A DNA stretch of 61,986 nucleotides, counting the filler, from Globobulimina sp. (Eukaryota): NCBI GenBank assembly GCA_003354225.1. It is 20 parts of 20 records of this genome, joined end to end, with 100 filler letters (N's around TTAATTAATTAA, not from the genome) between each part and the next. Parts side by side here need not be neighbours in the genome. Positions count along the whole stretch, not along the records: positions 1 to 3,007 come from PIVH01004049.1; 19 more parts are not named here. One strand, 5' to 3'. Numbering within the stretch: the first letter of the stretch is position 1; every line of letters begins with the position of its first letter. The position numbers and the translations under genes were made by a program. The notes below the pieces were generated by a model. That model had not been told where the DNA came from. It saw nothing but the letters and a program-made list of their open reading frames with translations, and searched no databases. Below are positions 1 through 61,986 of the stretch, piece by piece.

Positions 1-1
1 T

Positions 2-269
2 CAGGATGGATATTGGTTGATTTCATGGGAGTTATCAAGAAGTGGTTATCCTCATTTGCCTGACTTGCCAAGACTGGGCAATCTCGAACTACACGCCGAT
101 TACAGCGCACAACTGGCCGAACCCACCACATACGTTCTTATTATGGTAAACGGTTTGAATTTGGCGCCAAAAATAAAGTACAGATGTTCAGGTTATATCG
201 TTTTAGGAATACAATTCCAATATTTACATCAAATCAAATATAGAAGTGAGTACTGAATTTGTCGCCTAA
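2..269 (+). CDS. Polinton/adintovirus major capsid protein, C-terminal fragment (intron 146-206)
   Basis: Frame 2 reads QDGYWLISWELSRSGYPHLPDLPRLGNLELHADYSAQLAEPTTYVLIM. Splicing GTAAAC...TTTTAG continues EYNSNIYIKSNIEVSTEFVA*. This matches the recalled Polinton MCP end (GY.L..FDL...GNL.LE..F...L...T..V..EF.N.I.I...R.V). Confidence 0.75.
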
Positions 270-274
270 GAAAG

Positions 275-796
275 ATGGATTGTCAAGAAATCGATAAAAT
301 ATTTAATCTCGATCCTTCAACAAAATGTATATTTCGATCTTGTGTACAAATAAAGGATTTGTCTTCTGTTAAAAAGTTGTACTTGCCTGATCAGGACAAT
401 ATATTTATTTTGTTGTCTTTAACCAATGGTCAATGGCTAGGCCATTTCTTGTTATTGTATGTAGATAAAAATAGAAAGGCCATATTATTCGATTCGACAG
501 GACTGACCAAAATCGACTCCAGAATTGTACAAATAGTTAAAATTCAAATCAAGTGCGTAGACATTACATTTAACCTAAATCGAATTCAATATCCCGATTC
601 ATGTACTTGCGGACTTTATTGCATCTTTGTTGCCCATTACTTGGCCCGCGATTACCTGTTTACCGATATTCTGTCCTGGTTTTCTAAACAAGATTTCAAA
701 TTAAATGACCACAGCGTTTTGGAATGGTTTAGCAAGAAAAAAGGTAGATTAAGTAAAAACTGGTGTCGAAGAGTTGTGGATTGTAATTTCGAATAA
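275..796 (+). CDS. Adenain-like cysteine protease (Polinton PRO, capsid maturation)
   Basis: Catalytic pattern GHF...FDSTG...RIQ...CGLYC, 173 aa, C-terminal ND..V motif. Confidence 0.9.
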   Translation: MDCQEIDKIFNLDPSTKCIFRSCVQIKDLSSVKKLYLPDQDNIFILLSLTNGQWLGHFLLLYVDKNRKAILFDSTGLTKIDSRIVQIVKIQIKCVDITFNLNRIQYPDSCTCGLYCIFVAHYLARDYLFTDILSWFSKQDFKLNDHSVLEWFSKKKGRLSKNWCRRVVDCNFE

Positions 797-797
797 A

Positions 798-1560
798 ATG
801 GAGGAAGGAAGCACAAGTATAGCTGTTATGCCGAATCTGCCCTTTTCCATGGGTATAATGGGCGCCAGTCAAACAGGTAATTTTAGTAGTATGCAATAAT
901 AATACTAAGAAAATAACATAGTTTTCAGGCAAAACTGTCTTTCTGACTAAACTTCTAAAAGCTTGGCCATCTATGTTTCAAGACAGCAGAATCAGAAAAG
1001 TTGTAGTGGTACAAAAATTCCGAGATCAACCGTCCTATGACGAATTAATGGATCATTTCGGACCTGAAATTATTACATTTACACAACAATTCGACGAAAG
1101 TGTTATTTCGGCGGAAAATTTGGGTCCTAAACAGAACGGTAGTGCCATTATTGTATTGGACGATGTAATGCACTTGGTGGCCAATTCGGATCTGCTGTGT
1201 TCCCTGGTAGTAGGGGGTGTTCACCATAACAATATTACCGTATTTTTGATTGGCCACAATTTGTATGGAAGCAGGTCACCAATTTGGCTTACTATTAGTA
1301 GAAATCTGACCATGTTATGCATTATGCCAAATCCTAGGGACATGACTATTTTGTCTACACTAAATAGACAGCTTTTCCCCGGAAAAGGCAAGAATCTTGT
1401 CACTACAGCTTTTAAACTGGCCAGCCAAGACAATTTGAGATACAACCATTCTAATTATTCATATCTACTGGTGGACTGCTCTACCACATGTCCTGATCGA
1501 TACAGACTGCGCACAGGTATAGGCGACAATGTCAAATTTTGTTACGCAATCGAAGGATGA
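798..1560 (+). CDS. Genome-packaging ATPase, A32/FtsK-like (exons 798-876, 929-1560; 236 aa)
   Basis: Spliced Walker A GASQT-G-KT, Walker B IIVLDD, downstream HHNNITVFLIGHNLY, ISRN and YLLVD motifs. Intron GTAATT...TTTTCAG, 52 nt. Confidence 0.92.
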
Positions 1561-1620
1561 CGTCATTATTGCGCAATCGATGTCTGGTTCCGGTGATGAC
1601 TAATTTTATTATTGATCGTA

Positions 1621-2271
1621 ATGGCTTCAGTAAAACGTTACTTCTTGATCAGTCCTGACACTTTCGCCGATTTGAAAGCAACCAAAGCCCAAGTCAGATG
1701 TCAACATGGAGGATACGTCCAGCAACAACTTCAGCCACACTCATTCCCACACTCACAGCCACTCCAATACCAGCAGCCAATCCCTGACAATTATAACCAC
1801 TCGAAAGGAACTGCTGTTGTTGACGACGTTGGTTCTTTTACTGACAATTTTGGCCATAATTCGACTTGTGAGCACAATTGTCAAAGTAATGTTGTAGCGG
1901 AACCGAATGCCCATCTACAGACCAAATCGATAGAAACTTTGGCCCACAAAATATTGTCATACTTTCCCAAGAATATGAAAAGGAATACCCAACTCATTTT
2001 GAACTTTCTTTCACAGCTAGAGGACAAAGAATTTTATGTACTTCCTGGATCGATGGATTTGGTAATAGACGGAAAATTATTGCCCAACAGTAACCTGATG
2101 GAACTGATTACCGAAATTCACAGCAATTTGCCTAATAAAACGAAGGTTTCGATGCCCATGATGGTTTTGATCGAAATATTGGCCAGACGAACAGCTTTAC
2201 CTGCTATAGCCATACAATCGGTGGCTCTTAGAAATTTGTTTAAAAGTATTCGCGAAGAAAGATACAAATAA
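1621..2271 (+). CDS. Polinton/adintovirus-type accessory protein of unknown function
   Basis: N-terminal KRYFLISP and C-terminal LVIDGKLLPNSNLMELI resemble a motif recalled from Polinton accessory ORFs. AATAAA overlaps the stop codon. Confidence 0.55.
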   Translation: MASVKRYFLISPDTFADLKATKAQVRCQHGGYVQQQLQPHSFPHSQPLQYQQPIPDNYNHSKGTAVVDDVGSFTDNFGHNSTCEHNCQSNVVAEPNAHLQTKSIETLAHKILSYFPKNMKRNTQLILNFLSQLEDKEFYVLPGSMDLVIDGKLLPNSNLMELITEIHSNLPNKTKVSMPMMVLIEILARRTALPAIAIQSVALRNLFKSIREERYK

Positions 2272-2323
2272 TAAAAAAGCGATTTATTGTCGATATATTG
2301 ATCCTTTAAAAAAATAAAATACA

Positions 2324-3007
2324 TTATAAATATGTTACAATCAATCTTAAACCTAAAATTCTTACCACTTCCCAATCGGAATGTGGATTAAAGTTGTAGA
2401 CTTTTTCGGTTATGTTCACTTCACATAATCTGTCGATTAAAGCTTCTACATCTTTAGTTTTAGAAAGATCTAATCTTACATCGCTTGCTATTGCCGATAG
2501 ATGACCGGGATAAAAGAATCTAAGTTCTCCAGTTTCCCTGTTTCTTAATAATAACGACAAATCGGCGTGCAATCTGACTGGACCTTGAACGTTCGTGCGA
2601 TGTAATAATTCACCAACTGCTTCCATGTAGAACTGTCTGTTCAAGTCACCATTTTGTGCCAATGGATGAAATACAATCGCACCGTTTGGCATATTTACAT
2701 TGTACGGATGGATTTGGTCCTCGAATCCATTTAAGTAAGATTCGACCCTTGCGTTTTCCTTAATCGATTCGTTGCTATGATCTTGTCCCACCGCTGTGGG
2801 TACTACTTTGCCTGCATATCGATTCCTGAAAAACTGAAATTCTTCTATGTATTAAATAAAGTTACCAAAACTACTACCTTCTCGAAGTCGAAGGTCCATT
2901 TTCGTCAGTAATTCTTGATTTCAATTCTTTTAGTTCTGTTCGTACCTTTTTGGCCTTCGGTTCCGCCAATGTCAGTTTGGCTTGGGCTAACGCCTCTCGT
3001 GCTTCGG
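2324..3007 (-). CDS. Polinton protein resembling the pPolB N-terminal/terminal-protein-like domain (5'-partial; intron 2826-2877)
   Basis: Open exon from the contig end (EAREALAQAK...GPSTSR) splices AAG|GTAGTA...TTTTTCAG|G in frame into the 2324..2791 ORF. Motifs LLLRNRETGELRFFY and PHSDWEVVRILGLRLIV. Confidence 0.6.
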
Positions 3008-3107
3008 NNNNNNNNNNNNNNNNNNNNNNNNNNNNNNNNNNNNNNNNNNNNTTAATTAATTAANNNNNNNNNNNNNNNNNNNNNNNNNNNNNNNNNNNNN
3101 NNNNNNN
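3008..3107. other. Artificial contig spacer (N44-TTAATTAATTAA-N44); first of 19
   Basis: Identical 100-bp spacers also at 6114, 9220, 12326, 15432, 18537, 21642, 24747, 27851, 30955, 34059, 37163, 40267, 43371, 46475, 49578, 52681, 55783 and 58885. The intervening segments decrease steadily from 3007 to 3002 bp, i.e. size-sorted contigs. Confidence 0.99.
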
Positions 3108-3596
3108 AACACCAAACCCCCAAAAACCATCACAACTACCATTTGGTTCATGATACGACTTAATATTATCGTATGGGATGGTTACATCACCCATATAGCA
3201 CAAAGGCATTTGAAATGGACCAAATTTAACCCTCAGACCAGAGCCTACATCCTCAACCTTTATATTTCCGATAAAAGCTCTGTTGATATCTACAATTAAT
3301 TGATTAACAAACCTCACAGTACATCATACTCTGTATATATTGTATCAGCACAAATATATTTATATGATGTTGGTACAAAACTCAACTAATCCTTGAGCAG
3401 TCACAACAATACCAATCGCAATGTAAAAGAATGTAATCCAAGAAACACCGGAATAAAAAAAAAGAGAAAATACAAATGCCAATGCCACGCAGAAAAGAAT
3501 GACAGAGTACCATGCTGTAGTTTGTCGCCTTTTGAAGCCGGAGCGAGTGGTGTATGGTTTAATTCTATGGTCAGTCAAGGGTTTTGATCCTTCCAT
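3108..3596 (-). CDS. Small two-TM membrane protein, 3'-partial (probable intron 3290-3376)
   Basis: Two hydrophobic helices in 3360..3596. A GT-AG intron joins in frame to YINRAFIGNIKVEDVGSGLRVKFGP. Confidence 0.45.
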
Positions 3597-3660
3597 GATT
3601 TTTAAAGTAAGTTTTTAAAGTATTTTATTTTCTTAATTTGTAGTTTAAGTTTCTGCAAAC

Positions 3661-4620
3661 ATGTCTGTTACTTTAATTGGCTATATTACATTCATCTGCT
3701 GCGTTATAACAGTAACTACAACGTTTCTGTTGTCAATCATTATTTGGAGATATTACGATATCAGACAAAAAAAATGGCCTGCAGCAACAACATGGAGTAT
3801 GCGTGCAATTATTTGTTTTGGTGCATATTGCGGACTGTTAGCGTGTTATTTTCAATTTGAAAATATACCAAATGCAAAATATGTATCATATTTGTTCCGT
3901 ATATGTGGCATAGTTTGGCGATTGGGAACAGCAAGCATTTATATAATGTTTATAAAGAGATTTCAAAGCTCATTTGGTAAAACAAAATATGATACCTCTG
4001 TGATGCTTTATAGATTGTTTTATTTTTTGTGTGCATCATTTGTCTTATTGGGAGTAACTGGTATAATTGTACTGGTACTCAGCGATTTAAATATAATATC
4101 CGTACACCAAGTATCTGTATTGATCATTGTGGATACAATTGTTTCCCAAATTATTGATATTATATTATCAACAGTGTTGATAGGCTTATTTGTGTACAGA
4201 TTGTGGCAACTCAGCATTGATATTGGTTCAACAAAAAGGGATATTAATATTGACTCATTCAATTTAGATATAAAACAAATTTCAATCATCAATGCAATCT
4301 CAAAGATCACAACAATATCATTATTCGCAATCGTTTCAACACAAATAGTTTTCTTATTTGAATGTGTTGAATTTGTGCATGTGTTCGACAATAAATACCA
4401 TGAAAGAGAGGATGCCGTAAGTACTTTATTATCTGTTATTGACAGTTTTGTTAATTCATTGTGTGTCATTGGTAGTTTTGATTTTGTGGACATGTTTTAT
4501 CGACATACACCGTGTGCTGGATTGGATTTTTGCTGTAACAGATTGTGTAGACATCTGACTAAACGAAAACAATCGAGAAGCAGCATTGAGCTGAGACAAA
4601 CTTTGTTGAATGATGAGTGA
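3661..4620 (+). CDS. Multi-pass (about 7-TM) receptor-like membrane protein
   Basis: 319 aa with about seven hydrophobic segments and a C-terminal Cys-rich helix. Similar in style to 38253-39230 and 49678-50186. Confidence 0.65.
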   Translation: MSVTLIGYITFICCVITVTTTFLLSIIIWRYYDIRQKKWPAATTWSMRAIICFGAYCGLLACYFQFENIPNAKYVSYLFRICGIVWRLGTASIYIMFIKRFQSSFGKTKYDTSVMLYRLFYFLCASFVLLGVTGIIVLVLSDLNIISVHQVSVLIIVDTIVSQIIDIILSTVLIGLFVYRLWQLSIDIGSTKRDINIDSFNLDIKQISIINAISKITTISLFAIVSTQIVFLFECVEFVHVFDNKYHEREDAVSTLLSVIDSFVNSLCVIGSFDFVDMFYRHTPCAGLDFCCNRLCRHLTKRKQSRSSIELRQTLLNDE

Positions 4621-4709
4621 ATATTGTTTTACATTTCGAACAAATAACACACCAATAGCTTGTAACAAAATTATCATAAATTACAATAAACAAATTATTA
4701 ACCATATTC

Positions 4710-4790
4710 ATTTTGCAATAGAAAGCATTTCAAGTCACTACAATTCATGACAAAATTGCATGATAAATGACTGTCACAGCGCTGCAAAAT
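4710..4790 (-). promoter_or_regulatory. Candidate SECIS element in the deiodinase 3' UTR
   Basis: Minus strand: helix I ATTTTGCA/TGCAAAAT, core GUGAC...UGAA, helix II AGTCATT/AGTGACT, upper stem TCATG/CATGA. Starts about 50 nt after the stop. Confidence 0.6.
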
Positions 4791-4841
4791 ATATTGTTAC
4801 ACTGAGAATAATTTAATAAATTATATTTTCGATATATTACT

Positions 4842-5826
4842 TTATTGCTTAAACTTTGACAAGAATGATCCTAATTCTTTTATACTATAATAAAATGGCC
4901 CTAACTCTCCTTGATATATAACTTTACCATTTTCAACGGCATATAAACGTTCTGGCATTGATACAAATCTGTTGCCCATATCATTGCTCATATTATCAAT
5001 GATAAATTTTATCTTATTTCCTTTTGTATTTTGTATCATAATCTCATTGAATTCATTTTTATCCTCAATTTTTTCCTTCCATATTTCAATCATTGTTTGT
5101 AACGCATCGACTCTATCATTTATATTCTGCGTAGTTTCAATACCAATATTACCTTTTACCGGGAACCATGAATCTGCTGCATGTGCTTCCGCCATATATA
5201 TCACCACAAAATTTGCAATATCTTTGTATTCCTTGTAAACAGAATAAAAAGTTTGCAAATTCTTCACAAATGGGGGTCAACTATATATTTGTAGGTATTT
5301 GTTTGTTATAATTAATAGGAAATGCATTGCACCTCACATATGGACCAGATTAGCAACACTGGCAACACAAAAACAAGCGAATAATAAATATCACGAATCA
5401 GTATTCAGGTCCAATGTGTGCGAGGTGCAGTGATTAACAAATGACAAACGAGCATGATCCGAAATTAAGCACAGTTAATTTTGATGTGATAATATCTGAT
5501 AATTGAGCTTTTTGTGTGGATGAATCGATCGGATTGTATTTGATGAGTGACATATTAGGAACATTTTCACCAATTTGTATTTCCTGTAATATTAATTGAA
5601 AAGCTCTGCTACTGAGTCTTCTTGAAATCTCTAAAAGCTGTTTTATGTTCCATGCATATTTACCAGTGGTTTTCATAACGAATTTATTGCGGACATATAC
5701 AAGCCACATGCAAATAAGTTTCGTCATCAATCCGACTGCTCTTTTAGATGAGATTCGTTTAAATACATATAAATATAAAGCTAGTGCTCCAATTGACACT
5801 GCAAGCAACAACCATTTCGTTACCAT
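4842..5826 (-). CDS. Iodothyronine deiodinase-like selenoprotein (intron 5281-5449; Sec UGA at 5277-5279)
   Basis: The spliced product reads LTVLNFGSCS-U-PPF, then FVVIYMAEAHAADSW, DNMSN, PERLY and YQGELGPFYY, all deiodinase signatures. N-terminal TM anchor. Confidence 0.92.
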
Positions 5827-5904
5827 GATTCACAATGTATCCTCGTAGTGAGGTGGTTATCCACGAACAATTCGTTGAGTTAACTGAAATAATGTTGTCT
5901 ACAT

Positions 5905-6002
5905 TAGGCATTTTTGCCTTATCGTAAAAATCTATTTTCTAAGGGAAAAAACTGATTTTTTCTGTTTAAAAACAGATTTTTACGATAAAGCAAAAATGCC
6001 TA
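5905..6002. mobile_element. MITE-like element with about 30-bp TIRs flanked by TA
   Basis: TA|GGCATTTTTGCCTTATCGTAAAAATCT ... AGATTTTTACGATAAAGCAAAAATGCC|TA; the 94-bp interior is non-coding. Confidence 0.6.
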
Positions 6003-6356
6003 TTGACTTGGTTTATACTAATTGTCAAAATCATTGTCGCTCAGTTTCTTTTCATAATCATTGTCGTTTTTTAGGAATTCCAGGATTTTAGAACTTTGCG
6101 TCTGTACAGAAATNNNNNNNNNNNNNNNNNNNNNNNNNNNNNNNNNNNNNNNNNNNNTTAATTAATTAANNNNNNNNNNNNNNNNNNNNNNNNNNNNNNN
6201 NNNNNNNNNNNNNAACAGTATCTCAATTATTCCAATCTCCGACAATTCGCTTCCTAAAAAAGTCTAAACCAACACTAATATCAACTTTCACTGTTTCTGT
6301 CATTAATTTCACAAGATCTGAATTCATACTGCTTTCGAAATTTGGGGAAGCACTCC

Positions 6357-7766
6357 ATGTCACGCAGTAATTTTACTTGTTACGACTACATATCCCTTGC
6401 AATTTGTTCATTGGGGTATACATTAGGTTTTACTTATCGCGGATCATTGTCGCCAATCACTGATGCATTGCAAGACGATTTAAATACAACAGCTTCAGGA
6501 ATCGGATTGCTGTCAACCAGTTTATTTATTGGGGCTGTATTCATTACAATCCCTTCCGGCTTATTATTAGAAATCTATAGTTCAACTTTGCTTTTAGCAG
6601 TTAGTTGGTTTGCATTTGGTTTGTGTAGCATACTATTTTGCTTTGCATCCAATTTGACATTGCTAAATGTCATACAATTTGGTGCTGGCATCTTTATAGG
6701 ACCTCTATTTTTAGGCGCTGTCAGTGATGCACACATAAGATTTGGCAATAAACATTTAGCAGTTACTATAGCACTAATTAACGGCTTGTCATATTGTGGC
6801 GTCTTAATTGGTGGCGTAATCCAAGCATTTTTATTCGATGAATTTACTGTTTGGAGGCATTTCTTCTTTGGTTTAGGAGCACTGTCTGTAGCTTGCAGTT
6901 TTATTATAGGAATGCTCAGAATTGCGGAATTCAATCATGTTAAACACAAAATAGATGAATCAAAGCAATGTGAAATGATTGTATCCAAATCCATTGATGA
7001 TACGCAAGCGTTGCTTTTTACATTAAAGCCGACATCAAACTCATTGCATTTTTTTATTTTTAGACAGTGTGCTGAAGATATTGCAGAATCCAGCAAAATA
7101 AAACAATCATGGAATTCGTTAAAAATTGTTATCCAAAATTATGCAAATTGGTTGGTTGGAATACATGGCTTTTGTCTCGGTGCACTTTTGTTGGGATTGA
7201 ATGGTTTGTGGTTTATTCCATATTTAATGGAAAAATTTAATTATTCCCGATCCTTTGCGACTATTATAAATGGATTATTTTATATATCGTCAGCATTTGG
7301 AGGCATTGTTTTGGGTAAAATAGTTTCGTTTTATCCAAATAAAAGAAAAATGATTGTAATATTATGTTCATTGACGAATGCATGTTCAATAATTATTATT
7401 TATGGTACAAATAAATCGACACATTTGATGATTGTAATAATACTAAATTGTGCCTCTGGATTTACAGCACTTTTTTCGATTACTTTTGCATTGCTTCGTG
7501 AATATAATACAAAACAATGCGGTGACACAGCGACAGGATTTGCAGCATCGATTGGGACTGCGGCTGGTTTAGTGGTACCGTTTGTGATCGGAGAGTTAAT
7601 GGATTACAGTTGGGAGAAAAGGGGAGCCAATGATTTTGTTAATCAAACAAAAGAGAGACATTATAATGAGGATGTCTATAATTTTGGATTCCTAGTATTG
7701 CCGTGCTGTTTAATCGTACAGATCATCGTATCATGTCTTTTGAAACGACCTCTAAATGCATTTTAA
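6357..7766 (+). CDS. Major facilitator superfamily transporter
   Basis: About 12 TM helices in two bundles, with R..LSPITDALQDDL, degenerate motif A (PSGLLLEIY) and a central hydrophilic loop. Confidence 0.9.
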   Translation: MSRSNFTCYDYISLAICSLGYTLGFTYRGSLSPITDALQDDLNTTASGIGLLSTSLFIGAVFITIPSGLLLEIYSSTLLLAVSWFAFGLCSILFCFASNLTLLNVIQFGAGIFIGPLFLGAVSDAHIRFGNKHLAVTIALINGLSYCGVLIGGVIQAFLFDEFTVWRHFFFGLGALSVACSFIIGMLRIAEFNHVKHKIDESKQCEMIVSKSIDDTQALLFTLKPTSNSLHFFIFRQCAEDIAESSKIKQSWNSLKIVIQNYANWLVGIHGFCLGALLLGLNGLWFIPYLMEKFNYSRSFATIINGLFYISSAFGGIVLGKIVSFYPNKRKMIVILCSLTNACSIIIIYGTNKSTHLMIVIILNCASGFTALFSITFALLREYNTKQCGDTATGFAASIGTAAGLVVPFVIGELMDYSWEKRGANDFVNQTKERHYNEDVYNFGFLVLPCCLIVQIIVSCLLKRPLNAF

Positions 7767-7835
7767 TTAATTGCTTATACTTTACATCAAAAATCCTCGC
7801 ACTGAGCCAGTGAAGTTCACTGAGTGAACCTAAAC

Positions 7836-8366
7836 ATGTCTACACTAACAATCTTAAACAAATCAAATAAAAGAAATGCGTTGTTGGTATATGGATATGT
7901 GAAGGAATCACAACAACTATTCAATGGTAGGAATACAGCATACGATAATATTCCAGCACTGGTTTCACAGATTATTTTAGCTTATCATTATATGCATGCT
8001 GTGTCTGATCGGAGCAGAGAATCAGACAAATACCTTCCGTGGTGGCATTATGGATATGTAACATTGGATGGTAAGTATAAAATCACCGTTGAATGGCAAC
8101 AACGAGGCCACGGGAACTGGCATAAGGTGGCAGCAAGGAATTGTACTTTGAATGGAAAAGCTATGAAATTAATTTCATTTTCGTTTGGCAAAAACCATGG
8201 ATATTCACAAAATGAAATATTACGATTTTGTATCCCTGAAAATGGTACAATATGTCGATTGTATTGGATTAAAACAAATAAATGGTGTTTTGATGATGGA
8301 ATCGGAATTTATTCCAATTTGAAGCCAGCGTCGATGAATGAAATGGGGACTGAGCCTTTCATTTGA
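7836..8366 (+). CDS. Hypothetical protein with N-terminal LLVYGY...IP..I..IILAY motif
   Basis: Intact ORF; function not recognised. Confidence 0.5.
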   Translation: MSTLTILNKSNKRNALLVYGYVKESQQLFNGRNTAYDNIPALVSQIILAYHYMHAVSDRSRESDKYLPWWHYGYVTLDGKYKITVEWQQRGHGNWHKVAARNCTLNGKAMKLISFSFGKNHGYSQNEILRFCIPENGTICRLYWIKTNKWCFDDGIGIYSNLKPASMNEMGTEPFI

Positions 8367-8550
8367 AATGCAGACACTTCGTGATTGATACACAAAGATT
8401 TAATTATAATAGTGTCTGAATATTGAATACTTGATACACGCAAGTAACGTTTTTCGAAGTAAGTTAAGGTTCTACCATGTCTGCGTTGCAGCATTTGAAT
8501 CTTTTGATTTACATATTGAAAAATGCTGAAAAAACCGAGCCCATCGCAAT

Positions 8551-8990
8551 TTGGTGAATGCTGCTTATAGTCGCGGTGAAGAGGGGATGTGGCAAAACAA
8601 CGCAAAACGAACTAATTTGGATGAGGTACAACCATTATTGAGAAGCACCAAACTCATTTTAGCAGTAATCAAATCGAAACATAATGGGAAGGAAATGGTT
8701 GTAGGTTGTATTCGTATTGAACCGTCTTTTAAACCAAACATTGGAGAATGGGGACTGTTGGCTGTCAGTGAAAAGTGGTTAAGGCATGGAATAGGAACAC
8801 AATTAATTGTTGAAGCAGAGAAATCATTTACAAAGCATGGATGTGGCATTTCGCAGCTTGAAATCTTGAAACCGTCTCAATATGGGAACATCCAATGAAA
8901 GTAATGCTCCATCGTTGGTATACACGGTTAGGATATTCACAGGTCTCCAATATGGATTTCGAAGAGTTGTTGTGGTATATTGACATATGA
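8551..8990 (+). pseudogene. Frameshifted GNAT N-acetyltransferase
   Basis: VNAAYSRGEEGMW..RT, GEWGLLAVS..LRHGIGTQLI (motif A). A frameshift near 8881-8883 leads into WEHPMKVMLHRWYTRLGY. In-frame stop at 8527 just upstream and no ATG. Confidence 0.7.
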
Positions 8991-9379
8991 TACCCCCCTA
9001 TAACTGAAAACCTCTTTGTATTAATTATATCTAAGTACTTACTTACTTACTTAGCCATCCCTTACTAAACTTAAGGAATACCATATTTGGTGCGTCGACC
9101 GTTTTTAATTGAAACGAACGGAGAGAAAAAGGAGAAACCTCATAATGTCAAATAACCAAACAAAAATCATTGTATGTAGACAAAAAAAGTCACATCAATA
9201 ATAAAATTTTGACTTTCTCNNNNNNNNNNNNNNNNNNNNNNNNNNNNNNNNNNNNNNNNNNNNTTAATTAATTAANNNNNNNNNNNNNNNNNNNNNNNNN
9301 NNNNNNNNNNNNNNNNNNNGCCTAGCTTCCTCCTGGGTCCTGCCAACACTCCGCAACTGGGGATTCGGGTAGGGCACTT

Positions 9380-9510
9380 TCGGGATGGGGTTATCGTTTA
9401 TTGGCTGCTTTGGAATATTCTGATGTATTTGCCGGTATAGCATTAAAGCCGGTCTTGACCTGGTCACATGATGTCTCTGGATATTCACCGGAGCCAGGAC
9501 AACAATTCCA
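9380..9510 (+). other. Bacterial gene fragment (DUF1302-like) fused to the contig end
   Basis: Reads SGWGYRLLAALEYSDVFAGIALKPVLTWSHDVSGYSPEPGQQF, recalled as the DUF1302 C-terminal region. GC-richer than the rest of the contig. Confidence 0.65.
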
Positions 9511-10075
9511 TGCGGCCATTTGCCATCCACTATACGCATAAGAATAGCCACAACTGCTACTTCCACAAAATGCGATAACTGGCTGGATGATTGTTTCATT
9601 GTTATCGAAATTCGTAAGTCCAATAAAATAATATAATAATTGACGCGTTGCTGGTAAATTCTGATTAGGAACGATATTCACTGAATCAAATCGACCTAAA
9701 TTACTCTGTCCATAATGAGCTATCAAGACAAACAAAACATATCTGCATATACTACGTGCGACAATCATGCAAATTGAAGAAAAAAATACCATAAATCTCC
9801 CATCCATCCATTGGATCATTGTCAGTGAAACGTTTGCGATAATTTGCAATAATATCTTTTGCATTCTTTGTACATTTCTCTGATGATTTATAAAAAATTG
9901 TTCGATTTGATATTGGATAATGTAGCATTAAACCATTATCGACTTTGTCAATCACAACATTACTTTCATTATGCTTAATAACACACTCTTTAGGTCGCAA
10001 TCCATGAGGAGTTTGAATCCATTCTTCTGCAGCGGCAAAAGTTAACGCAATAACACAAAAAAAAATGAAGTTCAT
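9495..10075 (-). CDS. Secreted protein, possible glutamic-peptidase-like fold (intron 9720-9789; 3' end lost to chimera)
   Basis: Signal peptide, pro-region TPHGLRPKECV, then YYFIGL...IIQPVI...WQMAAWNCCP. Confidence 0.55.
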
Positions 10076-10191
10076 GATTTACTGGATGATTGTAACTGTT
10101 TTCCAGTCTTAATTGCATGATACAGAGAGCTAGAATACAATGATAACAAAAAAATAATACAGAGGGTTCAATCAAGAACATTTGCTTTTTA

Positions 10192-11088
10192 TTAATGTCT
10201 CCATCTTCGGTTCTTTTGATTGATTTTAGCAAATTCACTCATTTTCTGTTTGATTTTCCTTTCAATATATTTCCCTTTTTTGCGATTTTTTGTTTTAATT
10301 TTATTTTTAAATTTTGCATTTGATGATAATTTAAATTTTGTTTTATTTCTAGATTTCAGTTTCATTTTACAGAGTTCCTTTGTGATTTCTTTTTTTAATT
10401 CACCATTAATATTAACATTCATTTTTTTATTATTTTTATTATAAGTATTTTTCTTTAAATTTAACATTTTATTCGTATATCTCAATGGATTTAAATCAAA
10501 CGAATCATTTTTGAACAAATTAGTGAGATTATTTTGGTCATTTTGGACTTGCTGTTTCGTGTTTTTTTTTTCTTTCTTTTTCCTTTTCTTTTTTATTATA
10601 GATTTTGATGACTTTGTTACCGAATTATCATTCTTTTTTTCATCATTATTCTCATTATTTGTGCCAAGATTGAATTTCCAATGTGATACTTTCTCGATTT
10701 GTTGCTTTAATTGTTTTCTTCGCAGAGAACGTTTCTTTCTTTTATTATTTTTTGGTTTAATTTTTTCATAATCAGCCGATTGAAATAGTTTTGATTTGAA
10801 TGGAGTTAAATGACTTGATTTATTTACATAATTTATTTGTGGTTTATTCCTTGGTTTTTTATTTGATGGCCCTCTTTTTTTAAGGAGATTATTGATTGTT
10901 TTTAAACCGTTTCTTGTGGATTGCCTTGATTTTGTGTGTCTGTTTACTGTGATCAATGAATTTGCTTTCTTTTTAAATGTAGGAACACGAAAGTTGAGCG
11001 AAGGAAATGCTTTAACAATGCCGGCAATTCCTGAATCTGTTTTGTTCCCTTTCGAATTGGAACCATTTTTGGAGGTAACTCGAACCAT
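10192..11088 (-). CDS. Lys/Asn-rich basic low-complexity protein (likely nuclear/nucleolar)
   Basis: 298-aa ORF, head-to-head with 11137 across a 48-bp gap. Confidence 0.6.
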   Translation of the reverse strand: MVRVTSKNGSNSKGNKTDSGIAGIVKAFPSLNFRVPTFKKKANSLITVNRHTKSRQSTRNGLKTINNLLKKRGPSNKKPRNKPQINYVNKSSHLTPFKSKLFQSADYEKIKPKNNKRKKRSLRRKQLKQQIEKVSHWKFNLGTNNENNDEKKNDNSVTKSSKSIIKKKRKKKEKKNTKQQVQNDQNNLTNLFKNDSFDLNPLRYTNKMLNLKKNTYNKNNKKMNVNINGELKKEITKELCKMKLKSRNKTKFKLSSNAKFKNKIKTKNRKKGKYIERKIKQKMSEFAKINQKNRRWRH

Positions 11089-11136
11089 TTTGGATGTTTT
11101 TTAGTTTGAATAACAAAATTTTGGATCTAAAGGACC

Positions 11137-12003
11137 ATGGCAACTGAGATTTTGTTTGGGCAATTTGCTGGGAAAGATTGCACATTTCATGATTTGTTCC
11201 AAGATGAACAGAGGTGGTGTTGGGATTTTATTTTACATTATTCCAAGGATCGAGAATATTATTTGGATAATAAAAAAGATAAAAAGCAAAACAAAGAAAT
11301 TAGGCAAAATTGTAAGGCATTGTATAAATATTTATTAAACGGATCAGTGGCCAACAAGAAAGTCCTTAAGTTGTACGCAAAGAATTGTAAAAAACTTAAT
11401 TTAATTCATAATATTCCATCGTTAATATTTGAAGGCGGATATTGGTTATTCGCAGATAATCCTTTTTGTAAATTGGGTGGAAAGGCAGGCAGTTCTGGAA
11501 AATGGATGTTGTTTTGCAATAAAACATTTTTAACTTACAGCTACAATCAATTACAAATAGAATTAATGCAATTATGGGATTCAGATAAAAAGAAAAACAA
11601 TAAGAATGATTCAGAGGAGGAGGAGGAGGAGAAAAAAGAAGTTAAACCAGATAAGAATAAAAAAAATAAAAATGATATGATGTTGACCGAATTGGATTTT
11701 TATTGGCTGAAAGTTTGCAAATTGGTAGAAACGAATATGTTGGGATTTGCAGCAAAAGTATCAACCAACACAAATGTAAAAAAGAAAGAGGACGCAGATG
11801 GAGTAATAATTATTTATACAAAGGATTCTGATGATACTCAACACGTTCTATATATTGCTCAGAATATAAGGAAATTAGTTGGTTTCGTTGAAGAAGAAAT
11901 ACAATGTAAAACTGATCGGGCAACAGTTAGAGGCAAATATGGCCCACAGTCACACGCATATAAACACACTATGTCTAAATTTGATGAATTACAAAAGATT
12001 TAA
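11137..12003 (+). CDS. DUF1917 / Bles03 (C11orf68-like, eIF4E-like fold) protein
   Basis: SGKWMLF, LG.AAKVST, VIIIYTKDSDD...V and KTD.AT..GKY motifs. Confidence 0.8.
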   Translation: MATEILFGQFAGKDCTFHDLFQDEQRWCWDFILHYSKDREYYLDNKKDKKQNKEIRQNCKALYKYLLNGSVANKKVLKLYAKNCKKLNLIHNIPSLIFEGGYWLFADNPFCKLGGKAGSSGKWMLFCNKTFLTYSYNQLQIELMQLWDSDKKKNNKNDSEEEEEEKKEVKPDKNKKNKNDMMLTELDFYWLKVCKLVETNMLGFAAKVSTNTNVKKKEDADGVIIIYTKDSDDTQHVLYIAQNIRKLVGFVEEEIQCKTDRATVRGKYGPQSHAYKHTMSKFDELQKI

Positions 12004-12051
12004 AACCTCATTGACTTCCACTCAATTCACTCTAATCCACGTGTCTTTTTT

Positions 12052-12325
12052 ATGGCATTAATTGCGGAAGAAAAGGGAAAAAATAATCAGACAGAACCAG
12101 AACATTCAACACCAGCTACAGCATTTGGTAGTGGAGGTTGTCCGTATTTGGATGAATCAAAAAAACCGTATGCAGAGTGTTATTATAATGACTATCTGCA
12201 ATTAGATAAAATATTAAATGCGAATGCACCGCGTTCCTCAGAATATTTGAGTGAGCCCTCACATGATGAACATTTATTTATTACCATCCACCAAGTCTAT
12301 GAGTTATGGTTTAAACAAGTTTTGT
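12052..12325 (+). CDS. TDO2: Tryptophan 2,3-dioxygenase, 5' fragment
   Basis: [13 protein letters not shown] and [19 protein letters not shown] signatures. Confidence 0.93.
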
Positions 12326-12425
12326 NNNNNNNNNNNNNNNNNNNNNNNNNNNNNNNNNNNNNNNNNNNNTTAATTAATTAANNNNNNNNNNNNNNNNNNN
12401 NNNNNNNNNNNNNNNNNNNNNNNNN

Positions 12426-12824
12426 AGACCGATTGTTATAAATCATATTAAATATATTTAATTGCGTACATGCCATTGTTAATGGATTCAAATCCTCATT
12501 TTCCAGCAGTGCTAAAATATAAATTTGTAAATTGTGAGGAATTCTGAGCAATGATATTGAGTGTTTCATTTGTGTTGGAACATGGATGTGATTTGAAAGT
12601 ATTAATTGAATTTCATACAATAAATCAGTAGATATTTTGCTGCAATTTTTATTAAGTCCATATATTAACATTTTAATCCATAGATCAACAGAATTATTTT
12701 GGTTTATTTTGTGGACAATGTCACCTAATATCTGCGATATTTGTGATGTATTACAAGCCTCTATTTTTGTGCAGGTCTTGATTAATGGGATGATGCTTTC
12801 AGATCGAACCAAACCCAACGACAT
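12426..12824 (-). CDS. F-box-like protein, 5' fragment
   Basis: SLLRIPHNLQIYILALLENEDLNPLTMACTQL resembles an F-box. Confidence 0.5.
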
Positions 12825-13183
12825 GATTCAGAAAAGTTTTCCTACCTAACTGAAGAGAAAGTTTTTGTGATTGATGGATAACTGTAAATCTGTAACATCA
12901 AGCCAGATATTATGTTTTTTCACTTGCATATTCAAATAAATTATATAATACAAATTGAAACAAAGCAAAAAAACGTATATAAAAAGGTATAGCAGAATAA
13001 CTTAGGGATATACATAATAATGAAAAAATATAATCAATCTGATTGTATTTCATATTTAAAAAAGAAAATTAAAGGATTAATTTTGTATGGGACCAATCAA
13101 AAAAATTAAAATGGAACCAATCAAAAATTGGTAGAATGAAGCTATGATTATTATTATATACAAATTAAAAAAAATGCACCAAT

Positions 13184-15431
13184 CTATGGTCGTTTGTTGT
13201 CTTTTGGTTTTGCGCCATGCTGTCCCGGCATCGGTAATTTATTGCCAAATTCATCAAATTTAAATGGAATTATTTTGTACGAACACCATCCATTTTTATT
13301 TTTTGATCTCACTTTTGCGACTCCTTCATAAATCTTTAAATTTGGATATTGTTTATATTCATAATGACGGACTGAAGGATCATCGATGATGACACTAAAA
13401 GCTTTATGGTTTTTTAATTCAACCACAATTTGGTGCGCCGAAATATTTAATGTTTTATTGTGAAATTTTCCAATATCATCATATTCGAACATAACTCGCA
13501 CATTATTGAAAACATTGAATTTCGCACTGGTTACAGCCGATATTTGCGATAACTGAGATGCTTCGGATATATCTGATCCATTATCGGTGATATTCATATT
13601 ATTGTCCTCTTTAGCTTTGGGCTGATAACTACGACTCAATGACACCTCGACTCTCTCCGGCTGTATTGGTACAACTCCACATAACACGCCATCAGCAAAT
13701 ACAATTTTCACTTTATTGCCCTTTGCCTGCGCACCCATTACATCTGATTTTTCATCATATTCTTCAAATTGTGCATATCTTTGTGCTAAATAGGATTCAT
13801 AATACAATGTTGGTTGTTGTATACATTGGAAATCAGAAGATTTTTTATCAAAATCTCGCATTTTTGTTACTACCTCTTTTTGTAATCTGTTTTTGTTCGT
13901 TTCAGTAGTTTCTACAAATAACGTCTTCGCAGTCTGTTCATGAAATGCCTCAAATGTTTTATTCGTGTCATTTAAATAATTTTTCACTGAAATCAACGCC
14001 ATTTTTTGTGCTTCAAATTGTTGTTTCATTGTTTTTTCAATATTTTTAAATTCTGTTTCCATTTTGTCGCGATCGGATTGTATGTTTTCAAACATTTCCT
14101 TTCGTTGTAATTGCAACGCAGCCAATGCACCGTCAATTTTATTCTCATTGGCGTCGATTTTTGATTGCCGTTTTTCTAATTTGTCAATTAATTTTAACAT
14201 TAATTCATAATCTTTGCCTTTATCTTTATCCCCAGAGGGTTCATATTTGGCTTCTTGTTCTTCAGCTCGTTGGCGTTGCGCTGCCAATTTCGCACTGTAT
14301 TTGTTTTCAATTGGTTGCACTGTTTTTGTTTCTTGATTTGATGACGCTTTTAATTGTAACCCTTGTTTTTCATCCTCTTGGTTTTGTGCTTGTTGTTTCT
14401 GTGCTTGTGGCGCTGGTAACGGCAACGCATTGTATGTCGGGGCATACGTAGGGTATATTTGTGCATATGGCTGGGCATACGGCTGTTGCTGTTGTTGTTG
14501 CGCAGCACGTAGAACAACCTGCAATTTAAATGCATGCTGCATAAACAACACAAAAAGGAGCAAATATACATTACATACATTGGCAGCCATTTGCACCGAT
14601 TCGGCAAACATTTCTCTTCTTTTTGTAGGTGGTAAATATTGGTCATTGTGAGGGATCATAGTGTTACATTTTGAACAAAATGTATCGTTTCCATTATTTG
14701 TTGCCCAGCACAAGCTACATATCCACGTCTTTGGTGCCTGTGGACGGACTGCTATCTGCTCGCGATAATAATTTGGCTTTTTATCGTCAAAAGTAATATT
14801 TCGGCGTGGTCTTGGTGCTGGTACTGGTGCTGCAGATTGGCGTTGCTGTGCTGGCGATCCTTGTGGATATATGGAATAAGTATTATATTTAGTTGATTGC
14901 GCCTGATATCTGGAGGGATCATTATAACTCTCTGCCGATCGGTCATTATATCTTTCATTGGTCTGACTGGCATTATATCGATAATCTTGATTATATGCTT
15001 TTGATTGATGACTATATTTATTTGCTTGCTCATTATTTTTAACATATCGTTCATGGCGCGATTTTGATTGATTTTGATTTTGCGCTTTATTTTTATATGA
15101 TTTATCTGCAATTAACCTGCTGTTGGAAGGAGATGCATAATCACGATGATAGGAGTCATTGTAATTCTTTTTGCCATAATTCTGATAATTCGTTCTCTTC
15201 TTAGCATGAGCCGGCGGTGAAGCTGATGGCGTTGCTGGTTTGTTATGACTGTTTGGATCATATTCATCTTTTTTGTGATAATAGTCTTTGTATCCCCAAT
15301 TTTTGGAACTATGATGTGTGTTTTTATTATTTTTAGTTTCATATTTTTTATTTTTAGTTTCATACATATTGTACTCTTCTTCTTTTTGATCTCGATGTTG
15401 GCCTTGGCCTTGACCTTGACCTCGACCTTTA
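13184..15431 (-). CDS. Low-complexity protein with RanBP2-type zinc finger and coiled coil (5'-partial; in-frame intron 14519-14578)
   Basis: WICSLCWATNNGNDTFCSKC, Y/N/Q-rich N-terminal half, coiled coil. The hydrophobic VCNVYLLLFVLF stretch corresponds to a 60-nt GT-AG intron. Confidence 0.75.
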
Positions 15432-15771
15432 NNNNNNNNNNNNNNNNNNNNNNNNNNNNNNNNNNNNNNNNNNNNTTAATTAATTAANNNNNNNNNNNNN
15501 NNNNNNNNNNNNNNNNNNNNNNNNNNNNNNNTTATATTTCGATGCAAAACTTGTCTTTTTTGTTGAAATTATTTCTAGGCAACACACTAACTCTGTCGTC
15601 ATTTTACTTGCTTTTCTGCGTTTGTTATTGCGTGTGTATTGTATCAATCAGATAGGTTCTAAAAGAAAAGACTTCAATTCTTCGTTTTGACAAAGTTAGC
15701 CATGAGCAGGATTTCTCTTTTTTACAAAAAGTTTATATTCTATTTGTTTCATGAATAAAATTAATAAGATA

Positions 15772-17436
15772 TTATGTTGTATTTCTGTGAAATCTGTTTT
15801 CATACTCATTGTAAATGATGTTTCCAATTGATTCATTCTTGTATTTATTACATCCGCTTAACAGTGCCAGCCACATAATTTCATCACATCTACCATCATT
15901 TGTGTTGATTTCATATTCTTTAACTCTCTCATATGCTTCTTCCAACATTCCCTTCTTTGCCAAACAATCGATTAAACTCGTAACCACATATCGGTTATAT
16001 TTAATATTCCCATCAATGATTTCATTGTTCCACAAATAATTTGCTTTATCCACTGCTCCACAATGAGAGAATGCATTTAATAGCAAAATATAAGTCTTAC
16101 TATCAACAGATACATTACTTTCATGTTTCATATCATAATATAACTTTTGTGCTTCATCAATCTCTCCATTTCTGCCATGTGCATGAATCATGGCATTGTA
16201 TACCACCGTTTCTTTGTGCTTTATATCATTAAATACTTGTCGACAAACATCCAATTGACCAGATTTGCCATACATATTAATCAAATTGCTTTGAATCTCT
16301 GTGTGTTGCAGCATCCATTGTTTATCACAATTTTGTCTCAATTCATTATGGATTGCCTTACCATAATGATACATAGTTCCATTTGTGCACGAAATCAATG
16401 CTATAATATATGTGGTGACATCTGCTTCCATCTTATAAACACAAATTGCTTTGTTATATAACTCCAGACATTCTCTGTATTTATGGCTTTTACAATATGC
16501 GTCCATCATAGCTCCAACAGTTATAATATTTTTCTTTTCATCCTCCACAGAATTAAATAAACTCAGTGCAGTGTCCAAATCGGATGCATTTGCATAAAAA
16601 TTAATCAATGTATTCACTATTTCAATGTCAGTGTTATTAATTTGCATTTCATCGATAATGCCTTGACCTTTGCCAATATTTCCACTCTCAGTGCATGCTT
16701 TTATGCCCAGTAAATACGTAACAATATCATGACACAGACCGTTTGAGTGAGTGACATGGTCAAATAATTCCAGTGCCTGCTCAAAGTTTTGAGTGTTCAT
16801 AAATGCTTTCATCATGGCACCCACACAAATAATGTCACGTTTGTCATTTGGAATACAAGTGAATACATTGTGAGCTGATGTACAATCTTGACATTGTCCA
16901 TATGCATTGATAAGCGCTGTTTGAAGGATAACATTATCGGTTATACTCCGCTTCAGTTGAATAGTATCGCTGTTCAATACGGAATGAATGTATTTCAATG
17001 ATTGTAGATCGTGCTGGCATTTATTGAGGAGTAGGGTGAGATATTTAGGATGAATGGTCAATGTGTAATTAAATTCATTCATCCATTGTAATATTTGAAC
17101 ACATGCGTTTATGTCCATTGTGTCACATTTAATACAACATTTCAACAATGAATCATAATGCAATTTATTTTTATCTACAACAGATTCAACATCATTCCAT
17201 ATTACCTGCAACTTATGACATGATAGATACTGCAGCAACAATTTGAATATTACGTTCAGTAAGAAATGACTTTTTCGTTCATTTATTTTATCGTATATTT
17301 CAAACATGTTTTGTATCGTTTTTTTGTTTTGTTGACGGTCTTGCGATTCAATAAAAGTATGTGATTGGAATTGCTTTAATAATGTTGTTGCTTCATAATT
17401 GCTCAGATATTTATGTTTTGAAACTGATGCAAACAA
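15772..17436 (-). CDS. PLS-type pentatricopeptide repeat protein ending in P2-L2-S2-E1-like motifs
   Basis: Alternating repeats, e.g. SNLINMYGKSGQLDVCRQVF, YNAMIHAHGRNGEIDEA, TYILLLNAFSHCGAVDKA, TSLIDCLAKKGMLEEA, WLALLSGC. Start codon uncertain. Confidence 0.9.
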   Translation of the reverse strand: MFASVSKHKYLSNYEATTLLKQFQSHTFIESQDRQQNKKTIQNMFEIYDKINERKSHFLLNVIFKLLLQYLSCHKLQVIWNDVESVVDKNKLHYDSLLKCCIKCDTMDINACVQILQWMNEFNYTLTIHPKYLTLLLNKCQHDLQSLKYIHSVLNSDTIQLKRSITDNVILQTALINAYGQCQDCTSAHNVFTCIPNDKRDIICVGAMMKAFMNTQNFEQALELFDHVTHSNGLCHDIVTYLLGIKACTESGNIGKGQGIIDEMQINNTDIEIVNTLINFYANASDLDTALSLFNSVEDEKKNIITVGAMMDAYCKSHKYRECLELYNKAICVYKMEADVTTYIIALISCTNGTMYHYGKAIHNELRQNCDKQWMLQHTEIQSNLINMYGKSGQLDVCRQVFNDIKHKETVVYNAMIHAHGRNGEIDEAQKLYYDMKHESNVSVDSKTYILLLNAFSHCGAVDKANYLWNNEIIDGNIKYNRYVVTSLIDCLAKKGMLEEAYERVKEYEINTNDGRCDEIMWLALLSGCNKYKNESIGNIIYNEYENRFHRNTT

Positions 17437-17597
17437 TCTCCATTGGATAGCTATGCAATTTCAAGAAATTGATTACATTGCTGGGAAATTTCAAGAAGTT
17501 GATTGGATACATACTGTAATGCGCAATGTGTGATGATAACTTGTAACTCAATAAATGCAGTGGTTGCTTACTGCTCTTGAACATGCTTTGATTTTAA

Positions 17598-18536
17598 ATG
17601 AAATATCCACAGTACTGTACCCAGTATTTGCTGATCATGGGAGCGTGTCTACATCAAGAGAACATACCACCACACCCAACTGTTGCAATTGAGAAAGAGA
17701 AACTGTCCCCGATTGATTATTACTCACTGCATCCATGGTCAATAAATGTATTAGGTATCATATCCTATTGGAACAGGAGCAGTCGACACAGATACTCAGT
17801 TGAATTAAATGGCGATGTTGAAGCAATGATACAAAGATTCTCTTTAAACGATTTGATATTACAGGAATGGTCATATGTAACATTTAAATCAAATCAGTTG
17901 TATGAATTCTCCAATATTGTTATCAAGAAAAGAGCAATATTAACAGTTGAAAAATACGATATTACACACAACCCAAATGGCGGTAAGCTCTTATTACGTT
18001 CTTACGGTGACTTTATTGTCGAAGTTGGAGCATTGATTGATTGCAATGGTAAGGGATATAGTGGTGGAAAGAGATGGTTTTCTGGATTGTCATATAGCGG
18101 GCAATCAAAATATAAACAAACGCAGGCCAATTATGGCGGAGGCGGCTCCCCTTTGTTCTATTCTGCTTTATGGTGTTTGAGCGGTGGTGGTGGAGGGTAT
18201 GCTGTGGTTGGTACTGATGGAATATGTGAAACCTACAATGGCAAATCGTATCATTTTGAAGGTACTGGAGGACAGATATATGGCGACAAACAACTGAAAG
18301 TGTTACATTTAGGCAGTGGTGGCGGAGGAAGTAGATTCTGTGCAGGTGGCGATGGTGGTGGCGTAATTAAAATTGTGTGTAATAGATTTATCAACAAAGG
18401 CATAATACAATCAAATGGCGTTATTGGTGGAGGTGAAAATGGTGGCGGTGGCAGTGGTGGTTCTTGTTTGGTGGTCATACATGGCAATGGATTTGATAAT
18501 AAACATGGGATTATTAGCTGTGTTGGCGCTGCTTCC
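17598..18536 (+). CDS. Glycine-rich domain protein (GGGGG...LHLGSGGG...GGGSGGS), 3'-partial
   Basis: Long ORF with repeated Gly-rich blocks between short hydrophobic strands. Confidence 0.7.
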
Positions 18537-18642
18537 NNNNNNNNNNNNNNNNNNNNNNNNNNNNNNNNNNNNNNNNNNNNTTAATTAATTAANNNNNNNN
18601 NNNNNNNNNNNNNNNNNNNNNNNNNNNNNNNNNNNNTCCAAA

Positions 18643-19809
18643 ATGCAATCAAATCAACAAAATATTTTCCGAAAGTTTGACAGTTTTTTGTGTCTATTAT
18701 CGAGAGCCGAAATTATATTAAAAAATGATGAACAAACACGGTTACAACAAATAAATTCATTTAACAATAACAGCGATGACAATAAGTTTGATGGTTTATG
18801 GGATGATGAATGGAAAAATATTTACAAAAATAAACAACGAAGAGGGAGGAAAGCAAAAGGAAGAAATAGAAATCCAAAGCCGAATGAAAATATAATTAAA
18901 AAAGCCACAAAGACCATGATGAGCCGAAAGAGTAATAATAAGAAAAGAGTTCGTTTTTGTTGTTATGATATGTCGACTGTCACAACGCCGTGCTTTGGTG
19001 ATTTAGATTCCATAAAACATTTGCAAACAATATGTCGCTTATTAGTGCAATCTGGCAGTATAATATTAAAACTATTTCGCATAAAATCAGACAAGAGTTT
19101 GACGAGGAAAACAATAAAAATGTTCATAGATCAATTAAACGAATACCATACGAATAATAAGTCCATCATGAAAATGGATGTTACAAAATATTTAATAAAA
19201 CAATTTGAAGACGGATATAACCACAAAATCGCATATCCATTTTGTACAAAAATAAGCAATTTGCTATCTTCATTGATTCGATTTTATTTAAAAACGATAT
19301 GGAATGCATCGGAATTTTTGGATGAGAAAAATAAAAATAAAAGTATGAAAATACCGAAATGGTATAAACAAATTGGTACATTTACAATATTTGGTGCTGA
19401 AAATGGAGAGATGTTACAGAATAATAATAGCAATGCTGAATTTATCCCCTATCATGCAGCTGAATTATCAATTAATTTGGAAACATATTATTGTTTAAAA
19501 AATGCTATCGCTTCAAATAAAAATAAAACTTGTCAGCAATTAATGGATGAGTTAGGAATTCTGGATAATCCGTTTGTATTTTTTAATGAAATGAAACAAG
19601 TTTTAATGAACGCAAATCGCTCAATTTGTGGTTTACCAATCAATACTAACAAAAAACAAAGTGAATTTGATAAATATTTACAATCAAAATGGAAGGAATT
19701 AAAAGTGTGTTTACATGATATTGAAAACACAAATTCGACGAACCTTTACTTTTATTTACCTCTGTTAGACTTCAAACAGTTTTTGAACTCCATTCAAGTC
19801 ATTACATAA
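18643..19809 (+). CDS. Hypothetical protein (probably 5'-partial)
   Basis: 388-aa ORF with no recognised domain. Confidence 0.55.
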   Translation: MQSNQQNIFRKFDSFLCLLSRAEIILKNDEQTRLQQINSFNNNSDDNKFDGLWDDEWKNIYKNKQRRGRKAKGRNRNPKPNENIIKKATKTMMSRKSNNKKRVRFCCYDMSTVTTPCFGDLDSIKHLQTICRLLVQSGSIILKLFRIKSDKSLTRKTIKMFIDQLNEYHTNNKSIMKMDVTKYLIKQFEDGYNHKIAYPFCTKISNLLSSLIRFYLKTIWNASEFLDEKNKNKSMKIPKWYKQIGTFTIFGAENGEMLQNNNSNAEFIPYHAAELSINLETYYCLKNAIASNKNKTCQQLMDELGILDNPFVFFNEMKQVLMNANRSICGLPINTNKKQSEFDKYLQSKWKELKVCLHDIENTNSTNLYFYLPLLDFKQFLNSIQVIT

Positions 19810-20003
19810 TTTTGTAGTATCTAAAAGCCTCTGAATTCTCAGTATTTAATTTTAATTTTCTTTTATTTATACCAGGTCAACGGTTTTAATTATATTCAAT
19901 GTTTTGGATGAATTAACGATATATTCCATTTTTAAACCAGACAAATTTGCATCTACAAGCAAGTAACTTGACTTTTTTTTCGAATTTATCCGAAGAGCAG
20001 ATC

Positions 20004-21605
20004 ATGGGCTGTGTAACTAGTAAACAACTAGAGACAAAACCAATGAATATAGAAATCCCATCAGATATCGATACAGATGAAGATTTTTCATCACCGAGAC
20101 CGTCAGACTCACCACCACAACTTTTTGATACAAAATCGCTTCCAGACACAAATTATTTAATTCACATATTACGTGCAACCGATATCCCTCTAAACGACAG
20201 TTTGTCCGAATCAAACGTCTCAAATCCATATGTGATATTCAAAATTTTTGATTGTGATTTAAATAAACAAAGAGGAAATGACATACTCTCCTTATATCAT
20301 ATGGATAGTTGCAATCCAATATGGAATTGTTATCGTACATTTAAAGCATCTGAATTTCATAATAAATTAGTATTTGAGATCTGGGCAAAAGGTTTGGATG
20401 ATTATGCCATTTGCATTGGTACTGCAGAAATACAAATATCGCAACTCTTTATAAATGTTGCTGACAAACACATTTCTACAAATTCTACATATCGTTATGA
20501 CAATAAATCGGAGGATGAGGATGACGATGACGATTGTTTGCAAGACCTTATTATCAATTTGAAAAATCTTCAGTTAATGAATGAGAGTGAGGATGAAGAT
20601 GAAGATGAGGATGAGGATGAAGATGAAGATTGTTTGCAAGAAGTTATTATCAATTTGAAAAATCCAAAACATCAAAAAACACACGAAACGAAACTATATT
20701 TTAAATTATTTTCCATGCAAAGTTCACCATTTACAATTGAGAGAAAAACAATATTTTTTATTCGACATATTGATAATAATGAATGCATTAAAAACTCCAT
20801 AACATTTAATCAAGTTTGGAAGAATGAACGTGATTCGAAATTAATACCATCAGTATTATCACTACAAACTGATGAATCTGGCAATAATGAGCTAAAAACG
20901 AGTGAAGATACTCAGGATTTAAATGATTTTTTATCATCACAACTTGTATTATCATCGCCATTATGCAGAGCCACACAAACAGCGATATTAAGCTTATTAG
21001 ATCATCCATGTTTGGATAAAAGAGGCATTTTATATGCCAGGAATTTAAGAGAGATTAATATTGACCATAAAGATGGTGATGGTACGGATTACGAATACGA
21101 AAACGAAGACGATATTGATAATATTATCCAATTGAAAGATAAAATTAATACAATTCAGATTGATACAAATGACAGCGGCGATGTAGAGATATTACGGAGT
21201 TGCTGTTTGGAGAAAAAAAAAGATTTCCACAGGAGATTGACCGATTTTATGTATTATATCAGATATTCCAATGAAAAGAGGATTATTTGTGTTGGACATA
21301 GTTTGTGGTTGAACGGCTTTTTGAAGCGGTATGTTGACATAAATGATATTTCAAAATATAGCTCGAGCGCGCAAAATGTTGTTGAAAATATATGTAAAGC
21401 AAACATATTTGAACATGGTGATGAAGAAAAGGATGATAATGAATCGCAGCATAAAAACGCGGAAAATATTGTATGCGTTAGAGTTGATCTTGTATTTACC
21501 GATAAATATGAAAACGGATTGAAAATAGATAATGTTCGATTGTTATTTAATACAGAATCACGATTGAAAAATGATAAAAATGAAACAACGGAGGCACAAA
21601 AGTAG
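20004..21605 (+). CDS. N-acylated C2-domain plus histidine-phosphatase-like protein
   Basis: MGCVTSK myristoylation/palmitoylation start, C2 motifs (SNPYV, NPIWN, LVFEIW), phosphatase motifs FFIRH, SSPLCRATQTA and CVGHS. Confidence 0.75.
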   Translation: MGCVTSKQLETKPMNIEIPSDIDTDEDFSSPRPSDSPPQLFDTKSLPDTNYLIHILRATDIPLNDSLSESNVSNPYVIFKIFDCDLNKQRGNDILSLYHMDSCNPIWNCYRTFKASEFHNKLVFEIWAKGLDDYAICIGTAEIQISQLFINVADKHISTNSTYRYDNKSEDEDDDDDCLQDLIINLKNLQLMNESEDEDEDEDEDEDEDCLQEVIINLKNPKHQKTHETKLYFKLFSMQSSPFTIERKTIFFIRHIDNNECIKNSITFNQVWKNERDSKLIPSVLSLQTDESGNNELKTSEDTQDLNDFLSSQLVLSSPLCRATQTAILSLLDHPCLDKRGILYARNLREINIDHKDGDGTDYEYENEDDIDNIIQLKDKINTIQIDTNDSGDVEILRSCCLEKKKDFHRRLTDFMYYIRYSNEKRIICVGHSLWLNGFLKRYVDINDISKYSSSAQNVVENICKANIFEHGDEEKDDNESQHKNAENIVCVRVDLVFTDKYENGLKIDNVRLLFNTESRLKNDKNETTEAQK

Positions 21606-21742
21606 ATAGCTATGTTCTGCGCATTCAATTTGTTAATATATNNNNNNNNNNNNNNNNNNNNNNNNNNNNNNNNNNNNNNNNNNNNTTAATTAATTAANNN
21701 NNNNNNNNNNNNNNNNNNNNNNNNNNNNNNNNNNNNNNNNNG

Positions 21743-22066
21743 CAACATCCGGAGATCGATAATCCAGATTATGTGGAAGCCGCCGATGTGTATAAACGAG
21801 GCGTGGTGGGATATGTTGGTGTGGAAGTATGGCAGGTTAAGGCTGGTACGGTGTTCAGTGATTTTATCTTAACTGACTCTGTGGATGAAGCGGTGGCTTT
21901 CTTTGAGGAGAGGAAGACGAATGAAGATGATGAGAAAGCAGCCAAGGAAGCGTATGACGAAGCAAATAAACCGCCAGCAGATGAGGAGGAGCCTTCTGAT
22001 GATGAAAGTACTGAAGACAGTGATGAGGAGACTGAGACGGAGGAGGAAGACCATGATGAACTATAA
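21743..22066 (+). CDS. CALR: Calreticulin, 3' fragment
   Basis: HPEIDNPDY, G.EVWQVKAGTVF.DFILTDS, acidic tail, terminal HDEL. Confidence 0.93.
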   Translation, partial: QHPEIDNPDYVEAADVYKRGVVGYVGVEVWQVKAGTVFSDFILTDSVDEAVAFFEERKTNEDDEKAAKEAYDEANKPPADEEEPSDDESTEDSDEETETEEEDHDEL

Positions 22067-22699
22067 ATAAGAGATGGACTATAACTATAAATAAGTATAT
22101 TTTGCTATTTTATATTATTATGCATTGACATTACCAAGTATAATGAGTGTAAAGTATTTTTTTTTTCTTTGGTTATTTGCATTAAGTCTTTAAATTTAAT
22201 TATTTGGATTACTAATATCTATTACACAGAAAAATGATTGTTTTTGTTTCCTTGCCATTCTTGAATGAATCAGAACAACTCAGTTCAACGATACATTCCA
22301 AAAGGTAACCCCCACCAATGGTCGATAAGTTGTATACATTTCTTTCAATTATGAGAAAAGGTTTGCAAATCCAGAAACGGTTTGCTATAGATTTGTCTTG
22401 GATTTGTTATAACCTTTGCCTCCAGCACAAAGTCAAAACAAAGTTATAATTGATTTTCCAGTATACAAAGGGGGTTATCCAATCGTTTAAACAAGAATAA
22501 TAACGACAAACAGCTGTGAATTATGATATATTTATAAATAATATTAATTATCGCTATATTTAGCAAATTAACAAAAAAAAAACATTGTTAGAAAAAACTT
22601 TAGTTCAACCTTAGCTTACTTCATCTAATCCTCTCTCAACATTTAACAACTGCACATTTTAAAACATCTAAAAGAATACCTTTCATTGGATTATTAACA

Positions 22700-23887
22700 A
22701 TGTCTGCAGTGCGTTGTGCAGTCTTATTATTGATATATTATGTTCATTTAAGTGTTGCTCGTGAAAAATATGGATTATTTGTGATTGGATCAAACACTGT
22801 CAGTGACGATACATATGTTTCAGGCACACCAGTTTGGGAAATATCCGGATTATCATTTTCTGAGAATTCTTGTGTTGATATTGGCGGCTGTGTGTATTAT
22901 GGAGTATCAGATTCCATCGGACACGATTTCAATAAATCAATCTTTAATTTTAGCTTTGATGTTGAAAATGAAAATGTTGCAATCTCAGCAATTCAGTTGG
23001 AAGAACCACCAAATTATATACAATTAAAATGTTTCGACTCTGAAAATATTGTTCGTTTAAATGATTCATTTATTATAGCATCTGAGGGATATCGTCAATT
23101 TGGTACATTTACAAATTTTTTAATTTATGACGATGATGGGCGATATATTGGAAACATCAGTTATAACACGGACGTTTTTCAAGAACGAAACAACTCAGGT
23201 TTTGTTGATGGTGATGGTATCGAGTCAATGTCTGTTACATCCGATGGAAATACGCTCGTATTTATTGGATCAAACACTCTCGTCCAAGATGACTGTGATC
23301 ACTGTGTTCGAATTTCGGTGAATAATATTAATCGAAACAGCGGCTATGGCCATGGATTTAATGAAATGTTTCAATTTCGATACGATAAAGATTCAGATGA
23401 TACGTCGAGAACAGTTGGTGATGCCACCATAATTAAGGACGATTTATCAATCATTTTGGTGTTGGAAAAATTTGAAAATTATGATGGGACGGTTGATGTG
23501 AATATATATCAAATTGATTTATCAGATAAAGACAGTAATTATGATATTAAAGATTGTTGGTCTTTGAATGAAGCTGACTGTGATAATTATGATATGGTCA
23601 TTAACAAGACATTTGTGAGGAATTTAGGTGAATTAGACATTCCAAATGCAACGTATATTGATTTCGAAGCAATTTCGAGAGGAGGTGATGTTGACATTGA
23701 TGGATGTGATGGAACGTTAGTTGTTGCTGCATCAGATAATGGAGAGGAGGGAGATACTTATTTTGTTTATTTATGTTTTCAGCAAAATGACACAACATTT
23801 ATATCAACGGAGATCGCAGATGGAGCGATAATGGCATCTGTCTCCAATGTATTGGTTGCAGTCAGTTTTTATTTGATGATTTATTGA
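22700..23887 (+). CDS. Secreted, possibly GPI-anchored esterase-like-activity-of-phytase (beta-propeller) protein
   Basis: Signal peptide; EISGL, IASEG, GIESMSVTSDG, LVLEK, FEAI and ASDN motifs; hydrophobic C-terminus. Confidence 0.7.
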   Translation: MSAVRCAVLLLIYYVHLSVAREKYGLFVIGSNTVSDDTYVSGTPVWEISGLSFSENSCVDIGGCVYYGVSDSIGHDFNKSIFNFSFDVENENVAISAIQLEEPPNYIQLKCFDSENIVRLNDSFIIASEGYRQFGTFTNFLIYDDDGRYIGNISYNTDVFQERNNSGFVDGDGIESMSVTSDGNTLVFIGSNTLVQDDCDHCVRISVNNINRNSGYGHGFNEMFQFRYDKDSDDTSRTVGDATIIKDDLSIILVLEKFENYDGTVDVNIYQIDLSDKDSNYDIKDCWSLNEADCDNYDMVINKTFVRNLGELDIPNATYIDFEAISRGGDVDIDGCDGTLVVAASDNGEEGDTYFVYLCFQQNDTTFISTEIADGAIMASVSNVLVAVSFYLMIY

Positions 23888-24200
23888 TTAGGTGTTGATA
23901 TTTTGACAAAAAGACCTGATTTTCTTTCATTGTTTTTGTGAAGTACTTTTTGTTTGTGTGTGTGTGTGTCGTGTTTGAAGTACTTTATAGATTTCATATA
24001 CAAAAAATGTAATTATATTTTAGATTTCATATACAAAATGAAATGTTGTTATAAAATCTGAAAATGTAACAGAATATGGCGTGTTAGAAACACTTCGTTT
24101 TGGAAAAATTCCAACAAAATGACTTGCGAAAGTTTCATGGACAGTATCTATAAAACTTAACAAAAAACATTTACTAGAGAGAAAACTTTGAAGAAAGAAC

Positions 24201-24746
24201 ATGACTGAGTTATTCCCAAGAAGGGGAGATGTAGTTTTAGTTGAACAAGGACTGGGTGTAGTACGTTTTGTTGGTGATGTAGATTTTGAGAAAGTTATAT
24301 AAAAAACAATATTATATTAGGTGTTGTTCTTATATTGGATCACAGACAACAGATAAACACACCAAAGGTCTCGTAAATTGCAATTAAGGCCATAAGGTTC
24401 CCATTGTGCCATATAAGAACAACCCATTGTGCAAAACACAAAATTGTGATTAATGCAAAAATAATATTAAAAATACTTTCCCATCCACAAAAGGGCCAAC
24501 ATATTGGTATCGAAATCAAAGGGAATAATATATCACATGATGATGGCACTGATGGTTCACTGCATGGTAAGCGGTATTTTACTGCCACTCCTAACAATGG
24601 CTTATTTATCCAAATCCATGACATCATCAGGTCGATCGCAAATATATTATATCAATTTGTCGACCACCTCAATGAATAGTGTATATACATAGAACTATAA
24701 CGTCAGAGGAGATATTAGCTAAATTAGCCATTTTATATGACATTGT
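24201..24746 (+). CDS. CAP-Gly domain protein, 3'-partial (introns 24294-24493, 24631-24692)
   Basis: Spliced: GDVVLVEQGLGVVRFVGDVDFEK|GQHIGIE...GTDGSLHGKRYF...NNGLF. Confidence 0.85.
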
Positions 24747-24846
24747 NNNNNNNNNNNNNNNNNNNNNNNNNNNNNNNNNNNNNNNNNNNNTTAATTAATT
24801 AANNNNNNNNNNNNNNNNNNNNNNNNNNNNNNNNNNNNNNNNNNNN

Positions 24847-27513
24847 ACAATATAGTTTAGCAGAGGAAATGTCGTTTACTTTGATAAATTGGATACAGGA
24901 TAACGTAGAAAAGTTGCTACTGCGTCCAAAGCAATATCCGACACTTACATTGGATAAAAATTGGGGCAACGAACAGCAAAAAAAGCAAACGGCACTGGCC
25001 ATGGAAGAGAAGAAAGCACCGCCAAAACAGGAAAAGAAAGTGAAAAAGCAAAAGAAATTTGTAAGGAGCAAACTCTTTAACATCCAAAAAGAAAAAGCAT
25101 TAAAGCGAAACAAAGAAAAAGACGTCTATTTATTTGAACGGATGTGTGGGAAACAAAAACATAACAAAAAATACCAGCAATATGTACGTTTACGAGAGGC
25201 CTTACCAGCGTTTGCGTGCAGGAATAAAATCATTGAATTGATGCAAGCACACCAAGTGTTAGTCATTTCTGGCGAGACTGGCTGCGGTAAATCTACTCAA
25301 ATCCCACAGTATATATTAGATTACTATATCACGCAAGGAAAGGGCTCAGTTTGTAACATCATTTGCACGCAACCCAGGCGGATATCTGCAGTGGGACTAG
25401 CGGACCGAGTGTCCACTGAGCGCTGTGAACGTGTGGGCGAAACCGTTGGATATAGCATCCGATTGGAAAATAGATGCAGTGAAAGAACACAACTGTTATA
25501 CTGCACCACTGGTATATTGTTGCGACGATTAATGGCAAGCTTGAAGATACAGTCAGTGACACATGTGATTATTGACGAAGTGCATGAACGGTCGGTGGAT
25601 ATTGATTTCTTATTAGTGATTTTAAAATTTCTGTGCGAGAAACGAACCGATTTGAAGTTGGTGTTAATGAGCGCCACATTGAATGCGCAGTTATTTAGCA
25701 ACTATTTCGGTGGCTGTCCCATTTTAGAGATTCCCGGTAGGACGTACCCGGTACAGACCTTCTTTTTGGAGGATTTGTTGAATGAGTCTCGCATATCATT
25801 GCCCAAAACCCGTTGGAGTAAGATATCGCGGGAAGAGGAAAGGATGCGATATAAAGCTTTGAAAGAGAAACTGGAGAATAGTAATCATAATAATTATACT
25901 TTTAAGGATCGAGTGTTTCATCAGTTATGCAAATGGGATGAAAGAGATCATCATCGGATAGAAGTGTCGTTGATTGTGGACGCAATATTTCACATTGTAA
26001 CACGATATCCAATCAATAGAAACGATAAACATTCCGCCATTTTAGTGTTTTTGCCTGGAATGTATGAAATAAAAAAGAGTCAAGAAATGTTCCTGCAATT
26101 ACTGCAGAGGAAGGAGATGGATGTGAGTTCATTTTGGGTGATTCCGTTACATTCCGCATTGGCAACAACTAATCAAAAGAAAATATTTACCACCGCGCCG
26201 CCTGGCATTCGCAAGATTGTGTTGGCGACCAACATCGCAGAGACCAGTATCACGATCAATGATGTCAAGTATGTGATTGATGGCGGAAAGATGAAGGAAA
26301 TGTCGTTTAATGCGCATAAACAAATCTCGGTGTTGTCTGAGATATGGATAAGTAACGCACACAGCGAGCAAAGACAAGGCAGAGCGGGTCGCGTTGGTCC
26401 TGGCGTTTGTTATAAATTATATACCCGCGATAAATATAGCACTATGCGAGAAGCTCCAATCCCTGAATTGTTACGAACATCGTTAGAAAATATATCATTG
26501 CAAATCAAATTGTTACGTACGTTATCGTTGTTTAATAAGAATAAGAATAAAACTAAAGATGATATTGGCGGTATAAAATCTATATTGACTTCGTGTATTG
26601 AACCGCCTTCGTGTACGTTGATAGAAGCATCGTTATCCTCCTTACGCGAAGTTGGCGCATTGGATGAGAATGAATTGTTAACGCCGTTGGGATTTCATTT
26701 GAGCAAATTGCCAGTCAGCAATGTACGCTTAGCGAAAATGTTAATATTTGCATCGATATTTAAATGTTTGACGCCGTGTTTGATCATTGCCGCAATTTTG
26801 ACCACTGGGAAATCGATATATTATACGTATGGGACAGATCTTGAAAGGAAAGAAATGGCGCGGAAAATAAAAAATAAATATTACGCCACTTCAACCAAAT
26901 CGGATCATATCACAATGTATAAATTTTTCGTCGAATGGAAACGGAACGCATTGTTTTATACTGTACGTGGTGCGAAACAATTTGCTTTTGATAATTGTTT
27001 ATCGCATCCTACATTGGAACAAGTTGATGGCATTACAAAACAGTATAAAAGTGCACTGAAAGAGATTGGTTTTATTGATGGAACCTATTCGTTTGACAAT
27101 AATGTCATTTCAATGGATCATTATGCGGACATAAATAGCAAATCATATAAATTGATCAAAGCGATTTTGACCGCTGGTTTATATCCAAATTGTATTCGCA
27201 TACAATTACCGAAAAAGAAATATGATAAAACCTTAACGGGGCACAGTGAACGGGATATTAGCGATTCGCGAGCAATTAAGTTTTATTTACATCCGAGATA
27301 CAATCAACATGGTAATGGCAGGATATTTATACATTCGCAGTCATGTTTATCATCGGAAATATCATTTCAATGCAACTGGTTAATATATTTGACCAAAATA
27401 GAAACACGAAATCGATTGCAAGTGTACGATATATCCATGACGACACCGTACGCATTGTTGTTTTTTGGCGGGAAACGGGAGGTCGATCACGTCCGCCAAC
27501 ACATCATTATTGA
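24847..27513 (+). CDS. DEAH-box RNA helicase (DHX57/DHX36/DHX29 group), partial at both ends
   Basis: GETGCGKST, TQPRRISA, DEVHER, MSAT, TNIAETSITI, QRQGRAGR, followed by HA2 and OB regions. Confidence 0.95.
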
Positions 27514-27850
27514 TAGAACCGGACATATAAACAAACATGGGGTTAAAGGCTACAAAAGCGGCCGAACCCAAGGCGATAGACGGCCGTTTTGGCCAGATGA
27601 CCCGAGCCATAAGCCAGGTTAACAAAACCGTGCCCGCCCCGGCTAAAACGTTGATGATACGCACTAGATGGGTGGCTAAAGCCGCGCCAGCCCAGGGAAA
27701 GGCTTCCTCTGGGCCATGTAAATATTGGTTTTTGTTGTCATCACCCACTTCCCAATAACGATATTGCCAAAAAGGATTGGTTGGCGGTTCGTAACAAACA
27801 TCTTGACCAGTGTCGATCCAAAAAGTAGCTATGGCACCTAAGGCATAAAA
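27495..27850 (-). other. Bacterial membrane glycosyltransferase (GT39/DUF2142-like, Chloroflexi style) fragment fused to the contig end
   Basis: FYALGAIATFWID...NKNQYLHGPEEAFPW...ALGSAAFVAFNPMFVYMSGSINNDVL; abrupt GC rise at the junction. Confidence 0.75.
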
Positions 27851-28207
27851 NNNNNNNNNNNNNNNNNNNNNNNNNNNNNNNNNNNNNNNNNNNNTTAATT
27901 AATTAANNNNNNNNNNNNNNNNNNNNNNNNNNNNNNNNNNNNNNNNNNNNTTGTTGTGGTTAATGTTGCGGATTGATAGTGTTTTTGAGACTTGAATAAG
28001 GTGCGGTTGAATGAGTTTGCTACGATGAATGCAGACTTGTGATAGTATCTGGTACATCGAGGCGGAAGCAACAAGCGTTGCATTATTATTTTTATCTAAC
28101 TTGTGAAAAATATTAGGTGAAGTACTGTAACACTAAAACCATCATAGCAGAGTCATGAGAGTTTGGCTCTATTCATACTTTGAGTATATTTGATAGTTAA
28201 TGTTGAA

Positions 28208-28598
28208 ATGATTTTTAATTAAGATTTTATTCCGAATAGAAGGAGACGGAGATTTAAATGAATTAAATGAATGGTGTGTGATTGAGTTACAAGGGACAAT
28301 ATCATCACCAATTAGCACTACATTGCATGGCATGAATCTCGGGAAATTGAATTTTAATCAGGACGGAAAACCGGTACTAACCATTGGAAATAATATAATT
28401 ACGGGAACGAGACAGAAGTTATCCAAACCATTACTAATTACACATAAAAAAGCAACTGATACAAATGACAGAGGCAAGAAAGAATTAAAAGTAATTGCAA
28501 TCATTAAATCAAAATTGGTGTTTAAACACCGACCAAAAATTGTTTTGATGAATTCGAGTCCGAGCAATAAAAAGTTACATTTATCACAAATTAAATGA
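28208..28598 (+). CDS. CTF8: Chromosome transmission fidelity protein 8 (apparent +1 T in a 5' homopolymer)
   Basis: EWCVIELQG, LGKL, PVLTIG, KLSKPL, IIKSKLVFKHRPK. The ATG at 28208 is out of frame by one T. Confidence 0.85.
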
Positions 28599-28714
28599 TT
28601 TTTGTGTTTTCCTTTTCTTTGACATTTATATAATATTTAAATTTATGCAATAATTTAATGTCTAATGTCTTAAAAAAACAGTTTTTAAGACTTCAAAAAA
28701 AAACCACACACTAT

Positions 28715-29900
28715 TTACTCATCGAGAGGGGATAATATTGACGAAGGCAATGATTCTTCATTGTCACGCATATATCCATGATCTCTAGATCTCACTGTAC
28801 CCATTTTCTTGATTGGTTCTTGTTTACGAACTATCTGAATCTCTTTATTTGGAATAATATTTATAATATTAACATCATCAGAATGAAAATGTGTTATTTG
28901 GCTCGATGCGGAGCACTCACGACTTGTTAAACTGGAGTTAGAATTTGAATTTATTCCTGGTTGGTTGCAATCAAAATGATGATAATTATCGCGTACAATG
29001 GCCTGTATCTTCTCACTATCTGCGACTTTTGTCTTTCCTCGAACCTCAATGGGCGCGAAAACTTCATAGTTTTTGGTATCTGATGAAGTAACAAACTGTT
29101 CCTCTTCAATTTGTTTGTACCACGGCTCAATCATATACTTCATGGTGGCGCAGGACAATAACACCAACAAATTGGTAATGAGCACAGTAAACAATCCTGT
29201 TTTTGACACATCAGTTCCTTGGCCTCTGTTGTTTAATGTTATCGTAATTCTTTCTATTCCGCCACTTGTTATTTGTCAACAAACAATGCAAACATATATA
29301 ATTCCGATGAGTAATGAAAAAAATTGCATGCACCAAACAGTTACAAAAACAAATGTAAATTATACTTAACGTCATTTTTAATTCGCATTGAGAGAATTTA
29401 ATGGCAGTATAAATTGAATAGCAATCCATTGTAAGTGAGATGAAAATTAAATAGTGTGTAAGTGACAACACATTCACCGTGAAATTAATGAGTCTGATTG
29501 GGTGCGTTTTTGTTGTGCCATAGATCATGATAAGAATGCCTAGAAAGAAAAATAAATAGGATGAGATTGATATTCTTAATATGGAATTAAAGATAGGAAA
29601 TGGACATTGAAATTGTTCAACCGGACCAATGATGGATGCCATTTGCAATGTACATTGGTCAGATGGCGATAGTTTACATACAGAATGGATAATATTTGCT
29701 ATAAAAGCAGAGAAACAACATAAGACAACCAATGTCAATGAAAATGCGTCGCGAGCAATTTTATCCATTATAGTTTCGCGATTTATGTTGTTCGAAACGT
29801 AATGGGATGAGTTGTGATATGCTAACGGCAAAGCATTGCATGATGATTCCCTGGTAGTTTTACCCGATGTAATGGTATTTTTCTTCTTAACTAAACTCAT
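28715..29900 (-). pseudogene. Multi-pass membrane protein gene, disrupted
   Basis: The TM-rich reading changes frame near 29360 and that frame carries an in-frame TGA (VC*QIT) before joining the 28715..29209 ORF. Confidence 0.5.
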
Positions 29901-29952
29901 GATTCTTGTCTTAAAAAAAAACGTAGCTTTTATCTTTTAACATTTACCGATA

Positions 29953-30954
29953 ATGTCCTCTCTAATCGACCCGTTGCAAAAATTGCTGGGTTTTTTGCAG
30001 AACAACTCACTTCTTGGGTTTCCATATTTGTGTAAGTGTATATTGTCCATGAATCTTGCACTTTATATGAACATGTAATCATCTCAAAATAACAATGAAA
30101 TTTACAGATTGGGCAATATCCGGAGTGTTAAGTATTTTATTGTGCATTTGTATCTGTTGTTGCATGTGCTGCCGCAAAAAAAAACGGTACGTTTATCTAT
30201 CCACCATTTCATATGAACAAACATCTAAAAATGAAACAAATTTATAGAGCATCAAATGAGAAACAATTAAGAGAGTTACATGATAACAATAACGTACCAA
30301 AGCGTATGGTACGGGCTCAATCTATTTCGGCAGATATAACTCAAATGACCACAGTTGATGCTGCGACGCGAAGATCTATGGGTTCCACGCAACACAATCA
30401 AGAACATGATAATTATAACAAACATCAACAACAGAAACAGCGGAAACAGCAGAAACAACAGAACCAACAACCACAACAATCGCCATATAACCAGAATATT
30501 GAGAATAATAATGAGCACAGCAATAGATACAATGGGGAACAGTCCTCGTCCATTCCAAAAATAAATCAAAATCGCGCAGAAAGGACCTTTGCTGGACTAA
30601 AACCAGAAAAAAACAATTATAACAACAATAATTCATATGATAATAACCCAAACCATACAAATAATCAGAACCAATATGGTAATAATAATAATTATGGAAA
30701 CAGTCAATATGATAATAATCAGCAATTTGATAATAATCAGCAATATTATGGAAACAATCAATATGATGGCAGTCAGCAATATGGACACAATCAAAATCAG
30801 AATCAAAATGGAAACAATAATAATTGGAATCAGACCCAAAATCAGAGTCAATATCAAAATAATAATAATAATCCCAATGAACATCACCAGCAAGTTGGTA
30901 ATGACCAGCAAATTGAGCCAAATGATCAACATATTGCTACAAACGATCATAACG
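29953..30954 (+). CDS. Single-pass membrane protein with Cys cluster and N/Q/Y/G-rich tail (introns 30032-30107, 30187-30247; 3'-partial)
   Basis: Spliced: MSSLIDPLQKLLGFLQNNSLLGFPYLYWAISGVLSILLCICICCCMCCRKKKRASNEKQ..., in frame with the 30213 ORF. Confidence 0.75.
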
Positions 30955-31454
30955 NNNNNNNNNNNNNNNNNNNNNNNNNNNNNNNNNNNNNNNNNNNNTT
31001 AATTAATTAANNNNNNNNNNNNNNNNNNNNNNNNNNNNNNNNNNNNNNNNNNNNAATCCATTTTGATCAGTTTTATAACTTTTATTTTCTACCATATTTT
31101 GATTTTCTGTCTTCTTTTCAAACGTTTCTTTATATTGGATGATGAAACGAGTCTATCCTCTCTTGCACATTTCATATCTTCATAAAATTTGTTATGGACA
31201 AACAAAAAGAGACAATGTCTAATCGCGTAACTAAAAGGAATTGAAGTGTCTGCTTTTAGAACCTATCTGATAGATACAATAAAAAGTACAAACACAAAAC
31301 ACGCAAAACACAAAAAAAAGTACAGACACAACAAATTAAAATAATGAATACACGCTAACATCCTTGAGATTTTCGTTAAACTGTTAATTGCTACTAAATA
31401 ACGTAAAAGAACACATAATCTCAAGGAAAGAACACATAATTTTATGTACATAAA

Positions 31455-32849
31455 TTATATACTATAGCTATTAATTAATTCCTTATAAATATTTTTTGCT
31501 TTATTCGATACTAAACCAATAAATTGATCCTTTAATTTCGATTGAAATAAATTTCCGCCATCACTACATTGCACATCATCCTCTACATTCTCATCCGCGC
31601 CATAAATACACTCATATTGTTCTTTAAAATCAACAGTTTCCGTATCTAAAAATTTCAAATTTTCTAAATGATAAATTAATGTCATTCGATAGTGTTTATT
31701 TTTATTCTCATCCATTGCGCAACACAACGGGTTGAATAACAATGACAAATATTCCAATTTCGGGCATTGTTGTTTTATAATCATTAGCAATGCATTGATA
31801 TCAGTCAAATTATTATTATTTAACCATAACGTTTTTAAATTTTTTAATTGCGGCAAATCAGCAATATGTTCCAATTTATTTCGATCCAATTGTAATGTTT
31901 CTAAGTTTGGGAAATATTTTAGCTGCTCCAACGACGATAATCTATTATTTGTCAATATTAATTTTTCAATTCCCGACGTTACATTTTTGCACAATGACAA
32001 AGGGATACTTTCCATATTTTGTCCGCTTAAATTTAATGTTTTATCATCTTCAGTTTCATCGTCAGATTCAATTAAATTGTCATTTCCCATCAAATTTTTA
32101 TAGTTTTTATCACGGAGATATTCAGACCATTTATGGAATGCGTTTTTGTCATTTGTATACAGATTAACTTTTTGTTTTTGGTTTGTTTGCGTTTTCGGGG
32201 TTATTTGAATGGATTTGTTCATTGTTTGCAATTCCAAAGCAAATCTTTGTGGATTATTTAAGTTGATATAACCACAGAAAATGTCCCTTGTTTCGTTGTT
32301 GTAGAATTTTAAAAAATTGATGCCATTCAAAACAAAATAATAATTATTTACGCCATTTAATTGTAAAAATGATTCAAATATAATGTCTGAATACGAGTAT
32401 AATTCATTGGATATATATATGAGCCATGACATAAATGAATCGCTGTTGTTTGCGGATAATTTGTAAGTTCGTTTTGGTGTTATTAAGTATATCAAAAAAG
32501 ATCGATTGGGATTTCGTGATTTGTACATGTTACATTTATAATTATCTGAGAGTATTTTAATATATTTTGGTATGGATACTAATTCTGTTTCAGTGAGCAT
32601 TGATATTTCTGCGATTTCTATTTTCTGAACTTGCAATAAATTAATTGTTCCCAGCACGGCTTCACCATATTTTGTCGCAGATTCATAGTACGATAATTCA
32701 AATTGTTTATTTAGTACAAACCATCGTTTTTTCCATGATGCGTTGATCTTACCTCGTTTGAATAGTTCTCCTTCATATAATATTGTCGTTTGTGGCATAT
32801 AACTGTCACAAGTTTCGGTTGTTAATATACGTTCCAAATACAAATTCAT
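31455..32849 (-). CDS. PH-domain plus leucine-rich-repeat protein
   Basis: YEGELFKRG..NASWKKRWFVL (PH), a second degenerate PH, then SDS22-like LRRs with an LRRcap (YR..LI..L.NLK.LD). Confidence 0.88.
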   Translation of the reverse strand: MNLYLERILTTETCDSYMPQTTILYEGELFKRGKINASWKKRWFVLNKQFELSYYESATKYGEAVLGTINLLQVQKIEIAEISMLTETELVSIPKYIKILSDNYKCNMYKSRNPNRSFLIYLITPKRTYKLSANNSDSFMSWLIYISNELYSYSDIIFESFLQLNGVNNYYFVLNGINFLKFYNNETRDIFCGYINLNNPQRFALELQTMNKSIQITPKTQTNQKQKVNLYTNDKNAFHKWSEYLRDKNYKNLMGNDNLIESDDETEDDKTLNLSGQNMESIPLSLCKNVTSGIEKLILTNNRLSSLEQLKYFPNLETLQLDRNKLEHIADLPQLKNLKTLWLNNNNLTDINALLMIIKQQCPKLEYLSLLFNPLCCAMDENKNKHYRMTLIYHLENLKFLDTETVDFKEQYECIYGADENVEDDVQCSDGGNLFQSKLKDQFIGLVSNKAKNIYKELINSYSI

Positions 32850-33320
32850 GGTAATATTTGCAGCAGCTTATATTTAAAAATAACAATAAAGTGTTACTGT
32901 GGGTGGCATTAATGTCGGCGGGTGAGCGTTTGATTGTAGCTGAACTAGTTATAGCTCAAAACTCTCCTGAACTTTTCATTATGCCATTACTCCGAATACT
33001 ATTATTATAATTAGGCACCGTGCATTAATCAATTCTTTGGTTATATGATGAATACTTTTTTTAAAGGTGTGATGTTTTACATATTCGTATTTCACAACAA
33101 ATCTTCTCCACTTTTCGGAAGAAACAAACGTTGACAATGCATATGTAGAACGCATGCAACACGGAAACAAAAGCCAGGTAGATAATAATTACATGTTCAA
33201 CGCAATAATAAAGAGACAGATGAAAATAAGAGACGTCACAAATACCTCATTTTTTTTTTCCTATCATCTTAGTCGAATATCTATCTATACATAACAGAGG
33301 AATTCGACTTTCAATGCGTA

Positions 33321-34022
33321 ATGAATTTCCAAGCACAAATGATGATGAATACATTTACTTTATCAAACGTAATGTTAACAAAACAAATATTATTATCTTT
33401 CAAAAAACCCAACAAAATTGCTATATTTGATTGGGATGATACCTTATTCGCTACAACAGCAATAATTAAACAAGGTTGCAAAACTGTAAATAAATCAGAA
33501 TTAACAACATTTTCTGAATTAGTATTTCAAATTCTACGCAAATATACACAAACCTTTGGAGAACAAAACATATTTATTGTGACAAATGGATCACAAAAAT
33601 GGATTTTTCAATCTTTAAAAATACTCATACATTTCTGTCAAAACCATGCAATCAATAATTCATTCCCGTCAATATTTCAATATTTGTTAAACTCAAACAT
33701 TTCAATGATATCTGCGAACCATTTATATTCAGCAAAATATCCAAAACAAACAGCCGTTTGGAAATATTTAGTGTTTCAACAAATTGTCTCATTTAAAAAA
33801 CCAATATGTTTTATCTCAATCGGCGACTCTTTGGTTGAATATAACGCATCAAAGCAATTAATTGATTCGTATGATAATATTACTTTACATCGACTGAAAT
33901 TAAGAAATAATCCAACAATTAAACAAATGAATGAACAATTTAAATTAATAATATCTTTAGCAAACGCGTTCGATATACAGTCACAAGATATTACAATTGA
34001 TTATGAAAAAGAACTATCATAA
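33321..34022 (+). CDS. HAD-superfamily protein
   Basis: IFDWDDTLF, IVTNG, WK..VF and ISIGDS..EY motifs. Confidence 0.8.
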   Translation: MNFQAQMMMNTFTLSNVMLTKQILLSFKKPNKIAIFDWDDTLFATTAIIKQGCKTVNKSELTTFSELVFQILRKYTQTFGEQNIFIVTNGSQKWIFQSLKILIHFCQNHAINNSFPSIFQYLLNSNISMISANHLYSAKYPKQTAVWKYLVFQQIVSFKKPICFISIGDSLVEYNASKQLIDSYDNITLHRLKLRNNPTIKQMNEQFKLIISLANAFDIQSQDITIDYEKELS

Positions 34023-34158
34023 AACATAGACCTACGTATTATAATATTTCCGAACAAANNNNNNNNNNNNNNNNNNNNNNNNNNNNNNNNNNNNNNNNNN
34101 NNTTAATTAATTAANNNNNNNNNNNNNNNNNNNNNNNNNNNNNNNNNNNNNNNNNNNN

Positions 34159-36795
34159 ATCAAAGTGATTCTGTCCGACGCCAATATCCCCGGCGAAGGC
34201 GAGCATAAAATCGCGCAGTTTGTGCGTCGCTGTCGCGGCTTAAAAGGGTATGACCCGAATACGCGGCATGTGCTCTACGGCCTGGACGCGGACCTATTTA
34301 TGTTAGGTTTGGCGACGCACGAAATCTATTTCACCATCTTGCGCGAAGAGGTTCTATTCGGCAAAAACGCGCCGTGCCACAACTGCGGCATTGCGGGGCA
34401 TTGGGCCGATAAATGTACGAATCCGCCCAAATCCGCCGCAAAAGCCCGCGATCTGAGTCCGAGTCCGAAAGCCTTTGTGTTCGCAGACTTGGGCGTATTG
34501 CGCGAATATTTGGAGTACGAGCTGCGTTTAGAAGACTGCGAATGGTGGGATTTGGAGCGCGTCATCGACGACTTTGTCTTTTTGTGCTTCTTTGTGGGCA
34601 ATGACTTCCTGCCACATTTGCCCAGTCTGGAGATCCGCGAAGGTGCCATCGACAATTTATTGAAGTTCTACAAGTCATTTCTGCCCAAATTCGGAGGCTT
34701 TTTGACTGAAAACGGAGGGAAAGTCAACTTGCAGCGCGCCGGCGTCTTGTTGCAGAAATTGGGCGATATCGAGGACGAAGTGTTCAAAGCGCGCACCGAA
34801 AAGGAAGGGCATTGGAAGAGGCGCAATGAGCAGAAAAAAAGCACGCAACGCAAGGAGCGCATTTTCAAAAAGCAGCAAAAGCAAAGCAAGCAAAGCAATC
34901 AATACAACGACAAATACAAAGAACTCAACAACATCAACTTAAATGAGTGCAAATTGGAGGACGAGTTCGATGAATCGGCGGTGGAGTTCCTGCAGTTTTT
35001 CCACGAATATGAGCTGGTGCCGGACGCGCATTTCCTGGACAAAGACTTCGAGCATCAATTAAAAGCCATCCACCGTGCCAGCCAAGACGTGACTAAATGC
35101 AAAACCGTGTCGAAAGAGCCCGATTTGCGGTTCGGCACTGCCGGCTTTAAGCAGCGGTATTATATGAAGAAAATGAAGATGAATTACGAGGAAAAGCCGG
35201 CATTGCTCCAACAGTTAGTCTTCGAATACGTGCGCGGACTCTGCTGGGTCTTCAATTATTATTACAAAGAATGCGTATCATGGTCTTGGTTCTACCCCTT
35301 TCATTACGCGCCGTTCGCGTCGGACCTGAAAGGCATTGAGCTGCTGGAAGGCGACTTGGATTTCGCGGCCATCAAATCGGCGCCGTTCTCGCCGTACGGA
35401 CAGTTAATGGGAGTGCTGCCGGCGGTGAGTGGCAAGATCGCGTTGCCGGCGCCGTTCAGCAAACTGATGTACGAGTCGTCGTCGCCGATCATCGACTTTT
35501 ACCCAACGGATTTCCAGCTGGATCTGAATGGCAAAATGTACAATTGGCAGGCCGTGGTTTTGCTGCCTTTCGTGGACGCGGCGAGGTTGCAGAAAACGAT
35601 CAAACCGTTGGAAGAGGCGTTGGATGCGGAACATCGGCGCATGAATGGCGTCGGCGACACGCTGCTCTTCGTCAATGCGAGCCACTCATTGTCGCGGATC
35701 ATAGGCCCGCTGTATGAGAGCAAGGAGCGCGACGGCGACAAAATCGCGGTGGATCGCAACTTATCGCAAGGGATCAATGGCTATTTGGCGGCGTGCCACG
35801 GGGTGCGAGATGGCGGCATATTGTCCGGCAAACCGTTGGTGCCGCCCAAGGCGATGAAGAATACGGCGTTTGAGGTGGTGGAGGAAGGCGTGGATGTCAT
35901 GTCGTGTTCGTATGAGTTGCCGCCGGACCATGCCCATAAAAGCAAGCTGTTGGACGGCGTGCGGCCGCCGGAGCCGTTTTTGGATGCGGCGGATTTCGAG
36001 CACATGGAACGGGCGCCGCGCTTTGGCAAACCGCGGCATTTTAAGCGGCGCGATACGCACTATAATTATAACCGAGGCTGGGACGCCAATATCGGATATG
36101 CCGGCGGCAAATATAAGGCCAAACATGAGCAGAACGCGCAGTATGAGCTGCATTATCAGCCCACGCGGCGGGAATACGAGGCGGCGCACAGTGGCGGGGC
36201 ACACAAGAAATGGGTGGCGAAGGGCGCGAAGACGAGCAACGTTAACAATAATGGGCCATATAAGTCTGTTGTCCATTTCCCTGCATTTGAGCCGTACCCA
36301 AATCAGTGCGATGTGTGGAGTCATCGGCCGGTAAATGCGCCGTACTCTGTTGATCCACAGATTGATTTGTCTCACTCTCACATTGCGTTTGCAAACACAA
36401 ATAATAGGAATTATCCCAAGTATCAGAGCAATGCGAGGCGTTATAACCCGCAGCCGCAGCGGAGTCATAATCAGAGTCAGAGTCAGAGTCAAAGTCAGAG
36501 TCTGAATTATCAGCAGCAGCAAGGATATGCGCCATATTATAATCAGTATCAAGCTCCGCAGCAAAGCCATCAACAATGGTATCCGCAGCAGACATATCCG
36601 GGCAATAACTATCAGCAGCAATATTACAATAATTATTATTATCAAAACCCGTACCAACAAGCGGCGTATTATCAAAACCAAACAGCGCAACAACAACAAC
36701 AACAAAGTTATGCGCCGCCGCAGCAGCAATATCAAGCGGTGCAGAATAATAATTATCGGAATCAGCAAGGAAATAAAAGTCAAAATCAAGTTTAG
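34159..36795 (+). CDS. XRN2: 5'-3' exoribonuclease 2, 5'-partial
   Basis: SDANIPGEGEHKI, YGLDADL, CCHC knuckle, VGNDFLPHLPSLEIREGAID, SWSWFYPFHYAPFASD; Q/N/Y-rich tail. Confidence 0.95.
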   Translation: MKVILSDANIPGEGEHKIAQFVRRCRGLKGYDPNTRHVLYGLDADLFMLGLATHEIYFTILREEVLFGKNAPCHNCGIAGHWADKCTNPPKSAAKARDLSPSPKAFVFADLGVLREYLEYELRLEDCEWWDLERVIDDFVFLCFFVGNDFLPHLPSLEIREGAIDNLLKFYKSFLPKFGGFLTENGGKVNLQRAGVLLQKLGDIEDEVFKARTEKEGHWKRRNEQKKSTQRKERIFKKQQKQSKQSNQYNDKYKELNNINLNECKLEDEFDESAVEFLQFFHEYELVPDAHFLDKDFEHQLKAIHRASQDVTKCKTVSKEPDLRFGTAGFKQRYYMKKMKMNYEEKPALLQQLVFEYVRGLCWVFNYYYKECVSWSWFYPFHYAPFASDLKGIELLEGDLDFAAIKSAPFSPYGQLMGVLPAVSGKIALPAPFSKLMYESSSPIIDFYPTDFQLDLNGKMYNWQAVVLLPFVDAARLQKTIKPLEEALDAEHRRMNGVGDTLLFVNASHSLSRIIGPLYESKERDGDKIAVDRNLSQGINGYLAACHGVRDGGILSGKPLVPPKAMKNTAFEVVEEGVDVMSCSYELPPDHAHKSKLLDGVRPPEPFLDAADFEHMERAPRFGKPRHFKRRDTHYNYNRGWDANIGYAGGKYKAKHEQNAQYELHYQPTRREYEAAHSGGAHKKWVAKGAKTSNVNNNGPYKSVVHFPAFEPYPNQCDVWSHRPVNAPYSVDPQIDLSHSHIAFANTNNRNYPKYQSNARRYNPQPQRSHNQSQSQSQSQSLNYQQQQGYAPYYNQYQAPQQSHQQWYPQQTYPGNNYQQQYYNNYYYQNPYQQAAYYQNQTAQQQQQQSYAPPQQQYQAVQNNNYRNQQGNKSQNQV

Positions 36796-37569
36796 TTTGT
36801 TGAATGATTTGATTTGTTTTGTAATGAAGTAATATTGTTTGTTTTTGTTGGCACAGAATTCAAAAAAATGGGGCTAAAATGGTTTAATTTGGATATTGGG
36901 ATATTTGATAAATTAAAATTGTGTTTTTTTGTTTGAATGTTCTTAATAATTTCTTACGTAATCAACATTTCCATGAACAGCAAACAATTTAAGCAAATGA
37001 TCCTTTTTGGAATGTGTTTGCGTCGTTTTAATGGTGCTATTTATTTCTTCTTTGCTATCTAATTTCCACGGATTCCACTCAATAATTCAATCACTGCCAT
37101 TATTTTGTGAGTCATCTTCCTTTCTAGATTTAGAACCACAGGTTTCTATGTTTCGAGGTTTCNNNNNNNNNNNNNNNNNNNNNNNNNNNNNNNNNNNNNN
37201 NNNNNNTTAATTAATTAANNNNNNNNNNNNNNNNNNNNNNNNNNNNNNNNNNNNNNNNNNNNATTGATGTTATGCTTAAAGTGACAGTAATGAGAGGGGA
37301 ACAAAACGCAGCAAAGAGCCACAGCTCAATTGCCAGTTATCACGAGATATGGACAAAATAAATATTAAAATCCACCAAAAAAACATATCATGTACAAAAA
37401 TAAAAAAAAAACACACAAAAACAAACAAACACAAAAACAAACAAACACAAACAACCGCCTTGATATACGACAGTTTTCTCTCTTCTTTCCAACCGCCGTC
37501 ATGACGGAATGCTATCTCTCAATCTCGCCGCATTGATATACGGCATTCGATATCCATTCCCGCCACATT

Positions 37570-37737
37570 CACCAAAATATTACCTCTTTCAATCGCATCT
37601 TTATAAAATGTTTCTTTGTCATACGCATAGAATTCATTACAGAAAATATCATAAACAGAGTGTCGAACCCATCGGTCTTTCGGATTGATTATGTATCGAA
37701 AATGATACGGTGTCACGTAGCGTAGACCTTTAATGAG
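37570..37737 (-). pseudogene. RluA/RPUSD2-type pseudouridine synthase N-terminal fragment
   Basis: IKGLRYVTPYHFRYIINPKDRW....YDIFCNEF....FYKDAIERGNILVN; flanked by stops, catalytic domain absent. Confidence 0.6.
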
Positions 37738-38252
37738 TTAATTACAATATAGAAATTTCGAAAAAATTCCTGAAAAAAGACAAGCATTTTATACTTTAAC
37801 TGATCGAATAAAAATACCGTTACAAATGACATATTTTGGCAAAGATCCTAATAACCCAGACTCCATAAATGCAGTTGATACTTGACACACAAATAAGATA
37901 ATGTTTGTTAAAAATGTGGCATCGCAGATTTTCATAAAAATGTGGGGACACCACCTAAATGAAAAAGACGCCACAATGTGAGCGATTCTAATGAACTGAT
38001 CATTCAGTGTGTACCCATCATCGCATATTTTGGCCAGATATGACCGGTCATTGGTGGAGCAATGACCGGTCATCGGTATAAATTGTATAAATTATGCTTG
38101 TATACCATGAATTGTTAGATCTATGATTTATATGATTTATATAAATTGTATAAATTATAGTGCGCTTTTAGACTAAACTAACTAAAAATTGTTAGACAAG
38201 CATTGTAGATATCACACATATCAATCATATCATAAATATACAAGTTTTTTAA

Positions 38253-39230
38253 TTATATCATTGCCTCTCGTTCCTCGTTTACAGTTTGATCTGCTTCAAC
38301 TTGTTCATATTGTGTTTTATCGGGATAAAAATTGCCGCAGCAAGCATTACATAATCGACATAATACGGCATAACCGTTTTTACTAAAAGGCAACAACAAA
38401 ACAGCACAACAGTCATCAAATGCCATATCAATCCATGCCAACATAAAATATGCTCGAAAATTATTCACCAAACAAAAAAAAAAAAGCCATGTTGTTAAAC
38501 TGCCGCAAAATAATAATACATTTCCACGAATCACTTCATTTCTAATCTCCAACGACAACGTAGTTCGCGATAATTTATAATAGCTTTGCATCAAAAATAA
38601 AAAATAAACAACATCGGCAACGCCAGACATTCCACCGCCTACCTTTCGTAACACATTATCAATATCTGAGGTGTCATTCACAAACGATACCATTTGCAAA
38701 TTGTCACCAAATCCCGCCACAAATAATAACTCATCGGTTGGGTTATAAATAATTATGTCGCCGATCGCGAACATTAAACTGCCGCATACCGTCATAACAC
38801 TCGCAAACACAGTCACACCATTCAATAATGCCATACTTACACCGCTTTCATTGACCTTATTCGCTAAATGTTTAATATGGTAAAGAAATGTTACATAAAA
38901 TGTGAATTTAGAAGTACTCCAAAAGGCGGCTGCATAGCCATCGCCAGCGGTTACCACACGTCCAGCTGCTGCATAATCCCAATTAATTATAAAGTTATTA
39001 TCGAAAAATAAACCAATTAAACCAGTTAATAAGGAAAAAAATATGGATATTGCAGTGTATAAAAAATATTTGGATCCAACTGTCACTGATCCTTTATTGG
39101 ATTTGTACACTGAATACAACATTAATAATAATACACTACCAATGGTGATATGGATAATACCGAATATAACACGTCCTACGAAATAGGCACGACCTATTTG
39201 CGCAAACTCACTTATTTCTGCATCCGCCAT
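38253..39230 (-). CDS. Multi-pass (about 7-TM) receptor-like membrane protein
   Basis: About seven hydrophobic segments and a C-terminal Y..LC..C..CC helix. Confidence 0.65.
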   Translation of the reverse strand: MADAEISEFAQIGRAYFVGRVIFGIIHITIGSVLLLMLYSVYKSNKGSVTVGSKYFLYTAISIFFSLLTGLIGLFFDNNFIINWDYAAAGRVVTAGDGYAAAFWSTSKFTFYVTFLYHIKHLANKVNESGVSMALLNGVTVFASVMTVCGSLMFAIGDIIIYNPTDELLFVAGFGDNLQMVSFVNDTSDIDNVLRKVGGGMSGVADVVYFLFLMQSYYKLSRTTLSLEIRNEVIRGNVLLFCGSLTTWLFFFCLVNNFRAYFMLAWIDMAFDDCCAVLLLPFSKNGYAVLCRLCNACCGNFYPDKTQYEQVEADQTVNEEREAMI

Positions 39231-39277
39231 TGTTGTTATATATAATTATATACTAAAAAAAACTTTTTTACATTTTT

Positions 39278-39961
39278 ATGAGAAGAGCCAGGCGATTACA
39301 TCCGGAGAGCAAAGGCCAAATAGTAACATATCGTGGGGGTGGCATTAAATTTGAGGTTTTAACCTATCCCGGATCAGTATCAAAATACAGAAATGGAAAT
39401 CTAACAATAAATGATGTACTAATGGTTCAAACTATATTTCGACAGATTTCAAGAAGTAAAATTGCCAAAATAACAGACATAAAACGAGTATTTCAAACAA
39501 CAGATACACAGAAATGTTATAAACAAATTTTAGACGAAGGAGTTATTCAAATATCGACTACAAAGCGTCGTAAACACAAAAAAGATGTAATACAATATAT
39601 TCATAATAATTTTATTGAGCCCATTACAAAGGGAAAATATCCAAAAAAAGCAATAGAAAAATTTATAGCAAGAAATAATATCAATGTCGATGATAATAAA
39701 TTTGATATTGATGTTGCAGCTCAATCACAAATAATCGTAGATATGATGGAATATCCAACCTATTTTAGCAAAAAACAAGAAACAACAAAAATGAGTCAGA
39801 AAACGTTTTTGTTTTTTATGGCGGAAAAAAAATATAAAAAAATGTACAGAAAAGAGCAGCAACGGGCAAAAAAAGCTGAAAAATTAAAAAATCCTATCAC
39901 AACACAAAAAAATAGTGTCTTTTTGTCGTGTGATGATGACATTGTATTTTCATTTGTATAA
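39278..39961 (+). CDS. SBDS/Sdo1-like protein (divergent, short)
   Basis: KFEVLTYP..V.KYRNG...INDVL...IF....KIAK..DIK.VF.T.D...IL..G.IQ.ST..RR and IEP.T...YP motifs. Confidence 0.8.
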   Translation: MRRARRLHPESKGQIVTYRGGGIKFEVLTYPGSVSKYRNGNLTINDVLMVQTIFRQISRSKIAKITDIKRVFQTTDTQKCYKQILDEGVIQISTTKRRKHKKDVIQYIHNNFIEPITKGKYPKKAIEKFIARNNINVDDNKFDIDVAAQSQIIVDMMEYPTYFSKKQETTKMSQKTFLFFMAEKKYKKMYRKEQQRAKKAEKLKNPITTQKNSVFLSCDDDIVFSFV

Positions 39962-40366
39962 TCATTCCATCCGTTCATTTATGAACATGGCCATCCAAAT
40001 ATTCATAACTAATAATTTTCCAAACTGGGAATTGGCACACGAACTCCAAGTAAGAAATTTTTTGCGGGAGAATAATTATAATAATAATGTTTTGAGGGAG
40101 AATAGTCAGAAACAAGATTCCCCATCTTTTGATTAACTTTATTATTATACTCATTATAGTTTTGAAGTTGGATGAGTTTGAGTTTGAGGATTGTGACATG
40201 GTGCTTTTTTTCAAACTGTTTTTTTTTTAATTTCTTCACTACTCACTACTCACTATACCATCCTTTNNNNNNNNNNNNNNNNNNNNNNNNNNNNNNNNNN
40301 NNNNNNNNNNTTAATTAATTAANNNNNNNNNNNNNNNNNNNNNNNNNNNNNNNNNNNNNNNNNNNN

Positions 40367-40506
40367 CATTGTCAATGCAAATATTGACAACTTATTCAGC
40401 TCATTGAGTGATATCACATGCTTGGTATGTATCGGAATACTATGGTTCACGCAATTTGGTCTCGCAAATACATCATTCACAGATTTAACGTATGATGATA
40501 TTTCAT
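40367..40506 (+). repeat. 140-bp direct repeat, copy 1 (copy 2 at 43081-43220)
   Basis: The two copies differ by 3 substitutions and lie 2714 bp apart. Confidence 0.95.
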
Positions 40507-40754
40507 GCCGTTCAGACGCGCAAAAACATGCATTGTATGTTTAAACTATTTCTTTGGGTAACTATGGCTTACTATGCGTATGAGGAAGACAGCAAACACA
40601 GGAAAGTATAATTATAATAAAATATGGACTTAGCTTGTTTGTTCACATATTGATATGCCATTTGATTGATGCATAACCTTTTTGCTAGGACAAAAGTTGT
40701 CGTCTTCTGTCTCTAAAACAAAACTTTTCTTACAGTAATATCTACTAAACAGCC

Positions 40755-43220
40755 ATGGCAAACCTAAAAACAGACAAAAGATTGGTTTGTGGTCAATGCG
40801 GTGACGATCAGTGGAAATTATACAAAAAGCCACGCGGTTACCTCAATCCCAAATGTAATCCATGTCAAAAAAGAAGAGATTGCTACATATGCAGTGGTTG
40901 TAGCAATTCATTTTGCGAACAATGCGGTGAACAAAATAAAGAGATAATATATTTGCTATCACAGAACATGAAACAAATAACAGTGAATAATTTGAAAGAA
41001 GTAATACAAACTATGTTACAATATACAAACATACATCGAAACGACCACTTTGAGGATATAATCAAATCATTATTATGCTACAACAGTGCAGAAGCAATCT
41101 CATTCTATCAACAAACACTCGATCAACACCATGTTACAAAGCAAAAAACATTCTACAATGAATACATTGCAGCAAATATATTCGATTTGATAACCACATT
41201 GGAACTCCAACCGTTAGTCTTAAAAGAATGCCTGAATTACTTGGACCGCCCTGACAAAGTCTTTGAGCACAAAGCCATTCACTCTCTCATCGATCAGTAC
41301 TTCCTTAAACATAGCAAACAAGCCGAAGAAAAAGAGGGTACAAAGGGTGCATCTGACAGAATATTACAATGCATTGTTGTATGTGTTACACATAACGCTG
41401 AGGTTATGAACCAAAATGGCGATGAATTCTGCTTCAAACCACTAATATATTTATTTTTAAATTATTTTAAATATGAAACTGAAGTTAAAGTGTTCACTGA
41501 TGCATTGGATAACATTTTAAATGTTAAAGGTTTAATCGATGTGTTTGAATTAGTTGGTATATATTATAGCATTCAGACAACAGACAAAACTAAATTGAGA
41601 ATTGTGCAATGCATTCCATTGATATTCAAACTGTTTCCGGAATTATTGCTGTCAAAGAAAAATGGTGACAATTTATTGTCATATGCTGCTGCTGCAGAAG
41701 TTGGGTCAAATGGTGGCGATGCTGGAAAGCAGGAAACAGCGAATGATTTGGTGCAATTATTGAATGACAAACAGGCTTTGCAACAGTATGCGGAACCAAT
41801 GTTTGATCGATATCCGGAACATAGAGATAGGAAATCTATTGATTGGATCATGAATAATGACGAAAAAATGGCTGCGTATGAAGTGAAAGAAGGTTTGCTA
41901 TTTATTATTAAAGCTATACTTTCTATAATTAATCTGTAAATATTATACGAAAAAGGTGATATGACACAAGTGGAGGAGGCTGGTTATAACCTTCCTGGTT
42001 TAGAGAGAGCATTGTTATCAGTGAACGTATCAGAAGTTGTACTTGCAAACAATAAGAATTATTGTTATTTAATAAAGTGGTTGCTTTTATATTTAATTAT
42101 TTGCAGTGTACAGATTGTTACCGCAACATTGCAGTTTATGGTATTGTATGTTGCTGATAAATGCTCATTGAATGGCAGCTCCCATGAAATTGAATGCATT
42201 GCTCTATTTTGTCTGACTTTATTGCCGTTTGTGTTCGTTTTATTATTTAGGAGATCTGAGGAGCGCACTGTTGAATATCTAACATTTTTGGCAGTATTGA
42301 TTATGATTTGGTGCGTTGTATTTGGATTAAGTATTAATGGTTATATTATGTGGCGAGATAATATATTTTGTGCGAATAATAACTGGCAGAGAGTAATAAA
42401 GATATTGTTTATGGTTTGCATTATTGAACAAGCATTTGTATCTTTTGCTGTTTTGTGTTTTATAATTTATAAAGCGATGCGAAAATATGTCATACTGTCA
42501 ACGCTGGCCATATTTGTTGGTATTAGTTGTATTCAAATGATTGCGTGTATTATGCAATTGGTACTCGTATTTGATGATAAATGCAGAATGAATGATGCAG
42601 CGGTTTATAAAACAGAATCGATTTTGTTGTGCATACTGTATTCCGCAGCAATATTAGTGGCAATCAGTGGATTGAGAGACAAAATGAAAGCTGCAATCTG
42701 TGGAACGATATGGTTTATGTTATTTGGATTAAGCATTCATTCGTACACAATATGGCAGGATGATATTTCGTGTGCAAATAATATGCTTTTCGTTTAACAA
42801 TGATTTCATTTTTTATAATTTGGTTTTCCGAGCAAATAATAGCAATGGTTGGTGCAGCGATATTTTTCTTGCGTGATGCCATAACAAATGATCCTATGCT
42901 TATCGCAATTGGCTGTGGGATATTTTGTCTTTTCTGCAGTGTGATAGCTGTACCAATAACAGCGAGTTTATTACAAATCATATACATTGCAAATGATTCC
43001 TGCACTGGAATTGCCTCAACAGCAATTTCTTTATTTATCGTAACCATTTTACTGATTACAATGTACATTGGTTTATTTTTCATTGTCAATGCAAATATTG
43101 ACAACTTATTCAGCTCATTGAGTGATATCACATGCTTGGTATGCATCGGAATACTATGGTTCACGCAATTTGGCCTCGCAAATACATCATTCACAGCTTT
43201 AACGTATGATGATATTTCAT
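40755..43220 (+). CDS. Cys-rich zinc-finger plus helical domain plus three repeated TM modules (intron 41893-41955; frameshift near 42790)
   Basis: CGQC..C..C..CSGC..FCEQC at the N-terminus. A GT-AG intron joins to the 41961 ORF in frame. Three modules end IW..FGL.......DD/NI.C. Confidence 0.55.
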
Positions 43221-43224
43221 CGTC

Positions 43225-43370
43225 GTTGGGGCTTTTAACTACTTTTTGGAGGAGGTCAGTAAAATGAGAAGATTTATTCCACTATTCGCGTGTACCCTTA
43301 TTCTGGCGTTGTCGCCCATGGGATTCACCACGGAGTTCAACACAGACGGCGATACCGAGGGTTGGTTGCC
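43225..43370 (+). other. Bacterial gene start fused to the contig end
   Basis: Shine-Dalgarno GGAGGAGG (43248-43255), ATG at 43264, signal peptide MRRFIPLFACTLILALS then EFNTDGDTEGW. Confidence 0.75.
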
Positions 43371-43758
43371 NNNNNNNNNNNNNNNNNNNNNNNNNNNNNN
43401 NNNNNNNNNNNNNNTTAATTAATTAANNNNNNNNNNNNNNNNNNNNNNNNNNNNNNNNNNNNNNNNNNNNAAAAAACATATATTGAATTATATATGTATT
43501 GATATTTTCAGATTTCGGCACCCAAATCTTGAAAATATCACTGATATTTTGGTCTGATATTTTGTCTTTTAGAGGACAATCGGAGATATCAATGATTTCA
43601 TTTCAAATATTTGTTGAAATTGTTTCTGATCTGAATGATTTAGGAAGTATTGCCTAATTTTTGTTTTTTCAGGGATGGTTTGTTGACTGCTGGTGTTGAA
43701 ATGATCGTTTTTTGGACATTATAAAGCTTTTTGGAGTTGACAATAATACACAAAAAAC

Positions 43759-44987
43759 ATGGCCGCAGAAACCATAGAAACGGCATTAACAAAGTTGTTA
43801 GGAATAAAATATCCCATCATCTCAGCTGGTATGGGTTCTGTGGCAGGTATAGGCCTTCCCGCAGCCGTAATAAATGCTGGTGGTTTCGGGTACTTTATTT
43901 CTATATTTATTTATTATTACATTTTCTTTGTTTATTTATCATATATTCCCAGTGTCATTGGTGGAGTTTATTTATCCCCGCGACTGTTGAGATTAACTGT
44001 AAGAAAATTAAAAGAAAGTTTAAATGATCCAAATGCACCCTTTGGCATTGATTTATTATTGCCCAAAATAGGAGGGAGTGCTCGCAAAACAAATGTTGAT
44101 TATACCAAAGGTAAATTAAATGAGTTGATTGATATTGTTATCGAATCCGGAGCAAAACTATTCGTTTCTGCAGTTGGTGTTCCATCCAAACAAATCGTAA
44201 ACAAATTACATGCAAACAATATATTGGTGATGAATATGTGCGGACACACTAAGCATGCCATAAAAGCTCTAAATGTTGGCGTGGATTTAATTTGTTGCCA
44301 AGGCGGCGAAGGTGGTGGACATACCGGAACCATCGCAACCACTGTGTTGTTACCACAACTTGTAGATATATGTAGAAAATATAAAATGCCATTGTATCCA
44401 CAACATAATGTATATGTGATTGCTGCCGGAGGTATTTATGACGGCAGAGGGTTAGCCATGGCATTGATGTATGGCGCAAAAGCGGTTTGGATGGGAACAA
44501 GATTCGTGGCATCGACAGAATCGTCAGCCAGTCAGAAATTTAAGCAAAGTTTATTGGATGCAAAGGATGATGATATTCTGCGAACTACTATATATACAGG
44601 TATATGCGCAGTATTTTAATTGTTAAATGTTATGATTTTTAATTTGTTAATTTTGTATTGTATATAGGAAGGCCATTGAGAGTGATTAAAAATGAATATA
44701 ATGAAAATTGGGAAAGGAATAGGAAACAAGAAAGAGATAATTTATTGAAGAAGGGCATTGTTCCATATTTGAATGATGTGAAGAATTATACTGCAAAATA
44801 TGGGGAAAAGGCAGGGAAATTATATCAAGCTAAGCTTTATCGGGAAGAAAGAATGTTAAGTGGCCAAGTTGCAGGATGTATAAAAGATATTAAACCGGCA
44901 GGACAAATTGTGCATGATGTGATGAATCAATGCATTGCATGTTTAAAATTTACGTATAAACATATTAAACATGCGTCGAAATTATAA
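43759..44987 (+). CDS. Nitronate monooxygenase (2-nitropropane dioxygenase) family (introns 43890-43952, 44600-44667)
   Basis: LLGIKYPIISAGM, FVSAVG, QGGEGGGHTG, AAGGIYDGRGLA, WMGTRFV, YTG|RPLR and GQVAG motifs. Confidence 0.93.
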
Positions 44988-45126
44988 TTATTGTTTGTAA
45001 CTTGCAAACCCGAAATGCTATATATTTGTGACGTGAATTAACATTTTTTTTGTGACATCTCATAATCATTTTGTAACATCTCATAATCATTTTGTGTGTA
45101 TTATTGATCAACAAATAAATACCAGT

Positions 45127-46104
45127 ATGTTAGTGCTATTTTTGATAGTAAATTTAGTACTTCAGTCAGGACTAACATCCAATGAACATCTAATTATATC
45201 TGGTGGTCCTGGCACTAGACTTGAGCAACGTCAACCGGATGCATCACATGTACATATTCATGCAAAAACTAGTTCCTTACCAGAACAAGACGTAACGATA
45301 CATATTCATCATGCAAATAAAGAAGAAACATTATCAGCTGGCGATATGCAACAAGCAGATGATGTAACAAATATAGCAACTACACCAATAATATCCGCAC
45401 CAGACACGTGTCAACAATACATTGATGACATGAAGTCAGCAAATATACAAAAAAATGAGATGGCGATACATCTCACTTCGTTAGAATTAAGATTTAGAAA
45501 ATTAGAGCAAGAATATCATTTATTACAACACACAAAAAAACGTTTAGATTCAGACAAGAATCCAACCAAAGTTCCAACAGCAACGAAAGGCAAAGTGTTT
45601 CCCGTTAATGACCATACACAAAACAAGCAACAATCTATAAAAACGTCTTCGAAATTTGATGATGACGATAAACAAAAAGAAGATGAAGAAAGTGATGAGA
45701 AAACTGTAGAAAATCCGAAAGTGCCGAAACAAAAAAAGAAAAAATGGAGTAAATGGACAATAGTAATTATAGGAATCGTATTGTTGATCCCAGTGATGAT
45801 CGCAATAATATTTTTTTATTTTTCAAAGAAAACTAAGGATACAAAAGATAAAGATACTGAATTTGTTATGGATGCATCAGAGATGAATTCGAAAGAGAAT
45901 TCAAGTCAAAAAAGTCAAAGAAATTTACCTTTTGTATTAAATGAACCAAATATGGATAAAGATGTAAATATTTATTCCAGACAATCAACAAATGCAGATA
46001 TTCGACGATTGAGTAAGAATTTGAATGGATATTTTCGGAATTCTGATTCTTCAAAAAAACATGATAATGACGCCATTCCGTCAACTCGTAACGACGCAAT
46101 GTAA
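45127..46104 (+). CDS. Type I single-pass membrane protein with coiled coil
   Basis: Signal-like N-terminus, coiled coil, TM segment WTIVIIGIVLLIPVMIAIIFFYF followed by basic residues. Confidence 0.65.
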   Translation: MLVLFLIVNLVLQSGLTSNEHLIISGGPGTRLEQRQPDASHVHIHAKTSSLPEQDVTIHIHHANKEETLSAGDMQQADDVTNIATTPIISAPDTCQQYIDDMKSANIQKNEMAIHLTSLELRFRKLEQEYHLLQHTKKRLDSDKNPTKVPTATKGKVFPVNDHTQNKQQSIKTSSKFDDDDKQKEDEESDEKTVENPKVPKQKKKKWSKWTIVIIGIVLLIPVMIAIIFFYFSKKTKDTKDKDTEFVMDASEMNSKENSSQKSQRNLPFVLNEPNMDKDVNIYSRQSTNADIRRLSKNLNGYFRNSDSSKKHDNDAIPSTRNDAM

Positions 46105-46233
46105 TTCAAAATGAATGTATATTTTAAAATAAATAATTCGTTAAACTTCTTAATTTCCATTCTTCATTTTGATTCTTGCACGGCAGTTAAAGCTATGTGT
46201 AAGCATGGAGTCTACGTTTGTTACTACTTAAAA

Positions 46234-46322
46234 AGATAACCCCCCTGTATACCATTAAGAGAAATATTCGGTTCACGTTTGTTGGAAACGTAAGAGAAAT
46301 ATTCGGTATACAGGGGCTATCT
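46234..46322. repeat. Short element with inverted ends and an internal direct repeat
   Basis: CCCCTGTATACC...GGTATACAGGGG inverted repeat enclosing two copies of TAAGAGAAATATTCGGT. Confidence 0.6.
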
Positions 46323-46767
46323 ATCTGAATATATGATTAAAAACGTTTCTGACATATATCATTCAACGTTCTTTGACATTGTATACAATAAAAGCAGTAG
46401 AAACAAGCACTTTATCGTCCAGTCCTGTAAACAAATCAATTAACAACAAGACAATACATTTTAGTACGAAGAGANNNNNNNNNNNNNNNNNNNNNNNNNN
46501 NNNNNNNNNNNNNNNNNNTTAATTAATTAANNNNNNNNNNNNNNNNNNNNNNNNNNNNNNNNNNNNNNNNNNNNATCATAATAAATGGTCGCGATGTTCA
46601 TCTCATCGACTTTTGGCGGCACCACCAAGATGCTATTCCGGCACAAAAATATTTTTTCAAGTTTTCCATCAAAACTTTATGTATTGATTTTATCATTGTG
46701 TGTTGAAAAAAGTTTATAAATCAAGATGTTACGAGAAAAGCAGTCTCTTTTCCGTCTAGTTTATCGA

Positions 46768-48660
46768 TCACATTTTATGTTTGTGTATTTTGATATGAGT
46801 ATCAGTTTCTTGTTGAAAAGAATCATCTGATACCAGTTTGGCATGCTCGTCGCCATGCACATCATGAGTAACATCATCGACATTATCACTCTCAACATCT
46901 GAATAATCTGAATATATTTCCATTTTTTGATTTGCAATAATTTCATTGTTTACTTTGTCAAACATTTGCGCCACATTCACATCATCAAACTCATCCAAAT
47001 CGGCCGACTGTCGGTTTGGTATTCTATTCCTTTCCATGATCTCATTTTCAGCCAAAACGGATGATTTTATATCTAAAACCAATAAGGCATTCCTTCTGAA
47101 ATGAAAATCAATCAACTCCGTCTCCTCCAATTTCAGTATAAACTCGTTCTCAATCACTTGTTTCAAATGTTTCAACGACTTAATTTTTATATTTCCTATC
47201 TTGTCCAGAATGATATTGACAAACTTATTTGAGCCCATATTCGTATGATGCGGCCGCACTGAGCTCATTATAATGATCTCCTCAATGCCATGTCCTCCAT
47301 CCTCAGTGCCCTCACACTTAATATCCGTCTCAGAATACGGCAAATGTCCCTTCATCGCTTCCGTAATCAGGTCTCGTGGCGCAATGTGATACCAATCATC
47401 ACCCCATGTATGCAAATATGGCTGCGTTAAAATCGTAAATATACAGCCTCCAAATATATAATATGACGATTGTGCATCGTATTGATGGATAGGTACCAAA
47501 TGCGAATTGTATATGGATAATTTTATATCTTTCAATTGTATCTCTTGCATATCTCTCCAGACAGTCACATCTATGCTCTCCTCGTCATATTTGAGTGAGA
47601 TTAAGTGCTCCATTGCGATGGTTTCATTCTCTCGGAATTGCGTACTTCCATCGTTATGGATGGCATATCCATCGATATGTGTTATTATGTCATGTTCTTT
47701 GATCACTCCTTTACTCACTGAATAATCAAAAACATTCGTTACTAATATGCCCGTTTTATGCGCAGGTAAACCAAAAAAGCGATGAATACTTTGTGTGTCC
47801 AATAAGCTCTGATACGCAATACCAATAAAACAAAAACCGCGATACTCTCCAAAACGCTTCATATCGCCCAAAAAATGAGCAATTATCGTGGTTGGGATGA
47901 TAAATCCGACATTTTCAGCATCACTGGAGTTATAAAAACGCGTTTTTCAGAGTTTTAGGTCTGAAATTTCGAGAATATGTTAACTTAACGGCATGTTTTG
48001 AAAGGCAATGCCAATGACTTTCCCATCCATAATGGCAGGGCCTCCACTGTTGCCGCTGTTGATGGCTGCGTCGATTTGTATGGCTAATAAATAGTGCGCA
48101 GCGTGGATATATGATACAACTTCCACCCGTGAGACAACTCCGCGTGTCACGGATATGGCATCGCCGCCGGTGGGGTATCCAAGCACTGTCACTGTATCTT
48201 GCAATTGCGGAATACCTCCAAATTCAAAGTATTCCGAATCGGAGATTGTATCGAAAAACGATTTATCTTCAACGTCTAACATAGCGATGTCACATTCGTG
48301 CCCCACTGCCACTACTTTGGCTGGGAAATGAGTGCCGCTGTTATGCTTGGTTACGGTCACAAAACTTTGGTCGGCCACAACGTGTGCGTTGGTTAAGATT
48401 TTTTTGTCCGAGATTATAAATCCGGAGCCTGTCGAGTGTCGTTGTGTTTTGTTTTGCCATTGTTGGCCACGATCTGGCGGGCTTCGAGTGCAATGAATTT
48501 TGACTACTTGCGATAACGGTAGTTTTTTGTCATTCAGATTGTCTGGAAATGAAGAAAATTTGTAGTGGTGGTGATAGCAAATCGGGATGGTATGTGCATG
48601 CTCGATTTGACTGTTACGACGCCATGTTCGTGTCAGATTAGTGAAAAACCGTCTTCGCAT
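46768..48660 (-). CDS. Deg/HtrA serine protease, Deg2/9/10-like, probably mitochondrial (intron 47924-47989)
   Basis: Arg-rich presequence, LTNAHV, CDIAML, DAAINSGNSGGP, two PDZ-like regions. Confidence 0.93.
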
Positions 48661-48723
48661 GATTTATATTTTTGTTTGTGTCAAAATCTCTATTTAAAAC
48701 TATTACACTTTTTATCATAGAGC

Positions 48724-49118
48724 ATGTCCAAGAAACCAACAATCAGTGCAACAATCAAAATATTGCAGGAAGCAGAAGGTCATGTGGTTACAGTGGAATT
48801 GATCAATAATGAAACATTTAGAGGCACTCTGTCGCATTCTGAAGTTTTGTATTTATATCCTTGCTCTTAATTTTCAAATGATTGTATTATTGCAATTATA
48901 AACAGGAGAATATGAACTGTGAATTGCGTGGTGTAACACATAGAGCAAGAAACGGAATGATCAGTAAAATCGAAAGTGTGTTTATCAGAGGAAACCAAAT
49001 ACGATACTTTTTACTGCCAGATTTATTAAAAAACGCCAAGGAATTTGATCATATAAGAAACATTTCTATGGAGAAGCAAAAGGAGAGGAAAAAAAGTAAA
49101 AAAAGAACACATAAATGA
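48724..49118 (+). CDS. SNRPD3: snRNP protein Sm D3 (intron 48844-48905)
   Basis: IKILQEAEGHVVTVEL...FRGTL..SE|ENMNC...VFIRG.QIRYFLLPDLLKNA. Confidence 0.88.
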
Positions 49119-49677
49119 ATGATTAACATTGTTACATTCCTTTAACACATATTGTATGAAACGTATATCTGGAATAGAAATAATTTAATCCTTGCACTAC
49201 AACCGATTGTCTTCAATGCAATCCTTTAAAACTAGTCGTTTCTGGAATTATTCGTCTGTTTTATTGTTATTTCCGTGAAAAATCAGAGTCGCAAACGTTT
49301 TTGACATTAAATACACAACGAAATGCATCAACGTTAACATTAGATTAGAAGAGTTGAAACAAAATTTAATTCAGTCTGCGTCTTTTTGCATCAGCACTCA
49401 CAAAGTCATATGTTCTCTTTTTACAACACATTTCATTATTCTTTACATAGATATCCTCCTCATCCAATTGTTGAAAAACGACTTTCCCGATAACAAAATG
49501 AACAATAATTTCAGTACAATCAGTTATCAACACATCGCCTAATAAGCCACACAACAAATCCATCAATTCTCTATTCANNNNNNNNNNNNNNNNNNNNNNN
49601 NNNNNNNNNNNNNNNNNNNNNTTAATTAATTAANNNNNNNNNNNNNNNNNNNNNNNNNNNNNNNNNNNNNNNNNNNN

Positions 49678-50186
49678 CTGAATATATCTGATATATATAC
49701 AGGCAATTATTGAAGCTGATAACTCATAAAGTTATGACAATACGATTTAGATCGAAACGTTCATTACGGGATAAAACTGAATCATTAGACTTAACATTTA
49801 CTGATCAGTTATTGGTGGATTGTATATCAAAATATTTGGTTTTAGGCATCGCATCGTTTACTACTTCATTACTTGTACTCATTTGGATATTTTTGCACTT
49901 TTTCATCTTATTTGGAGACATTTATGGAGAAATATTGAAATGTGTGATTGTTGTTGATGTGATCAATAATATCCTATGTATATATCTTCAATTTAATTAT
50001 GCAACTCCAGCATACAGGAAAATATGTGGATGGTTTGATGTGGTAATTTATCGATCTGTGGAGAGCAAAGCTTCAGCGGAATTAGGTGATAATACATTTG
50101 CTTTTTATTCAAGGGAATTTGCAGAAACTATTCATGATAGGGATATCGATGTAGATATTCCTGAAATAAGTCCTTTTTTAGTATAA
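49678..50186 (+). CDS. Multi-pass receptor-like protein, 3' fragment
   Basis: Two TM helices then D..NN.LCIYLQF...Y.KICG.FD, as in the other 7-TM-like genes. Confidence 0.6.
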
Positions 50187-50235
50187 TCTTGTAAAATATA
50201 AATGAAGTAAGTGCGCAACTGCGAGTGCCGGCCAT

Positions 50236-50410
50236 AATTAACTTTTTTGGCTTAGTTTCGTTTAGTTTCATTTCAACGATTAGAAAAGTTTTTTGTTAGC
50301 TAGAGTGGTTTTGAACCTAGCATTCGAAGTTGAAAATCACTCTAGCTAACCCAAAAACTTTGCTAATCGTTGAAATGAAACGAAACGAAACTAAGCCAAA
50401 AAAGTTAATT
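50236..50410. mobile_element. Foldback/MITE-like long palindrome flanked by TTAA
   Basis: About 80-bp near-perfect arms (AATTAACTTTTTTGGCTTAGTTTCG... / ...CGAAACTAAGCCAAAAAAGTTAATT); TTAA at 50238-50241 and 50405-50408. Confidence 0.7.
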
Positions 50411-50621
50411 GAAACTTTTCGAGCAATTTTGTTATGAAAAAATAGAGACTGAATAAGTAATAAATTTGCAATTTAAGTATAAGAAATAATAGGGAATAGT
50501 GAATAGCCAACGCTAGGAAGGAATTACAATATTAATATAAAACAAATGAATGAATGAGATAAGATAAGAGTTATAAAATACACAGTGCACTGAGTGCAGC
50601 TGATTTGATTGAATCATGTAC

Positions 50622-52680
50622 TTATTGTGGTGTATGGGTAGCCATTGAATTTTGAATCATATACACAGCAGTTCGTATTTGTTGAGCGCTTCCATTTATT
50701 GTAATATATCTTTGTTTTGTTTTATTTTGTCTTTCGTTATCAATTTTTATTTCAGCATTAGTTTGTCGCCGAATCTCTTGAATATTTCTGCCGCCTCTTC
50801 CGATCACACCGCCAATCAAATGCGACGCCACCGGCAAAACCACAGAAGTATAACGCTGCGGTTGTTGCTGTTGCTGTTGCTGTACCTGTTGCTTCTGCTG
50901 CTGCTGCGACATTGCTCTCGCATTATAATACGACAATCGCTGCGAATAAGTACTATTATTACTGTTATTATTATTGGTATTATTATGATTATTATGTATG
51001 GAGACGGAGTGGACATAGTTACGATTATTATGCGATTTGTTACGATTATTATTATTATTACTATTATTAGTATTATTATGGTTATTCATTGAGTATGAAA
51101 CATGGGAGTTGGGATTGGATGAAGTTGAATGTGGGAAATTATTATCTGGGAACAATAGAAAATAAATAAAGATAAGATAAGGAACGAAGCAATAGTTTGT
51201 CATTTATAATACAAGTGTGGATTACAAGGATGTGTACGGTGTACATACGAGATGAAGGTGAAGGAGTGGTGGACAACAAAGGGGTTAACAATGAAGGCGT
51301 ACCCATAGCGGTCGTAGAGATAATTTGTGGCTGTACATAGGCATAATTTAGTAACCGATGACTATGGTTCATGGCGTACGGATACGTGGAATAGGTTTGG
51401 TTCAATGTGGCATAATACGGGTTATTATACGGCAATGCGTGCGCTTTTATACCTGTGTTATTCTGATATTTTACAGGAGAGTGTAGACGCGAATGTGTAT
51501 GCGAATGCATGTGCGTTTGTTGGATGTCAATGGACGGATCGTATAACATTTGCGTATGGACATAGGCGGCGTTTAAGCATATTTTCTTCACAATCATAGT
51601 GATGGCACTGTGTACAGACCCTCGCTCGCCATAAATATCCACCGTCTTCTCGGAGGAATCGCGCAATAAATGACTACTTATATAGATATTTGCATTTGTA
51701 TGGTTGCGGATTTGTGTAATCGCATTACCTTTTTTACCGATTAAACAGCCGATGTTCTTCTCCTCCACCAACATGGTGACTTGATACGGATATTGTTGCT
51801 GTGGATGGGGATGCGGAGCTGCTTCGCTGTGCGCACTTTGCCTCTGTTCCTGTGCCATCACATCGGTAATTAAATGGATGCCGCATATAATCGGCTCGCA
51901 TTCGCCTTCAATGGAACAGATGCGAAACAATGAGTGTTGGATGGGCTTCGCAATCAAGATTTTCGCATCGCAATTTTGTCGGATTTTAGTGATGGTACAG
52001 CCGCCTTTACCGATTAAGCCGCCAACGCGTTTTGCGTCTAATAATAAGCGCATCAGCCGCGGATTATGGCCATTGCGCTGTGCTGCAATATGAGTCTTAT
52101 AGTCTCGGCTGCGAAATTGCGCATTTTTCAGGTTATGCTCACTTTCTTCGTTTTTAATCAGTTTGAAATCAGTGGCATCGCTAATGGTGCTGTTGGTGGT
52201 GTTGCTGGAACTTTCTTTTTTGATTATGCCCACTTTTTCAGTTTGATTATGATTTTCAGTGTGAATTTGAGTTTGACCCTCGAGTTCTGACTGGGGTTCA
52301 GGTTTTGCGTCGGGTTCAGGTTTTGCGTCGGCTTCAGCTTCGGCTTCGGGATTGACATCGGGTGCAGTTTGAGTTTGAGTCTGTCCGCCTTGTGGTGCGT
52401 CATTAGAGTGGTTATTATAATTAAATAAGGAGACGGTGGCATTTTTTGTTTTTTTTTGTATGGTCATGGAGAAGACCGGTTTTTTCTGTTGTGGTGGTAT
52501 TTGTGATTGTGAGTGTGTCAGTGATTCATTTTCCATTTGGAATGTGTTGATATTTATATTTTTTGTATTAAGGGTGTTGCGGGAGATGGCAACATTGGAA
52601 TGGTGCTTATCATTGGCTGGTATTGGCGGTGGTGGTGCTGATACAGAATTATTTGAACAATCATAACTTGATAATATGGT
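50622..52680 (-). CDS. Triple-KH RNA-binding protein (PCBP/hnRNP K-like), 5'-partial (intron 51146-51248)
   Basis: Three KH motifs: VGGLIGKGG, IGCLIGKKG, IGGVIGRGG. Confidence 0.92.
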
Positions 52681-52780
52681 NNNNNNNNNNNNNNNNNNNN
52701 NNNNNNNNNNNNNNNNNNNNNNNNTTAATTAATTAANNNNNNNNNNNNNNNNNNNNNNNNNNNNNNNNNNNNNNNNNNNN

Positions 52781-54547
52781 ACACCATCAGCCCCCACTTT
52801 CGTAGCTCTCACAATATTTTCATACAGTTTCCATCCTTTCTCCCTCCACTTATTATCCTGCGTCACCCGATACAAATACATCATAGTCTCGACAGTTTCC
52901 GGTCGCAATATATAATAATCCACACCAATCTGCATACCAACATCATTAAAGCGCACATATTCCGGCGCTACGCCAGAGGCGGTCTGCACAAACATTTGAT
53001 AGCAAGTCTCCCCGAGCGATTCCCCCATGGCCTAGTGTTACGCATTCATTTCCTCTCTGTATCCAGCTCCATGGTAAACCCCCAACGCCAACATCCCGCC
53101 GGTAAAGCAAGCGAGTTCATCAAATTTAGCATCATTATGACCCCCCTTCCACTCTGCAATATAGTTGAGCCCTGACGGCGTATTAAAAGACCATAAATGT
53201 TCCTTCATTCCTTCCACAGCGTCAATATACATTCTCCTATAGCGAGAATCCGCTTTTTTACCAGTATATATCCAGAATTTGAGCTAGTATTCCTAGATAT
53301 AAAAAGGAGCATTAATGCCAGTTAGAACATGCATGCAAAATTGAAAAAAAATAATAGCACATTACATAGAAAGAATCGCCCATAGCTCCCCATGAAATAT
53401 GATTATTTTTGAATTTGATATTCTTGCTGTTGGCGTCTAGAAACAATGGATACTGTCCACGTAACGGCAAACTTGGCCCGCCGTCGCGTTGCGGGTCCAA
53501 TGTCTCAAACACTTTGGAAGCTAAGTCGCCAAAAACGCGCGTTTGTTCAGTGTCTAATCGGTCAGATAAGGATTGGAACTCTAACTGAATGGTTCCAACT
53601 TCAGCTAACAACACACTGCCACCAGTCCAGCCAGCGGATTTTTTGTGGCCATTTGCTAAGTTAATCTGAGAGAGCGGCATTCCAGACGCTGTGCTGAAGA
53701 CAGGTTTCATGCGTTGTGCTAAATCGTGCGCTTTGGATAAATACAATTGGTCGCCGGTGAGGTCGTAGATACTCATCAAACCGCCCAAGCACCGAATGGT
53801 GGTTTCAAAAAAAGATACGCCACGGTTCACGTTGAAGTTTAAAGAGGATTCGATCCAGTCCCGAGCTGAGGATAAGGTATCGGTTAAACCCTTTGTTTTT
53901 GTGTGTTGTGAGTGTGCTGCAATGAGTGCAAGGATGGCGATCATACCATGATATACATAGTATCGAGTGCATCGATGATGGTTAGACCCAGACCGACCCA
54001 GTTATGGCACTTCGAGCCGATTGGGACTAATTCGTCTTGGCCATGGCAGCTGGAATCATATGCGTTGTATGCATCGATGAAAGTGTCTCGAATTTGCATG
54101 CGTTTGTCGAAGACGCCAATGTCATCGGTGAGTTGTTGTTGCAAGTTGGCGGTTATGAATACATCAAAGTTGTATGATGAGGTTTTGCTTTTTGGGTTGG
54201 TGTTGGTGTTGGTGTCTGTTTGAGGTTGTTTTTCATTTATTTTGTTAGGATATGGTTGAGGCAGTTCGATTTCAATTGGAAGTTGGTGTTGATGCGTGTG
54301 ATCCTATTTTTATATATGGTGATGTTGTGTGATGTGGATGTTGTATATGGTGTTATGTACACTCAACAGGGAGGTTAAAGTATATTATTGTTATGATGGA
54401 TAAAAATATTAATCCAACAAAGATCAGTGTTAATAGGATTGAATTGAATGAGGACGTGGATTGCGGTTTCGTTGGTGATAATGTGCGATGACGAAGTTTT
54501 TGTAATTGTTTAGATCGTGCTGAAGATTTTGTGTCTTTCGTGAGCAT
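52781..54547 (-). CDS. Class I alpha-1,2-mannosidase (GH47), multi-exon, 3'-partial
   Basis: N-terminal TM anchor; GQDELVP, GLTIIDALDT, SFFETTIR.LGGL, LAEVGTIQLEF, GAMGDSFY, LACF.GG and YILRPETVE motifs. Confidence 0.93.
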
Positions 54548-55882
54548 GGTGAGGACTAGCTTACTTCGTGAAAATCAGTAAAATATTTGCCTCATTATGT
54601 CAGAGCTAATCTCGTTGGATGACGTTCAAGTTATGTTTGTTGCACAAGTTGGGAGAGAATTTAGTGACGTAAGTAAATGGTGACCAAGACACACAAAAAA
54701 ATAAAACAAAAACCTATAAATGCTTATTCAGATGATACAGATAAAGTTTTGAAAGAAAATCAATCATTAAAACAACAAATAAAACAAATATTGAGTGAAA
54801 ACGATGCACATAAACGAGTTAAATTGTTAATTGTATATGCACAACGACCTTGTTTTGAGATTATTCAAGTAGGATTGGATAATTCCATCGATTTTTGAGA
54901 TTAGTCAAGCAGTTATTGGAAAGTTGTGGTTTGCAGTCACAACTATTGAGCTACTTTATTGTGGCGAGCGATTAACTCCAAAAGTTGAAGTCTGACATAC
55001 ATATTTTCGTTTTTGTATTGAAATAATTACTAAATAGTTGCCCATTTTCGCATAGTGACTAAGTAACTTTTGTAGGCTCCGATTAAGTGTTTACCTTGCC
55101 ACCATCGCAGTTTAGTATAGTCGATCAAAAGAAATAGAAACTGATTTAAATGCGACATTTATATTATATGCATTCCACGGGCGATGTGATTATGATAACA
55201 CTCAAATGATTACTAACCAATTAAAAACGATGATTGATATTGGTATCAAATATTAGGGAGAAATATATCACGCTGCAACGCATATTCGCATTCATCAAAT
55301 CATTCGCATGATATAATCCACGACATTTCCCACCGTAACTCGGTGCTATGATTGCTACGAAACAATCAATCGTAACTCAGGTGGACTTGAAAAATAAGAT
55401 AAATTATGTCGGTTTCAAACTAAAAAACATGTAAAATTACACACATTATGTATACAAAACATATTTATTCACAACATGTGCATGGCAATAATTATACTCA
55501 CAGCCTAAATACCGCACAATTATTTTTTGAATGCTATCACATCCACAACGCAACGAACGCATATAATATAATATAACATGTTTTGCATAATGTATATGCT
55601 TACAAATCAATACAGTTTGTCGTATAAAATCTGAGATTGTCCGTCCGATCTCAAAGTTTTCTTTTTAGTGAACAGGTAAAATACGCAATGGACAGTAAAC
55701 AGTCAAAAGAAAACAAACAACGCTCAGTGCCACCAACACAAACAAACAAACAAAACGATGACACATCCAAACCATTAATCGANNNNNNNNNNNNNNNNNN
55801 NNNNNNNNNNNNNNNNNNNNNNNNNNTTAATTAATTAANNNNNNNNNNNNNNNNNNNNNNNNNNNNNNNNNNNNNNNNNNNN

Positions 55883-56217
55883 GAGGTTATTTCATCGATG
55901 ACATTGTGTTCTTCCTCTGCTACGATTATATGTTTTGCCTTTTGTGTGTTTTGCGGCAATGAGGCTAAGGTTTGAATGGCAGAAACCACCAACGGAGCCA
56001 ATACAGGTTGGGATGCAGATAAATCTGATATTAATTTAATAAATGAAGGAGAACCCATTGACATTGAAGCTCTATCGGTCATGCCATGCTTTATAAAGAA
56101 TTGTTTGGCCTGTTCGAGATGGTTTGCTTCGATCCATTTATCAAAATCAAAATCCTCACCTTCACCTTGCATTTGGTCATGGATTGTTTCTTGGAGACTT
56201 GCCATTATCTCCAACAA
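55883..56217 (-). CDS. Protein with SAM-like N-terminal helix bundle, 3'-partial
   Basis: FDKWIEANHLEQAKQFFIKHGM pattern; head-to-head with 56275. Confidence 0.45.
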
Positions 56218-56274
56218 CTACTTTTTTGCTAAAGTTTTTCTTCAGTGTTCGTATATAAATCCACAACGTACTGA

Positions 56275-58884
56275 ATGTCGTCTGCTAATTCTAAAATAGC
56301 GAGAGAAGACAAATACAGATTTACACTAAAACAGCGACATGAAATCATAATCGCCACAATGGCAGAATTCAATAAAGGCACACGAGCCTTCAAAGGCCGA
56401 TGGACAGAGAGCAGCGGAGAATATTTAACATCAGAGATATTATTAGAAACTCCAATGTTTTGGTTCATGAAATATAAATGGTCGCGCTCTGAAATTGAGA
56501 CCTTATTTTTTAAAGCGCACATCGTCATTGATGAGAAATTCGACTCTGCCTTAAAACAGACATTTGGCGGCGACGTAGGGCCGCGCTGGAAAGGCATAAA
56601 TGAGAGCATCCAAAACAATGATGATTGGAAACATAACAAAACAAAACAGCGCAAAAAACTGGAAAAATCAAAGGATTCGTTAAAATCTGTCCAGATTCTC
56701 TCACAATTAAAACCTATCACTGGTACGTATTTTGAATTGTTTTTCTTTGCCTGATCGTGGATTATTACACTGCCAAATTGTTATTTACAGATTATGCAAA
56801 ATGGAGGCAACCCACAGATGATAGCAGTCAAATCTTTGTACAATGCCCAGATGGAAATGTATTACAATTAGACGTCAATTTAATTGAACCATTGCATTAT
56901 GTCAAGAAGCAAATTGTCGTTAAGACAAACAGCAAATATTCAGAGTTAAACATAATACTATTTTATAATGACAACGAGCTGTTGAACAATATCGCGACAT
57001 TGGAAAGTTACGGTATTAACAAAGGAGTCACTTTGAAACTATCCATGGGTTCAATTACAATCAATATCCAACAAAGCGATGGTATGTTTTCTTCAAAATG
57101 TGCCAAGCCCAAAAAAAATCCATTTTATATATGTCGAATGTTGTGTTTTGAACAGGCGCCGTCCTTCAGATCATCGTAGATAAATGTTCATCGGTTACAG
57201 CTCTAAAAAACAAAATGGAGCGTATTATATATCCAGCAATACCAGCACAGGAACAGCAATTATATCACACTGAAAACAGGACATTGCAAAACGAAATGAA
57301 ACAAAATGATAAATTGTTGTTTGAATGTGATATAAATGACGGAGATTTTTTATATTTAGGTGCCGCAGCAAGATGGCATATGCCAATGGGAGCAGATGTG
57401 TATGGAGTATTTGTTGAATGTCCTGATGGGAACACATTGGCGTTGCATGTGGTGAGTAAAGATGTTATCAGTTATATTAAATTGCAGATTCATGCCATAA
57501 CCAATGGTTTGTATGGCGTTAATGATCAGAGATTACGTTTTCAGAGAAACGAATTGAAGAATGAGCAACGTTTAAGCGATTATAAGATTGTTAAAAATGA
57601 TATATTGCAGTTGTCCACAGGCGACATATCATTGTTTGTGCAAACGCGTGAAGGATATCTCATGAATCTGAGGGTTGATTCGCATGATTTGGTGGGTGAC
57701 ATTAAACGCATAATTCAGGGTAAAACGGGCGGTGTCGATGGTGATTATTCTGTGGAAGATCAGAGACTGTTTAACAAAGTAAATGATGAGGAGTTGATTG
57801 ATGACAATAACACATTGTTCCAGTATCGCATTGTTGATAAATGTAAGTTATATTTGGCTGGAACGATAATGATAAATATTAGAAATGGGGCCGATTATGG
57901 AATGTTAATTAACTTTGAGATTGATCCAAAATATGAGACACAAAAAATAAAACAAATTATAGCGACGAAGTGCCATATTCCAGTGGTTCAACAAACATTA
58001 TTTCTGAATGATATGCAATTAAATGATACTAAAAAGTTAATTGCGTATGATATTAAAAAAAATGATATCATCGACTTGAGAGTAACGAGAGAAACATGTA
58101 TGATATTTATAGAGAGTGCGGGTGGGACACGAATAAAATTAGAAATACCCCCAAAGGATAATATATTATCTATTAAAAGAATGATTGCGCGGAATTCGAA
58201 TATTAATGTTCCTGCTCGGCAGCAAATTTTATATTTTAAAAATTTTGAGCTGAATGACGGTACGCCGTTGGATCGGTACAATATTGCACAAAATGCTGTG
58301 ATTGAATTAAAAATAGCATATAAGATATTTATACAACGGACAGATGGGTCGCGAATGCAGTTAAATGTATGTCCAAATGACGAAATATTATCTATTAAAA
58401 AACAGATAGAAAATATCTCCACGCCCTTTATTTCCGTGATGCAGCAAATATTAATATTCAATGACAATGTATTGGACGATGCGAAGATAATTAACCAATA
58501 TAAGATTATTGGAAACAGTGTGATTGTATTAAATACACATTCAAAGCCTAAGAAATTAAAAAAAAGCAAAAAACATAAAGGTAAAAAAAAACTAAAACCG
58601 AAAAAGAAAAAACGAAAAAAAACAGTGAGAATCGCAAAAGCATCTGTCACTGCTCCCAATCTGTCAAATTTAGTTCGACGTTCGTTTTCAGCCAAAAATC
58701 TAAGCTCAGCCTTTGATTATGAACAATTATTCGGCAATGATCAAAATGGAGACTTAATTGTTGGCGCAATCACTTCCAAAAAACACGCACCAAAAAGCAA
58801 ACCATCGTATAATAATAATATGAAACCGCCGCGATCGCAGATGAAACATCGCAAATCCTTTTCTGCTAAAAATATGAATGAGAT
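56275..58884 (+). CDS. Protein with seven tandem divergent ubiquitin-like domains (introns 56723-56790, 57082-57155; 3'-partial)
   Basis: Repeated IFV...DG...L.V...D.I..IK..I......QQ.L.F....L.D...L..Y.I.....L.L units, followed by a Lys-rich region. Confidence 0.88.
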
Positions 58885-58984
58885 NNNNNNNNNNNNNNNN
58901 NNNNNNNNNNNNNNNNNNNNNNNNNNNNTTAATTAATTAANNNNNNNNNNNNNNNNNNNNNNNNNNNNNNNNNNNNNNNNNNNN

Positions 58985-60882
58985 CAATGCGATCTCATTC
59001 TTTTTTTTAATCGCAATCATCAGCGACGTATCATATTTATATTGAAAATTTAAATCCGCGCCGGACCGAATTAATTCCAACACGCGGGCACCGCTAAAAT
59101 CTGACGATGGTTTCTTGATTTCTAACATTAATTCAATCGCTAATTTCCTCCGCTTCTCATAGCTGATATAACAGCCAATTCTGCCGCGACCATTGCATTT
59201 TGCCAAACGACAGGCTTGGCGGCATTCATTTATCCACGACGATATAGACACGTTATTGTTGTTAGTGGCTTTGCTTTTGCCTTTATTGAACATGGAGATG
59301 CCCGCACATAATGTGACCGGGCCCAATTTCTGCGTAGCTACGTTTGACGAGACCTTATTTAATACCTTCTTTATAATCCTCCGTAGCTCAGACTCGTTGG
59401 CTACGCTCGCGAGTATAGCAAACTCACCAAACCCAAAATGTGTGGCATTGATCTCTTTGGAGATACTCATCAACAAAATATCCTGCACCACGCCAACCAC
59501 ACTCTCCCCCTTCTTGCTGCCACTCCAAAATAATAAGTATGGATCCATGTTCGTTGCGCCTACAGCCAAATAATTGCCTTCTTTGTCATTGGAATGCTCA
59601 TTCTCTTCTTTTTTCTGTTCATTGTATTCTTGCAGCTCTTCCACCTCTTTTTGCCGTAATAACAGCGACGATTTCCTGCGTTGTTTGTTAATGGCAGCGG
59701 TGCGTTCTGCCGCAGATTTTGGCTCTGCTTTGATTTTAGATAAACCATATTCGTCATCATCGTCTTCCTCGTCGCTGCTATCCATGTCATTGTTAGCTTG
59801 GGCTTTTTTGATCTGTGCCATGGATTTCGTAGATAGTAAGTCTTCATCATCGATATATTTCATCTCATGGTCGTCTTCTTTGTTGCTCGAGGATATGATG
59901 AGATTTTCAGTGGATAGCGGCGAGGCAGACATTGAGTCATCTTCTTCTTCCTCGTCCTCCTCCTCTTCATCTTCATCGTCGTCCTGATGGTCCTCCTCGT
60001 CGTTGTCATCTATTTTTTGCTGTGGCGGCAATGATCGATGTTTCTTGTGCGTTTTTTTCAATCTTTTGGTCTTTGCTTTGGTGGAGGCAGAGGGCGAATT
60101 GATGGCTGCGGGACTTTTCTTTTTTACGTTTGGGTTTTGTTTTTGTAATGGACTTTGAATGTGTCCTCGTAAATTGTCAATATCTAAAATGGCGAGACCG
60201 AAACGCGAGATATTTTTGGTTGATTCAGACTCCATTTCTGTAATCTGTGTGGATGCAAGCCGGTATATGCGAATTTGCGATGTAATATAGGCGGTTTGTT
60301 GTAGATATATATAAGATATTTAACTCTGTATAACAGATTTACAAATGATTCAGGCGGATAAAAATTCGATGGTAATTTGTTGGCATTATTTGGTGATTGG
60401 GGCTGATGATTGGTACTAGTTTTGGGTGAATTTGCGTTTATATCATTAATATAGGACTCTCTGCCAATTAACAAAGACCTTTTTCTTCTTTTTTGATATT
60501 TTGTGGATGAAGCTATAGTAACACTTATTTTTGGTGAATGGTTTGAGAGTGCGCGCGAATGTGTGGGTGTGATTGTATGGGTATTGTCCATTGCCATTGA
60601 ATGTGAATGTGAGTGTGATGAATGTGACTGTCGCATATTTCTATCAATAGAGGCCCTCCGCGCAGATTGATATTTTCTTGCACCCGATGCTGATTTCGCA
60701 TTATTATCAATTGTTGAGACAGTCGATGCGCGATATGAACGAGCCGACGAATGCGTAGATGATTTATCAATGCCTGTAAATCCATTCATGGTTTGTTTCA
60801 TTGAGGATTGGAAATTTTTGCCCATTGAGCGGAACTTATTTCCCCATTGCTGGTTTCGATTTTGTTGTTGATTGTTTGCCAT
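58985..60882 (-). CDS. Degenerate GGDEF-domain plus ankyrin-repeat protein (intron ending at 60245; 3'-partial)
   Basis: FGLAILDIDNL ... HFGFGEFAIL ... VTLCAGIS ... ACRLAKCNGRGR, then LIRSGADLN...TSLMIAI. Confidence 0.75.
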
Positions 60883-61026
60883 GGTTTGAAAAAAAGAGTT
60901 TTTTGTTTTAGTTGAAGGATATCAGTGTGTTTTTTAGTTTAGAAAAAAAACCATACGCAAAAACAGTGTTATATGCTATATAATATAATTCTATTACTTT
61001 CTATACTAACTAAAAATAACAGTTGT

Positions 61027-61530
61027 TTAATCATCAAAAAAGAAACCAATTTCCCTCTGAGCAGAATCATAGGAATCAGATCCATGAACAGCATTCTGAG
61101 TGATATTTGTTCCATAAACAGATCTGAGTGATTTGGGTGACTCTCTTTTCGCATCCTTGGGATTTGTTGCTCCCATAATATCTCTCCATGATTTCACTGC
61201 ATTTTGGCTTTCTAACATCAGTGCCCATAATGGTCCTGATATATTATTAAATATATGTATGAATGAATGATGTGTAATAAATTTCTATCAATTTCTAAAA
61301 AATTAAACAAAATCTATTTTCTACCTGAAGTGATATGGCTTATTAGTTCCTGAAAGAATGGTTTTCCTTTATGTTCGCAATAAAATAAAGAGGCCTGTTC
61401 CTGTGTCAACGTAATTCGTCGCGATTTAATGATTTCAAATCCGTTATCCAATATTTCTTTCATTATTTCATCAGAGTGACTAAACGCGTCTGGTTTTATG
61501 AATGCAAAAGTACGTTCAACATCACCATCA
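61027..61530 (-). CDS. Nucleoside diphosphate kinase domain (intron 61236-61324; 5' exons unresolved)
   Basis: ERTFAFIKPDA, FY.EHKGKPFF, TS|GP, SLRSVYGT, NAVHGSDS and AQREIGFFF motifs. Confidence 0.92.
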
Positions 61531-61986
61531 CTTTTGTTTTTTTCTATATTTTATCATATTAGATTTGGATAGATCTTGTTTTAACTTTTGTTCCTTTTTT
61601 TTGTTATAGAGGTAATATATTGTTACTGCACCAACCACAGCAGCAGTGACAACAGCTCCAACGACCAATTTATTTTTCTTAAGTTCGTCCATCAATGACC
61701 CAGGCGGATCTTTATTAGCTGCAATGGTGTCGGCTAGTGTTTCGACGTAAACTGGGATAAAAACTTAGAATAAAAATAAAACGTTTTTTAACAGCTGGTT
61801 TTAACGTTTACTTTTTTGTCAAACAGATTGAGCACATTATTATAATAAATTGATATTATTTGGGTGTGGATGCATTTTCCTTTGCTTTCTATACCTTTAC
61901 GCCAGCATTATAGACCCGCGATCTATTAACTTCTATAACATTCACTTGTTGTCTTGTAAAATCAATGACACTTAGCAAAACCCCAA

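Follow-up and report, generated by a model that had tools for sequence, protein, structure and literature searches.

The first 3,007 nucleotides of the stretch analysed here are a fragment of a Polinton/Maverick (adintovirus-like) element, in which at least one core gene is interrupted by what appears, from splice signals and homology, to be a genuine intron. Taken whole, the data are best explained if this piece is part of an intron-bearing Polinton/Maverick element, and this explanation is considered likely. The window, i.e. the whole stretch of 61,986 nucleotides from Globobulimina sp., consists of 20 unrelated contigs of about 3.0 kb each, joined by artificial linkers. The 19 linkers (N44-TTAATTAATTAA-N44) are spaced at ~3.1-kb intervals, and the element under study is thus one whole 3,007-bp contig. 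Its GC content of 0.34 - 0.39, that of an AT-rich eukaryote, is near the values of the other 19 contigs, to which blastn and tblastx found zero similarity. The features of the contig, in window positions, are:

2 - 145, plus strand: next-to-last coding part of a gene that is probably that of the major capsid protein (MCP), 48 codons open from the contig start, 5' end cut off
146 - 206, plus strand: putative intron 1, 61 nt, GTAAAC...TTTTAG, GC 0.34 versus 0.47 in the preceding exon
207 - 269, plus strand: last exon of the probable MCP gene, 20 codons and the stop codon, ending 5 nt before the protease ATG
275 - 796, plus strand: adenain-like (clan CE) cysteine protease, 173 residues, uninterrupted
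798 - 876, plus strand: ATPase exon 1, which holds the ATG and the beginning of the P-loop, aligning with the N-termini of the intronless homologs P0002 - P0004
877 - 928, plus strand: predicted intron 2, 52 nt, phase 1, GTAATT...TTTTCAG, with a branch-like TACTAAG motif
929 - 1560, plus strand: ATPase exon 2, from the Walker A lysine onward, with Walker B (a DD pair), an HH-N motif and a C-terminal RLRT motif; stop codon at 1558 - 1560
1621 - 2271, plus strand: ORF217, a conserved Polinton gene of 216 residues downstream of the ATPase
2324 - 2825, minus strand: last exon of gene Y, including the stop codon at 2324 - 2326
2826 - 2877, minus strand: putative intron 3, 52 nt, GTAGTA...TTTTTCAG, GC 0.25 versus 0.46 and 0.39 in the flanks
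2878 - 3007, minus strand: upstream exon of gene Y, 43 codons open to the contig end, N-terminus missing
3008 - 3107, no strand: artificial linker N44-TTAATTAATTAA-N44, marking the contig end

The gene order from 5' to 3' is the MCP C-terminus, the adenain-like protease, the A32-type ATPase, ORF217 and then the converging gene Y. An adenain-like protease and an A32/FtsK-type ATPase are among the features that define Polintons/Mavericks, and both are present. The packing on the plus strand is virus-like. The gaps given in the sequence-only reading are exact: the MCP stop codon (TAA, 267 - 269) is separated by 5 nt from the protease ATG at 275, and the protease stop codon (794 - 796) by 1 nt from the ATPase ATG at 798. 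Apart from the three intron-like segments, the five genes contain no further stops or frameshifts. The assignment of the ATPase and the protease to the Polinton/adintovirus morphogenesis genes, also made from sequence alone, is borne out by profile, motif and fold matches.

Contigs that encode the same ATPase family (L007 and L020) also carry pPolB, an integrase with rve and chromo domains and an MCP of ~450 residues; pPolB is matched by PF03175 at 4e-23 in L007, and its C-terminus is present in L020. On the contig, the Pfam family DNA_pol_B_2 has no match, and an HMM of the C-terminal parts of pPolB has none in the window. No integrase was found on the contig or the other 19 (best integrase-HMM match, E 0.13), and such an absence from a contig as short as 3 kb carries no meaning. 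Penton, terminal inverted repeats (TIRs) and a polymerase core are likewise missing from all 20 contigs. A self-blastn comparison detected no internal repeats, and the ends of the element lie outside the contig. The lineage had been described as intact; a 3-kb contig that lacks a pPolB core, an integrase, TIRs and a target-site duplication (TSD) does not back this word.

A profile search with the ATPase collected 10,267 proteins at E<=1e-3. Pox_A32 (PF04665) is the Pfam family most often matched by members of the ATPase family (41 of 63, best E 1.1e-9), whereas exon 2 from the window alone has no Pfam match. The AF2 model of the homolog P0003 (pLDDT 96.9) matches the folds of adenovirus IVa2, the A32 ATPases of NCLDVs, an adintovirus FtsK-like protein, Sputnik V3 and the mavirus ATPase. 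The family fold and the P-loop motifs match those of adenovirus IVa2 and poxvirus A32 (PF04665), with a very low identity of 13 - 19% in the fold matches; the adintovirus protein comes from Drosophila-associated adintovirus 3. The window ATPase deviates at three nearly invariant columns of the family (Y46, P70 and Q152). IMG/VR yielded no relative with the window protein as query, and a seven-sequence ATPase alignment gave 38 pattern matches there, none of which was confirmed. At several related metagenome loci, the ATPase ORFs are broken by frameshifts.

Exon 1 of the ATPase ends one base into the glycine codon of Walker A, and the motif GxxxxGK[ST] is complete only once nucleotides 877 - 928 are removed. 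Read without splicing, exon 1 runs into a stop codon at 897 - 899. On an HMM built from 61 homologs, the spliced protein scores 142.7 bits versus 123.6 bits for exon 2 alone, a gain of 19 bits. Removal of 877 - 928 has the top score among 10 in-frame GT-AG alternatives and gives a gapless alignment over the junction. The two joined exons also align gap-free with the intronless homologs. The GC content of the segment is 0.21, compared to 0.48 and 0.40 in the adjoining exons. GT and AG boundaries, a pyrimidine-rich 3' end and a continuous homologous protein, the marks of a U2-type intron, are all found at 877 - 928, and the interpretation of this segment as a U2-type GT-AG intron is strongly supported by these sequence features.

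The segments might instead be chance GT...AG insertions that break the frames of a decaying pseudogene copy. Among the Maverick loci of vertebrates, 96% have been degraded by mutation (PMC8097293), and the broken ATPase ORFs of the related metagenome loci point the same way. This explanation is nevertheless very improbable. Excision of exactly 877 - 928, the best of the 10 choices, rebuilds Walker A in register with the 61 homologs, and the two best-placed segments are both 52 nt long, far more AT-rich than their flanks and furnished with a pyrimidine tract and AG ends. No additional stop or frameshift is seen in the five genes, and a diverged second copy has an insert of the same length.

This second copy comes from the sequencing runs. 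Among three runs of one sample, the 3,007-bp contig occurs in run X1 alone; X3 contains two short unrelated pieces and X2 none. The X1 contig keeps introns 1 and 2, as expected if the run, the kind of which is unrecorded, is DNA; if it is RNA, the introns are retained. Another X1 contig matches both flanks of intron 2 at about 84% or better and has exactly 76 letters opposite the 76 of the window at 880 - 955 (168+54+76+76+7=381). The equal length of this stretch indicates that the diverged copy keeps a same-length insert.

P0001 is the only close relative of the ATPase in a collection of 5.8 billion proteins; it is 83% identical over 195 residues, has no stops and deviates at the same three family columns. 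Its predicted start is an internal Met that corresponds to the first Met in exon 2, and Walker A is missing, as expected if its gene carries the same interruption. The prediction that ORF-based calling would truncate such genes is thereby exemplified. Three other N-terminally short ATPases (P0051, P0057 and P0107) were considered as cases of a shared intron and rejected, their starts being conserved internal Met residues.

Adenoviruses require nuclear splicing for virion production, and the contig might belong to a free adintovirus-like virus, or to another organism in the sample, that uses nuclear splicing likewise. It is unlinked to host sequence and has no host gene, the assembly is highly fragmented, and related Polinton contigs occur as contaminants in bacterial MAGs. 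However, the depth of the Logan contig is low and even across the stretch, unlike that of a replicating virus, although the depth table measures this poorly. One sample contains both diverged copies, and the GC content resembles that of the remaining contigs. A free virus or a foreign organism is therefore quite unlikely as the source.

The fragment at the 5' end of the contig probably encodes the C-terminus of the MCP, its final 68 residues, as judged from gene order and a weak in-register match. On a 440-column HMM of five MCPs, the spliced 68-residue product aligns with columns 396 - 439 at 5.6 bits. This score ranks second among 1,053 window ORFs and is reached by none of 2,000 shuffles; its E value among the window ORFs is 0.29, and one unrelated ORF scores higher (6.0 bits). 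The alignment crosses the junction of intron 1 and comes within one column of the profile end. The fragment lies directly 5' of the protease, which is the position of the MCP in L020/L008 and in L021. L008 and L020 share 99% identity, so that effectively two related elements show this order. The MCP of L020 groups with 'F54H12.2-like' Atlas clusters that have the double-jelly-roll domain DJR-like_dom (score 0.98), and the same domain is detected in the MCP of L007 at E 0.004. A large protein search with MCP exon 1 returned 51 candidates, none at E<=1.

The junction of intron 1 is the best of 43 products (42 GT-AG junctions and the unspliced sequence), with 5.6 bits compared to at most 0.9 for the others and -1.3 for the unspliced product. 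The marks of a U2-type intron are present at 146 - 206 as well, with a weaker homology than at 877 - 928. An intron in the capsid gene is thus moderately supported by the sequence.

The protease scores below the Pfam cut-offs, with E 0.024 and 14.9 bits (cut-off 20.7) for C48, and E 0.054 and 13.6 bits (cut-off 21.3) for C5. The related proteases of L020 and L021 reach 17.7 and 15.9 bits, respectively. These scores suggest a divergent member of the clan rather than a member of Pfam C5. Tblastn matches the protease to those of L021 (1.6e-6) and L020 (3.8e-4). His57, Asp73, Gln105 and Cys112 are invariant in an alignment of four sequences, and the oxyanion Gln is 7 residues ahead of the catalytic Cys. 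These positions presumably correspond to the active-site residues of adenain. The arrangement His-Asp/Glu-Gln-Cys and its spacing are those of adenain (PF00770), with very low sequence identity. A profile of the protease alignment finds, in the PDB, ASFV S273R (2.2e-6) and adenovirus proteases (7.1e-4 and 7.6e-3). The window's own proteins remain below the cut-offs of both PF04665 and PF00770.

ORF217 has no Pfam family at cut-off. With an HMM of the ORFs that follow the ATPase in L012 and L022, it is the sole match among the 1,053 window ORFs (8.7e-8), and blastp aligns it with the L012 ORF at 6.6e-6.

In gene Y, removal of putative intron 3 joins a frame that is already open at the contig end (3005) with a 175-codon ORF that ends at 2327, while the other two frames at 2878 - 3007 hold stops. 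The unspliced frame meets two TAG codons right after the donor. Of the five possible in-frame GT-AG junctions, this one retains more coding sequence than any other, and its pyrimidine tract is the best. At 2826 - 2877, boundaries and frame are those of a U2-type intron. Because no homolog spans the segment, its support comes from signals only, and an intron is probably present in gene Y; the gene could instead begin at an internal Met and have no intron.

The product of gene Y is weakly similar, in a predicted fold, to the N-terminal, pre-exonuclease domain of PolB from adintoviruses and MELD viruses. Its AF2 model is of low quality (pLDDT 52). In BFVD, this model comes closest to a C2H2 protein from Drosophila-associated adintovirus 2 (1.4e-4); PolB-type proteins, one of them a MELD-virus PolB, are at ranks 5, 7, 15, 16 and 29. 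Hhalign aligns gene Y with the N-terminal part of the L021 polymerase ORF at a non-significant P of 0.28. In the same register, a global alignment with the N-terminal domain of this polymerase gives a z of 3.9, which is reached by 1 of 1,000 shuffles and none of 72 control segments, but the segment was picked by hand and the comparison is biased. Local Smith-Waterman alignments with polymerase, MCP and integrase ORFs are no better than shuffles. Gene Y has no Pfam match, and none of the 72 candidates of a protein search is significant. Atlas gave no hit either, with a best score of 0.77. In a VIA comparison with 48,161 PDB chains, the little-finger domains of Y-family polymerases have the best Z, 6.8, which is within the range of common alpha/beta arrangements; the model is also of low confidence. 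Tblastn matches to L013 and L014 (E 0.07) were rejected, being antisense to a real plus-strand gene. Gene Y ends 52 nt from the stop codon of ORF217, and a full polymerase gene cannot fit.

Looking at the three segments together, the GT-AG boundaries at 146 - 206, 877 - 928 and 2826 - 2877 (61, 52 and 52 nt) proposed in the sequence-only reading were found on the coding strands. Each segment had been said to restore an open frame. This holds for introns 2 and 3, the unspliced frames of which contain stops, but not for intron 1, as its unspliced frame is open to a stop codon at 254 - 256. The three genes with intron-like segments had been taken for virion genes, which is correct for the ATPase and probably for the capsid gene; gene Y is not a recognizable virion gene. 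The expected profile and fold matches of the products to Polinton proteins were obtained for the ATPase and the protease, and the MCP match is weak (5.6 bits). The three segments have no similarity to one another or to other contigs, and in two attempts the other 19 contigs offered too few intron cases for host intron statistics.

The following scheme would account for these features. A 52-nt intron would split the glycine codon just ahead of the Walker A lysine of the ATPase, and, judging by homology, active ATPase could then arise only if the transcript were spliced in the nucleus. In the capsid gene, the last 20 codons probably follow a 61-nt intron, and a 52-nt intron probably lies in gene Y. 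Polintons replicate as DNA by means of a protein-primed polymerase, so that new copies would inherit the introns. Such inheritance would fit the same interruption in the second, diverged X1 copy and, apparently, in the 83%-identical P0001. Gene Y resembles the start of a polymerase gene that ends early, which would make this copy a deletion derivative. Tentatively, then, a Polinton/Maverick lineage may multiply as DNA with introns in its ATPase and MCP genes; its virions would need host splicing, and its elements would be systematically missed or truncated by ORF-based and prokaryotic gene callers.

It is rather unlikely that the introns are real but were gained in place, as by any nuclear gene, by a long-resident remnant, non-autonomous or adopted by the host, and not by an intact, propagating lineage. 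Only 3 kb are available, and the polymerase core, integrase and TIRs are absent from this contig and from the other 19. The resemblance of gene Y is to the N-terminal domain of PolB only, with no room for a full polymerase before ORF217. The two X1 copies might represent alleles, or duplications of host sequence, rather than transpositions, and the ATPase is off at three nearly invariant columns. On the other hand, the likeness of gene Y to PolB is weak, which makes a truncated polymerase an insecure reading. The 1-nt and 5-nt spacing is kept, the four plus-strand frames are open and the catalytic motifs are intact. The stop-free sequence of P0001, 83% identical over its 195 residues, argues for continued constraint.

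Intact vertebrate Mavericks have eight intronless ORFs (Barreat & Katzourakis 2021, PMC8097293). In the part of that report available, they share with the contig an MCP, an adenain-like protease, a packaging ATPase and small conserved ORFs beside the ATPase, as well as the MCP directly 5' of the protease and converging gene modules. Unlike these intronless elements, the contig has an ATPase gene and, probably, an MCP gene split by introns. Furthermore, the vertebrate ATPase is in the polymerase module, on the strand opposite to MCP and protease, whereas here, as in L020 and L021, all three genes are on one strand. The TIRs, TSD, integrase and polymerase core of the vertebrate elements are not visible on the 3-kb contig. 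The core genes of nematode Mavericks are also intronless, and introns are present only in host-derived cargo genes, according to the portion available of Widen et al. (bioRxiv 10.1101/2022.07.12.499685). These elements are likewise virus-like, with a capsid protein, an FtsK-like ATPase and an adenovirus-like protease, and have PolB and integrase in addition. The introns are thus in cargo genes there and in core genes here.

Adintoviruses and MELD viruses are viruses, whereas the present element is known from the genes of one contig alone. In the text available of Starrett et al. 2021 (PMC8502044), the word 'splice' is absent and the lone mention of 'intron' concerns group II maturases, so spliced adintovirus genes do not appear to be described in it. 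PMC4028283 makes no mention of introns, exons or splicing. A parallel for the introns is provided by dinoflagellates, the Maverick-polinton-like proviruses of which carry introners (Gozashti et al. 2025, PMC11957031, as far as its available part goes). In these proviruses, too, spliceosomal-type introns are inside integrated Polinton-like elements that keep morphogenesis genes. However, the dinoflagellate introns were copied from families of mobile introners in protists, whereas the three segments described here are mutually dissimilar, and their host is another kind of eukaryote.

The literature covered on introns in core genes of Polintons, Mavericks and adintoviruses contains only the statements given here, those on vertebrate and nematode elements describing the core genes as intronless; Kapitonov & Jurka 2006 and Pritham et al. 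2007, outside this coverage, may report introns in invertebrate Polintons. Large surveys of integrated viruses, in two papers, use ORF or prokaryotic gene callers because, as stated there, integrated viruses 'do not contain introns'. Introns in the capsid and packaging genes of a Polinton, as predicted here, go against this usual assumption, and the case for them, drawn from one 3-kb contig, is a limited one. If a lineage with introns in its ATPase and capsid genes does exist, the assumption that integrated viruses are intronless can fail, and the expression of the element's genes would be tied to the nucleus and the spliceosome of its host.

An artificial linker (44 N, TTAATTAATTAA, 44 N) occurs 19 times in the window, at 3008-3107 and at 18 more sites (6114..., 9220..., to 58885...), and divides it into 20 blocks of about 3.0 kb with descending lengths. 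Stops are present in all six frames of the linkers. The window is thus a pseudo-scaffold of small unplaced contigs, not one stretch of chromosome, and because the joins are artificial, any 'neighbourhood' spanning a linker is artificial too. The first block (1-3007) is a real Polinton/Maverick fragment, which fills it entirely. The remaining blocks contain ordinary eukaryotic genes (a PPR protein, a DEAH helicase, an XRN exonuclease, KH-domain proteins and polyubiquitin), and neither nucleotide nor translated similarity was found between block 1 and the other blocks of the window.

Features of block 1
146-206, plus strand, candidate intron 1, in the probable major capsid protein (MCP) gene
275-796, plus strand, predicted protease
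798-876 and 929-1560, plus strand, exons of the packaging ATPase
877-928, plus strand, intron 2, in the ATPase gene
1621-2271, plus strand, ORF217 (216 aa)
2324-2825, minus strand, last exon of the converging gene Y
2826-2877, minus strand, putative intron 3, in gene Y

The three GT...AG segments (61, 52 and 52 nt), each on its own coding strand, are exactly as the sequence-only reading had described them. The tight gene spacing that it reported was also borne out: the TAA of the spliced upstream gene (267-269) is separated by 5 nt from the protease ATG at 275, and the protease stop (794-796) by 1 nt from the ATPase ATG at 798. The segments are AT-rich, with GC contents of 0.34, 0.21 and 0.25 compared to 0.39-0.48 in the flanking exons. 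Removal of 877-928 joins the ATG-initiated 798-876 to 929-1560 in phase 1, and removal of 146-206 shifts the stop from 254-256 to the TAA at 267-269. Removal of 2826-2877 on the minus strand links a 175-codon ORF ending at 2327 with a frame that is open as far as the contig end; left unspliced, the upstream frame of gene Y meets two TAG codons at once. The proposal of introns in three virion genes survives in part. The ATPase intron (plus strand) is convincing as a real one on comparative grounds and the capsid intron (plus strand) is plausible, whereas the third (minus strand), which belongs to a non-virion gene, is unproven.

Contig 2 contains, at about 5270-5450 on the minus strand, a thioredoxin-fold gene resembling an iodothyronine-deiodinase-type selenoprotein, a reading that relies on what we take to be the active-site motif. 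An exon ending in ...NFGSCS is followed by an intron-like segment of ~170 nt (GTTTGT...TATATAG) and by an exon that opens with an in-frame TGA (5277-5279) immediately before PPF. If the deiodinase reading is right, this TGA would be a selenocysteine codon, and this host intron would be far longer than the 52-61-nt segments of the Polinton contig.

A word-indexed protein search with ATPase exon 2 alone returned four relatives: P0001, the only close one, with 83% identity (195 aa), and three at 30-42%. With the profile made from these four, 10,267 proteins were matched at E<=1e-3, of which 1,700 reached E<=1e-30; most of the matched proteins are about 215 aa long. Pox_A32 is the commonest Pfam family, being found in 41 of the 63 aligned ATPase members at E<=0.01 (best 1.1e-9). 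The modelled protein was not the window's own but the homologue P0003, which is 31% identical to it; this high-confidence AF2 model (pLDDT 96.9) has 135 BFVD matches at E<=1e-3, including the viral packaging proteins adenovirus IVa2, NCLDV A32-like ATPases, Sputnik V3, the mavirus ATPase and the FtsK-like protein of Drosophila-associated adintovirus 3. The window ATPase retains the Walker B DD pair, the HH-N motif and the C-terminal RLRT motif. It departs from three nearly invariant family columns, and the same departures occur in P0001.

Intronless homologues carry the P-loop 15-35 residues into the protein. Exon 1 of the window gene breaks off one base into the glycine codon preceding the Walker A lysine, and exon 2 opens with the remainder of that codon. 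Against an HMM of 61 homologues, built without the window and P0001 rows, the score rises from 123.6 bits for exon 2 alone to 142.7 for the spliced product; the exon 1 read-through gives 3.0. The 877-928 junction has the top score among the 10 in-frame GT-AG junctions nearby, and the alignment is gapless across it. P0001, from a 2,586-bp contig, is called from an internal methionine homologous to the first methionine of exon 2, without Walker A. An ORF caller would produce such a start if it met the same stop-containing insert further upstream, and P0001 is apparently a concrete ORF-caller truncation of a Polinton gene split by an apparent intron.

The element's contig is contained in only one sequencing run, X1 (Logan contigs). 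A second X1 contig, of 381 nt, matches 826-879 and 956-1031 (12 differences in 76). As computed from the reported figures, its matched sides are 76 letters apart, the same as in the window, so this diverged copy retains an equally long insert that can no longer be aligned in sequence. Together with the start of P0001, this copy suggests that the interruption of the ATPase is more than an isolated lesion. The main Logan contig (1,926 nt) spans 26-1822 gap-free and the form with the intron is therefore the one present in X1, as expected if the run is DNA; the kind of run is not on record, so the retained intron weighs neither way. This contig differs in its letters from the window at 13-25 and then extends 129 nt further. 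Around 2369-2468 the assembly of X1 falls apart into a number of short contigs, which vary in their letters and have about twice the depth. The differences at 1-25 and 2369-2468 indicate that the element is present in the sample as two or more copies or alleles, and the first 25 nt of the element's contig are possibly unreliable.

Scanning contigs with the ATPase alignment yielded 19 related loci in metagenome contigs and three in GTDB genome contigs, all three in MAGs labelled bacterial.

Gene content of related loci L007 and L020
L007, one strand: C-terminal part of pPolB (PF03175, 4e-23), ATPase, 195-aa ORF
L007, other strand: 459-aa protein (weak DJR-like_dom, E 0.004), two small ORFs, rve+chromo integrase
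L020, in order: rve+chromo integrase, small ORFs, 442-aa homologue of the L007 459-aa protein
L020, continued in order: 179-aa protease (Peptidase_C5, E 0.003), ATPase, small ORF, ORF217-like gene
L020, end: converging gene whose sequence shows polymerase motifs

This content places the ATPase family in bona fide Polinton/Maverick elements. The 442-aa protein of L020 sits in 'F54H12.2-like' Atlas clusters (score 0.98, 230-236 shared features), where 14-30% of members have DJR-like_dom. The one-strand order of MCP, protease, ATPase and small ORFs, with a converging gene, is the same in L020 and in the window. Since L008 and L020 are 99.2% identical and the L021 and L020 proteases 82% identical, the evidence for this order comes in effect from one or two lineages. 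L020 and L021 are filed in a MAG labelled Sedimenticola sp. and L022 in one labelled Zixiibacteriota. The Polinton genes on their contigs (integrase, MCP, protease, ATPase, polymerase) are eukaryotic, and in L022 a TATA-binding protein gene (PF00352, 7e-38) lies beside them. These three contigs are eukaryotic contamination of bacterial bins.

The protease (173 aa) has sub-threshold Pfam matches only (C48, E 0.024; C5, E 0.054). It matches the proteases of L021 (1.6e-6) and L020 (3.8e-4), and His57, Asp73, Gln105 and Cys112 are unchanged across the four-sequence alignment. In a search of solved structures, the profile of this alignment matched S273R of ASFV (2.2e-6) as well as adenovirus proteases (7.1e-4 and 7.6e-3). 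Judged by these matches, the 275-796 product is an adenain-like clan CE protease, encoded without interruption. An HMM of the post-ATPase ORFs of L012 and L022 has ORF217 as its sole match in the window (8.7e-8), which identifies it, at the level of homology, as a conserved Polinton gene. An AATAAA overlaps its stop. Directly 3' of the ATPase, the majority of related loci (L001-L005, L009, L012, L020 and L022) have a small basic ORF (~110-130 aa) with the conserved region '...HNVLKGN/...K..L..H/YKK.IR.L...'; the window contig has no counterpart of it between the ATPase and ORF217.

No relative of MCP exon 1 was found in the large protein-collection search. With an HMM built on five MCPs of the related loci, the spliced 68-residue product reaches 5.6 bits; its alignment covers columns 396-439 of 440 and ends in register. 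The product ranks second among the window's 1,053 six-frame ORFs, one unrelated ORF scoring 6.0 bits, and none of 2,000 shuffles attains its score (maximum 3.7). Of the 43 products tested (42 junctions and the unspliced form), that of the 146-206 junction scores highest; the runner-up has 0.9 bits, the unspliced form -1.3, and exon 1 by itself -0.3. Considered with the gene order, this match makes it probable, not proven, that the 5' fragment is the C-terminal end of the MCP and that a short intron precedes its final 20 codons.

Gene Y had no match, sequence relative or neighbour in Pfam, the protein collection or the Atlas. AF2 run on the single sequence gave a model of low quality (pLDDT 52; residues 56-175 at 57-75). 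The top BFVD match of this poor model is a C2H2-domain protein of Drosophila-associated adintovirus 2 (E 1.4e-4), and PolB-type proteins (MELD, 'densovirus' and parvovirus-like records) occupy ranks 5, 7, 15, 16 and 29 with probabilities of 0.85-0.99. In the L021 polymerase ORF, C2H2 fingers are followed by the N-terminal domain. Hhalign puts Y on this N-terminal region with 22% identity over 141 columns, but with P 0.28. Local alignment of Y to polymerase ORFs was no better than shuffles, and a hand-picked global alignment gave z 3.9, a value biased by the choice of segment. The odds that Y is the 5' part of a polymerase gene are about even. The stops of Y and ORF217 are 52 nt apart, which leaves no space for the remaining ~900 polymerase codons; if Y is the polymerase 5' part, the gene ends where the polymerase should go on and this copy would be a deletion derivative. 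Among five possible in-frame junctions, intron 3 has the best pyrimidine tract and retains the most coding sequence; no homologue spanning it was found.

Unlike the element described here, intact vertebrate Mavericks are reported (PMC8097293) to have 'eight conserved and intronless ORFs'. A nematode Maverick study (bioRxiv 10.1101/2022.07.12.499685) terms the core genes intronless, with introns confined to cargo genes, and two surveys (PMC10120064, PMC9356565) justify ORF or prokaryotic gene calling by integrated viruses being without introns. Introner-type introns are reported inside dinoflagellate Maverick-polinton-like proviruses (PMC11957031). No report of spliceosomal introns in animal Polinton core genes was found in the literature outside Kapitonov & Jurka 2006, Pritham 2007 and supplements.

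What is shown for block 1 is its genes with their family assignments, how they are spaced, and that the ATPase exons fit together exactly. The 1-nt and 5-nt gaps would imply a shared transcript for MCP, protease and ATPase, or unusual initiation. The element would be transcribed in the nucleus and its introns removed by the host spliceosome; an ATPase made from the unspliced message would be without its P-loop. Because Polintons replicate as DNA, the introns would be copied along with the element. An intact lineage and a dependence on splicing, both proposed in the sequence-only reading, are inferences rather than results.

What the first reader, a model, noticed from the sequence alone, without database searches (positions are those of the whole stretch)
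58985..60882. Eukaryotic GGDEF-like domain split by a long acidic insertion and fused to ankyrin repeats
Seen, in the correct order: LAILDIDN (DID motif), HFGFGEFAIL (in place of RxGGDEF), VTLCAGIS and A..AK.NGRGR, with roughly 200 disordered residues after the first strand and an ankyrin repeat following. The gene needs an intron (donor 60324 or 60342, acceptor 60245) and neighbours an intron-containing NDK, so it is not bacterial. Established: GGDEF diguanylate cyclases are bacterial, with Dictyostelium DgcA the main characterised eukaryotic case. Inference: a catalytically altered GTP/c-di-GMP-binding signalling module in a protist.
Basis: partly seen in the sequence, partly recalled or inferred. 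Interest (0 to 1): 0.72.

Follow-up and report, generated by a model that had tools for sequence, protein, structure and literature searches.

The report
Split, inactive GGDEF domain in foraminifera
A real, spliced gene of a foraminifer (a shelled marine amoeba) carries a catalytically dead copy of the bacterial cyclic-di-GMP-making domain, cut in two by a 200-residue floppy loop and followed by ankyrin repeats; this design is conserved across foraminifera, which also keep intact-looking copies of the enzyme.

Summary
Confirmed. The gene is spliced at 60324/60245, is cut by a contig end and continues on another contig (about 1,096 aa). Relatives occur in five named foraminifera.

The GGDEF fold is split. 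The strand before a 192-aa low-complexity insert lifts the HMM score from 30 to 46 bits. It docks between strands 3 and 4 in an alignment-free model (0.76 vs control 0.01). The AlphaFold model matches diguanylate cyclases at Z 16.

The domain is not a cyclase: the motif reads GFGEF, and the equivalents of E370, N335 and the RxxD site are lost, while D327, K442 and R446 are kept.

Best reading: a conserved pseudo-enzyme scaffold (dead GGDEF, phospho-motif loop, ankyrins, coiled coil); function is inferred. The genome also has an intron-bearing paralog with an intact active site. The scan had already noted other GGDEF genes on other DNA of this genome, but not this split family. Seven literature searches found no description.

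The parts
60325..60882 (-). Exon 1 coding part (aa 1-186): low-complexity N-terminus with conserved RRxS (aa 75) and RKRS (aa 133) motifs, then the first helix of the GGDEF domain (PPESFVNLLYR)
60245..60324 (-). 80-nt GT..AG intron inside the GGDEF N-half
   Evidence: skipped by contigs of 3 of 4 runs laid; same junction in orthologs
58985..60244 (-). Exon 2 (aa 187-606), open to the contig end; the gene continues on G000:C11362 (L098), about 1,096 aa in all
60152..60375 (-). GGDEF N-half (aa 170-217, spans the intron): helix 0, strand 1 with the D327 equivalent, short helix 1; 90-94% identical in 4 orthologs that cover it whole
59576..60151 (-). Insert between helix 1 and helix 2 (aa 218-409, 192 aa; 188-394 aa in 7 orthologous proteins): basic then acidic, mostly disordered, with conserved islands SASPLS, KYIDDEDL and SAAERTAAINxQRR(K/R)SS
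59594..59713 (-). 40-residue helix inside the insert (aa 364-403), carrying the RR(K/R)SS motif
   Evidence: AlphaFold H178-217, block pLDDT 79-95; also H333-370 in the ortholog model
59525..59575 (-). Conserved segment B (aa 410-426, NYLAVGATNMDPYLLFW); resembles a decayed second strand-1/helix-1 but is not used as strand 1 in either model; position unknown
59174..59524 (-). GGDEF C-half (aa 427-543): helix 2 (GE for GD), degenerate signature HFGFGEF (59440-59420), strand 4 VTLCAG, AKxNGRGR with the K442 and R446 equivalents
58985..59173 (-). Linker helix and start of the ankyrin array (nine TALM-like motifs in the whole protein), then a coiled coil and a conserved PSKD(I/M)xL tail on the next contig
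61027..61692 (-). Upstream neighbour, same strand and contig: three-exon nucleoside diphosphate kinase with an N-terminal hydrophobic anchor; no evidence that it belongs to the system
58885..58984 (.). Artificial spacer (N44-TTAATTAATTAA-N44) between unrelated contigs

Best explanation
A foraminiferal pseudo-enzyme scaffold of about 1,100 residues. Shown or strongly modelled: the gene is nuclear, spliced and under purifying selection; the two GGDEF halves fold into one domain with the 200-400-residue insert looped out between helix 1 and helix 2, at the edge of the former substrate site; the residues needed to make c-di-GMP or to bind it at the I-site are gone. Inferred: the domain came from a bacterial-type diguanylate cyclase, changed fast, then froze, and now serves as a rigid protein-binding platform. 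The loop's conserved islands (RRxS, SP and acidic-Tyr motifs, one long helix) are phosphorylation and docking sites that switch that binding. The ankyrin array holds a second partner and the C-terminal coiled coil dimerises the protein. It would relay kinase signals to a bound partner without making a nucleotide messenger.
For: Splicing and selection; 32 synonymous vs 3 non-synonymous among the 35 listed exon-2 differences. Split fold. Lost residues, the same in every ortholog that covers the site (GFGEF in 12 of 12, LDIDNLRGHIQSP in 15 of 15), read against the PleD roles in PMC7288161. N-half 90-94% identical vs 70-77% for the ankyrins: a dead domain more conserved than its neighbours points to a conserved binding surface. 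Stem branch 4.29 changes per column, tips 0-0.095 (quick tree). 40 of 192 insert residues are invariant in 7 orthologous proteins, clustered in islands. Non-catalytic GGDEF modules are established in bacteria.
Against: No partner, location or phenotype is known. The kinase-motif labels are recalled consensus patterns, not tested. D327, K442, R446, E371 and an Arg at K332 are invariant, which a pure scaffold need not keep. The folding passes may reflect likeness to solved GGDEF structures. The AlphaFold alignment held 66 bacterial C-halves, so the C-half fold there is partly circular. A first fold without such rows failed on this domain (pLDDT under 50). The tree was the unfinished quick tree and its long branches are unreliable.
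Confidence: 0.55

Rival explanations
1. Nucleotide sensor: the dead site still binds a nucleoside triphosphate (or another polyphosphate) with one metal through D327, the helix-1 backbone, K442 and R446, and binding moves the insert or the ankyrin array, as the degenerate GGDEF of Caulobacter CC3396 does for its EAL partner.
For: The phosphate-side residues are invariant in all orthologs that cover them. GTP-sensing degenerate GGDEFs exist. An NDK gene lies about 145 nt upstream, which may be chance.
Against: N335 lost, D344 changed to E, E370 to G, Phe at G369, no RxxD. K442 and R446 sit in the most conserved structural turn of the family and may be kept for folding.
Confidence: 0.22
2. Regulator of active foraminiferal diguanylate cyclases: GGDEF enzymes work as dimers (established knowledge), so the dead domain could pair with an intact paralog such as L010/P0165 and inhibit or tune c-di-GMP synthesis under control of the phosphorylated loop.
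For: An intron-bearing paralog in this genome (L010) and its Bolivina transcript relative (P0165) keep D327, K332, N335, D344, R366 and GGDEF. About ten eukaryote-type GGDEF loci are present.
Against: No eukaryote-looking EAL, HD-GYP or PilZ gene was found: 1, 2 and 5 matches, which look bacterial by eye (an exon-by-exon search gives lower bounds only). The split family does not group with L010 in the tree. No pairing was tested.
Confidence: 0.12
3. New enzyme: the palm fold has been re-tooled (D327 plus E371 holding a metal) for another reaction, such as NTP hydrolysis, as reported for the degenerate GGDEF of Bacillus YybT.
For: Invariant D327, E371, His at R366 and two invariant Cys near K442; YybT precedent.
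Against: The canonical metal ligand at the third motif position is Gly. No structure match to another enzyme class ranks near the GGDEFs: best non-GGDEF Z 12.1, GGDEF 16.4.
Confidence: 0.07
4. The domain is not split: segment B just before helix 2 is strand 1 of a contiguous degenerate GGDEF, and the upstream LAILDID is a remnant of a second domain.
For: MAFFT put bacterial strand 1 on segment B. Segment B is 76-94% identical in close orthologs.
Against: Segment B adds no bits (29.8 with it, 30.4 without), the upstream half adds 15. With B present, ESMFold2 inserts the upstream strand between strands 3 and 4. AlphaFold, given no alignment rows for strand 1 beyond the orthologs, makes the upstream segment the strand (block pLDDT 81) and leaves B at 46-52. 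B holds Gly, Pro and Asp at positions that are buried in strand 1.
Confidence: 0.03
5. Bacterial contamination, assembly chimera or pseudogene.
For: The assembly does contain bacterial DGC, EAL and PilZ pieces, some joined to eukaryotic DNA; PMC4931340 warns that DGC genes are common contaminants.
Against: Spliceosomal intron removed in 3 runs; relatives in five named foraminifera; synonymous excess; long open frame.
Confidence: 0.01

Closest known systems
Bacterial GGDEF diguanylate cyclases (PF00990; PleD 1w25, Dcsbis 4zmm, SadC 4wxo, WspR 3bre)
   Same: Fold over 138-139 aligned residues, Z 15.3-16.4, rmsd 2.5-2.9 A, spanning both halves; D327, K442 and R446 equivalents kept.
   Different: GFGEF motif; E370, N335 and RxxD lost; D344 is E; 192-aa insert between helix 1 and helix 2; eukaryotic gene with an intron; ankyrin and coiled-coil tail instead of sensor domains.
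Degenerate bacterial GGDEF modules (FimX 3hva, LapD 3pjx, DosP 9bgv; CC3396 GTP sensor and YybT ATPase as described in PMC7288161)
   Same: Non-catalytic use of the fold; FimX Z 15.2, LapD Z 14.0.
   Different: No EAL partner; neither guanine residue nor I-site kept; domain interrupted; coupled to eukaryotic modules.
Dictyostelium DgcA
   Same: GGDEF in a eukaryote, transcribed and shared by relatives, the criteria used for a genuine transfer in PMC4931340.
   Different: DgcA is a single gene per genome that makes c-di-GMP; this protein is inactive by sequence and split, and foraminifera hold many GGDEF genes. Kinship with DgcA was not tested.
Other foraminiferal GGDEF proteins (L004-L006, L008-L014, P0165; earlier scan notes e1-7353431, e1-7353304, e1-7368599)
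   Same: Same genome, same fold; L013 also joins a degenerate GGDEF to an ankyrin-like region.
   Different: None of those read over strand 1 to helix 2 is split. L013 vs P0003 gives only E 0.003 over an ankyrin stretch, and the C-half finds only itself in the genome. L010 and P0165 keep the active site.
Class III adenylyl/guanylyl cyclases
   Same: Related palm fold, Z 10.2-11.7.
   Different: Ranked below 32 GGDEF entries; 10-12% identity; none among the ESM hits for the C-half.

Membership tests
GGDEF domain (PF00990) | GGDEF fold with strand 1 between strands 3 and 4 | tested here: met
   VIA-align: top 32 rows GGDEF, best Z 16.4, rmsd 2.5, 138 aligned, model range 1-359; contacts 178-182 with 432-437 and 473-475 in P0003. 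C-half alignment rows make partly circular; searches used no alignment.
GGDEF domain (PF00990) | Profile similarity over the whole domain | tested here: met
   Own HMM of 200 bacterial domains: 45.8-51.1 bits for 7 joined proteins; hhalign 98.1%, E 6.6e-14, 131 columns.
GGDEF domain (PF00990) | Pfam gathering score (23.8 bits) on the natural sequence | tested here: not met
   20.2 bits; orthologs 16.7-22.4 in 3 of 8, no match at E 0.1 in the other 5. Pfam itself was not run on the insert-free form.
Active diguanylate cyclase | GG(D/E)EF motif with the metal ligand E370 | tested here: not met
   GFGEF in 12 of 12 sequences that cover it; role from PMC7288161.
Active diguanylate cyclase | Metal ligand D327 | tested here: met
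   D in 15 of 15 sequences that cover it.
Active diguanylate cyclase | Guanine-reading N335 and D344 | tested here: not met
   I and E. The register at N335 is blurred by the insert, but no Asn lies in helix 1 at that spacing.
Active diguanylate cyclase | Phosphate-binding K442 and R446 | tested here: met
   AKxNGRGR aligned; K349 invariant in 74 rows and R353 in 90% or more. The columns for these two were mis-indexed and are not used.
[quoted passage not shown]
   needs an assay
I-site c-di-GMP receptor (PelD type) | RxxD five residues before the motif | tested here: not met
   S/T at R359 and I at D362; no RxxD in the 9 residues before FGFGEF in any of 12.
GTP-sensing degenerate GGDEF (CC3396 type) | Adjacent EAL domain | tested here: not met
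   No EAL in full-length orthologs; ankyrins follow.
GTP-sensing degenerate GGDEF (CC3396 type) | GTP binding | not testable with these tools
   triphosphate-side residues kept, guanine side lost
Class III nucleotidyl cyclase | Closer to AC/GC than to GGDEF | tested here: not met
   Z 11.7 at best vs 16.4; 27 of 30 ESM hits GGDEF.
Ankyrin-repeat protein | Tandem ankyrin repeats | tested here: met
   Ank_2 E 1e-27 to 4e-71 in 5 of 8 homologs; L098 is 71% identical to P0009.
Dictyostelid DgcA clade | Shared ancestry with DgcA | not tested
   no DgcA sequence was in hand

The most novel reading that the evidence does not exclude
Foraminifera are a second eukaryotic lineage, after the dictyostelids, with their own c-di-GMP signalling: intron-bearing active cyclases (L010/P0165 type) and a family of dead GGDEF regulators. 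This split protein would be a eukaryote-built control subunit, with a kinase-regulated loop grafted beside the old active site, that senses nucleotides or pairs with the active cyclases.
Probability: 0.17. Interest if true: 0.85.

Novelty: new variant of a known kind. Interest (0 to 1): 0.55.

Why it matters
A 2023 paper calls Dictyostelium the only eukaryote known to make c-di-GMP (PMC10399225, passages), and GGDEF genes in other eukaryote assemblies are usually put down to contamination (PMC4931340, passages). This gene passes the tests that paper sets: it is spliced and shared by relatives. It shows a bacterial signalling domain fully domesticated in foraminifera, with a long regulatory-looking loop placed inside the fold, which hides it from Pfam's cut-off. 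The intact paralog makes 'do foraminifera make c-di-GMP?' a one-experiment question. If the protein is only a scaffold, it is a clean case of pseudo-enzyme evolution in a poorly studied lineage and of moderate interest.

Tried and rejected
AlphaFold of full-length P0003 on 8 close rows: GGDEF region unfolded, pLDDT under 50, so uninformative. phmmer of the C-half against the PDB: best hit a diguanylate cyclase but only E 0.64; an ortholog profile with the insert mostly hit acidic tracts. The mixed profile A2 hit 57 PDB sequences, GGDEF-type by name or family, but its members were picked by PF00990, so this is circular and not counted. The same profile over the 50% representatives returned bacterial-looking tandem GGDEF proteins in the 17 of 150 read, not further eukaryotes; they served to build the test HMM. 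Metagenome locus scan: 592 pattern matches, none a relative, so gene order in relatives could not be checked. ESM search of the region with the insert and first ankyrins: 0.82, ankyrin only, a lead at best. Tree: 75 rows, quick method only; foraminiferal GGDEFs need 2 changes (71 of 500 shuffles as low), so one or several origins are not told apart. No RNA holder was listed on record; run types are guesses. MAFFT's placement of strand 1 on segment B was rejected as a gap-penalty effect (vs 42, 64, 73). The Reticulomyxa name 'Ser/Thr phosphatase' (P0008) was rejected as a probable mis-joined gene model, since no other ortholog has that domain. Contigs elsewhere in the window are unrelated and were not used as context.

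Full report
Setting. The window is a string of separate contigs of about 3 kb joined by N44-TTAATTAATTAA-N44 spacers. The finding lies on one of them, G000:C4068 (window 58985-61986), in a 70-Mb, 48,370-contig assembly. Only the NDK gene on the same contig is a true neighbour. Named relatives are foraminifera, so I call the host a foraminifer by homology.

The gene. The ATG is at 60882 on the minus strand. A frame change needs an intron. Contigs of 3 of the 4 runs laid (X2, X6, X8, one contig each) skip exactly 60245-60324 with GT..AG ends, and X1 does not. The run types are guesses or unrecorded, but transcriptome-derived orthologs read through the same junction. The frame runs off the contig at 58985. 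A search with ortholog P0009 found the rest on G000:C11362 (71% identity), overlapping by 12 residues with one base difference, which gives about 1,096 aa. One search showed 40 of 123 sequence differences; 35 fall in exon 2, and 32 of these are synonymous, 3 not (two in one codon of the insert).

Relatives. Eight proteins of 811 candidates matched the C-terminal piece at 59-83% identity. Their clusters name Ammonia sp., Nonionella stella, Bolivina argentea, Rosalina sp. and Reticulomyxa filosa. The plan is the same in the full-length ones: low-complexity N-terminus, GGDEF N-half, insert, conserved segment B, GGDEF C-half, ankyrin array, coiled coil, PSKD(I/M)xL end. Identity to the window protein is 90-94% for the N-half (4 proteins that cover it whole), 40-46% for the insert, 62-76% for the C-half and 70-77% for the ankyrins. 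The insert is 188-394 aa in 7 proteins. The Reticulomyxa record holds only segment B and the C-half, behind a phosphatase fragment, so the split is not directly shown there. More distant N-halves (53-79%) exist in unnamed metagenome proteins.

Is it a GGDEF, and is it split? Pfam gives E 5.3e-4 on the C-half, under the cut-off. ESM features of the ortholog C-half score 0.96, with 27 of 30 hits GGDEF. An HMM built from 200 bacterial domains with a canonical motif scores the C-half at 30.4 bits and the joined halves at 45.8 (best of 364 junctions, median 33.8); hhalign gives 98.1%, E 6.6e-14. No shuffled N-half reached 45.8 in 500 trials at that junction (max 37.9) or in 100 trials allowed the same best-of-364 choice (max 39.3). 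Against this, MAFFT aligned bacterial strand 1 to segment B, which would make the domain contiguous, so I tested it two ways. ESMFold2, with no alignment, folded P0003 144-196 with 379-514, B included: score 0.76, best of 3 controls 0.01; the mark was reached by 51 of 78 solved complexes and 2 of 108 mismatched pairs (on eukaryotes 39 of 65 and 2 of 126); runs agree in at least 84% of contacts and partner pLDDT is at least 64. Residues 178-182 lie between 432-437 and 473-475, the GGDEF strand order. Halves of a known fold can pass by likeness to solved structures, so this shows fold compatibility, not binding in a cell. AlphaFold of exon 2, with 66 bacterial rows covering only the C-half, made the upstream segment a strand (E15-23, block pLDDT 81) and left B at 46-52. 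That model matches diguanylate cyclases across both halves (Z 16.4, rmsd 2.5, 138 aligned; PleD Z 15.3, 139 aligned). The top 32 rows are GGDEF entries, and class III cyclases score 11.7 or less; Foldseek agrees, E 1e-7. An earlier fold on 8 close rows failed on this domain.

Active site. Roles are from PMC7288161 (passages); the mapping uses the HMM consensus, whose spacings match the paper's numbers. Kept: D327, E371, F372, K442, R446, and Arg for K332. Lost: E370 (Gly), G369 (Phe), N335 (Ile), R366 (His) and RxxD; D344 is Glu. The same letters stand in every ortholog that covers them (12 of 12 for the motif, 15 of 15 for strand 1). The paper names D327, N335 and D344 as essential, so cyclase activity is very unlikely and guanine-specific binding is unsupported. 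The insert leaves the domain between helix 1 and helix 2, next to the former guanine site (inference from the alignment). It is mostly disordered, but 40 of its 192 residues are invariant in 7 orthologous proteins, in islands: SASPLS, KYIDDxDL and SAAERTAxINxQRR(K/R)SS, the last inside a 40-residue helix. That these look like kinase sites (basophilic RRxS, proline-directed SP, acidic Tyr) is recalled knowledge.

The wider family. PF00990 finds 15 matches among 17 candidates in the genome. By eye, 4 are bacterial (L001-L003, and L007 by its neighbours) and 11, this gene included, are host-type. L010 has a 209-nt intron inside the domain and, spliced, keeps D327, K332, N335, D344, R366 and GGDEF, with Lys at K442 and also at R446; a Bolivina transcript protein (P0165, 47% identical) reads through the same point. 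Searches for EAL, HD-GYP and PilZ gave 1, 2 and 5 matches; they look bacterial by eye, and the two short HD_5 frames were not read directly. These searches go exon by exon and give lower bounds. A quick tree puts the split family on a stem of 4.29 changes per column with tips under 0.1, and cannot resolve its origin.

Mechanism. Most likely (0.55) a pseudo-enzyme scaffold: the re-assembled dead domain and its looped-out, phosphorylatable insert bind a partner, the ankyrins bind another, and the coiled coil dimerises. The fold and the loss of catalysis are shown by sequence and models; everything about partners and regulation is inferred. Rivals: a triphosphate sensor (0.22), a regulator of the intact paralogs (0.12), a re-tooled enzyme (0.07), a contiguous domain (0.03), contamination (0.01).

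What is known. Searches of the held library found 0 papers for ggdef + foraminifera, reticulomyxa + diguanylate, c-di-gmp + foraminifer and ggdef + ankyrin + eukaryot + degenerate, and 1 for ggdef + rhizaria, on amino-acid sensors, seen as a listing only. Two broader searches listed Dictyostelium and bacterial papers (listings). Passages were read in PMC4686194, PMC7288161, PMC13375341, PMC10399225 and PMC4931340; no supplements were read. The library lacks most subscription journals, and database annotation of foraminiferal GGDEFs exists (P0165 carries PF00990), so absence from print is not proven. The scan's own notes list three other GGDEF genes of this genome, which agree with my survey, and no look-alike of this sequence.

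Verdict. A real and unusual variant of a known kind: a degenerate GGDEF, here eukaryotic, split and strongly conserved. Interest 0.55. The larger prize, c-di-GMP signalling in foraminifera, rests on the intact paralogs and is untested.

Noticed in passing
window 61027-61692 (-): The NDK has an N-terminal hydrophobic stretch (LVVGAVVTAAVVGAVTIYYLY) followed by basic residues, like a membrane anchor; two introns (61585-61531, 61323-61235); the NAVHGSDS motif is intact; it ends about 145 nt before the GGDEF gene's ATG.
   Followed up: partly
L010 (G000:C20767) and P0165: Intron-bearing GGDEF with a Cys-rich N-terminal domain and an intact cyclase active site; the best candidate for a working foraminiferal diguanylate cyclase.
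   Followed up: partly
L006:732-734 and L011:1024-1026: Two host-type GGDEF loci each have one in-frame TAG after strand 3; L008 and L009 differ by a frame change just before the motif. Pseudogenes, errors or short introns; not resolved.
   Followed up: no
L004:1381-2772, L006, L013, L005: Degenerate GGDEFs fused to other modules by eye: a MGN- start, SAM-like domains, an ankyrin-like region, membrane helices.
   Followed up: partly
L001, L017, L106: Contigs that join eukaryote-looking DNA to bacterial DGC, EAL or PilZ pieces; probably chimeric assembly with associated bacteria.
   Followed up: no
P0008 (Reticulomyxa filosa ETO04438.1): Named a Ser/Thr phosphatase, but its last 120 residues are this family's GGDEF C-half; probably a mis-joined gene model.
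   Followed up: partly
P0003 vs P0161; P0002 vs P0160: Forms from one cluster differ in insert length (188 vs 216; 318 vs 394, the latter by an internal repeat): isoforms or assembly variants.
   Followed up: no
L098:3-1508 and P0002-P0004, P0009: The C-terminal PSKD(I/M)(K/Q)L is conserved after a variable tail, suggesting a terminal binding or targeting motif.
   Followed up: no
window 57152-58885 (+): On the next, unrelated contig: an ORF with five or more diverged ubiquitin-like domains and a Lys-rich tail.
   Followed up: no
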